The notes beneath the pieces were generated by a model that searched no databases, had not been told where the DNA came from, and worked only from the letters and a program-made list of their open reading frames with translations. The position numbers and the translations under genes were made by a program. From contig CP075495.1 of assembly GCA_021613535.1 (NCBI GenBank), positions 14,632,001 to 14,696,000 on the forward strand: 64,000 nucleotides of DNA, in the 5' to 3' direction. This document shows positions 1 through 64,000 of this stretch, one piece after another; the first letter of the stretch is position 1, and every line of letters begins with the position of its first letter. The DNA comes from Adineta vaga (lineage: Eukaryota; Animalia; Rotifera).

Positions 1-607
1 TAGGATGACGACAAAAGAACAGATAATTATCATCTGATTTCCTTATCAATAAAGAGAAAAAAATGTAGTATAAACCAGGTGTACGTATAACACAAATGAT
101 TAATAAATTATTTTATGCAATAAAAATTCAATGATTCCGAACTAATGTTCTCTTTCATCGATATATTCAAGCATTTTCTGATTTTCTTTTCTTTTGACAT
201 GTTTCTATGGAAACATATCAATAGAATGAGCTCAAGTTTGAGGTAGTAGGTTTGTTAGTTTGATCTATATTGAAATTAACTAATCAACCTCTATTACTTC
301 ATACAATGACTTTGATATATGAGAGAATCTCTGATACGAATTTGTACAGTAAGTAATAAAATCCGATCTATTTAACAAATAGTTTCTACCATTAATCGTT
401 GAAATATGATGATTAAAATTTCTTTATTAATTCCTGGTTTGTTCTTTTTTATGTATTTATTTTCAATTAGCAAGCAATTCAACATTTGTTTGTTAATGAT
501 TTCTTGACTTTCTCTACGACAACAATAACAATGTGAATAAATACTGAGAAGAAACTCAAAATAACACAGTTCATTTATTATTTTCTGCATATTCAATACT
601 CTACATT

Positions 608-1007
608 ATGGATTCATCGAATGATACAGGGCTACCATTAAAGATCTTTAGTATTATATCTTTATCATTAGGTTTCTGTTGTCTATTACTTTGCTGTGCT
701 GGATATATAGTAGCCAAGAAAAAATATAAACAACAACATCAAATTCATCTTTCTAATCATCATCATCATCATCTTTCTCCAGCACAGGTCCCCATTTTTT
801 CAATCGATATGGCAAATACACCAACATCCAATACTGATCATTGTTTCGATACACCTCCACCACCCTATGAACTCAAAGAAGAATCATTATCAAGTAAAGT
901 CTTTTGAAATTTTCACTTCGAAAGCTAAATCTCAGATTCCTTTGTTTATACTAGTTCCACAACATGAATCAATTGTTCAGCTATCTCCTACTGAACAAAT
1001 CCCATGA
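608..1007 (+). CDS. Small single-pass membrane protein with Cys-rich TM segment, His tract and PPPPY (WW-binding) motif; 2 exons
   Basis: ORF 608-907 has hydrophobic IFSIISLSLGFCCLLLCCAGYIVA then KKKYK and TPPPPY; a GT-AG intron ~893-954 joins an in-frame last exon PQHESIVQLSPTEQIP* ending at 1007. Confidence 0.55.
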
Positions 1008-1434
1008 CGACCTACATAAACTCTTCAATTATTATAATCCTCTAATTTTTATTTTTGTTTTTGAAATAAGCAATGATTAATGAATAAATAGTGAATCAGC
1101 TATAATCGCTCTGACAAAGCAACAAGAGTCATACAGAAGAAAGATACAGAGAGAACCTGCTCTCAGAAAAAGAAAAACAACATACCAAAAAAAAAGCTAA
1201 CACAAAACAATAATCAAGGTCGCTGTACAGCATATTCAAATCATGGAGCAAAACACAAGAAAAAAACAAATCAACTTATCATTCAAAGAAAAAAACACAA
1301 AGCAACAAAAAGCAAAGCAAAGCAAAAAGTTTACATACAACATTGATTCAGAAGTGTGAAAATAGAGAAAAAAATGAAAACAAACAAACAAACAAGCTTT
1401 GACTATTTCTAAATACTTTTAATTATATCTGACT

Positions 1435-2478
1435 TTAGGAAATTGACCGACCACAATGAGGACATTGCTTACAGCAGTTCTTACCATTACTTTGAATAAA
1501 AAAAAAAGAAAAATTAGTTCAAGAAAACAAAGAATATTTCTTACCTGATTGATTCACTTGTTGTCGATCGCCAATGATTATTTTTTGTATTTTCATTATC
1601 ATTTGACCGTTCAATACGTGGTGGTGGAAGTAACGGTGGAAAAAGCATAGATAATGGACTAGATGATAGAGGTGGAGAAGCATTGACCCATCCATTGGAT
1701 TGTGGTTCAGGAGATAAACGCCATGTATTTGATGATGAAGGTGGTGTCAATGGCATCCACAATGGTGCATCGGGTGATAGAGATGATGAAGTTGCTGATA
1801 TAGGCATTGGACGATTGGTTGAAAGAGCTAAAGGAAATAATTGACTAGATCGGAGAGAGTTCATTTGCAACTAAATAGTTTACATCGAAAAGCTGTCCGA
1901 GCTGGTGTTTGTGGTGGTGTTGTAGTTGTTGAAATCGATGATGTTGGATGATTCTTGGCGACGGCCAAAGAGACCTTTGTGTTTTGTCAAATATAAACGA
2001 ATATTCAAAAGTGATATTTGAATGACCTACTGTGATTTTTCGTCCGTCAGCTATGGTACCATTTTTAACTTGCATGGCACGTTCACCATCACGTCGCCGA
2101 AGAAATGTTAAAAATCCGAAACCTTTCGATCCTTGTGCATTTGAAACGACTTCAACATCATCGACAGGACCGAAAATCTATCGAACAGAAAATACAAACT
2201 TCAGCAAAATAATTAACCCAATCTTTTCTCCCCATTTACATCAAATTGTTCTCGTAAATGTTTATCCGTCCAACTAAATGGAATATTTCCAACATGAATA
2301 CGTAATGAACCATCGTCTACAATTGATATTTGACGAGTTATAGATATATGATTATCTTCATTGAATACAATTGAACCAGAATTGAATTGATGATGATGAT
2401 GATGATGATGATGAGCGAACTAAGAAGAAAAAAAATTGGGTATTTTTCTTAATTCTATTTTAATAAACTGACCTGCAT
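1435..2478 (-). CDS. RBFOX/Fox-1-like RRM RNA-binding protein, multi-exon
   Basis: Spliced translation MQFAHHHH...LRIHVGNIPFSWTDKHLREQFD-IFGPVDDVEVVSNAQGSKGFGFLTF...KNGTIADGRKITV matches Fox-1 RRM landmarks (RLHVSNIPF, GSKGFGFVTF, GRKIEV); Pro/Ser-rich C-terminal part, last exon ends CCKQCPHCGRSIS*. Confidence 0.75.
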
Positions 2479-2952
2479 AATTGATTTGAAAAGATTCAAA
2501 GATCACGATGATGAAAATCTTAGTGATGGACTAAATAATCTAAAAAAGACATAACGAAATATCGGAATTTTTTTAATCGATTTCAATACGATATAAAAGT
2601 AGGTCTATGTCTACAGACTCGCATCATGTAGACGACGTGTTACTCGTATATTTAGAATCATTCTCTTTCTTTTTCTATATATATTTTTCTTTTTCTTTTT
2701 TTCTTCTGTCTCCATGTGCATACAGACATAAAACGCACATGTTGACGAAGAATATTGTTGCTTTGTATGAAAGAATCAACAAATTACAACTATACACTAC
2801 TAGTCGATTTTTGAATTTCTATACAAAGAACAGATTGAAAATTTTTCTCTTTGTCTGTCTATTGACCCATCCAGGCCTCGTCTTTTTCGTTTGTCATGAA
2901 GAATCGTTATATATATATATAAATATAAATTGTATTTCTAGATCGGTACATC

Positions 2953-4443
2953 ATGTCGTGGATTTGGAATGAGAAAACAAATTTTATTCTTTTACATTCT
3001 ATTATTCTTCATCAACAACAATCAACAATCAATTGGTCATCGATTGTTCAAGATATTCAGTTAGAAATCTTATCAACTCCACAATTATTAAAAGTTCAAT
3101 ACGAATTTTTACTGGAAAATTTTCATTCAAAAGAAGATTCGTAAGTTTTCTTATGAAAATACGAATCATTAAATAGTGTTTGTCAGATCTAGAACATCTC
3201 TTTATATTGCAATCAAACAGATCTATTTACATTCATTATGTCAAAAAGTTGAAGATGGTTTACAAACAACAATAGAAATTGTTTATGAATTCATTCGACA
3301 TGTACGTTCTAAACGACTTCATATTCAAGATATTGAACAATTAATGAAAGAATGGAATTTTAAGTAAGAGATACAAATATTTTGTCAAAAAAAAAGAAAA
3401 CCTTTTCTCTTCAGCTCCTCATCAGATAAAGAACAGAAAAACAAAGAACGTCTTTTTAAAATATTAAATCGTCTTCGTGATTATATGCAAACATTACCTA
3501 ATAATGATCATCAATCGAAACTAGTACGAGACATACCATAATTATTTTTCATAATTTCATTTGTTTCTATTTCAAATTTAGATAATACATTCTAATACAA
3601 ATGAATCAATATCTGTAGAGAAAATCATTCAAAATGAACAGTTGGAAACAGTATCCGATAGCAATGATGAACCTTTAATTGAACATAAACGAAACGATGT
3701 ATTGCATTTACCTAATAGAGAAGTATGTTGAATCTGATTTGAATAAATAAATAATTATTTTGTTTATTAGAAATCATTGTTCACTCGTCGTCGTACTCGA
3801 TCATTGACAATAATGGCTGAAAATCAAGATGATAAAGTAAATATTGGTGTCGAATGGTTTGTTCCAAAATTTAAACGTCAACAAAGATCATCATCTTTAC
3901 ATGCTCAATGTTCATCAATACCTTCGATATCATCTTCAACATTACCAAAACAACATTTGGAATCGAATGGAACACGTAAAATTCGTTCATATTCTTTGTT
4001 CATCTTCTATTTTATTTAAATAGTTCTCACTACTATTGATAATGATGACTCGTCCGATTCAACTAACAATTCAAATGTTCGTCGTACACATACTCAACCA
4101 TCGGTATCTTGGTTACCATTAACAAATGAACAGGTTAATATGATCCAATATTTTGGTTTTTTAATTCGAATTATATTTTAATAGATCGCTGAAAAAGAAT
4201 GTCAGCAAACGAACTTAAAATTACTCGATGATCAACAATTAGTAAAATTAATTTTTTTCTTCATCGATATCGAAAAATTTCAATTGAATATTTTAGGATG
4301 ATGTATCATCGACAGATTCGGATTCAATTGAAGTTCAATGGTCTTCATCAAGAAAAACTAAGATATCTTCATCATCAATTTCTCATTCAACTGATGAACA
4401 TCATCAGGATAATAATTCATGTAAACGACAACGACTTACTTGA
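2953..4443 (+). CDS. Multi-exon protein of unknown function; N-terminus weakly SANT/BRD8-N-like
   Basis: Chain of short ORFs separated by ~50-60 bp GT-AG introns; W-x-E...L...I...NW pattern at the N-terminus; ends KRQRLT*. Confidence 0.5.
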
Positions 4444-4709
4444 CAAATCGAATCTAAGAAAATACTTTTGTACATAAACATATATTCTTTCTAAAATGAC
4501 ACTTCATTCAAATTCAGTATATTATGTAGAATTAATAATTACTCGTGTTTAATTTCATACGTCAATTCTCTTCTTTTTTTTAATGGAAATTAATCTCTGA
4601 TGAATTGAATAAAAATTAGATTGATTTCTGTTTGAGAAGTTCTTCTATCATCCGTTCGCGTTGTTGATACCTAGTTACTTAAAATTATCTTTGTTTAATC
4701 GATAGAAGA

Positions 4710-5854
4710 ATGAAAATATTACGATCAAGAGTCAACTTTTTTTCTTACCGCCACAATGTAAATTTGAGTGAAGAAAAAGCGCTCCCTATCCATTTTTTCC
4801 AAGTGTATCTTCAGTTTGATTGGTTTTACCTGCAACTAACGGTATTATTATTGTAACTGTTGATAGACGTTACTACATTATATTTTTTACGAAAATAACT
4901 TGCTTAGAATCATGCAAATATGCATCGTATCGTATGTGCTGTGAATGAATCACTCTACTATCAAATACTCTGTAAAGGTTTACTTCAATCTCTACTCAAA
5001 TATTGTTCAATACCTTGTAAATTGACTGTGCTTCTTGATGGTGATCATATTCAACCTTTGGATGATCTACGTAAATATATTGAAATTGTACGTGTTAAAC
5101 CTCTCGATCTTATTTGTGGATGTGTACCATCTCGAACAACATTTGCTCGATTAGAAATACCTTATATTTTTTCGAATGAAAAACGAATTCTATATTTGGA
5201 TGTTGATACATATGTTATGAATGATATTAAGGAACTTTTTACTATGCAATTTAAAACACTAGCAGCCGTTGTCCCTGGTGATGTCTTAATGATCAAAGAA
5301 TTGATAAAACGAGAATTTAAATCAAACTTATCGAAATTAGAGTATGAATTGGATGGTATTACTTATTCTTGTGGTTTGGAAGATCATCGATATTTCAACG
5401 CAGGTATGTGATTCCTATAAATTTCATTAATAAAAAGCTGTGAAAAAAAGGCTTGCCATATTTTTCTTTAGGTGTTATGCTAATTGATCCATATAAATGG
5501 CGTAAACTTCGCGTCAAACAACATGTGGAAGCTCTGACACTTGCTCATCCATCGGCCATGTATACAAGTGATGAGATGGCATTAAATCTCATCTTTCGTG
5601 GACATTTGACTGATCTTCGAGCTTGTTATAATACGTTTAATTTCACAGAAATATTTCTGAACGAAACAGCACGTATTTGGCATTTTAATACTTGTAAACC
5701 AATTCTTCACATGCCATTAAGTCAGTGTCAAACATGGTTATCTTTATTTAAGACTAACGATCAAATACTTCTCAAGAAATTAGAAAATATTGCAAAAATA
5801 TCGGGAAATACCACTTTATTAGAAATGAAAAGCGAAGATTATCATAGAATATGA
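4710..5854 (+). CDS. Glycosyltransferase family 8 (RfaJ/LgtC-like), intron-containing
   Basis: Motifs FARLEIP, RILYLDVD (DxD), YFNAG|VMLID (split by intron ~5404-5471), DEMALN, IWHFN; two small upstream in-frame exons from ATG 4710 (alternative start 4920). Confidence 0.85.
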
Positions 5855-6008
5855 TGTTTTTGCAATCATTTTTATTACTTTCCATTTCAGATTCCTTGAA
5901 AGTTTCCACTCATTCTCTTCCTCTGCATAATCTATTGAAAAAAACTAACAAGTCTTTTTGCACAGTACCTTGATAAAACTGGACATTAATCATAACGAAT
6001 CGAATCGA

Positions 6009-6864
6009 ATGGAACAACAAAAAATAATTGAATGTTTAACTGAATTTTTTCAGAGAAATCCGCAACGTATTCAAGGTGCAATTCTCATCGGATCATTTGG
6101 ACGAGGAGAAGGTTCAGCATTATCTGACATTGATATTGAATTACTTGTCATTGAAGATAAACTAAATATTGATGAATTTACTTCCGATATTAAAGAATTA
6201 TTTAATCAAACAGATAAATCTTTAGTAATAAAACATACTATTTGGTTAGCAAATGTTCGAAAACTTGCTCTTTATCATGGAACACAACTTCTTCTAACAG
6301 AACTATATCTCTATAGTAAGTAAACATTTTTGAATTGTAATTCTAACTTTTTATTTAATCCAATTCATAGCTGAATTATCACAATTTGATAAATATTTTC
6401 TCAGTTCTCAAATAACTGATTTAACTAAATGTATTTTGGTTGATCAACAAAATCGAATTCGTCCATATCTTCAAAAGATTCTTACTCTATCTTGTCATAA
6501 TCGACAAGATTTAATTCATGAATTAATCTGTAGTATTCAATTCAAATTAGAATCAACTTCAACAGCTAAACGACGTTCTGATTCATATAAATTTTATTTC
6601 CTATTTAATATAACTTTACATGAACTTGTTCGATTAGCTCATGTCTTAGATGGTAAAATGGAATATAATTACAATCCGCCTCAATCGAAAGTTGATCCCG
6701 GTTTGGCATCGTCAATGGATTTAACTAAAAGTGATATATCGATGAAAAATCTTATCGATTTTTTTCTTCACCAACTCGATCGAATGGATAATAATGATAC
6801 AGTTTCGAAAGAAAAAGCTCGTAATTTTTGTAATGATTTAATGAAACGAGATTTTATATCATAA
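6009..6864 (+). CDS. Pol-beta superfamily nucleotidyltransferase with helical C-terminal domain, bacterial-like
   Basis: hGSxxRG...SDxD signature (ILIGSFGRGEGSALSDIDIEL); one phase-1 intron 6316-6370 joins ORFs 5958-6323 and 6436-6864 in frame. Confidence 0.8.
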
Positions 6865-7490
6865 AATATTTCTTAAATAAAATCATTCGACATTTTGTGA
6901 ATCCTGAGAAGTACACGTCGATACCCGATTGTTTTCTATTTCTATTATTTTAGCTACGAACGATAAAACAATTACGTTGTCAATATTTTTATTTAATAAA
7001 TCGATAGAGAAAAGGTGTTTTAAGTAATCCAAAAAGAATATTAAAACCGGAGGCTACAAATCAAATCATTAAGGTACTTTCTATTTAAAATAAAAGTCCC
7101 ACGCGTCTAGTCTCTCATTGAATAGAAGTACTTTAGCAATGCTCATTTAGTAGCTAGAGAATTATTTTTCTTCTCGTTCTTTCTCTCTTTTCATTCATCG
7201 ATATGCTGACGTCGATGACCAACTTTTTTCTCTTCTTATTTTCAACTAACAATTGAGTTATTTTCTCTCGGCCTTGTTTCTTTTTTATTACTTCTAAAAT
7301 AATCTATGAGAGAACGTACAGAATAATGAAAGAAAAATAACTCTCTTTAGGTTATGTAGACATAAAAAGAAAAAGATTCATCTTTAGTCAACTTCTTTCT
7401 TCTTTTTCAATGCATGTCAATTTACTATTCATGCTTTTTTTTAGTATTTATTGATAAATATTAAGAAGAAAGAAAACGAGTTTTTGTCTT

Positions 7491-8458
7491 ATGGGTAACA
7501 AAGTCGTTATCAAAGGTGGAACATCCAAAGAATTAACAAGTGAAGGTTTGAATTTTTAAATAAATTTTCTACATAGACTTATTTCATTGGAAAGAATAAT
7601 TGTATATAGATCTTGCGGTACTGAAAAAAAGTTCAAAACTTAGTGAAGATGGTGAGAAACACTAAGATAAGAACTTTTGATGAATTGTTTTTTCTTCTTC
7701 GTATAGAAATCAAAGATTTGCATAAAGTATATCATGAATAGAATTGGAAGAAATTTGAAAATATTTTCCTTTCAAGGCTTTTTGGAATGATTTTTCGTCT
7801 GGAAGAATGGATAAAAAAGGATTTGTTAAATATTATCAAGAAATAAAAGATGAAGCAGATACAACTGGTGTTTTATGCGAGTATATTGATTTCTTTAAAA
7901 GGAAATTTGAAAGATTTAGTTTTTATATTTAGCCATGTTTTTGCTGTATTCGATCAAAATCATGATGGTACCATTGATTTTCATGAATTCTTATTAGCTG
8001 TTGCAGCAGGCACACCAGGAGATTTGGATAGTCATCTAGATTATGTCTTTGAAATGTAAGACAATCGAAGATAATTATAATTCAGATTTTGATGTTTTGT
8101 ACTCATTCAGGTGTGATGTTTCAGGTGATGGACATTTAGATGCTAAAGAATTAGCTAATTTTCTATCAGCTTCGGTAAAAGTTACATATTTCATTCAATA
8201 GAAACATCATTGTCAATGTATCTTTAGTTAACTATTGTTGGTAAAACTGATCAAAAAGGTGAATTTGAACCGAAAAAATTAGCTGGTGATGTTTTTAAAA
8301 CACTTGGCATTGCTGAAGATAAGAAATTAACTAAAGAACAATTTATCAATGGGTAAAATTTTTCTATTTAAATCAATAATAGAACATATATATTTGCTTT
8401 TCTATTTAGATGTAAACAATCTCCTAATCTTCGAACATTGTTCGGTGGTGGAAATTAA
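7491..8458 (+). CDS. Neuronal calcium sensor/recoverin-like EF-hand protein
   Basis: MGNK N-terminus (possible myristoylation); EF loops FDQNHDGTIDFHEF and DVSGDGHLDAKE; ~9 short exons. Confidence 0.8.
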
Positions 8459-8543
8459 ATTCTATTGACATTTGTAAAACATTATTTTTTAACGAAATTT
8501 AGTTGATTTACAATTCTTTTTATATTGTAATAGAAAGCATTTA

Positions 8544-8706
8544 CAGTAAAATCTCTCATAGTGGATGCCCCTATATAGTACACAGTTTTAAAAGTCTCAG
8601 GTATTAGTTTTTGCTAGAAATTTTTCGGTGTAACGAAAACATATTTACTACGTATATAAAAGAGTTGTGTTAGAAAATACCTAACCTCTTTAGAGAGATT
8701 TCACTG
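8544..8706. mobile_element. Tc1/mariner(pogo)-type MITE, 163 bp
   Basis: TIR CAGTAAAATCTCTC ... GAGAGATTTCACTG (13/14 match), flanked by TA on both sides (8542-8543, 8707-8708). Confidence 0.75.
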
Positions 8707-10412
8707 TATATTTTATATTATTACAATTTATTAGAGAGAAATTTCAAGTACTTAAGTAAAGTTTTAACTATATTGAAGAGGTTATGTGTAGGAGAAATGG
8801 GAAAGTTATTAAGAGTGAAGTATCAAAAGAACAAACAGCTAGAAATTTATTTCGCATGATGAATTTATATTTGCGTCATACTGTGCTGACGACTGTTATT
8901 GTTTGTTTATAATAACAGACAGAAACGGCAAATCTAATCATACTAGTGCAAAAGAAAACTATGACAAGTTAACAAAATAACAATGTATTAATAAACATAT
9001 ATTTCTTGAAACTGTTTCTATAATTAATACTAATGATCATCTAGACTTTCTTCTCTTATTCTTATGATCTGAATTCTTCTTTATCGAATGTAATGTACAT
9101 TGGAGTAAGCTGAAAATTAGAACGAACTTCTACGTCTTATTACCAAAATTTGTTTATTGAATTATATTTAAGTTTTCAATCTCTGTTTGATAAATCTTTT
9201 ATACTAATTTCATTCATATCGATTGAAAAGATTAAAAATGTCATTCAACTATAAACATAATCGTTCGATTATCAATATTATAACTTTATATACAACATTA
9301 GTTACTTGATTTATAATTCAAGTTATTTCGAATCTCTAATTCGATAATGTCAATTTGCAAGTAATAATAAATTAATGTTTGTTTAATCAAAATGTTCAAC
9401 ACAAAAATCACTTCATACACTGAAATTATCATCAGATAGACAAACGTGAATAACAGGGACATTTATAATTCAAGCTTCTAAATCAATACTAATTTCAAGT
9501 ATTATCCTTGATACATATGTGCATCAGTACGGTCTACTGATCAATATAGTTACATATACAGAAGTATTATTCTTTACATTTGATAAAATATCAATATCAA
9601 CGAATTAAATATATATCGTTTTGTTCTCAATATTACTTGCATGTAATTGTTAAATGAGTAATAGAACAATATCTTCTTTCGATGCTATAATTATGCATTT
9701 TTATGTATGAGATTTTCAGAAAGATGAATGAATATAGTTGATAAATGTTGAGTGCATAATTAAGACCATGATAATAACAGGTAGTCATCTTAGAGTAGTA
9801 ATTAAGAAATGAAATTTTTCACATATGAATTCAATGAAATAAACCGTTTTGCAGGTTATCCGATACAGAGAAAGTAGTCAGAAACGATCGTTTATTTTCC
9901 TATTCAGTTACAATTAGAAGCGAAAGAAGATCAATAAATCTTCTGATGTCAATTCATTCCATGTAATTGTATCGATTATTCTATTTTCATACGATAAGAA
10001 ACGAATTTGATTGAAAAATCGACCTCCTATGTTAAATCGAATGACACAGAAAAATAGTGTAAAGTTTTCGTTGATCTATCAATCATATTGCAATGACGTC
10101 TGATGCTCTTTATAGTCAAAATATATATTATTCAACATTGTCAATAAGTAAAATGTTAAATTCGCGTCTTCGGTTTAGACAAATAGTGATTAAAGTTTTT
10201 TTTTTCTTATTAAAAATTAATAAAACTCTATTTTATATTGAAGAAATGTAACAGATGGAAGAATTATTGCATCTTTATAGAGGTCTTTTCTGATTGGTCG
10301 ATTTCATTCAAGCACTATGGTAGGTGGTTCTGTCTCAAATATCATACACATCATCAGCTAATATATTTTTTCTACTAGTAACATTTTGTGTTTATTTTTA
10401 TTTAAAAAAAAT

Positions 10413-11714
10413 ATGTCAGTTCATGAAGGTGTTAGCTGTGATGCTTGTAGTAAAAATAATTTTCGATTTAAACGTTTTAAATGCTTAATTTGCTTTGATT
10501 ATGATCTATGTTCAACATGTTATGAACAAGGAAATACATCAAGTCAACATACAGCAGAACATCCAATGCAATGTAAAAACTATCGATTTAATATGAAATT
10601 AATTTGATTATCTTTTCGTTTCTTAGGCATTTTAACACGACAAGATTTTGATTTATATTATCATGGTGAAGCATGTTCAGGAGAATTTTCTCAATCATTA
10701 ACATGTCCATTATGTGGTGAAATGGGTTTAGCATTTCCATATATTCAGGACGCAACAACCATTGAGCATAATTTACAGAATTCAGATTTATTTCAACATC
10801 TTCAAATAAAACATGCCGAAAATCAACAAACACAAGAAGTTATTTGTCCGATATGTGCTTCAATGATAAATGGTGATTCAAATTATATTACTGGAGATCT
10901 TCTCTCTCATATAGCTAATGATCATCAACATTCACAAGTGACTACACCATCATCAGCTGGTGTAGGAGCGACAAATTTTCTCCGACAATCATTACCAAGT
11001 CGAGATTATGATTTTGGTCTTGGTATACGTAATGGTTTTCGACGTGGATCATCACGAATCTTACGTGGACGTACAGGATTAGGAGGACGAGGTGGAAATT
11101 CTTTTAGTCCACATTTTCTTATTGATACTTTTTCAGGATCATCAACATCTACGACGAATGCAAATGATCCAATCTGTGATCTTCTATCACAATTATCTAA
11201 TGTCAGACGATTAACAAGTTCGAATAATAATGGAACAAGTACAAATACTTCATTATCATCAACATTGAATACAATTAATCTTCAAAGCATAACTCGACAA
11301 CAATATGATCGCGAACGTGAACGTCTCCGAGCAGCAAGTCGTTTACATCATTCCGTTCAACAACCGACGTCGAACAGAATACTATCTGCTGATGAGGATA
11401 TTTTTGATTCATTTTTTTCATCGACCTTAAACGATCAAACATGGACACACGTGATTGCTCCATCACAACCAACAAATGAACAGCAATCACAACCTTCTCT
11501 CCTATCAAAACTTCCTCCACCACCACCTCCTCCTTCTTCCACGACTACTGATCCTGATCCATCATTATTACATCGTTTACTTAATGAATCTTCTTCTTCT
11601 TCTTCTTCTTCTTCTTTAAAATTAACTCAATCATTAAAGACAAAAAATGATTTTGTACAAAACTTACTTTTATCGAGTTTTATTAATCCGACTAATAATC
11701 AATATACTGAATAA
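10413..11714 (+). CDS. KCMF1: KCMF1-like E3 ubiquitin ligase (ZZ zinc finger + Di19-type C2H2)
   Basis: MSVHEGVSCDACSKNNFRFKRFKCLICFDYDLCSTCYE, HPMQC|ILT (intron ~10573-10626), CPLC...H...H, VICPICA, DPICDLLSQL, FVQNLLLSS. Confidence 0.9.
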
Positions 11715-11892
11715 TTTTTCTTCTTTTTTTTTCATTCCCATTTCATTTTTATTTTAGTTTATTATTTTTTCAGATGTGACATTTCGTTTTCTAGTTTCGT
11801 TAAAAACAAACAGAACAACTCATTTCTTATTCAAATCAAAAATATATTTGTGAATTTCTTTTTATCGACGAGAATAATTCTTACATTTTGAA

Positions 11893-14800
11893 ATGATTAC
11901 CGTCCGTTATTTCCTTCTTATTTTTCTTCTTGTTATCAATTCTATTTATTCCATGACTGTTCCGAATAAAGAAGAACTCTTTACAATCAATGTTACAATG
12001 AAAGACTATCAAACAACAAAGGTTTGTAACGATTCAAATCAACTATACGTATATTCCATTGTTATTTATTCATCTAGGAAGATCAGTATGTTTATACTCA
12101 ATATCAATTACCTGATCAAGAACTAACAATTGGTTAGAAATATTCGATATTTTTGTTAATGAAGAAGATTTCGTTTTTTTTTCTTCTTCTTTAGTTGGAT
12201 ATTCACCATTGGTTGATATGAATTCTGCTCATCATATGCTTACATATGCATGTGAAAAACCAGGTTCTAAAAAGCAATTTTGGTGAGTGTTTTTTCGAAA
12301 ATCAAAAAATCATTATAAGTGATTCTATTGATATAGGACTGGAGGTGCAACATGTGACGGTGAACAAATGATTATTCATGGATGGGCACGAAATGCGCCG
12401 GCAATGAAATTGCCTGAAGGTTTTTCTACACTGAATGATAATTGATGTGAAGAAGAAAATTTTATATTTAGATGTTGGTTTTGCTGTTGGCCGTAATACT
12501 CCATATAAATATATCGTAGTGAATATTCATTATTTTTCGAAAATAAACAATGATAATTCAGGAAATCAATTAATTATGAGTCGAACACCGTATGTTATTG
12601 ATTACGAGAAAGAATAATCGTAAAATAAAGATTGATTTTAGACGTAAATATCTTGCAGGTGTAATGTTAAGTGGAACGAGTGATATTTATCTAAGACCAA
12701 AATCAGAAAGTAAGTAGAGAAAAAGAGAAGATAATCTAGCTTTGAATCTCTATTTTAGCAATTCGAACACCTTTTTCATGCCAATTCGAAGGACCATCGA
12801 TATCAATCTTTGCTGTACGTGTTCATGCTCATCAATGGGGTAAGAACATACTTTTAGATCATGAAAATAATTCGAAATTTATCGAATAGGACGCGTGAAT
12901 TCTTTGTATCGAGTACGTAATGGTGAAATTTCTCAAATTGCGAAAGGTGATCCTCAATGGCCTCAATCATTTTATCCACTTTCGTCACCTGTTAATATTG
13001 AAAATGGTGATTTAATTGTTGGACAATGTGTTTATGATAATAATGAAGATCGTGTTGTTCAAGTTGGGTAAGCTATCTCTTCCAAAAGAAATATTCAATC
13101 ATTATCTGTGCTATTTGCTTAGATCAACACATAATGATGAAATGTGTAATGTATATGCAATGTATTCATATAAACCATCACGAAAATCATCAGATTCATT
13201 ACCAACTCAAATGTGCTGGGGAAATCAATTTAGTAAAGCGACAAGGTAAATGATTTTTTTTTATAAATATTTGATTTATAAACGAAAATATGGTTTATCT
13301 TGTAGTCTTATACCTATGGATAGTGTTGTTCCTCCTTTCAAACCAACTGAAATGGGTGAAATAAAGAATAGTCATCATGCTCATTCTGAACATGCGATGA
13401 TTTCATCTCAAGGTAATTGTGATATCATATTTGTTTTTCGTTTTTTTTCGAACTCGACTCGACAGGAACAGGAAAAGATTTCTCGAATGACGATGATAAT
13501 GATGATGATGATCAATCGTATGAAGATTATATTGATGAAGTAGAAAATATGCGTCATCGTGATAGAACAGGGGACAATATTGATACACGTAAAGTTTTAT
13601 CACATCTTGGTTTACCCGATTATGAATATGTTGATGCACAAAATTATGATTATTTATTACCGAATCATTTAACTTATGGAAAAGATCAAACTGTAAAATT
13701 ACATAATGGAAAATTAATGAGCTGTGAGAATTGATATTGTCTCGTCTTTTTCTATTCGTTTTCTTTATTGAAAATATTTGCAATAAGAAAATTTTCTCAC
13801 ATTTGTTCTCTTTCTTTCTTTCGTTTTAGCTAATTTGTATATAAATGTTGAAAATTGGCCGGATATGAAATCATTACCAACTCAATTGGGTGAAATTGGT
13901 GGTATTGCGTTAAATAATGCTAATAACGAATTGATTGTATTTCATCGTGGATCACGAAAATGGGAATTTAAGTATGATAAGTACTTTTCAAATTGATTTT
14001 CTATTTGTATTTTTTTTTAAATAGATATTTTAATGATTATCGATTTCGTAATGATAGATTCGGTCCAATTGACGAAGATGTTCTTATTCATATTGATACT
14101 CGTACAGGAGAAACAAAATATCGTTGGGGTGCAAAAATGTTTTATATGCCACATGGTTTAACAATCGATCATGAAGGAAATTTTTGGGTTACAGATATTG
14201 CTATGCATCAAGTTTTTATGTTTAAACCAAATGAATTAACACATCCAGCATTGACTGTAGGAGAATTATTTCAACCTGGTTCTGGACCAAGTCAACTCTG
14301 TCGACCAACAGATGTAGCTGTGATGAAAAATGGAGATTTTTTTATTGCCGATGGGTAAGAATACATTGAATACAAGAAGAAAACTTTGATTTGCTTTCTC
14401 GTCTAGATACTGTAACAGTCGAATTATGAAATTCAATCGTAAAGGAGAATATTTAATGGAATGGGGTTCATCAATGAGTGGAAAACGTGATAGTAAGTCT
14501 TTTAGTCTTTATTGTCAATTGTATTTCTAGTTTTTGATATGTTTCGTTTTCTTAGGTGACGGTTTTCCTGTTCCTAATGAATGGAATATTGTTCATTCGA
14601 TTGCATTAAATGAAGATGCACAATTAGTATGTGGTGCTGACCGAGAAAATTTTCGTATTCAATGTTTTAATTCAAATACGGGAGAATTTCAACGACAAAT
14701 ACGTGTTGAACCGAACAGTACTATTGGTGCCATATATGCAATTGAATTTGTACCTAATGCCAATGGTTTGTCTTTTAAATCGGAAATTTAAAAAATGATT

Positions 14801-15596
14801 TTTCGAAAAATGATATTATTAGGAACTATTCTATTTGCTGTTACTGGTGGAATGCAAACCGAGAAGAAGAAAGTTTATATGATCGATGCACAAACTGGCG
14901 ATATTTTAACATCATTCGATTCCAATCCAGTAAGTTTACATTAATTTCCTAAATAAGAGAATGTCTTTGATTTTAATAAGTCATTAAATTCTCCACATGA
15001 TATTACTGTTTCATCCAATGCTCGTGAAATATATGTTGGTGAATTATCATTAACACCTGCTGATGCTTTACATAAATTTGAAATATCGAAACGGAAAGGT
15101 AAACACAAAAGAAAACAATCGTTAATTGAATCTATTTCTTTTCAAATTTTTTTCAGATCTTCCTACACAAACTTATAGTCGACGAAATTATTTTGCTGAT
15201 AAAAATTTTCGTATTTCATTAATTCTTATGATCGCGTTTGCCACTCCTGTTTTAATCGCTATCATTGTTGGATGTTGCATTCGTATAAAAAATATGCGTA
15301 TGTAAAAATCATTTGATTATTTTCAATTCTGTCTTTCTTCTTTAGGTAAACTTCATCATTTAAATTCATTTTTAACTGACGTGAGAAATACCGGAACAAA
15401 TCGAAGTTCAGTTCTTGGTGATTGGATGAATCGTCGGAAAGGTTTTGAACTCTTAGATCAATATTCCGATGGAGAAAATGAACCCTTAGATTCCAATAAT
15501 GGTAATGATTCAAATGAGAATTCAGCTGACGAAACAGTAACATATAATCATAAACAAAATAATACAAATATTTTCAAAATGGGTGAAAATCTTTAA
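11893..15596 (+). CDS. PAM: Bifunctional peptidylglycine alpha-amidating monooxygenase (PHM + PAL + TM + cytosolic tail)
   Basis: Signal peptide; Cu-ligand motifs AHHML, RVHAH, DEMCN; GWARNAP; KGDPQWPQ; PAL NHL propeller FYMPHGLTID, ADG|YCNSRI, ADRENFRIQCF; TM segment ~15210-15280; tail RKGFELL. Confidence 0.92.
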
Positions 15597-16465
15597 AAGA
15601 AAATTAGATCTTCTGAAAAGAAAAACTCTCAAAGAATCTCTTTTGTCTTTTTGCAAATAAACAGTTCTGTTTGTATTCAATATTTATTCATCTGACAAAT
15701 AAAACTCACATATATTTTTTTCTGTACTCGTATCAATCAAAATAAAACATGTTTTTATCGAATGACGTATTCTAAACTTCATGTTCACTTGAAATTAAAA
15801 GGACATCTGATAATGAAGAAAATAGTTCTTATTTTAGCTCTTTAATAACCGCCGTCAAATCATCACTTATGAAAAAGAAAGAATTCATTTTCACGTAAAT
15901 GTCAAACATAAAGCATACTTTTTGTTCACAATAATTATTTATCTATCTATTAGTTCAATAATAAGAAATGTGTGATATTAAAGTATTCACAATGTTGCTA
16001 ATTTGCATTCGAAGGTTGAAAAGTATAGGCAACTATAGAGTATTTTTTATTTTTTTACAACAGATATGATGTTTGAGTAGAGTTTTCATAGAACAAAAAA
16101 TTTGAATAGGGTGAATACCCGTACAAAGTAGTACTCAATAGATTCAAAATGTTTTATGATCAAACACACACACACTCACCTAGGGTCGCATATAACAGAA
16201 CTCTTCTCTTCTTGAAAGCATTTCTATCTTGAGAGTAAAATGATATTATCTATGAGATGCTTCTCTTGTCGAACCTGACAATACATTAAAACAAATTTCT
16301 AATTTATAGATGTGTTTCCTACTAACAAAAGAATCAAAGCATATCGATTCATTTTTCTGCTAGATTTTTAAAGTGTGGTAACAGAAACCATTCTTTCCTC
16401 TATCAATAATATTTCTGTGTGATTTTAATTAACCGTCGTACACTTTCCTTTCCAAAACTTTACAC

Positions 16466-18033
16466 ATGTTATCAATTTGGTTTATTCTCAGCAGTGTTTT
16501 TCCAATTCACGCTGTGTATCAATCAACAATTACCTTCAGCTCGACGGGTAAGGAGTTTCAACCAAGATATTCTCTTCAACTGTTAACAACTCAAACAACA
16601 CAAACTGTTACCCTTTGTTCTGCAGCATGTAATCAGCTTTCATCTTGTCGATTATTTGATTATGATTCATTCTCTCAACGATGTCGATTATTCGAAGGTG
16701 ATACAACTACTACTGGATCAATCATTTCATCATCTTCACTTACATCACTTGTTGGGACTGTGATAATTTCATCGACACTCTATTCAGCAATCCATAGTCA
16801 AACATGTCAATTATGTCAACAGAATCGATATGAAACATGTGCGATGAACACGAGCACGTGTCAATGCCCATTACATACATATTGGGATGGATCATTGTGT
16901 GCATTGCAATTATTTGAAAATGATACATGTGTTCAACGAGATGCATGTCGATCAGATCTGAATTTGACTTGTACTCAAGATTGTTATGGACGATTTATCA
17001 AATGTGTATCAATATTGATGGATAGTAAGTATTTTTCTCATGAACTAAAATGATATTTGATATACTGAGATGATTATCGATGTTGACAATGATTGTACAC
17101 TTTGTTTGTATAGGTGCTACACCTGCATTGGGTCTTCGTTTTGGTATCACAGTTGCGGGTGCATGTAATGGTAGTTCAACTACAAATCAAACAACACTAG
17201 TTTCACAATCAGACATCACAATCGATGGGAGGAATACAATATATGTTGGAGATAATAGTAATCAACTAATGAGTTTTGCACCGAATAATCGTACAGCTCA
17301 AGTACTTCAAACTTTTATGTCGTGGCCAGCATTTCTCTACTATGATAATAGAACTTCGCGGGTATATGTGACAGTCTTGCTACTTCATCTTATTTATATA
17401 TGGCCAACCAATAGAACCATTCCACCAAATGGCTTGTCTTATTCAAACTGCTCGATGAACTGGGTATACGCTCCATCTGGTATTGTTGTTGATAGTGTTG
17501 GAAATGTATATATCTCAAGTTTTTCGTGTAATTGGATTATGAAATGGACACCAAATGCTACGAACGGTACAGTTGTGGCAGGATCACCATTGGGATACTG
17601 CGGGAGTGATAGTCAATCGTTATGTGCACCTTCTAATCTTGCTTTAGACGAAGCTAATTCATTGCTGTACGTAGCTGATCGTTACAACGATCGTGTTCAA
17701 CGATTTATATTGAATGGGTCAGGCATCGGTATCACAGTTGCAGGTGGCAATGGCCAAGGCATAGCACAGAATCAACTGAATCGTCCAACGGATATATATC
17801 TTTCAAAATCAAAGAATGAAATATATATTGCTGACAGTGCAAATAATCGAATTCAGAAATGGGTGATCAATGCAACCGTTGGAACTACGGTTGCTGGTAG
17901 TCCAAATGGCACATCGGGTAGTTCACCATATCTAATAAATAAGGCTTATGCTATCGCAGTAGATTCTGAAGAAAACTATATATATGTGTCCGACAGTCTA
18001 AATAATCGGATTCAACGGTTTTCTTTTCATTGA
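16466..18033 (+). CDS. Secreted PAN/Apple + Cys-rich (EB-like) + NHL-repeat beta-propeller protein
   Basis: Signal peptide; CSAACNQLSSCRLFDYD...CRLF (PAN); CQCP..TYWDGSLC...C...C module; NHL repeats YVADRYNDRVQRF, YIADSANNRIQKW, YVSDSLNNRIQRF; intron ~17025-17112. Confidence 0.85.
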
Positions 18034-19199
18034 AACATTTAGTTTGTGATTCTCTTTTCATTATAATATAGTGTAATTGATGAATGTGCTTACGTAATCG
18101 TGTATTTTTGCGCCAATATATTTATATGTGTTATTTAACTTGTAATGTCTATCGTAAATTCAGAAAAAATATGTCATGATGAAAGTGTGAAAATCAGAGA
18201 AAGGTGTTAAACGTATGTTAATCGACGTGGAAAAGTTTATATCATATGTTGGCTTTTGGTAAAGCAATGATAAAGACACATATCTGAATGGAGTAAATCG
18301 GCAACTGTCTTGTTGTGAATAGTTGAATTCAAGTTTTTATTTGATGGATTACATATAAAAATTCTAGGTATGGCAGAAATGAAAACAATGCGCAAGATGA
18401 AAAATCTTGTTCTTTTTACGAGTATTTCACTCAAATTTAAGTATCATAGAAACGAGTTTTCAGGAATAAATAAAAATCATAGTTTATGTAAATGTATAGT
18501 ATAAGAGCAGATGAATTAGTGTCCTTATATCATCAGGTTCGTATCCATTAGAAAAATAGAGCAAGTAACTTAACTACTGCTTTTTATTTCGAGTATCTCA
18601 TTTTTGCCATTGTCCATAGCGTTAACTATTTGATTGATCAAGGGAAATTCATGTACTTTGAAAGTTTATTCCATTGATTTATGTCAGAAGAATGACTGCA
18701 ATATTTATACCATACTTGAATCGAATCCATGAAATTGATCATCTTCCATACATAACAGAATGTATAAACTATTAACTCATGTCTCTAACATAAAATGAAA
18801 TAGAAGAGGATGTGTCAGCAGGAGGATTTTCATCTGTTTATCAACAATTAAATGTTCGTTAAAAAATTTCACAATATATTTGTTAAACGATTGTTCTTGG
18901 CACACTTTGATAATACTCTTATACATTTGTTCTTTGATTTCCCTTAGTTTCCACCAGCTGATTGATGATTATTTTCAGAGGAGAATGAAATGGATAGTAA
19001 AGACGAAAAAGTTTATTGCTTTTTAAAACTAATTCGATATTTGATAAAAATTAATTTTAAAGTGAAAAAGACTATGATGCAGTGCTAGTATCTTAGAAAC
19101 AGTCAGAAAATTTCATCACAGAAAAGGAGTTTTTCATACTCAAAACATGCAAATCTTTGACATCTTACTTTTATTCAATAATTAAACTTCAACCTATGC

Positions 19200-19885
19200 T
19201 GACGATTGTGACTGTTTACGTCTTTCGACATGATAGAGTATTGTGTCATCTGCATTGAACACACATTATATAGGAGTGATCAACGATGATATAACTAAGC
19301 GAGGGCAACGACAGTGCCCAATGACCAGATCGCATAGGTGAAGTATGATTACACATTTAGCGTTATAATAATCCTGAACTCAAACACCAAAGGAGAGTGA
19401 CTGTATGTAAAATTGTATTTTCTTCAACCTAATGATTTCTCAACATCGATGTAATATAAGAGAAAACGAAACATTCTGAGGACACTTTTTTGCACTTTTT
19501 ACTACATTCTCCCGCTGTTCTTTCTATAACATATCTTCACTTGAAAGCATTCATATATAATCCGATTCTATTTGTGTCCTTTATATTTTCTTGAAACATA
19601 AACGATGTTCTTCGTTACACCTTTTCTTCTTTATACGTAGTTGGTCGAGGTAATCATTATGTTCAACGATTTGTATTAAATGGTTCGGGTAAAGATGGTA
19701 CAGTTGCTGATAGAAATACCCGAGGTTTCGCGAATAATCCAACTGATATCTATATCGCTGATTATTGGAATAACAGAGTTCAAAAATGAATGATCAATAT
19801 ATCAGTTGGTACCGTTGTATCTCGAAGTCCTAACAAAACTGCTCGTGAAGCGCCATACCCAATGAATAGTGCATATGCAACGTTT
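19200..19885 (+). pseudogene. Decayed tandem paralog of the upstream NHL-repeat gene
   Basis: 19625-19880 translates SSLYVVGRGNHYVQRFVLNGSG...PTDIYIADYWNNRVQK*MINISVGTVV...SP...PY.MNSAYA, colinear with 17660-17950 but with a deletion and W->stop; Cys-module remnants near 19200-19400. Confidence 0.75.
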
Positions 19886-20364
19886 TTCTCTCCATTAAAA
19901 TATTTCTTCTATTTACACATTATATATTGCTTTTGTGTTTATTCCATAGGTTGATGTTGCTTATACTTGATATTTTCATCAAAAAAATATAATTACAAAT
20001 GAACATTGACTAGATGTTATATATTTTATGATACAAACTAATAAATCTAAGAAAAGTTTTATAAAGAATATTTATCTTTTGGTTTTGAAGAAAAAACAGG
20101 TCCACAAAGAAGGCTGTAAGTTGTATGACTAAATTCAATTGAGAATAAATAGTTTGATATCGACTTGTCATAAAAGATATACATCTATCGATTCATTTTC
20201 AAGAAAACAAGATGATCCTATAGATGACCAAATAAATGTCCTCCACATAGGTTAAATTGTTTTTCTATTCTATAAACAAAGGTCAACCGTTATCAAATAG
20301 TATATATGATAGATTAATCGAAGTATGTTTCACAATATCTTCATCTTCTAGGTCATATTCGATC

Positions 20365-22899
20365 ATGTCTCTCTTTCTTAGGTAAAGATAAAATGAAAAT
20401 AGATGTATATGTACTTTAGTTTTCTTATTGATATTTTAGTGTATATTATTTTATTTTAATTATTCTAATTAATTTTTCTTTATCAATTGAACAGAAGTTT
20501 TTAAATAATTTTACTCATCATCATCATCATTTACAGGGATTTCCATCACATTTACCTTCAAAAAAGTACGAAATTGTTAATTTCGTATTCTCAAATAATC
20601 TATTCTGTTCTATATCTAGTATTTGTGCATACAAATCAATTGATGTTTCATGTTTATCTGACGCACTTTATCGAACATTCGATGGAACATGTAATAATCT
20701 TCAAAATCATTGGTGGGGTACAACAAATATTCCATTTCGACGTTTAGGAAAAGCAAATTATGTTGATGGTAAAACACACGATTTTTTATCAAGTAATCGG
20801 AGAGAAAAAAACAACTAATCTGTTCTTTTTTTAGGTCAATTTTATCCTCGAAATGTTTCAATAACTGGAATATCATTAGTATCTCCACGTTTAATTTCTA
20901 ATACTTGTTCGAACGAACTTACAGATGTAAGTGAACGTTCGATCAATTCATTTTTTACAACATTTGCTCAATTTATTGATCATGATTTATCGAGTTCTGC
21001 TAATGGAAAAGATGATGATGGTAAATCAATACATTGTGATTGTCAAGATGATTCCAATCCATTTTGTATGAATATTCAAACACCGGATATGCATGATCAA
21101 GCATGTATGATATTTGCACGTTCATCAGCACCTTTCGAAAGAGATGATGCATGTCAACATAGTAAGAGAAATTCTTTGTAGGAAAATAAAACTATTTCTC
21201 TATGAAAATCTAGTCGTTCGAGAACAAGTTAATCAAATTAATTCATATTTGGATGCATCGATGGTTTATGGAAATAATAAACACAAAGCTGATGAACTTC
21301 GAACATTTAAAAATGGTTGATTATTTTTATTTTGAGAAAAAAGACTTTGTAAATTTTGTTGTATAAATCTAGGACAATTGAAAACAACTGATCAAGATTT
21401 ACCTCCTCAGACATCTGCAGAAAAAGCAGCAGGATCATGTCGTGATGCACAAACAAATCGTAGTTGTTTTCTTTGTGGTAAAATCTTATTTCTCTTTCTA
21501 ATGATGCGATTTTCTATTCATTATTTTAGGTGATACTCGGGCGAATGAAAATATGGGTCTAACATCTCTTCATACAGTTTTCATTCGTTTACATAATTTA
21601 CTTGCAATATCATTATCAAAACTCAATTCATTTTGGTCCGATGATATTATTTATCATGAAGCACGTCGTATTACTATTGCTATTTTACAACATGTTGTTT
21701 ATAAAGAATTTCTACCTCTACTAGTTGGTTCATCACGATCAAATTTTGGTCATTATCAATATGATGCATCAGTAAAAGTCTATTTCAGATAAGAAAAAGA
21801 AAAAAAGATATTTTATTTGTTAGATTGATGCAACAATATCAAATGAATTTGCTACTGCTGCATATCGTTTTGGTCATACATTAGTCAATGGTTTTCTTCG
21901 ACGTTATAATAATCAACATGAATTTCTGGATGAAATTCCATTACCTCATTTCATATTTCGACCATATGAAGCATATAATAAACAAAAAGGTGGTTTAGAT
22001 TCAATAATATTTGGTCTTTTATTGACAACATCAGCCAAATTTGATCCTATGTTCAGTAATGTTCTACGAAATCATTTATTTGAAGCTGAAAAACTAGATC
22101 ATGCAGGTTTATTCTTCAAAAGTCGAAATCAAATGATGATCTTTCTTTTCCTTCTTCTTCTTCTTCTTATTAGTTGTAACGAAACGATACGATTTAGCAG
22201 CACTTAATATCAATCGAGGAAGAGATCATGGATTACCAAGTATGTGAAATTAATCATAAACTAATCATTGAAATATTTGTGAAAAAAAACTTCAGCTTAT
22301 AATTCTATGAGACGATATTGTGGTCTTCGTTATGCATCATCATTTAATGATCTTCTTGATACAATGGACTTACCAGTGATCCATCGACTTGCTTCTGTTT
22401 ATTCGTAAGTTTGAGTTTTTACTTTTTGTTTTTTGATTAATCAGTTTCTGATTGTTTTAGACATGTTGATGATATTGATTTGTATGTTGGTGGAATTTCT
22501 GAACGTTCTGTTTCTGATGGAATTGTTGGACCAACATTTGCTTGTATAATTGCTCAACAATTTCGAGATTTACGTCGTGGTGATCGATTTTTTTATGAAA
22601 CACAAAATCCATCGATTCGTTTTACTCCAAGTATTTAGAATTCTCATTGATTCTAGTTCAACACTCATTTGTATTCAATAGATCAATTCAATGAAATTCG
22701 TCACATTAGTTTATCAAGTATTCTTTGTCAAACTATTAAAGATATGAATGAAATACAAATTGATGCATTCAAAATGCCGAATCATTCGAAGTATGATTAT
22801 CATTTCAATCAATTTGATAATGTTTCGTTTCTTTTTAGTAATCAATATGTATCTTGTTCATCTTTACCTTTTATTAATTTATTGTTTTGGCGAGAATAA
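20365..22899 (+). CDS. Secreted animal heme peroxidase (peroxidase-cyclooxygenase superfamily)
   Basis: YRTFDGTCNN, FAQFIDHDL (distal His), INSYLDASMVYG, GDTRANEN, AAYRFGHTLV (proximal His), DLAALNINRGRDHGLP, QQFRDLRRGDRFFYE; signal peptide MSLFLS|VYYFILIILINFSLS. Confidence 0.92.
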
Positions 22900-23758
22900 T
22901 TTCTTAGAATTATTCTCGATTTCCTTTTTTTTATTTATCGATTTTTAAATTCTCAATCAAATAAACATCGTTTTAATCTTTTATGATATACAATCTTTAC
23001 TACAAAGTTTATGTCTATCATCATAAATAAGAATACTTTTCATATGAATTTCAACGATCGATTTATTTGCAGACAAGAATAGACATGTCTTATCTTCAGA
23101 TATTACTCATTCAAACACTTTCCATTCTGTTCTACTTTTTCAGTTCATAACAACAAAAAAACGCTTGACATTGTTTTCTTTTGTTATAAAATTGTTCCAA
23201 TAGAATATTCCCATATTTCTATGTTCTCTTTCATTTTATCAAAAATCAATATGTGACAGGTCATATTTTTGCATACAAACTACCAACTAATTTCATTGTA
23301 CTATCTTTCTCATGTCAAGTGTCCTTTTTTTCTTTTTCTCTACATATATAATGATTTCAACGTACCTAGAATACATATGATTTTTTTGTTAAAATTTATT
23401 CCGTCTGAAATGTTCTTTTTTTCTTTCTTGCATTGATTGGTTTTTATTTGTCGAAATGAAAAACAGTCGAACAAGAAAGAAACGATTTAAATGTGATCTA
23501 TTGAAAAAATTTCAATGGTGAAATAATTGAAGCAGACTTTTTTTTCCTACAACATCTTCTAGCATTGTTGAAATGAGAATGAGAGGACGAGAGAACAAAA
23601 GAAAACAAAGTAATACATAACTTTTATATTTGCCTATTTTACGACTCACTTTCAATAACGACGATTAACAAAGAGAATAGATTTTTATTTTGAGAAAAAT
23701 TACATTTCGAAGACATTGAACTATACTCTTGAAAAGTTTCTTTTTCAATAGACTATAG

Positions 23759-24881
23759 ATGTGTGCTTCAAAGACAATTTTTGCATCACCAGATCCAACT
23801 TCTTTACATTTACCGAAGATTTCGAAAAAATCTCGACAACCTCATCGACATTCTCCAACACCATCATCCATTATATCTGTACCAGCGACAGCAATTTCAA
23901 CAAATAATTCGGAAAATGTTTCAGCATTAAAAGCTAAATATACTGGTTATGCATCATGGTTAAAAGCATCTTCACGACAAAATCGTGAACCTGCATTTAC
24001 ACATGAACTATTGAAACATTCTCTATGTCAAATGGGTATTGATCAAACCCATGCGACTCAACTCGTATCAACATGTACTTGGTATGTTTATCAATTTCAA
24101 AAAGGTCTAGGTGTTGATACAGATCATCCTGATCATTCGACCATAAGTGAAACAAAAAAATCTCAACAATTAACAAAAAAACGACTTCAAAGAAAGAATA
24201 TACCTCGATCGAGTAAACCAATGTCACCAAGAGATTATTCTCCCGAATCGGAATTAACATTTGCTTCGATTAGTAAAGGTAATCTATCATTTATTTAATC
24301 TTCTTATAGATTAAATCAGTTCTTGTTCTCTAGAAAATTTTAACCATCCTCCTCCTCCTTCACGTCCAGTAACACGACATAAATTATCTGCTTTACCATC
24401 TGTACATCCTTCTGAACCAGGCGTATCACCGCGTGCCCGTCGTGTTGATTTTGACAATGAACAAACAATAACGAAACAAAAATCTTCACAAAATCGATCG
24501 ATATTAAATAGAAAAAGTGTTCTACCAAAAATTCGAGTAAATGAAACAGATTCAACTATATCTATTAATAACGAGCAAAGTGATGTCGAACTTGATAATG
24601 TACCTAGTGATCTTGATCAATTCAATTTCAATCGAAATAATCGTCGAAATAGTGCTGCCATTGGTCAAACACGTTCCATTCTTCGTAAACAAACGATTAC
24701 GAATGTTTCAGACGTTTCTCTGGATGTAAATAATCGACGAAATCGACATCGATTATCATCACCACCATCAACATTAATCGATGAAATACCATTAGGAACC
24801 AAATCACAACGTTTATTCGGTGGAAGTGAATATTTTGCACAAATTCTGAATGAACTTGAAGAAAATAGTATTCATTATTAA
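23759..24881 (+). CDS. Hypothetical Ser/Arg/Pro-rich protein, 2 exons
   Basis: 179-aa ORF spliced (intron ~24279-24333) to a long open exon ending QRLFGGSEYFAQILNELEENSIHY*. Confidence 0.6.
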
Positions 24882-25337
24882 GAAGTGAACTTCTTTCTTG
24901 ATTTTCTTCTTATCTATGAAAATTATAATGTTAGAAAGAAAGCTCTTCTTTCTATAATCCAACAAAATATCTTTATTTTGAATAAAAATTATCAATAGTA
25001 AATTATAGTTTTGTTTTGTTTTTTTGTTCGAAAAAATGAAATAAATATGTGGAATAGTTATGGAGATGTGTTTGTTTATTTTTTGTAATGATGACGTGAA
25101 AGAAAGAAAGAAAATTTGCTTTTTTTTACATCGTAAAATAATTTTGAGAAACAACAATCGTTTTAAAAGCATTTTCTTATTTTTTTTTCTTTCTTCAATG
25201 GTTTGAGGCGTATGTTTCTAATTCAATAATGGAATGTTTACTAACTTTGATTAGAATGAGAAATCTATATATCATTTGATCTATTGCGTTGATATAAATA
25301 ACTTTCTCGTGTTACTATTCATAATCGTCGTAAATGA

Positions 25338-25882
25338 TTAATAAATATTTCTATTTGATTGAAACAGAGAAAATAAGACGTCATATAATTTGCCTTGAAT
25401 ATGTGCTTGATAGAATTCATCTGAACTACCAAAATATCGTCCCGAAATGAAGATATATGGAGTCTAGACGGAAAGAAAAGTTTTATTTTCTACTACGAAC
25501 TTTTCAAACAAACATGTATTGAGTTTTGAAGAACATGTGGGCACTAAGAACTTTAGAGGAAGGAGAGGCGGCTTAGGTAAACAGTAAGCTTTTCTTATTG
25601 AATACCTTTCGTCGATCAGTGAAACAAAGTGTACGAAAATAGTTTTCGATTTGTTTACAGTCATGCCTTTTTTCCATATCAATCCATTCGTAGAAATCTT
25701 TTTAGAGAGAATAACATAAATAGAATTTCTTTTCTTCTCTTCAAATGATTACTTTTTGGTGCAAAATATTTCTCAAGTATTTGTATAACTTGACGACAAC
25801 AAGGATCATTCGTTTTACCGAAAATGACCATTTTTTTAGTTTGAATTTTTCTTTCAATGTAACATTTCGTTGAACTAAACAT
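25338..25882 (-). CDS. Glutaredoxin-like protein with atypical active site (DPCC), 3 exons
   Basis: MVIFGKTNDPCCRQV..., YEWIDME...CKQIENYF, RK|TPYIFISGRYFGSSDE mirror Grx motifs VIFSK.CPYC, TVP.VFI.G..IGG. Confidence 0.7.
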
Positions 25883-25978
25883 AATGATTATCTAGAATCA
25901 GTGAACTAATTAAGTATTTTATTTTGTAAGTTTAGTTTTGCATAAGAAGAAGAACGAAAAAAAAATAAGAAGACTTTT

Positions 25979-28900
25979 CTAATCTTTAGGTCGAGAGGTG
26001 GTTCGTTGTGCTAGAAGTAATGAATAAATATAGTTTTCAGAAGAAGAGAAATAAACAAACAAACCTGTTGATTTATGACTTGTTCGTGTTTTTTCCGGTG
26101 GATTTGATGGTTTTTCTGGTGCTATTGGTTGAAGTTGTTGGGATGGTTGAACTGTTTGTGATTCGAGTAATTCTTTCGCTTCGCGTTCTTTATATTGTTG
26201 AAAACGTGTTGTTGGATTTTTCTGATTAAGAACCGCTTCTAATGATTGATATTCCGGTGATTTAACTGATATATCACTTATACCCTTATTAATTAACAAA
26301 GGTCCAAAATAAAGATTAATGTTTCTTTTTTTTTCATAAATTTATTTTTACTTTTAATTCTAATCGACAAAGACCGGCAAAATCCATTAATGAAGCCGTT
26401 GATACTGTTGATGATAGATTGAAAATTTCATTAAAATGTGATAAAACGGATTGGTGTTGAATTGAGAGAAGAAATTCTCTTACTGTATCCATTGTTAAAT
26501 AGTTTCCTACGAAAAAAATCAAGTTTGAATTGAATAAAAAAAGCACTTTTTTCATGATTTACTTGATAAATTTAAATTAATCAAAGCATAATTTCCTCGT
26601 AACCAAATTTCCTCATCATGTATTTCGATTTCAGTCGTTTCGAGTAAAGGATTTTCTCGATCAACCAATCGCTTTTGAAATGAAGAGACCTAAGAAACAG
26701 AAAAGAAACAACTTTTAACATTCGTAAAAGAAAGATATTTCAAGCAAGTAAGCAATCAAATCTGAGCATGAAATACTTGTTCGGATAAAGTCATATCAAA
26801 TGGATGATCCTACGAATGAATAGGAAAAAACTTAATATTCGTTTGATTTGAATATATTTAACATTTAAAACAAGAGAAAAAGCAAAGAGATATAATATTG
26901 ATGATTTAGCTTACAACACAATTGAGTAAAATATGTAAATAATCGAATGGTTCCTGTAGGAAGTTAGAATGTGAATTTGATGAATTTTATCTGTGATTTC
27001 AATGAATGACAGAAAATCAATAAATATTATTTTACCTGTCCAAGTGTATCTTCATTTTCTTCTTTAACCACTGGAATATTCTTTTTTGATGTAGCATTCA
27101 TTGCAGCTGCGATCTTTTTTACACGTGCTGGACCAGATATTCGTGGTTGATCTAAGCAAGAAAGAAAATTGTAAAGAAATCGAATTTAGAGATAATTACC
27201 AGCATCTTTTGTATTTGATGTGTTAGCAGGTGTACGACGTGATGCATTTCCAGTTGTTGAAGAAGATTCGTTTCGGCCTCGCTTTGATTCACTTTGTCTT
27301 CCAGATGGCGGACGATTTTCTTCTGAGAAAATTTCGATTAATCCAACGAGAAATAAGAATTTCGTCAATTTCTTACCTGATTCAGGTCGATTTCGTTTAT
27401 CCTAATAAAAAACGATCGAAATTAAAATAAAATCATATGAGAAATAGTCTTAACAAACCACAATAATTTGTGCAATTTTTGTTGGGTTTAATTTTCGTTT
27501 ATTTGGATCTGTGAAACGTTTCCAATCGACACGACTTGATTTACTTTTGGTTGAAACCGTCGAAGGTGTTGGTGAACTTGTCTAAAATCATCATTTCAAT
27601 CTTTGATCTTTGTTTTTATCTTCATGAAATATTTCAAAACAAACTGTATATCTCCAATCATCAGGATGTGTAGCTGCGTAACGTTCAGCAAGTAAAAATC
27701 GACGTCGAACAATTTCTTCTTGTGTAAGAACAATTCGTCGAAGAACCTAGACAATAAATAAACTATGTTATTTTCTCGTTTTTATTTGATTTGTTTAAAA
27801 AAAAAGGAAATAAAAGCAAAATATTTTCTAAACATGATGCATTATTTCAAATTATGTTGGATAAAAACAAACACACGTGAATTTCTAGTTTTTCTATCAA
27901 ACAAAGTTATATGATATTAGTGAAAAAACCTACCAATACTTTATATCTAAAGAAATATTTGAAGAATATCGATCAAATTATCTTTTGAGAGATACTTACT
28001 AATGCAAAAAGTATACCACTTCGATCGGTAATACAATTTGAAGAAAGATTTAGAGATATTAATGTACGATTGTATCGTAATGCCTAAGAAAGAAAGAGAA
28101 GATTTGGATTATTTGAATGTATTGTAAATTTACTGTTGCTAATGATTTTGCACCTTGATCACCAATTTCATTACCACTAAGATCAAGTGTTAATAATTTC
28201 CAATTCTGTTTCGACATATTTCCAACAGCATTAGCAAGTCGTTCAATACCAAGATCAGTCATATTGCAATAACGAAGAGATAGATGAAGTATTCTAAAAC
28301 AAAAACTCAAAAGAGAGATAAAGAAAATATCGTAGATGAAAAGAGTTTACTTGGAATCATCTTTTTCAATGAAAAGATAAAAATAATCGGATGCCAACGG
28401 ATTTCCATCCAGAGAAACACTTCTGAAAAAAAATTACACATCATTTTTTCAAAAACTTTTCTTTCAATCTCGAAAATTTACTTTAAATTTTTTATTCCCT
28501 GGCATAATTCAACCAATCCACTGATTGTCTGTTGATTAAGTCCAACAAAACAGAAACTAAATATTCATCATGAACTGGAGATGCAGAAAAGTTTATGAAA
28601 TATACTTTAGTGTATGTAATTGTTCTTGAAAAGGTAGAACTTGCTTTAAAATTTCGATAAAACGTAGATCAAGTTGCCATGCTACAAAGAAAGTTTCGAA
28701 TATTGAAAATAAATTGTTAAGTCAATTGAATTACCTCGCATATAGAGAGCTGTTATTTGATCGATGGGTTCGGTTTCGTTTCCAACAGAATCAACTAATA
28801 ATTTTGGTCGAAAGAATTCGCTATCATCAAGTAATTGAAATGTTTTATAAGGTGATGAAGAGACTTTCAATGGTTCTTGTGCTATGAAAAAAAGAATTTT

Positions 28901-29503
28901 ATTTTGATTATTTATCGGGAAGAGGAGAAAGAAATCTACCTGCAACACTAACTGGTCGACTTTCATTATCGGTACCAGTTACTCCAATGATAATTCCACT
29001 TGGAGCAGCTGAAGGTCCTCTAGATTTCGATGTCTTCTTCCCAATGGATGAATGCTGTTCTTCAACGAATCCTCCAGCATTTGATGGAGTCGCTGACATT
29101 ACTGAATAAGTTCCTACTGATGGATGTTGTTGTTGTTGCAATTGACTTTGAGAAGGATTCAATGGCATTTGTGTAAGTGGTGGTAGTGGAGGTGGTTGTG
29201 GTGGAAGTGAATGACCACGAATAAAAACAGGAATTTGTACAGGATATCCAGGAGGTGGTTCTCGACAGCATAATTCTATATCAGTAGCGAACTTGCCTGT
29301 ACATTGTTGTTGTTGTTGTTGTTGTTGCTGCTGCTGTTGTTCTAGAGAAAATTGTTCATCCATATAAAGAAGAAACAAGAAAAGAAAATGAAATAACCTT
29401 GTTCTATTATCGTTCCACCACCGCCAGTCGTGCTTGACACAATAATATTACCCTGGGAGGATTTCAATCCTTTAGTAAGATTTTCTAAACGTTTCGGTCC
29501 CAT
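25979..29503 (-). CDS. LRRC71: Leucine-rich repeat protein, LRRC71-like, multi-exon
   Basis: CTGKFATDIELCC, FFRPKLLVD, VSLDGNP, HLSLRYCNMTDLG, LLTLDLSGNEIGDQGAKSLATALRYNRTL, VLRRIVLTQEEIVRRRFLL, LRGNYALINLNL. Confidence 0.7.
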
Positions 29504-30319
29504 AATATATATACTATATTAAATAACAATCATGTCGACTAAAATCTGCATAATCCTTATGCCATTTTAACTTCAATATACATCGATACACCTCCATATC
29601 ACAGAACACTGATACGATAAACCGAACAGATGGCGCTCATTTTTATCTTTCATCATACATATTCTTCATGATTTCGTATGTAAATATATTTCAAACCAAC
29701 TTTATATCACAATCTAAATGTATAGAACTCATTTACATATGATACTAATTACATTCGCTTGACTGAATAATCATATATTCATAACTTTATCTATTCTTTT
29801 TGCAAATTAATTTGAGTGAAAGCAAATATCATAGGACTCATAAATTCTGATCTTGTTCTAATTTCAGTATTAAACCATAACATATGATTTACATTCTCAT
29901 TTAGAATACAGAGTATCCGATCATTGAGAGAAAAGAATGGATAAAATTAGTCGATGTAAATAGTATATTGTAATTTCTTTTGCGCGTTTTCTTTTCTTCG
30001 GTAAATAACAAGGTCATTTCTCTTTCGTAAGAACACAGTCATGTTTCACTGACATGCACATGAATAATTTAGAATCAATGAGAATTTTTACAATTTCATT
30101 GTCGTTATGTATTTCGAAAAAAAGAAAAAAAAAGAAACACGATGAGCTAGTTTATGTTAGCGCCGAGAAGATATATAATATATATGGATTTATTCGAAAC
30201 AGAGAAATAGAGAAAACTAAAGGCAAAATAGAAAAGAAAAAAACAAATAAACAAACAAACAGGTAGATAAACAATGATTTGCTCTGCTAGAATTTTTTCA
30301 ATAAGAGATACATATATAT

Positions 30320-33067
30320 TCACAGTTTTGCTTGACCACCTAATCCAGTTGCAAATAATACTTGTTTAGTTTTTTTGTTTTTCTTTTTCGTTGGAACACT
30401 CGTTTGAACTTCACCAATTGCAGACGCGGGATTTTCTTCACCATTGACAAGTTTAAGTTGATCAAAAACTCCTGCAAGACTAAAACTTGAATGAAAATTT
30501 GGTGCAGGTGCATAGTATTCTTCATCTTCATTCAATGGTTCATCTTCATTTGCATTATTATCTTTCTTATTCTTCGATTTTTTATTCTTCGTCGAAATTT
30601 CAATGGTTGAACTTTTTGTTGGAATCGGTTTATTCACGACGCTTGTTGATCTGATGATTGATGGTGGAGCTTGTTGTTTAAGCATTTGAGCAAATGAAAC
30701 ACCAGCTGGTGGAGATAAATTTTCATCCGATAATTGAACTGATGCTGAGGGTGGGGATGAGGATGTTACACTACTAATTATAGCTGGAAATTCTTCCATA
30801 GAATTGGTTCCATTGACAGGAAAACTTTCTTGTGGTATATACATCATTTCCGGAGGATCTATTTTAATGAAACAAAAAGAGTTGGTGGTCGTTTTGAAGA
30901 TGAATAGTTTTATTTACATTGGGTGAATAATTTTTGGCTTTCAACAAATTCTGCTTGTTGTTGTCGACGTTTTTCTAAACGTTCTTTACGTGTTCGTAAT
31001 TGTCGACGACGATGAAATTCATCTGAAATTTATCATACAAACGATGAAAATGAATGGAAAAGGGCAAGTTTTACCAGTAAATGATTGCATTGTTAATGGA
31101 GATATCAATGGTGGATGAAGACGAACTTCAATAACTTGAAATTCACATGTTAATGGCAAATGATTTAATGAACGAAATTGTGATCGAAGATCCTAAATAA
31201 AAACAAATCTATTTTGAACATACAAGTGAAATATTCTTAACTAACTTCAGTCATAAAATAACTTTCAATAGCTTCTACTCGAACATGAATTTCATCGGGA
31301 CACTGCTGATAAGAACCATATTCATGTAATAACATTCGAGTATTAAATCCGTTCAAATATGTATGATAGATGTCGTCCGCTAAAAGTTAGACAACATTAT
31401 TTCATGATTTGATTGATAAATGTCTATTTACCTTGATAAAAATAGTGTTGATTTGATTGAATATTTGACGCTGATGTTGGTTGAGACATAGTTGTATCTA
31501 TAATTATATCAGATAGATAAAGGAAATAGTAGACGATCAATATTCACCGGAAGATAAAGGTGGAATTGTATCAGATATTTTTTCTTGATGAGTTGATACT
31601 TTTTCTTCAGGTACAGGTACAGGTACAACGATATCATCGAAAGCATTATCATAGACTAATAACAGCTAAAATATAAATTTGAATTATGAAAAAAATCGTC
31701 GATAGTTTGTTTTCGACATACTTTTGTTGGTAATAAATTTACTTGTGCTTCTTCTACTTCTTCTTTTGGTTGTTTAGGTATTAATTTAATTTCTTCGTGA
31801 GGTTTTCTGAAACGAAGTCGTTCTTGAACAACTTTTTCTCTTTCCTATTCAAGAACAACAAAACATAAGTTTTTGCTTTTCGTTTGAAAGATGAATCATT
31901 TACATTATTTTCTTCTAATGCTTGTTTAATAAAACAAGCTTCAGGTTGATCACCATCATCTTCTAATTGTTTCAATAATTCTAATTTTTCCTTTTCAAGA
32001 ATTTCATTCAAAATAATTTCATCACTAGCAGATAATAAATGAGCATATTGTTGTTTATTTGTATCCAATATTAAAGATTCAGGTTCACGATGTTGATGAA
32101 CAATAGGTTGAAAATTATTTCGTGTACAGAAAAGTACTGAACCACGTTCACGACACATTAATCGAAATGTAATCGAATCACCTACTTTCAATGAACGAGA
32201 AACAATACCACGAACACTAAAGTATCAATTCAAAATTTTTTAATGATATTGAAGAAAAAAGTCAACACAAACCTTCGAATATCTTGTTTATAAATTGATT
32301 CCGAACAAACTGGACATTTTCGCCAAGGTTTATCACTCAATGCTAAATAATGTAATAGACATGACCAACAATAAACATGTCCGCAACGTGTTATTTTTCC
32401 TGCTTGTGGTTCGGATAAACAAATTGGACATTTTAATGGTTGCATTGAATGAAGACGAACTTGTTCAACACGTAACCAATCAATAGCTAAATCCGGATCA
32501 GCAAAATGAACAGAATAATCAACTAAACCTGATTGAACAACAAATTGACAACTAATTATTTGAAACAAAAAGAAGACGAAAATCATTTGTTTAGAAACGG
32601 AAAAAGAATCGTTTTAATTTACTTTGCTTGAAGAAATTGTTCTTTGGAAAATGATTGTTTATAAGTTGAATTTCCACGCCATTTATTATCATGTGAATAA
32701 TAATTCGAATTAGATGATCGACGATTTCCACGAATATTACTACGTTGTTTATCAAGATAATGAAAATTGAGTAAATGACTCATATTAGCCTTTTTTGCAT
32801 TGGTACTACTACGACTTTTATTATTGAATGAATCATCAAATTCAAAAACTTCATTGAATCGATCATCATCAACAGCATTTTCATCTTCCGCACCAACATA
32901 ATCAAAATAATCAGCTTGTTCAGTCTAGATTCATTTATAAGATTAACTTTAGAAACAATTGAACTACTTACATGATGCGAATTGTTTTGTTCATTATTTC
33001 GATATCTCATATTACTACTGTTGATATTTCTTTGTCCTCGTTGATTATTTCCTCGATATTGTTTTCC

Positions 33068-33099
<32 letters not shown>

Positions 33100-33332
33100 G
33101 AATTTCTTTATTATAACAACGTGCATTTGATTTATTATATTTCGGTGAAGCCGTTAAATCACCACTACCTATTAAATAAAGAAGACATAATTGAATATAG
33201 ATTCAAGATATTCTTTGAGTTTTACTGACCATTGTTTGCCTTTTTTCGATTGGCTATACTGTTATTATTGTTTCCATTTCCTCCTGCATTAAATTGTCGT
33301 TGTTCACCACTGGAATTAATATTGTCGACCAT
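30320..33332 (-). CDS. RNF10: RING finger protein 10 E3 ligase, multi-exon
   Basis: SHLLNFHY, FSKEQFLQANCQFVV, DPDLAIDW, CPICL...KITRCGHVYCWSCLLHYLALSDKPWRKCPVC, YFYQ, SFAQML, C-terminal KKKNKKTKQVLFATG. Confidence 0.9.
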
Positions 33333-35029
33333 TTTCCGCGTTCCCAAATGATTGATTTGGTTGTGAGATAAGTTAAGTTCACCTTGCTTACTCTCTTGTT
33401 GATGTTTATGAATTGTTTTTTGTCGTTCTTCGTCGTGTTGAATGTGTTCGAAACTTTCGTAATCATCGTTTTTTTCACAAATCAGATTTGTCGGCCATAA
33501 TGATAAAATTGTAGAATTCAATTGATTATTTTGATGATCGTTAGTGTGAAGTAAATTCGTTGAATTTGAATATGACGACAGAGTGGAAAATTAATCCTCG
33601 GATACTCAAAAAGAGTCAGTTCCCAAAGATATTTGAGAAGAGAAGAATATAAAGTCGCTTTTGAATAAAAGAATTACGTTAATATCTAGCACTGCAATGT
33701 TACAGTACTAGTCAGACAATCGCTCACAAAATACTACTAACAATTGAGAAAAATAGTATGTAAACAAATAAATATCGTCAGCAAGTGGGCGAGGACATAG
33801 TACATGTTCTGATAGTGAGACGATTTTTTTCGAAAAGAAATTATTTTTTATTTAGTTAAGATTTTATAGAGCAAAATAAATTCGAATTTTGAATTTATTA
33901 TTGTATTGACATTTACGAAAAAACAACTATCTTCTATAGTATTAGAGCGACATCTTCTGACGAAAGTGCGAGATTTCGATATTTTAATAAATATACATAT
34001 ACTTTTCTTATACTATCTTGATTGAAGGTGAACGTGTGCGTATAGATATGGTTTATGATATTCGAAAGGATGGTGTTTTTGGAAAATTTAATGGATTAAC
34101 TATACAATCGACTGATACCGATACTTTATGTTATCAACAGGATATAACAAATTGATGATGTTCTCAAATATTTATATTAGAAAAATCAACACACACATTG
34201 AATTCATTAGGACAATTCTTAGCATCAAAATATCTCAAAAAGCAATACACTAGATATATTAATTAAATTATCGCTAACAACAGATTATTTTTATCTACAT
34301 TGCAACGTGCATGGAAAAAGACATTTGAACAAATCGACATCATTAGTTTATATCTAATGGAGAATTATAGTCGTCATCAGTCAAATGATGGAAACTATTG
34401 ATTGGATAGATATTTCTACTTCCTCAAAACAAAAAATCTGACAGCAGATCATATTTTACATTCTACAGAATTTCGTTTGAAGAATACTAGGTTTTATTAG
34501 CAATCAAATATCTTCTTGCATCCAAGCAGTAAAGACAACAATAGATTTCATATGTGTCTATATTACTTGCATAGACTATTATACTAGTTATATTTAATAG
34601 CAACAAGTAGATGTTTCTAAACAAGGAATTGCATCACTTTGTATTTGTTTCTTAATAGAAAAATATTCTTTTTTTTTAAGAGTTCAACCAATAATTAACG
34701 AAATAATAAGAACAATTATATGATTCGATCGAATAACAATGTTACGCATTGATAATTAAGAGTTCTAAAAAATACGTCCTGATCTTAGAAAGTTTATTCT
34801 ATATCTTTGATTGATTTTAGTATGATGATGATGATAACTCAAAGTTGCCGTTTGAAAGAAAGGTCATATGTTCTTATTGATCACATCCTTACACTATTTC
34901 GCCGAAAAATTAGCTCAACTTAATGAACAAATATCTAGTTATGTATGAATCTTGAATGCTGAATAATCATAAAATCTATGACAGTCCCGTAGTATATAAG
35001 AAAGAGATTTATTTTGTACTTTCAATATA

Positions 35030-35450
35030 TTTTATTTTCGTTCCAATTGACTTAACTTTTTATGATAAGATCTTATGTATCTCGAAGTTGTTTTCGTGCT
35101 TTTCTTTTTTTTTGATAATACTCGACGAGTTTCATCACCATTTGCCCATTGTTATGTTGAATCTAGAAAATTTCGAACAGTATCTCGATGGGCTGTTTCA
35201 CCTAAGACCGTTCCTTCTGTATCAGCACGAAAAATAGCATACATGGCATTATGTTTATCTGTTGGTAAATGAGAAAATTGTCCTTTGATATGTTCTTTTG
35301 GATGAATACAATAAACTGGTCGACCCATTTTTATTCATTATCTGATAAATATGGGATAACCTTACTTTTCATTCATATTCTTCGCACAATAATTTACCGA
35401 CACGTGCAAAAGTAGTTTTCGTACGTATTTCATCACTATCATTGAAATAA
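35030..35450 (-). pseudogene. Probable decayed coding fragment, identity unknown
   Basis: Protein-like translation (GRPVYCIHPKEH...YAIFRADTEGTVLGE...) interrupted by in-frame stops, with residual splice signals. Confidence 0.3.
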
Positions 35451-36585
35451 GTGGTTAAAATTTTTCACCATTATAAATTTATCTTCTTCAAAATTGAATT
35501 GTTGTATATTGAAAGCTTTAAGAATTTTCTATTTTCTTACGTAAATATCCCGATTTGCTTCGTCACATTGTTTTTTGTTTTCTACCTTCAATTTAAAGTT
35601 GATAAACGAAGACGTTTTATCATAACTCGACTTATTATCCAGTATATAAATGCAATAGAAGAATACATAATTACTATCCTGAAATATAATTTTCTTTATA
35701 TATCTGTTATTCGGACTAGTATTCGTCACACGGAGTTTTTTTTATTATACTTAATCTTTCTTTCTTATGTTTCAGTACAAATAATAATATCAATGTACAG
35801 AATTTTTAGTTTAAAAGAAAATAGGTCTTTCATAATAATAATAAATCTGAAATACAGATAAATAATATTCTTTCCAGGGATATATACCATAAGATGAAAT
35901 TTCCATACTTATGCAATAAAATCCATTCTCTCCTTGCAACAACTGTGAATAAGTTAAAAAAAAGATTGTAGATTAAATTGAAAGTGTTATTTAAATTACC
36001 CTAATATAGATATTTACAAAACGTTTGTAGCACACTACTTCTTCATCGATGATTCAGAACGAGTACATCATAAACATGTAAAAGAACATGCAAAGATAAC
36101 TATCTTAGTTATAAACATCAAAGTGACATATATGGTAAGGTAAAAAAACCAAAAACATATTTTGAAAATGATGCAAGTGAATACGATAGAGTAAAAAAAT
36201 CTCATCAGATTTTTCCATATTTGGTATTTTTCTCTTCACCAATCTTGTATAATGCAATTCAAGGCAATCAATGTAATCATTTTTTGTTCTGCATTTCGTT
36301 TCAATAATGATATTCTGTACTTGCATAATAACATTGAAATTTTACCTGTGACTCAACTATGACTCCGTTTTTACATCATCTCTAACACAGAAAAAAACAA
36401 ACTAAGCGTTAGTCATGTGCTAATACACAAGAAAAGAAACGAAATTTCATAATTCAATTGGACTTCATCGCATGTATAAAAAGGAATATGCGAAGCGGAA
36501 AAGTATTACATTTATTCTTATGCACTGAAAGATAAATTAATTTCGTGTTCTCACATTACTTCTTTTAAAACTCTATGATAACACA

Positions 36586-37659
36586 ATGTCGACTGAAAAC
36601 GAAAGTCAGAATATACCTATATCTCAGAAAGAATCGGAGGTATCACCGGAGAAAATTATCATTATAACATGTGCAACATGTGAAGCAACAATTGATGAAA
36701 ATCAAACTAAAATGGTATGTAAAAATAATCAATGTGGAGTGACTACTTGTGCTGTGTGTACAAAATTAATGATTGAGGTTATGTTTGGACAACCTGTTCT
36801 AAATTATCCATTAAAATGTGGTGCCTGTGATAGTGCATATGATATGGTCGAAGTTGATCAACTTCTTACTAGACATATTTGTTATGAACAATATGTTGCT
36901 TTCGTTCTTCCATTATTTTGGTCTAAAGATTGTCTTAACAACAATGAAACATTAGCCCAATGTATGTTTATCGAATTTCATTAGTTATTTTTTCTAAAAT
37001 TATGCCATATTCTTCTAGGTCCATTTTGTCCCTATGTGGAAATTCATACTACTGATGCGTGTCCACTCCAATTTTTGACTTGTCAACAACCATCATGTGC
37101 TAAAAGATCTTGTTTAATCTGTCTTCATGAAATAACTGATGATGAATCCATCCATCGATCTCGTTGTGTAGAACTTCAATCTCATAAACAAATGGTTGAA
37201 AACGCAATTGACACAGGATCAACACAACAATGTCCTCACTGTCAATTGACTGGTATTAAAGATGATGGTTGTACACATATGACATGTGAACGATGTGGAT
37301 TAACATGGTGTTATTTATGTGGGATGAAAGAAGAAGAATGTTTAGTGGATGCGAATGCTGATCAAAGTTTTGCAGCACATAATAATGAATGGGAGAACCA
37401 TGAAGGTCGTTGTCCAATGAGTTTGGTTAGTATTCATGAACTTGATGATCGATGGCCAGAGACAGATGAAGGTTGTCTCGAATTTTTTCATCGCTATCGA
37501 ACATTATGTCAATTATATGATGTGATGAAGATTGTTGGAGAAGAGAGATTAAATGAACTTGATGAAACATTCGGTATTATTAATAGCTCAGGTTATACAA
37601 TAAACGAAATAAAAGATTATGAAAATCGAATATTAATTAATTATCAAAATGATGAATAA
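36586..37659 (+). CDS. RBR (RING-IBR-Rcat)-type E3 ubiquitin ligase, 2 exons
   Basis: Cys-rich RING-like N-terminus; IBR-like CPFC...CQQPSC...CLIC...H...C; Rcat CPHCQLTGIKDDGCTHMTCERCGLTWCYLC with the GCxHM catalytic motif; intron ~36962-37018. Confidence 0.85.
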
Positions 37660-38362
37660 TAAACTTTCAATTTTCCTTCACGATTGAAGTAGTGTAATAT
37701 TTTGTTAAAATAAAATTTTCTTTTTTAATGTGAAAAATTCTTCCTTTTTTTCTTTACGGAGAATGATTCGAGAATACTTACTGCTTAATTTTTTCGTAAA
37801 GAACGAGAAGTTAGTTGCATTGCAATCTGATGATGTGTTAGGTAAGAAAATATGTCATGATTGATATTTGTGCATATTACAGACCCAATGAACCAGATAC
37901 AACATTACTTACAGAAAATTATTGTTGATTAAATCAGCATGGAACAAATTTGATCAACGTACAAATGACACATAAACAAATATCAGAAATTGATAATGGA
38001 CTCATATTTAAATTAAACAAAAATTTCTATTCAATACTTTTAAAATCTATACATACGTTGCAATCAACACTCAATCTACTATGTAAAAGATCCATTTCTA
38101 GAATGAGAAAACATGTTTTCATCATAGTGTAACATTACATCGAAGTACGAGATATGCGTGATAATTATGTTAGATTGTTGAATGATATGGGTAGTAAAAT
38201 GACGATTCTGCTCTTTGGTCTTTACTCACGTTCTGCTTTTCGTTAATGTCTACTGGTGTAAAATGTTTTCGTTTCACTATTTCTTGCTATGCTCATCAAT
38301 TTATTTTTCTTCTTTGTAGAAATATCTAAACTATTTGATATTTGATATTTCTTTTCGTAAGA

Positions 38363-39513
38363 ATGGGTCAAGAAGAGTCAGTGCCAGTTCAGACAGGTAT
38401 GTCATGTTCTTTTACTCTTGATAACAAAATTTTATATGTTTCAAATATGAATAGAGAATCCTGCACCAGCAGCACTACAATCGAATTGGCGGCATGCCCT
38501 TCAGAATTTAGAACTTGAAGGACGAGAACTATCGATTAACAAAGGTCAATATAAGTTTGGTCATGAACTTGGTTCGGGAGCGTTTGGGACTGTTTATTCT
38601 GCTCGGCGTCTAGAAGATAGTACGTTTTATTATTATTTGTTCGTCAAAGTTAATATAAATATAATATTTGATATTGTTTAGATAAAGCAGTGGCGATCAA
38701 AGTTGTTTCACTTGTTACATTGAAAAATAAAGGATTAACAATTACAAAGTCGGTTCTAACAGAAATTGAAATGTCAAAGAGGTTATCACAAGCATCGAGT
38801 CTTGTCGTTCGAATGTTTGATTTTGATTTTCATCGAAAAACTGGTTTAGCATTTCTTATCATGGAACTTGGAGAACGTGATCTAGAAAAATTTCTCAAAG
38901 ATCGACAACGTCTTACAGCGTCAGAAAGAAAAGAAGTTTGGCGACAATGTGTTGATATTGCTATGACTCTCCACAATCATAAAATTGTAATTATTAATGC
39001 TCTTTTCTTCTTTATCGCCATCGATTGCTTATTTATTTAGGTACATCTGGATATTAAACCTCACAATCTTATCGTATTCCCAGGTAATAGAATCAAATTA
39101 GCTGATCTTGGTATTGCTCAAAAAGTCCACAAACATCGGTAAGTATATTTCATCTTAGAAAAACAACAAATGACTAACTGTTGAATGAATCGAAACTAAC
39201 TTTTCTTTTTATCTGTAGTGTTGGTAGAAATGGTACATGGCTATATTCAGCACCTGAAGTAGCAAATGCTGCACGTAATCAAATGATGTTGAATACATCA
39301 AAAGCAGATGTTTGGTCATGGGGTGCTGTTTTATATCGTATAACCTATTTACAACCACCAAAATATACTCAACCATGTTATCAACCTCCAAAACATCGCG
39401 TAGCATCGAAGAATCCAAATCTTGTGGATTTACTAAAGCATACACTCGTTGTTGATCCAGCAGAAAGAGCAGATCCACCGTGGCTCTCACAGCATCCATA
39501 TACAACATCTTAA
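38363..39513 (+). CDS. Protein kinase, Mps1/TTK-like catalytic domain only, copy 1 (5 coding exons)
   Basis: LGSGAFGTVY, VAIK, IMELGERDL, HLDIKPHN, ADLGIAQK, GTWLYSAPE, ADVWSWGAVLYRITY; starts MGQEES. Confidence 0.85.
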
Positions 39514-40997
39514 AATAGAATTCTACTGACTTTTTTCTCAATTTTATGTCAATGCTCATGCGTGATTAGTTTTTACTAAAAATAGACAACATATAGAATA
39601 TCTACATTCATTTTTGTAAGAGAAAAACAACTGATTTGAGAGTACAGGTGACGAAGGAGAACATACACCTGAGTTATGGAATTTTCTACTTTAATGTTTC
39701 ATCATCGTCTCATAGATCGATATAAAACGTTGTTCGATATGAAGGATATTTTTTATGGTATGACTGAGCAGTTGGATACGCATTATTTTATAGTTGTATA
39801 TAAGGAGAAGTGTACGAACTCTTTCATACTCATTGATAGAGAGATGTTGAATACTTATTATTCGCACGCACTAGAGTCTTATGTAACTAATATCGAACAA
39901 TTCTTCTTATTGTTCATGCATGACTAAAACTGGCTTGTGACCATATTCTACTGAATACTCTTTATATAACATTCGATTACTACTAGAAATCTTTGATTGA
40001 ATTTAATATTATAGAACTATACTTTATTTCATATACGGAAAAAACATTTACATCTTGAGGGTGTGGATTAAGAGCATAGCCTCATGTACACCCATACCCA
40101 AACCCTCAAAATTATCCATTAAATGTTGTTTTAGAAATTTTCGATTAACATTTAGATTTAGTGAGTGAGTAAATCTGTGTTTTTAATATTACAAATAACA
40201 TTTTCCATTATCTTACTGTAATTTTTTAAAACTCCGTTGTCAAATATCGAAATGAAGAAATAAAACAGTTGTGATTCAACAAAGTAACTATCATTAGTAT
40301 TATATTGTACGTCATTTATTCATTGCTATATCTCAATAAAATAAGATGAAATATATGGATTTAATCAATCGAACGAACCATTCCTCAATAGTGTTTGAAC
40401 CGATATTTTTCAATCATGCGGGCTACTGTGTATGACATAAAATTAATTTCGATGCAATCTGATGATGTGTTAGGTAAGAGAAGATGTTATGTTTGATATT
40501 TTTTGCATAGTACAGCACTAATAAACCAAATTTAACATCAACTCTAGTTAATTATTCTTAATTAAGTTCCAAAAACATTACCTTCACATTGCAAAATCAT
40601 TATGGAACAAATTTGATGAGCATTTTATTAGTTTTCGAATTAAACAACGTCATACAATTGACTCATGAATAAAATACTAATGACACATTGACAAACATTT
40701 GAACGATATGAACAAAAATGTGAACAGATACTTTGAAAATATGTGAGAGCATGGTGAGAAATTCGTATTCTACTTTTTCTTCGGAATAACGCACTTTTTG
40801 AATAAGAAAACATGTTTTTCTTTAATTTTACTGAAACATTACGTCGAAATACGAGATACGCATGATTCTCATTACGATCTACCTGTGTCCAATGTTTTCG
40901 TTTCACTATTTCGTGTCATGCTCATCAATTTATTTCTTTTTCTTTTCTTTGTAGAAATATCTAAACTACTAGATATTCGATATTTTGTTTCGTAAAC

Positions 40998-42104
40998 ATG
41001 GGTCAAGAAGAATCGGTACAAGCTCGAACAGGTATGTCATGTTCTTTTAACAAAATGTTACATCTTTCAAATAGGAATAGAAAATCCTGTACCAGCATTA
41101 CTTCCCGATTGGCGAAATACTATTGAAAATTTAGCACATGAAGGAAGACCAGTAACTATCAATAAGGGTCAATATAAGTTTGGTCCTGAAGTTGGTTCGG
41201 GAGCGTATGGGACCGTTTATTCTGCTCGGCGTGCAGTGGATAGTAAATTTAATCATGATAATATTTGATTTGATGATCACATTGTGCTTGGCATTGTTTA
41301 GATAAAGCGGTGGCGATCAAAATTGTTTCACTTGTTACATTGAGCAATAAAGAAGGGTTGATGCTTACAAATTCGATTCTTACTGAAATTGAAATGTCAA
41401 AACGTTTATCACAAGCATCGAATCATGTTGTTCGAATGTTTGATTTTGATTTTCATCGAAAAACTGGTTTAGCATTTCTCATCATGGAACTTGGAGAACG
41501 TGATCTAGAAAAATTTCTCAGAGATCGACAACGTCTTACTGCACCAGAAAGAAAAGAAGTTTGGCGACAATGTGTTGATATTGCTATGACTCTCCACAAT
41601 CATAAAATTGTGATTAATAATATCCTTTTCTTTATCTTTATCTATTACTTATTCATTTAGGTGCATCTGGATATTAAACCTCGAAATCTAGTTATTTTTC
41701 CAGGTAATAGAATTAAATTAGTTGACCTTGGTATTGCTCAAAAAGCACACAAACATCGGTGAGTATATTTTATCGAATGAATAAGATTACTTTTTGTGTA
41801 TACATGTAGGGTCGGCAGTAATGGTACATGGTTTTACTCAGCACCTGAAGTAACAAATGCTGCACGTAATCAAATGATGTTGAATACATCAAAAGCAGAT
41901 GTTTGGTCATGGGGTGCTGTTCTATATCGTATAACCTATTTACAACCACCAAAATATACTCAACCATGTTATCAACCTCCAAAACATCTCGTATCATCAA
42001 AAGATCCGAATCTTGTCGATGTTCTAAAACATACATTGGTTGTTAATCCAGCGGATAGAGCAGATCCGCCATGGCTCGCACGACATGCATATACAACATC
42101 CTAA
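40998..42104 (+). CDS. Protein kinase, Mps1/TTK-like, tandem copy 2
   Basis: Same exon structure as copy 1; VGSGAYGTVY, HLDIKPRN, VDLGIAQK, GTWFYSAPE. Confidence 0.85.
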
Positions 42105-42352
42105 AACAGATTTCTACTGATCTTTTATCTCAGTTTTATGTCTTTATTCCTCGATAATCACTTTTTACTAAAGAAAGAAAACAAATTGAAAAAGAAATGG
42201 AATTCGTTGATTTTTATAAAACAAAAATAACTTTCTTTCGTGTTTAAAATAAATAAATAAATAAAAATAACGTTCTTGATTAGAAAGACAATGTCATTCA
42301 TAGAATAAATCTGACAGAGAGAAAAAAAATATCAAAATAAAACTAATGAATT

Positions 42353-43875
42353 TCACATTATTTTCACTGGTTTTTTCTTCGAAATTGTCTTTAATAAACG
42401 GCAAGGATTACTTAGTAATCGAGGAGATTTAACAAATTCCTTAACAAGAATTTCATCGGAATTAAATTTAAATTGTTTATCATTAAATGCAATAGCACGT
42501 GATAAACGTAATGATGCATCATGTGTCATCTTATGAAATGAAATTAAATGTAAATAAATATTTGTATTACATGTATAACCCGAACATAAACGTGTTCCAT
42601 GTTCATATTGAATACCATAGACACCATATTTCGTTAAAGGACATCGTTTAAATAATGAATAACGTGGTGTTGTACGAAGAATTGTTTGACTATTATTAGT
42701 TGAAGAAAATAAATTTGGACTCGGTGATGAATAACCATGAAGAAGAAGATCAGATATCAAAAGTGAAGATGAAGAAAGATTTAAATTATGTGATGAAGTC
42801 AAATGTTGCCATAATGGATGAGCTGGTTGATGACCTCCACCATTAGCTAATACATCTCGACAAGGAAAATTTGAAAGACCATGATACATATCGAGACCAA
42901 ATGAAGATGAAAGAGAATACAATGGACATGGACCAATAAAAGATAAAATTTCATTTTCACTTGGCTACAAAAAAGTATTGAGATCATATGAATTAAAAAT
43001 ATCAGTTAGATTGAAAAAGAATATTTACGGGAGAACTCGTCGATTTTTCATGTCTAGAGAAAAAAAAGGAAAATACAGATTTTGAAAAGTGTTTAAGTAA
43101 ATTATATGACAGTCCATGTGTATATGAAAAAAGCTCTTGTAACTTTGTCCAGAAATTCATTTGAATGCAATTTGTTATCAGTTTAATTATGTTTATCTCA
43201 AAGTAAATGTATTTATTAATGACATTGGATCGATTTGAATACGTCAATGACATAGAAACAAAAGGAGATTTCATATTCTCAAACATACCGATGCTTAGCT
43301 GCAAGAACAGCCATTGTTTGTGCAATTATTTGATCATTATTTATCAGAGCTGTTTCCATCATATTTCCTACATGAATATAAGTTATATTTCTATCTCTAC
43401 AAAAGATAATGAACATCGATTGAAAATATGCAGATGATTTAAACATACAGATTTGTATTCAATAGATCATTCAGATGATTTCGTTGTGTACATTGATCGA
43501 TTGGTTGAAGAATATTACCTGAAATGGTCTATGAATTATAAAATCTATTGAAAAATAATCAATAATTCACCTTCTTCGAAACTTTCACTGGACATATTTT
43601 CATCGTCGTCGTCGTCGTCGTCGTCGTCTTCTTCTTCGAAATCATCATCTTCATCACTGATTTTATTTGAAGTCAATTCTTCGCGATTATCCGTAAAACG
43701 TATTGGTTGAATATTTTCATCATCAAGAACTAATTGAAATGAAGAAATTGTATATTTTTTTGTTCTGTCGAATCTTGTCGTACTTACTAATTTGTTCTTC
43801 AATTAAATGAGATTTATTCGAATTCTCATTGATTAATTGTACTCGGATTGGATCTTTGAGAGTTTTTTGTTGCAT
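42353..43875 (-). CDS. Hypothetical protein: acidic N-terminal region plus two CPL...G...C...H...H putative Zn-binding modules; multi-exon
   Basis: Phase-compatible exons from MQQKTLKD via DEDDDFEEEDDDD to the terminal exon with CPLYSL...CRD...HLTSSH and CPLTK...CSG...HLISFH. Confidence 0.55.
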
Positions 43876-44002
43876 TTAATCTAGAAATTTATCGAAAGTA
43901 AACTCACTGTTCTCATTTATTCAATAAAACTATCAATTAGAAAAAAAGATGAGAAAGTATGGAAACATTGTATACGATCAAATATGAAAAATAATCAAAA
44001 GT

Positions 44003-47000
44003 CTATTTCATTGTTTGCCAATCATATGAAGCATTATTTGCATGTTGTAACGGTGGAATAGGCGGTGGTTTTAATGACCATTGTCCATCAGATGGATTTC
44101 GTTCACATAATTGTAAACCTAAATAAGGTACTTTACGGATAACACCATTAAAATCTGAATAGGTACGAGGAGGAAGTAAACATAATTGACGTGTACAAAC
44201 TTCAAGTGTAGCTGCATGACCAATAAAAAAGATATTAGCACCTAAAATAGAATATATTGATACTTTTTGATTTTGTCAATTGAAATAGTTCTTTTAACAT
44301 ACCAGTTAATTTATGTTTATCAGTTATTTGTTGTGTTACTTTAAATGATCGATTATAATAATCAATAGCTTTTTCATCACGTGAAAGTTTTTCTAATGGA
44401 ATTATTGGTCGATAATTTTTATCGATATTATAAAGATTAACTTCTTCATCTTCATGAACATGCATATCTGATGAAGTAAATAATGATGGTAAACCACGTT
44501 CATACCAACCTAAGAATTCGAATAAACCCGGTTCAACACGAATCTTTATACGATCTCCAATACCCATGCCTGAAGAAATTTATTTTATTGATGTTAAAGC
44601 AAATTTAAATGAAAATCTTCATACCTTGTAACATATAATATGCTGTTTGAATACAACGAAGTGATGGAGAACAATAACAATATTGCGCAAGAGAATCATT
44701 TGCAGCTAATGCTTCACCTGTTAAGCGAGCTTGACTTGCACCTATTTCAGTTATAGGAGAATCGCCAATAAAATCACGAAATGGATTACGACGACGAGGT
44801 AAAGAAAGAGGCATATTTAAATTTATACGATGATATTTTCCTAAACGAAATGAAACGAATAGATCTAGGGGGAAGGTTTTTATTTAATATAATACCAGAT
44901 TTATCAAAAGCATTTTCTGGCCATGATGGACCCAAAGCAAAATCAACACGTTCACCATGACGAATACAAAATAGACGAATTAAACCCGGATTTGTTGTTG
45001 TCGCTACTATTAAAGGATCAGAACGACTATTCTAAATGAAAATATTGATATTTTGATTTGTTTTCTAATGAAAAGATCAATACTATATGAGTAAGACGTG
45101 GAAATAAAATTGATCTTTTTGATAATGTTCGAACTTCAGTTGCATTAGTCGTATTCTTTTCATTCATTGGTTGATTATTGTTTGTTTCGAGAGAATCTGT
45201 TGGATTTGTTGAAGAATTTTCATTAACCAATGATGCTGATCTTTTATTATTTCAAAAGAATAAAACATTCTTATTGTAAAAAAGAATATTACTCTTACTT
45301 ATGTAATGTCCATGCATCTGTTTCAGATGTTTTTCTTAAATTTTTGAATGGAAAGAGACCTTCTTCACCTGTTGAATGCGATCGACCTAGAAGAAAAGAA
45401 GAAAAAAAAATACAAATTAAATATAAATCAATTTAATCGAGAATATATAAATTTCTATTCTCTCCTAGACTAATATTTTGATAATTGATTTTTTTTTCTT
45501 CGAACAAAACGACTATGTATGTATATATTCTGATTGATTGTTGGTATAATGATATTGTCTACCTTGATTGAGAATAAGTTGAATAAGTTCTAGTTGATGT
45601 TCTCGCTGTTCTCGATGTATTCGTTCTTCACGTTCTTGATCAAGACGTTTTTGTTCGTCAAGAAATGACATAAATCGTTGTTCAGAATCTTGTTGTGCAA
45701 CAAGAAATTTATTAAAAATTGATTGAAGAATATCATCAATTAAGTAGGCTTGATGTTTATATGGCGACATAGATTTTAAATAAACATCCATTTCATCATT
45801 TATAGGTTGATCGGGTTCTTCATGTTGATCTGTTATATCATGTGTATCTTCATTTGAAAGAAAATTAGTATTTGTTCGAGTTGATTGAAGTATAGGATAA
45901 GGATCTTCGGGTCGTTGAATATAATCAGGTAGAGAATCATCCAGAAATTCTTGTTGTTCATCATTTTCATTCATTGACTGGTGGAGAAAAAAAACAATAT
46001 TGGAAAATGTTAGTAAAACTTAAGAAAAAAACACAACGTGCTTGCCTTCTCATCATCATCATCATCGGTATGATCATCGGGTTCGTTAGTATTTGTATTT
46101 AAGACAATATCCTTATTTTCATTCTCTAGATTTAGATTCGTTTGCATATGTAATGGTTGTTGTTGTTGAGATAAAGAACGTTTTTTAGTTCGTTGTCGTT
46201 TATATTTATGACCAAATAAATAATGAAGATCATCATAGAAACGACAAGATCCTGTCGATTGACCTTGCTCTTCATGTAGAGCACGAGCTTGTTTATATGA
46301 GAATTTTAAGTTTTTCACTCGACCACGTATTTGATTCCAGTCACGATTAAAACCGGCTTGTTTAAGACGTTCTGCTATTTCATGATAGATTTCACGTGTA
46401 CGAACACTTTCAATTGCTTTGAATATGCGTTCATCTTTAAGAAGATCTAAGAGAGCACGTGTTTCTTCAATATCCCATATTAATGCACGTTGATGAAAGC
46501 GTCGAACAGGTTTGGGTGATGATGATCCATTCATTAATGGTGAATTATGTGGTAATTTTTGAGTGAGCATATCCGATATTATCTAGAAGTCGTCTTGTTC
46601 GTTCTTAAAACGCGCAACTTTGATACTGTCTTTATGATATTCACGTACGCCTTCAATCGAAAGCAAGAAAAAAAGAATGAGCCACCGCCACTAGCAGCAC
46701 ACAATTACAACTACTACTCTTACTACTACCATAACTATTGCTACTCTCTTATTGTGCTATGATGCAGCTTGTGTGTGTGTGTGTATGTGTACGTCGTTTG
46801 CTTTTCTCTCTTTCGCTCTTCGTTCTCTCGTGTGCACAGGACGTACATCCAGCAAAGAAGCATCGAAGGTGACTGTGTCTTGTGCCTTATGCGTTGTTAG
46901 AGGAACGAAGAGCATTTTATATGAGTATGTAAGAGAGAAAGAGCGGAGTCTCTTAAAGGCCACACAAACACATAGGCGTATGATGAAATATTCTTATTCT

Positions 47001-48291
47001 TTCTCGTGATAGATGATAGAGAAGAAAGCGAAAAAACGAGAAGTATAGAAATATATCAAGAAAGAACACAAAAGACAACTTAATTAAAGCTTACTCACCA
47101 AAGACATTTTCTTCTTCGCCTATTCGACCATTATCAAGTACCATAAACAGATCATTCGCTTTCAATAAAAGACAATTGTGAATAGTTATGTCTCGTGCCG
47201 ATGAGACAACTCGATATACAACCTAGAAAAAAGACCATACATATATATATATATATATATATATAGTTGTTTTATTTGGTTTTGGTAAGAAGAAACAAAA
47301 AAGACTTGTACAAACTTCGTTCGTTGAAGATTGCTCACGCGAATATAATCGAAGTGTCCAATTAATAGATCGATCAAGATCAATACAAACTTTGGCAAGT
47401 TGTATCAAAGATGCACGTTGATCAATAGAAAGATTAAATAAAGATGATAAACCATGTGTTAATGTTAAATGTGCTAATTTTTTTGCTGATGATATGGAAA
47501 CATTAGGTACTAAGATAAATAAATCAAATCATCATTGTTTTCAAAATAAAATCTAATAAATTCAAACAAACCTATTTGTTCGAATTGTTGTTTAATCATA
47601 TCAAAAATATTTTCTACAACTTTTTTACTTTCATTATCAGGTATAAGCATAAGATAATCACTTGTTGAATGTAAAATAACACGTAATAATTGTTTAAATA
47701 AACTATGATATTGACGAAGAACTGAATCGAATATTTTATGTAATGTGTGAACGAATTGATCAGGTACATAGAAAAAACTCGATAATTTAAAAGCACGTAA
47801 ATGTTGTCGATCTTTTAATGCTGTTTCTTTGACAAGAAAACGAAATGTTTCTGAACTAAATGTTCGAATTTGTTCATTAAGTCGTTCATCCGGACAAAGA
47901 AGTATGATAAATTCTGTTCGAACTAATTTATCATCATGATGTCGTTGAAGAAGCCTAATTTATCAAAACAATAAACAGAACGAGTTTATTTTCTATTCAT
48001 TAATTACCTCTTACCAATCGGTAGCTGCTTGTAAAGAACGAAAACCTGTTGCAACACATGCACGTTCTCTAAAACATTGATAAATGGAAGAAAAAACACA
48101 AAAATTGGAAATTTCCAAGCATACGCTTTTTCTTTGGGTATTCCAAGTTTAGTTGTTAGTAATGTTAAATAGGATGATTGAGATGAAATTTGTTCTTCGT
48201 GTTCATTATTTTCAGCAATTGGTTGTGACCATCGTTTATTAGTGACATTATCATGAAGATTTTTTCGAACGCTTCGTCGTCGTACGGACAT
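44003..48291 (-). CDS. UBASH3: UBASH3/Sts (ecdysteroid-phosphate phosphatase-like): UBA-like, 2H-like, SH3, histidine phosphatase
   Basis: RLFCIRHGERVD, NLNMPLSLPRR, DSPITEIG, SPSLRCIQTA, IRVEPGLFE, IGHAATLEVCTRQL; SH3 end GRSHSTGEEGLFP...SETDAWTLH; upstream exons at 47099-48291. Confidence 0.85.
45513..46570 (-). CDS. Myb/SANT-like (trihelix, MSANTD-type) DNA-binding protein with C-terminal coiled coil, nested in a UBASH3 intron
   Basis: WDIEETRALLDL...IYHEIAERLKQAGFNRDWNQIRGRVKNLKFSYK...SCRFYDDLHYLF; second exon EQRFMSFLDEQKRLDQEREERIHREQREHQ. Confidence 0.85.
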
Positions 48292-49039
48292 AAAATAGGT
48301 CGAAATAAATTTACACACAAATAATGAATCAGCTTTAACTATAAATAAAAAATGAAGTCAAAAGATTTTGTGACAATGAAGGAAGGAAAAACTAATCATG
48401 CGCATCGTTCTTCTCGTCGTTTCTTTTTTCTCGAGTATATTTGATGAAGATATAAGAAGGAAGAAAAAATCATTTATACGGTTAGTGTTAATTGATCAAA
48501 GTTACGATAAAAGTTCTTTTGACAAGAACCTATGTCTTTATTAAATAACATACTTGATTCTGTGGAAAATATCCGAATCTATCAATTGAAAGAATGACTG
48601 ATTTCATCAAGTTCTTCATGATATCCAAATTAATATAGATATTAAAATATCACAAATAATTAATATCAATGAAAATTCAGTTCAGCTGATGTGATGTAAT
48701 GCAATGAAGACGAAGATGATTTGTGGGATTTTGTTTGAAGTGATTGGATGTTGTAAATCAATGGCTATAGTGATAACTGGGGACATCTGGAATCATTAAA
48801 TAGATAAGTATCAAAAAAGGGAAAAATAAAACTGACACATTGAATCTGAACGAACATAATACGATAAATATTCGAGTGATTAATCAACTTCCATAGAATC
48901 GGATAGAAGCGAATATCCACAGCGTTCTCTTTTCTCTTAGTTTAATTTTTAGATTCCATTTGATCTTTTTTCCTAATCTTTCACGATATAATTTTTCAAT
49001 TCATTTATTTCTGTTTGTTCTTTTTTCCTCTTTTTTTCA

Positions 49040-49270
49040 TACACAAGACGATGAGTACGAAATCCGTATATGCTTGTAAACGGTGATATACGCTCATGAT
49101 ACGATCGTATTCTGTCGTATTCTACCGTATTACCTGTCTCAATATTACGGTCCGTATATCTCCATGATCGTATACGGAGGTAAACAGATGAAAACGAATA
49201 TCACATACGACCTCGTTCTTTCTGCGTATAATACCGTACTTCTCTGAACACGATCGTTTACATCTGGGTA
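49040..49270. mobile_element. Degenerate MITE-like element rich in CGTA/TACG/CGATCG palindromic motifs
   Basis: CpG-rich island with repeated TACG/CGTA words; right end ACGATCGTTTACATCTGGGTA loosely inverted to left end TACACAAGACGATGAGTACGA. Confidence 0.45.
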
Positions 49271-49316
49271 TTTATTTATTTATTTTTAGATGAGTAAAAA
49301 AGGAGAATCATCTCAT

Positions 49317-49387
49317 TAGAGACGGCGCCGGAATTTTCATTTTGGAGGGACCGAGTTTTCTGTAGCCCACTCTTGGCGCCGCTGCTA
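49317..49387. mobile_element. 71-bp hAT-like mini-element with 8-bp TSD
   Basis: TIR TAGAGACGGCGCC ... GGCGCCGCTGCTA (10/13); flanks CATCTCAT (49309-49316) and CGTCTCAT (49388-49395). Confidence 0.65.
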
Positions 49388-51891
49388 CGTCTCATAGATA
49401 CTATAAAATTGACGCTTCTTTGGTATATATATATATATATATAACAGCGTTTAGCGTACTTCTTCTTAGAGAACAGGAATAGAATGAATTTGCTAGAATT
49501 AAAATTATAACGAGGAAAGATCATTTTAGAACAGATTGAAGGCGAAGACAAATTTCGGATCGCCGAAAGGATGGCACAACCGGCAGTAAACCGACCGGGT
49601 AAATCAGAACTAGGGCTAACCGGATTAGAAGAAATGATCAAGAAGGCGGTGAAAACTATCAAGATACAAGGATTTTAAGACACGTGCCTTGTTTTTTCTT
49701 GTTTTTGTGAACCATGATGTACCATAATAAAGATACCGTAAAAATATAAACATTCTTTTTCATTTCAATCAGTATATGACGTGTGAATGAGAAAGAAAAA
49801 TATTTCTTTTAATAACGAATACTCAAACATGATTTTTTATGAGAAAGAAATTTATAATTCGTCATGTATATCAATTAACCGCAATATTCTCTCGTTGATG
49901 TTCTGAACAAGAATTTTTCTTCATCCATCTTGTATCAATGATAATCATCGACGTGGACAAGGAACATATGTGATACCAACAAATGTCGAGTGTATGTAGT
50001 GTTTGTGATTGATTATGATGAAAATAACACAACATGTTGCATTTAGGATGGTGATTCGTATATGTCCGATGATAATACATCAGAAAGGGAAGCATCAAGT
50101 GTTCATGGTGTATTTTTCAATGAAGATGAACAACAAGCATTTTAAATATGAAATAAATCAATTGATATTGACTTTTGAATAGGAATTAAAACGGATCTAT
50201 TATTTTCTAGCGTGATGTGTTATACAATACTCGTATTTTAACTCGTTTCACTACTCTTAAAGTAATTAAACAAATGCGTAGTCATAAATTCTATTGAAAA
50301 CTATTTATTCTTTTAAACATTTTACACAACAATGAAAAAATCTCATCATTATAAATATCGTCCAGCTAACGAAGAACTTGTTCTTCATTTTAGCAAAATC
50401 CTTTCTTTTACCACTATTGATCATTGTGATCTCGCGTAAGAACAGTATTCATTTGGTTTTATCGCTACTTATTCAAATTTATAGACTTTTGGAATCATTA
50501 GAATCACTCTGTACAATTCTACCTATTACTTAAGCTTGTTTAGATTCTAATGAAGAACTAAGTATGAACTTTGATTTGGTTTTTCAAATTTTAATTGTAG
50601 TTGCAGCAATTGAACGTGTTACTGATTGAACTCCAAAATTAATCAATATTGAATATATATTATGGCAAAACAATTTACAGAATTGCAAGATACATCATTA
50701 AAAATTCAAATTCTTAAATGTGATATTCGACTATATGGTGGACATTTGAGTGCGCTAACAGAAGAAATATTCAACGATTGGATTTATATGAGGATGAATA
50801 CCTTGTACCATCAATGAAATTATTGATTATTAAAATGATTGATCATAGTTTCTTTTGATTCATTGACAAGAATTTGAACTATTTGTTTTTCTCAAGGTCA
50901 ACATTCAGATTTTCCTTCTATCACTCGTGAATCACCGTATTTTTTTAGTTAAAACAATCCATTGCATTAACTCATTGTTTAATACAAAAGCTTCATCTTA
51001 ACGAAGAATTTCTTTCATTTCAAACTCAAATCAAAATGTAAAAATGTTCTTTTATTTCTTTATAATATTCATTGATTGTTCTTTTAGTTTATCTTCTGAT
51101 GAATTTCCATGGTCAATAAATGATCATAAAATCAATCTCAAATCTCTTTCAACATTCATCGGATATTCTATCTCAAACAAAATCATCACGTCTCGTTCCA
51201 TATGTTTTTTCTTTCATCTATAATCGATTTTGAATAACAAAAATATCGCTACATTGTATGTCAGTCATATAGGTTACATGTCTTGTGTCATTGTTCAGAA
51301 CGAACTTGATCAAATCTTATATTTCGCGATAAGCTGTTTGCTAGTGTTTGTTTGTATTTATACCAGTACGATTTCCTAAAAAAATAATGTCTAGTTTGAA
51401 AACATGAGAACTCCAACTGTTCGATCTATTCATTGTTTATTTTCTTGTATGGTAACGTCACACTCTTGATACTGTCACTCACTTTCTTGGCCTTTATCGA
51501 TTCTTTATCAAACGTCAAATATGTTTATTAATGAATACGATAGCTTTCATATTCTATGAATGATTTATTTCCTTGAACATTATCAATAAACATGTAGCCC
51601 ATCTAACAGTTCTCAGTAGGTTTCCTTAATTAATATTGTTGATGAAACTAGTAAAAAACTGAATATAAATACAGAAAAAAAAGAAGAAGTAAGATCGGAC
51701 TAGTCTATGATTGGTTGAGAGAACGAACAAATAACAAATCAATCTTTGACCTCCTCTCGGACGTTTTCCAATCAAAACTACTCACTTATATACTATATAA
51801 ATGTTACTATTGATGGATCGTTGTCTTGTTTATGAGATCAGTTTGTATTGTTTTGAGTATAGATCTTTAATCAGTATATTTTCAGATACCG

Positions 51892-54358
<2,467 letters not shown>

Positions 54359-55232
54359 TTTTGACATATACATATAAAGTTCTAACCGAGTGTCTTCTTC
54401 ATTTCATTTTCTCAGTCTTTATCAGATACATCTTCTTCTTTTGTTTTTCTTATTTGAGCTTTTACACAATTTATTCTGTATACGACAATCTAATAATCTA
54501 TCTTTTCTTCTTATCTCTATGGTGCACACATATTAAATTTCAAGATAATGTTCATTTTGTTTGTGGGAAATGCATTCTAGATAGTCTGTGTTCTTTTTCA
54601 TGCTTGCTTGTGAAATGCATATTTTTGTTTGTGTGGTCTTCCGTGCTGATTCTATCGATGTGTTCTTTTGCTTATATCAATTTTCAATAAACAAATTATT
54701 TGAGTATATTATCGAATCAAAAGAAAACAAAATCATTACTTGTTTGATCAATCAATGGAAAGAAATTGACATTAACAAGAACAAAAGACCATCATTTTAG
54801 TTTAATACCCATGAAATTTAATTATCATAGTTGGTACAGTATGATTGGAGGTCAATCATATCATTATTCAAGTATCTCTACAGTAATAAGTAACAGCCAT
54901 TTAACTTCATGATGGTAACGTCTATGCTTCATCTATACATTTAAAATAATTATGATCTTCAATTTATTCTCTTTCTAAATATAAATTATATTAGATATGT
55001 TGGTAAGGTTTTTTAAATCAGCTTTATTGATTGTATTTACTGACTTATAACAAATCTAGGTGTCAGTTGACTTGCAGAAAATGTGTGATTATTTTTCAAA
55101 TAACTGGAAATGACAGAATAGTAACAATAGAGTAAAACTACGTAGTTCAATAAAAAGATAACATCAAGGTAGGTGTAACAAACTATAATGACTTCATATC
55201 GTATCAAAAATTGTTCAGATTTGTTTTCCATG

Positions 55233-56339
<1,107 letters not shown>

Positions 56340-57830
56340 ATTTATTATTAAAGTAAAAAGAAGGAAAGAGTTTGAACATGAAGGAAAAATAATTAGATAA
56401 TAGAATACAATTAAAATAGTATCCATATCGAGAGACAAAATAGAATTATTCCATTGTTTTCTACAAGGATAATAACAATGCCAATGGTATGTGCAGTGAT
56501 TTCTGCTCATAAATTATGTACAGTAAGTACATCAAACATTGAATAAAACTTTTTTCATATTTTCAGTATACTGGTATTTTGAATAATTAATCATACAAAT
56601 TATTGACTGAAGTTAATCAGAGTATTCGGACTTATTCTTTTTGATACGCTTATTTTTCAAAAAAAAATCTAACAAATGTACCGAATATTTTGTCAATGGT
56701 ATTTATCTACTTAGATGGGTATTCATCGTTTAAAATAATTTTATCGTTCGATTAGTTGATTGTATATATTCAAATCTCCTAATCGGGTTCAAATTTAGAT
56801 TTTGACAATAAAATGAGTTTTTTTGTACAGAAAAAAATAAGATGGAACTAAAGGATAGCAAGGAAAGGAATAAATCGTGTAAATATCGTTTTCTAGTGAA
56901 ATCAAATTGCTATAGTATTTGAAATAGAACTAACCTTAACAACGACTATAGCTGCTCTTTTTCCTATTCCTGACCAAATTGTTCGGTTCCAAATGAAATA
57001 TTAGTAAAGATGAAGTTATTTGTTACTTATGATGCTAATAATAGGTATAAGATTAAAAGCTATGTTAAACAATATGTTTAGTTTTTTACATTGAGCATTG
57101 ATATTTGCATGATGAAATCAATGCATTTTCCTTCTAATAAAAAATACGTAATTCCTTACCCAATGAATAAAGCGTTCGATGGAATCAATGCTAATACTGC
57201 AGATAATCGATCTATTGCATTAGATGGAAGTAAATGTTGTAATGATCCGATGTTTGTTGTATTTAATTTCCATTTATACTGTTCGGATGATATTGACAAT
57301 ATGTCAATATCCATAGATGCTAATGTAAATGAATGAGAAGATGGACCCCATAGAATTTCAATTTTCATCTGTTTTGCTTGACAATGATGCACTAGTTGCA
57401 CACTTGGAAAGTCCATACATTCCCCAGTTCTTTCAGCTGTATAATTAAATAGGATAAGTTAATTTTTTTTAAAAGATGTTATATAAAGAAACTAACCTTT
57501 GGCTTCTTCTTCATCTAATAACATTCTCATTGTAGATTTAAATACTATTTTTTTTTGAATAATTGGTGATAGAGATATAGTACATCTATATTTGGGAAAA
57601 CGAAGTTTGAACGATCATATTCGGTTAAATTTAATAAAATAAATGCCGTTTTAATGGAATTGCTTTCTTTTATATCTCCACCAGCAATAAATAATCGAAT
57701 ATCTTCAACACCACCATTGCCTGTATTGTCAGGTACAATTGTTGGAATATTTCCAAGATGTTTTTTTAATTTACAACTTATCTCGCACAAGAATTCGATC
57801 AGTATTTCAGGTAAGGACATGCCTGATTTG

Positions 57831-58099
57831 CCCGGTCAAAAGAATAATGATGAAGAACCCAGAACGATGTTTCCCGGCTACGGATCCGCACGGAACCTGC
57901 CGGAAATCACGTCTTTCTGAGGATATTCTGGACAGTTCCAAAAGATTCCAACCGGAAAACCCAGGACAATGGAAGCAGTATTCCGATCGGAATTTCTCGG
58001 ACTGTTCCGGTGAATCCTAGATGGAATGAGCCTTATTCCCATTTCGCTTGTTGGCCACGAACATGCAGAAAAAACAAGATCAAAGATAATAGAAGATCA

Positions 58100-58132
<33 letters not shown>

Positions 58133-58413
58133 CGTCATAAGCGTATTGTCACTATAGTGACAATACGGTAGAGAAAGAAATAGGTTAATAGATCAAAGAA
58201 TAGAATCGACCCTAACAACAAGTCAAACGATGTATGACCATTTTTTCTGCATGTTCGTGGCCAACAAGCGAAATGGGAATAAGGCTCATTGTCGGAAAAC
58301 GACTGGAAGTTAGTCAGAAGCGAGCGGAAAAATCCGAAAATATCTGGTTCGGAATCCTACTTCCATGAAATTGCCGGAATGTTCTGGTTCTGGCTCGGAT
58401 TTTTCGACCTGGG
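57831..58413. mobile_element. Older MITE (CCC(A)GGTC... termini, many CCGG/TCCG motifs), host of a nested insertion
   Basis: Left CCCGGTCAAAAGAAT vs reverse complement of right end CCCAGGTCGAAAAATCC; GC-rich relative to flanks. Confidence 0.65.
58028..58287. mobile_element. Young 260-bp MITE, PIF/Harbinger(ISL2EU)-like
   Basis: Perfect 47-bp TIRs (58028-58074 / 58241-58287) starting GAGCCTTATTCCC; AT on both flanks; internal (GA)n tract and a 26-bp perfect palindrome. Confidence 0.88.
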
Positions 58414-58869
58414 AAGACATTTTGATTGTTTTTTAAAAGTAAAATCGACTAAAAATGCTAGACAAGAACCAAGTGAGTCGGTTTTAATGCCTGCATCGCT
58501 GATATTAGAGCGGCCCATACGAAAATATACAACACCTTGATTAGAACCATCAGTAGTATTGGACATTATCTAAATGAAGTTCCAAATAATCAAAAAATCG
58601 ATAGTTTTTATTCCTATAAAAATAATTACATAATTTATTAAAAGATATTGAACTTGACTATTTTTTGATTGAATGATATTATGTTTAAAAAGAACAGTTT
58701 TGAAAAGTCAAACTAAGAAGTGACTCACTTTGATTTTCTATATAACATCTTTTTTTACTATTCGTCGATATAAATACGTATGATGTGATAGATTAATGGT
58801 ATTTAAATAGAGAATTGAGCTCCCTATCCATTTAATGTATTGTTGCGAATTATTTATAATTCACTTCTC

Positions 58870-59840
58870 TGAAAGAAAGGGTTATATGCTTCTTAAATAG
58901 GGTCGTTAAAATGCTTAAAGTTTGTTTGTTTGTCCAAGCAAATCAGGTGAAAGCAGCGTATAAATCGATGAAAACTTACCCCTGATCATCGGACAACGAT
59001 TCGTCATATGTAATCGAGATCGAGGAATACGAATCTTGGGTTCCTTTCTCAAAAATATTTTTCTATGATCCACAATTAATTAATTGCTATTTCTTGTTTG
59101 TCTAATCCAGTCAGATTGCAGCAATATAAAAATTCATGAAAATTTACTAATAATCATCTTTATATGATTTACCCAAAAGTAGTCGAAGTCGAGGATTTCA
59201 AATCTGATGTTAGCTTTTCATAGTTCTAATCAATTATTATAATTATTGCGAAACTGAAAATAACCTGTTATTAAGCATAAAAGAAAAAATTCTGACTGTA
59301 TGTGAATTATTTAATCAAGCTACTGGGTTAATTGAAGAATTTTTTTTTCAGTAGAAGTTGAGGGTGTGGGTCTGCAAAGGGGAAAAAGCGGATCCTGGAT
59401 ACCCAAATCCTATAAAACTTTCGGACCCTCATGGCTCCCCATAAATCCTGACATCTCAAAAAGGCTGACTCTCGTGAATCCTGAAAGATACTCATGGGTT
59501 ATCATTGGTCATCATGAACTGTGTGATCGCAGGAACTATGAGGATCCAGGATCGGCCTTTTCCCCTTGTGTGGATGTATGTATGTGCGTACTCTGTGAAG
59601 GAACACTTACATCCACACTTTATTCCTTCCACAGAAAGGAGCGTCATCTGGAAAAAAGTTTCTGTGCGCTTTTGTGTCAGTGTCAAAGGTCAAAAAACCA
59701 TTTTCTTCAAGACTGTCTTAAACATCGGAAACCGAGAGTAGATTAAGGGTAGGATGATAGGTGGGGTCAATGTGAAGGATCAAGGGTAAAAAGTTAAAGG
59801 CTGCACACGATCAAAATATTGCTCTACCCTTCAGTACGAG
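58870..59840. mobile_element. Possible non-autonomous DNA-transposon remnant
   Basis: GC-enriched non-coding block unlike neighbouring gene DNA; no matching terminal pair found. Confidence 0.25.
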
Positions 59841-60782
59841 CTAAGTACGCGCTTTCGACAGATATAACATGAGATTACAATCAGTCGGTCGTTATTTATT
59901 CATAAAACCATTAAAAGTTTAGTAATATTGAACTAGAAACTATTGATCATTCTAGAGATGATAATTCAATAAATGAACACATAGGTAGAATCGAACCCGT
60001 AGCAGGTTTGAGAAAAATAAAGTACAGTAAAATTTGACTAGTTTGAACACTATTGGAATCAATGAAAAACGTAGGGGAATAAGCGAATCATATAAGAACA
60101 TCTTAGAGATACGATGGCATAGACATGCAACAGTCTCAGTTAACTCGGTGAGAGTCAGACTCAAACTTAGTTTATACTTTCATGTGTTTTCTTTTGCTTT
60201 TGAGAATATTTGATACACCACCAATTGTTCATACAAAATATATATCTCACACATCACGATAAGATGAACCGGTTTTGTTTTCTTTAATTCAATTAATTTT
60301 CTTGTTAAGATCTTTAAGGATAGACGTATTTGAAATAAAAATTGCCTTACGTCGAACTAATAGAATGAAATTAGTTTATGAGGATATGGAGCGTGAGCGT
60401 GAAAAGTAGAGACTATCGGTATCTACCCTCAAAGATTTCCTTTTCTGATTGAACTTTTGTTGAATATCACATGCAAAAATATCCTTTCTTAAAACGAACT
60501 CTTTTCTAAAACTCAAAAAATTACTAATGAAAAATACGTATCTTGAGTGTATACTGACACTGATAATCACACACGTCAGACGAAACTCCACTCAATACAT
60601 ACATTAACGCCATCTTTCTGCATAAACGAAGTATTCGCTTTTGCTGAAATCGTCAGTCTTCATTATTTTTTTCGAATAACAAAAATACAATACTATCAGT
60701 AAAGCGCATTTCTTTTCATAATAAACAAAATATATTCAATAGCTTGTATTCTCAACAAACTTTTGTGGAATTTAAAGCGACT

Positions 60783-62669
60783 ATGTACACATTTTCAACA
60801 TTACCGATTGAACTCGTCTATCGAATTTTTGATCATCTGTCTGGTTTTACACTATTTTGTTCAATGCAAAATGTTTGCCAACGTTTTAATCAAATTCTAA
60901 ACATTTATCATCGATATGAAGTAAGTTTCCAAAGTGCTTTACCTATTTTCTCATTTGTTCAAGCACACATGAGCCTCGCAACATCTAACTTAATCAGTTT
61001 ACTCAAAGAAAAAACAAATTTCACAATTCCGAAGCAATTTCCACGAGTCAACCAAACACAATATTGACTCATGCTATTAAAACAACACTTCCTCTCGCCT
61101 GTTTTTTTCTATCTATGCACATAGAATATATATCTTATTAAACATACACCCATGTGCCGCACAAGAATAAAACCGCAGCATTAAAACACCTTTCCCGTTT
61201 CAAACAAATGTCTCTATTGCCACTCTTAAACAATGCAACAACTATCTTTGAAACCCACCGAATAAAATAAAGTGAATTGTTTATATTCTGCCCCGACCCA
61301 ATACGATCTTTCGCAAACCAAATCTAAAAATAACAATCCAAAACCATTCAAAATAAACAAGTATCACTACCTTCAGTACAGTACTCATTCTACTCATCCG
61401 ACGATTCGCACATAACCTCAGTAATAATCAGACGAGCAACGATTTCTCTTTTCACTCCATGAACCCAGATTGAACACTTTCACACACTACCGCAACTCCT
61501 CTTGTATAATGCTATATCTAATTAAAAAACCTTACTCTAAAGTTTCGATTGCTTTAACCACATTCTCGAAAGGAATATTCTATACATAGACACTCACCAC
61601 ACTAAATCTCGAGAACAAGCAAATCGACGATCTAGGAGCACTACATATTGGTGATGCCTTGCGAACAAACACAGTAATACTCATTCGCTCTTGTCCTAAT
61701 TGACACATCCATGCTCTCTCTCGTTTATAGACACTCACCACACTAGATCTCGGGTACAATGAAATCGGCCATCAAGGAGCACAACATATTGGTGATGCCT
61801 TGCGAATAAACACAGTAATATTCATTCGCTCTTGTCCTAATTGACACATCCCTGTTCTCTCTCCTCTATAGACACTCACCACACTAAATCTCGTGAACAA
61901 TCAAATCGACGATCTAGGAGCACTACATATTGGTGATGCCTTGCGAATAAACACAGTAATATTCATTCGCTCTTGTCCTGATTGACACATCCATGCTCTC
62001 TCTCGTCTATAGACACTCACCACACTAGATCTCGGGTGCAATGAAATCGGCCATCAAGGAGCACAACATATTGGTGATGCCTTGCGAATAAACACAGTAA
62101 TACTCATTCGCTCTTGTCCTAATTGACACATCCCTGTTCTCTCTCCTCTATAGACACTCACCACACTAAATCTCGAGAACAATCAAATCGGCCATCAAGG
62201 AGCACAACATATTGGTGATGTCTTGCGAATAAACACAGTAATACTCATTCGCTCTTGTCCTAATTGACACATCCATGCTCTCTCTCGTTTATAGACACTC
62301 ACCACACTAAATATCAGGTACAATCAAATCGACGATCTAGGAGCACTACATATTGGTGATGCCTTGCGAATAAACACAGTAATACTCATTCGCTCTTGTC
62401 CTAATTGACACATCCATGCTCTCTCTCGTTTATAGACACTCACCACACTAGATCTCGGGTACAATGAAATCGGCCATCAAGGAGTACAACATATTGGTGA
62501 TGCCTTGCGCATAAACACAGTAATATTCATTCGCTCTTGTCCTAATTGACACATCCGTGCTCTCTCTCGTTTATAGACACTCACCACACTAAATCTCGGG
62601 GGCAATCAAATCGGCGACCAACAAAGAAAGTATCTCCGAAATGTTTTTGGAAATAGGTTGACGTTGTAG
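60783..62669 (+). CDS. F-box + RI-type LRR protein with one LRR per exon
   Basis: Exon 60783-60920 MYTFSTLPIELVYRIFDHL...MQNVCQRFNQIL (F-box, phase 0); 84-bp LRR exons at 61590, 61731, 61872, 62013, 62154, 62295, 62436; capping exon 62577-62669 with stop. The LRR exons are absent from the ORF track because the introns contain stops. Confidence 0.9.
61590..62620 (+). repeat. Tandem array, 141-bp unit (84-bp exon + 57-bp intron), ~7.3 copies
   Basis: Unit ACACTCACCACACTA...AACACA|GTAATA(C/T)TCATTCGCTCTTGTCCTAATTGACACATCC...TATAG recurs at exact 141-bp spacing. Confidence 0.97.
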
Positions 62670-64000
62670 TTTGGACTCGAGGGACATTGTGTTTTCGTGC
62701 TCTTTTCTGGAGAAGTTTTTCTGAGGAAACCGATGTGGTGAGAAATGAATACACAGTGTGCTTCGAAATCGTATTTATCTTACAATAACGTGTTTTGTTT
62801 TAAGCTCTTGATTTCCGACCGTGAGAGATGTGTTTATCATCTAAGTTGTTATAAAGCCATTTGGGATAGCAGTAGGAATAATAGAACAAATAAATAAGTA
62901 TAAAATTGCTAAGAAGGACGACCGATTATGCGTCTTATGAGCCTTTTAATGGGTCCGCTGCACTTATTCCCATCGCTGATCTATTATGAACGACTGGGAA
63001 ATTATTTCTTAAACATTCTGTTGTGCATGAAAACGTAGCAAAATATTCTTTCGAACTTTATTTTGAATATTTCTCATAATAAAGAGTTTAGCTCAAAGTC
63101 TGAGTGCCTCACAAATCGTTACTATATTTGTAACGTTAGAGAGTTGGGGTTGACGTCAAGATCAAGTGGATGACAAGTTTGACAACTTTATTTAGTTGCT
63201 TCTTTGATTTGACGTTTGACGTCTAATGATAGAAAGATGTTTTGTATTCGTACATCTTTCAAGATAAAAAAAGAAAGTTTTAGAGAAAAGAGTGTATCTC
63301 AGTTTCAACTAACTAATGTGTAGAGACACAATTTAGGATATAAATCGCATCTGGATGCAACTTCCGATATATTCGAACTTCAATGAAAGACGGCGAGATG
63401 CATTTGCAAACACAAAGAGTGTTTCATGTTTACATAGTGACCCGTACTTATATTCCCTTCCTATTCATTATCATTCTGAGAATTACAAGAGTATGATTAA
63501 TTCGCGAGTGGTAAAGTCGTTCTGTCTTGAGTTTAAACATATTTCTTTTTGAATATATTCATCATCGGTGTCGATGAAACCGACTATACTAGATCTATCG
63601 AAGTTTTTCATGCTGTGCATTCAAATAATTACACACGATAATGAGCATCTAGCTGTTGAATGTACATTCAAAATAGTTTCTTTATCTAATATGACGATTT
63701 TGTTTCAGTAATAATATATTTATTATGAATAATCGTTGATTGAGAACTTCGACGAGATGGAACGTTGAAAAATTGATATTTTACGAAAATGAAATATTTT
63801 TTATAATAAAGAGAATTTCTTGGACAAGATGAATCATACAAGCATAGTTAATGATTTATATAATCATCCATTTAGAATATTTATATGGTAAAGAATCTAT
63901 AAGTACTTTAAATTTCGTATGATATCAAAGCAGTATTTAATCATACATACGTATAATAATCATAATTTTATAGATGTCCTTGCTGATCGCACAGACAGTT

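Follow-up and report, generated by a model that had tools for sequence, protein, structure and literature searches.

A small Adineta vaga F-box gene built from 141-nt leucine-rich-repeat cassettes, a member of a large and apparently fast-diversifying bdelloid family

A 64,000-nt window of the Adineta vaga genome (assembly GCA_021613535.1, contig CP075495.1, positions 14,632,001 to 14,696,000) carries at window positions 60783–62669, on the forward strand, a gene that joins one F-box exon to an array of leucine-rich-repeat (LRR) exons, and this locus is a small, intact and probably expressed member of a large bdelloid F-box family. Taken as a whole, the reading that we favour, and consider probable, is that the family comprises germline genes for SCF-receptor-like F-box proteins with LRRs of the ribonuclease inhibitor (RI) type, diversifying fast in the manner of nematode and plant F-box families. 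The descriptive marks of an adaptive F-box family are present: a conserved F-box, excess change in the substrate domain and many young paralogs. The new element is the unusually regular exon-plus-intron cassette on RI-type LRRs; adaptively evolving F-box families as such are known.

The assembly consists of 100.8 Mb in six contigs, and the window lies ∼1.6 Mb from a contig end. Tandem Repeats Finder reported an array at 61586–62615 with a period of 141, 7.3 copies, 91% matches and zero indels, and script-based placement located eight exon starts at 61590 + n × 141. Seven units of exactly 141 nt each consist of an open 84-nt exon (28 codons) and a 57-nt GT..AG intron, and the eighth exon is a capping exon that ends in the stop codon TAG at 62667–62669. 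Every junction is in phase 0, including the F-box donor. The seven introns vary at six sites (positions 7, 25, 38, 41, 50, and 52) and have no indels; because each contains an in-frame TGA, intron removal is required. Chance origin of this regularity is excluded. The sequence-only reading had described precisely this architecture, namely 84-bp exons alternating with near-identical 57-bp GT-AG introns (about six variable sites, no indels), a capping exon and phase 0 throughout, and its description stands. The features, all on the + strand, are:

58860–60782, +, upstream flank common to paralogous loci (promoter / 5′ region), from blastn against 20 paralogous loci, without a long ORF
60783–60920, +, exon 1, F-box, 46 codons, ATG at 60783, phase-0 donor GTAAGT at 60921 (Pfam)
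60921–61589, +, intron 1, 669 nt, family-conserved length (662–670 nt in most copies)
61590–61673, +, LRR exon 1, 28 codons, type A (script-based placement, paralog comparison)
61731–61814, +, LRR exon 2, type B (Pfam LRR_6 1.4e-4 for the single repeat; contig junction at 61814)
61872–61955, +, LRR exon 3, type A (script-based placement)
62013–62096, +, LRR exon 4, type B, near-copy of unit 2 (script-based placement)
62154–62237, +, LRR exon 5, A/B mosaic (script-based placement)
62295–62378, +, LRR exon 6, type A (contig runs from 62378 into an exon start)
62436–62519, +, LRR exon 7, type B (exact 74-nt contig match at 62446–62519)
62577–62669, +, capping exon, half LRR plus family-specific C-terminal tail (Pfam LRR_6 1.2e-4)
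61674–61730, 61815–61871, 61956–62012, 62097–62153, 62238–62294, 62379–62435, and 62520–62576 (span 61674–62576), +, seven 57-nt GT..AG phase-0 introns, in-frame TGA in each
62670–63705, +, 3′ UTR and downstream flank common to paralogs; homology ends at 63705 in this copy only

The LRR exons alternate between type A (units 1, 3, and 6) and type B (units 2, 4, and 7), and unit 5 is a mosaic with an A-like 5′ half and a B-like 3′ half. Units 4 and 2 differ by 1.4% over 141 nt. The 669-nt intron that follows the F-box donor had been little stressed before. A hidden exon or linker domain within it was considered and rejected: it holds no ORF, its identity among paralogs (87–93%) is below that of the F-box exon, and contigs join the F-box exon end straight to an LRR exon.

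Exon 1 on its own exceeds the Pfam cut-offs for both PF12937 F-box-like (25.2 bits, cut-off 24.3; 1.4e-5) and PF00646 F-box (24.4 bits, cut-off 20.5; 2.7e-5), and eight LRRs follow as a C-terminal protein-interaction domain, in agreement with the earlier call of an F-box plus LRR gene. Single LRR exons fall just below the LRR_6 cut-off because one repeat is scored alone; spliced public relatives reach 80–119 bits. Exons of A. vaga were searched singly, and statements about the full-length protein rest on public proteins of related species. Comparison of the F-box exon with protein representatives returned mostly short ORF fragments and few useful spliced rotifer models.

The repeats are of the RI type: in the consensus of 230 cassettes they are exactly 28 residues long, position 10 is Asn, and an LxxLxLxxNxL strand leads into an RI-type helix. 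For a spliced A. steineri relative, the best solved matches are RI-like proteins, RNH1, NLRP, and NOD2 (3e-37 to 1e-27). The single-sequence AlphaFold model of the same relative is a regular strand/helix solenoid, with the strand at repeat positions 4–9 and the helix at 15–26; pLDDT is 80–93 in the LRR part and low in the F-box. The cysteine-containing ∼26-residue repeat of FBXL proteins is not seen in this gene, and LRR_FBXL15 gave only a faint match, on a relative. We infer that the product is an RI-type LRR F-box protein and a putative SCF substrate receptor.

In such a receptor the F-box would dock on Skp1 and the protein would present substrates to an SCF ubiquitin ligase. Eight Skp1-domain matches were found in the A. 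vaga genome. A predicted complex between a Skp1 exon (694–969 of the fetched Skp1 locus) and the F-box exon gave weak support, with a score of 0.35 compared with 0.02 for the best of three controls; contacts coincide between runs to at least 95%, and partner pLDDT is at least 68. In calibration, 51 of 78 solved complexes attained the mark, as did 2 of 108 mismatched pairs; with scores of 0.60 or below it was attained by only 5 of the 78 solved complexes and by all four passing mismatches (of 180). The prediction could also reflect memory of solved Skp1–F-box structures.

The locus is neither special nor singular in this genome. A genome-wide search for sister arrays, which the sequence-only reading had proposed, returned at least 261 matches to a double-cassette query (82–96% identity, introns included) and at least 142 matches to the F-box exon, 47 of them at ≥ 80% identity; all of these counts are lower bounds. 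The locus is therefore one of at least 47 close paralogs, in a family that extends over several bdelloid genera. All 20 other arrays that were fetched share the same gene plan, with 7 to 24 cassettes per array, a 46-codon F-box exon that is 83–98% identical and ends in the same donor, and, in most, a first intron of ∼669 nt; the cap-exon tail was found in 18 of the 20. Internal units are intact in 287 of 310 cassettes, 230 of which have an intron of exactly 57 nt, and the F-box exon is intact in all 21 copies examined. Close copies are concentrated towards chromosome ends, with 33 of 47 lying within 3 Mb of an end (36% expected, P = 1.6e-6). This particular copy could be a decaying member, because its array is the second-shortest of the 21 and flank homology is lost at 63705.

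Related genes occur in other bdelloids. Public proteins of A. ricciae and A. steineri, annotated as "F-box domain-containing protein", have the F-box directly joined to 28-residue LRR_6 repeats, and in the underlying DNA the cassettes measure 141 and 142 nt and their introns are unrelated in sequence. In a Rotaria socialis gene of the same plan, the F-box exon is followed by a first intron of 1138 nt and then by 84-nt exons, between which lie cassette introns of 57, 57, 59, 196, 57, 57, and 57 nt that are only ∼51% alike. Judging from these gene structures, the cassette plan and its period are older than the Adineta/Rotaria split. Between the two genera, intron length has been kept and intron sequence has not. 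The 57-nt length may reflect an intron-size optimum, the tandem register, or both; the first of these is suggested because introns of 47–60 nt in the Skp1 gene show such lengths to be ordinary in A. vaga. A length kept without its sequence makes the family a suitable object for work on the limits that tandem register or intron-size optima set to gene structure. In bdelloids this LRR module also occurs fused to B-box/RING (TRIM-like), caspase, ADP-ribosyltransferase, kinase, and receptor domains.

We profiled variability over the 230 cassettes whose intron measures 57 nt. Amino-acid entropy peaks at codons 8 and 9 (2.8–3.0 bits), followed by codons 11 (2.2), 6 (1.7), and 14 (1.5), and it all but vanishes at the leucines, isoleucines, and asparagine of the framework (≤ 0.1 bits at L2, L5, I20, and L24). 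Mean intron entropy equals that of third codon positions (0.43 vs 0.42 bits), indicating that the introns behave as neutral sequence. The near-identity of the introns is thus attributed to copies that are young or homogenised by recent duplication or conversion, and special conservation of the 57-nt introns was rejected on this entropy and on their difference between species.

Relative to these neutral proxies, change at the five variable codons is in excess. Within arrays, the hypervariable codons show pN 0.32 and pS 0.19 with an intron divergence of 0.09, and between arrays the values are 0.38, 0.20, and 0.17; these are descriptive counts on recombining repeats, distinct from a formal site test, and few sites underlie the pS values at the five codons. 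Codons 6, 8, 9, 11, and 14 change two to three times faster than introns, and even in cassette pairs with identical introns pN at the hypervariable codons is 0.24. The remaining 23 codons have a pN/pS of 0.43–0.47. In the F-box exon, 16 close paralogs share 96.4% identity (98.4, 96.9, and 94.0% at codon positions 1, 2, and 3). By these counts, both the F-box and the framework of the LRRs evolve under purifying selection, and an excess of amino-acid change at repeat positions 6, 8, 9, 11, and 14 is shown, in descriptive terms, against neutral proxies.

These positions are those at which a ligand face would be expected to vary. In established LRR structures, the x positions of the LxxLxLxxNxL motif face the concave surface, so the fast-changing codons are expected to lie there and would line the ligand-binding face of the solenoid. 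In the cassettes, variation gathers on the x positions of LxxLxLxxNxI and lies above neutral proxies, which supports the sequence-only reading. The targets would be variable proteins of pathogens, parasites, mobile elements, or the host itself.

The same variation could be the product of genomic drift, the genes being ordinary SCF adaptors or dispensable copies under birth-and-death and concerted evolution, with variable positions that are merely unconstrained. Plant lineage-specific F-box expansions have been interpreted along these lines (PMC3030570), a few cassettes and cap exons of the family carry stops or frameshifts, and a bdelloid pathogen-challenge paper (PMC11258130) leaves F-box, leucine, and ubiquitin unmentioned. 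Unconstrained codons, however, should match introns and synonymous sites, and the hypervariable codons outpace both; moreover, the large intact majority of cassettes, the 21 intact F-box exons and a plan kept since before the Adineta/Rotaria split speak against dispensability. We consider drift unlikely and retain adaptive diversification as the preferred reading.

Variation appears to be supplied by exchange between cassettes. For 73% of cassettes the nearest relative belongs to the same array (5% expected by chance), and 22 pairs of 141-nt units are identical, including two-unit and four-unit blocks repeated within single arrays; three genes that are close relatives but sit on different chromosomes also have identical units in common. 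Where close paralogs run colinear for most of their length, the differences between them amount to whole cassettes. The repeated multi-cassette blocks point to unequal crossover, and in-frame gain and loss of cassettes by unequal exchange on an evolutionary scale is well supported by these comparisons. The spread of 7–24 cassettes per paralog and the identical blocks thus bear out the sequence-only reading on in-frame gain, loss and duplication of cassettes in the course of evolution.

Divergence in the strand-coding half of the cassette is decoupled from its surroundings, correlating with intron or helix-coding-half divergence at r = 0.05–0.10, whereas divergence of the introns and of the helix-coding half is mutually correlated (r = 0.5–0.8). 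This decoupling fits selection for many strand variants per array, short conversion tracts, or both. Of the processes by which the sequence-only reading had specificity remodelled, unequal crossover is backed by the identical blocks, and short-tract conversion is one of the fitting readings of the decoupling. In the mechanism that we propose, unequal crossover and short-tract conversion between 141-nt units would supply variants and selection would keep them, with diversification placed in the germline and over evolutionary time.

Transcript evidence comes from Logan contigs of four sequencing runs from three studies, whose RNA status is guessed, none being recorded as RNA; junctions with exact removal of the predicted introns argue that the runs are RNA. 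Contigs leave the exon ends at 60920, 61814, and 62378 directly into the first letters of an LRR exon, and one enters 61731 from the last letters of another exon. A 95-letter contig matches 62446–62519 without mismatch over 74 nt, ending at the last exon base, and this segment is 100% identical only at this locus genome-wide (next best 97%). The 57-nt introns are spliced out in family transcripts, and the spliced transcripts on which the earlier proposal depended are thus present, for the family, as exon–exon junction contigs.

For this copy itself, splicing is likely. On the F-box exon, paralog states (60830 T>G and 60844 G>A) appear in every contig, so these contigs were rejected as expression evidence for its own F-box exon, and a full transcript of this copy is putative. 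The junction contigs are mostly paralog-derived.

These data also bear on whether the stretch is a gene at all. A tandem array with 91% matches, in a short copy that has lost its downstream flank, might be a non-coding satellite, a pseudogene, or an assembly artefact. All eight LRR and cap exons are open with correct splice signals, exon–exon junctions occur in contigs and the framework codons are under purifying selection, and on these grounds the three possibilities were rejected. The units also differ pairwise by 1.4–6% and parts of the stretch are held by several independent runs, and an array of only 1.1 kb is easily spanned by long reads, which argues against an artefact. We regard this account as very improbable.

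The architecture also invites the view that diversity arises at the transcript level, cassette skipping yielding many receptor isoforms per gene and being the very point of the arrangement. Every cassette exon is symmetric and in phase 0, and in Rotaria socialis the annotated 196-nt intron, inside which an 84-nt LRR exon lies intact together with AG and GT signals, could be the trace of a skipped exon, although it may be a gene-prediction choice. Among the A. vaga contigs, which are short and beyond whose resolution isoforms lie, none carries a skipped cassette of this locus. One 164-letter contig joins an F-box exon directly to a type-B LRR exon, but it carries paralog letters, and several paralogs start with a type-B exon. 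We judge diversification by splicing improbable. The broader proposal that the phase-0 84 + 57-nt cassette is kept by its use, with exon skipping at the RNA level or conversion of strand halves equipping an asexual animal with a combinatorial intracellular repertoire coupled to ubiquitin ligases, is one to which we give little weight; if true, the cassette repertoire and the LRR fusions (caspase, ADP-ribosyltransferase, and TRIM-like) would constitute a previously undescribed animal immune receptor system.

A further question is how the germline family spread. Copy number might reflect mobility and bring the host no benefit, the gene having been carried by a transposable element, for instance by a Penelope-type process in which introns are retained. 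Non-coding flanks are common to paralogs on all six chromosomes, over ∼1.9 kb upstream and 0.8–3 kb downstream, at 90–97% identity. In blastn comparisons with 20 paralogous loci, the 5′ homology boundary lies at 58860 in the three copies where a boundary is visible; upstream identity is 81–84% far upstream and 92–93% in the last 500 nt. Downstream, identity is 87–93% over 62577–62850 and 93–96% over 62911–63705, and paralogs continue for at least 2.1 kb past the equivalent of 63705 at 95–97% identity, this copy alone breaking off.

Penelope pseudo-LTRs carry hammerhead ribozymes. Neither the window nor the flanks nor the downstream continuations of 9 kb matched any Rfam family, hammerhead included (gathering threshold or E ≤ 1). 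Among the compared copies the 3′ boundaries vary by copy, and neither terminal repeats nor target-site duplications were seen, so defined transposon ends were rejected despite the common 5′ boundary; the gene thus lacks both the ribozyme match and the common 3′ boundary of a host gene mobilised by Penelope pseudo-LTRs. A second gene in the conserved downstream flank was likewise rejected, the examined part containing no ORF above 71 aa. In A. vaga, Penelope elements have been reported to copy host genes together with their introns, an LRR gene possibly among them, and the same study placed LRR proteins among expanded families likely serving defence (Arkhipova et al. 2013, PMC3846280). Element-mediated or segmental copying of the family is possible, and the flank checks give it no positive support. 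Mobility would in any case leave the site-specific amino-acid excess unexplained, and we consider spread as mobile cargo a rather poor candidate for the family's copy number.

Diversification of germline receptors, which we prefer, has its closest parallels in the F-box families of Caenorhabditis and plants, which are likewise large and lineage-specific, with a conserved F-box, a fast-evolving substrate part and a location on chromosome arms or ends. Their substrate domain is FTH or FBA, in contrast to the LRRs found here. We know of no repeat-per-exon cassettes described in those families, nor of diversity generated there through expansion and contraction of arrays. Expanded F-box families are reported to combine an F-box under purifying selection with a substrate domain under positive selection, and the role proposed for them is ubiquitination of foreign proteins, against pathogens (Thomas 2006 as cited in PMC8120010; Ma et al. 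2021, PMC8120010).

Other LRR systems resemble the family in part. Ralstonia GALA effectors combine F-box and LRR in one protein, and the GALA structure PDB 9j7j matches a relative of the gene at E 5e-29; these are bacterial injected effectors, however, intronless and with their own 24-residue repeat type, and we saw no sign of recent transfer between them and the family. Classical FBXL proteins (Skp2, FBXL2, and TIR1) place an N-terminal F-box before a substrate-binding LRR solenoid of ∼26-residue cysteine-containing repeats, whereas here the repeats have 28 residues and no linker domain separates the F-box from the first LRR, their exons being spliced together directly. The LRR class itself is that of ribonuclease inhibitor and NLR proteins, whose genes are also modular and consist of symmetric exons with a whole number of repeats in each. 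There, one exon covers an A+B repeat pair (57 residues) and the intervening introns are long and unrelated, in contrast to the single-repeat exons and homogeneous exon-plus-intron unit described here; RI and NLR genes also lack an F-box and a 50-gene family of arrays.

Lamprey and hagfish VLRs likewise use LRR cassettes as units of diversity and vary on the concave face. Their assembly is somatic, with intronless donor cassettes entering a germline gene that is itself incomplete, whereas the germline genes here are complete in 21 of 21 cases (start, spliceable cassettes, and cap exon). The cassettes of A. vaga are instead exons with spliceosomal introns, and the protein is predicted to be intracellular (F-box, no signal peptide exon seen).

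We found no published account of the family in the literature on bdelloids or Adineta with F-box or LRR. Bdelloids are the textbook ancient asexuals, and previous work on their defence against pathogens has centred on horizontally acquired genes. This F-box/LRR family points elsewhere: to dozens of candidate ubiquitin-ligase adaptors in which the predicted ligand face outpaces neutral sites, and whose repeats could be added, removed, and exchanged in frame by mitotic or ameiotic recombination. The family is thus a testable candidate for the non-sexual generation of recognition diversity, in which the structure of the genes exposes the mechanism by which they may change.

The focal gene is part of a longer unit that is common to paralogs on all chromosomes. 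The paralogs share a 5' boundary of this unit, at position 58860 of the window, and downstream the unit includes a non-coding stretch of ∼3 kb that is 95–97% conserved, more than the gene itself (locus L051, 1–2337). The focal copy is truncated at position 63705. Within its upstream flank, a 56-nt segment (59435–59490) is missing from four paralogs (L035, L039, L046, and L049).

Immediately upstream of the family-shared flank, which starts at 58860, lies a perfect 50-nt inverted repeat (58025–58290, with arms at 58025–58074 and 58241–58290). Between the arms are an (AG)16 tract and also a short palindrome, and the whole structure resembles a miniature inverted-repeat element or a hairpin.

Paralogous arrays carry both coding defects and insertions. 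Two neighboring cassettes of L036 (4812–5096) contain a frameshift or stop, while the rest of this 24-cassette array is intact, and the cap exons of L040 (at 2967) and L050 (at 5470) have an in-frame stop that leaves them ∼12–14 residues shorter. Cassettes 4 and 5 of L044 are separated by a 1371-nt insertion (2602–3972), and an insertion of ∼208 nt lies within a 57-nt intron of L039 (3776–4040), the flanking exons being intact at both loci.

In the Rotaria socialis gene L059, which has the same F-box and LRR cassette plan, an annotated 196-nt intron (3376–3571) harbors an LRR exon of 84 nt that is intact and has its AG and GT signals. This annotated intron resolves into 57 + 84 + 55 nt, and the exon within it is either skipped or was left out as an annotation choice.

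The public protein P0009 (198 aa, ORF-type) carries a Tc3-transposase HTH domain at residues 65–125 (3.7e-12), and its residues 153–198 match the focal F-box exon; it may represent a transposon adjoining, or fused to, a member of the F-box/LRR family. The ribonuclease-inhibitor-type LRR module of the family is fused to other domains in public proteins of Adineta, Rotaria, and Didymodactylos:

LRR-module fusion partners: B-box/RING, caspase, NAD-arginine ADP-ribosyltransferase, kinase/U-box, GPCR, and NACHT (P0156, P0159, P0160, P0168, P0204, and others)

Some of these predicted proteins may be merged gene models. Taken together, the fusions point to a wider sensor-plus-effector repertoire, for which a separate study may be warranted.
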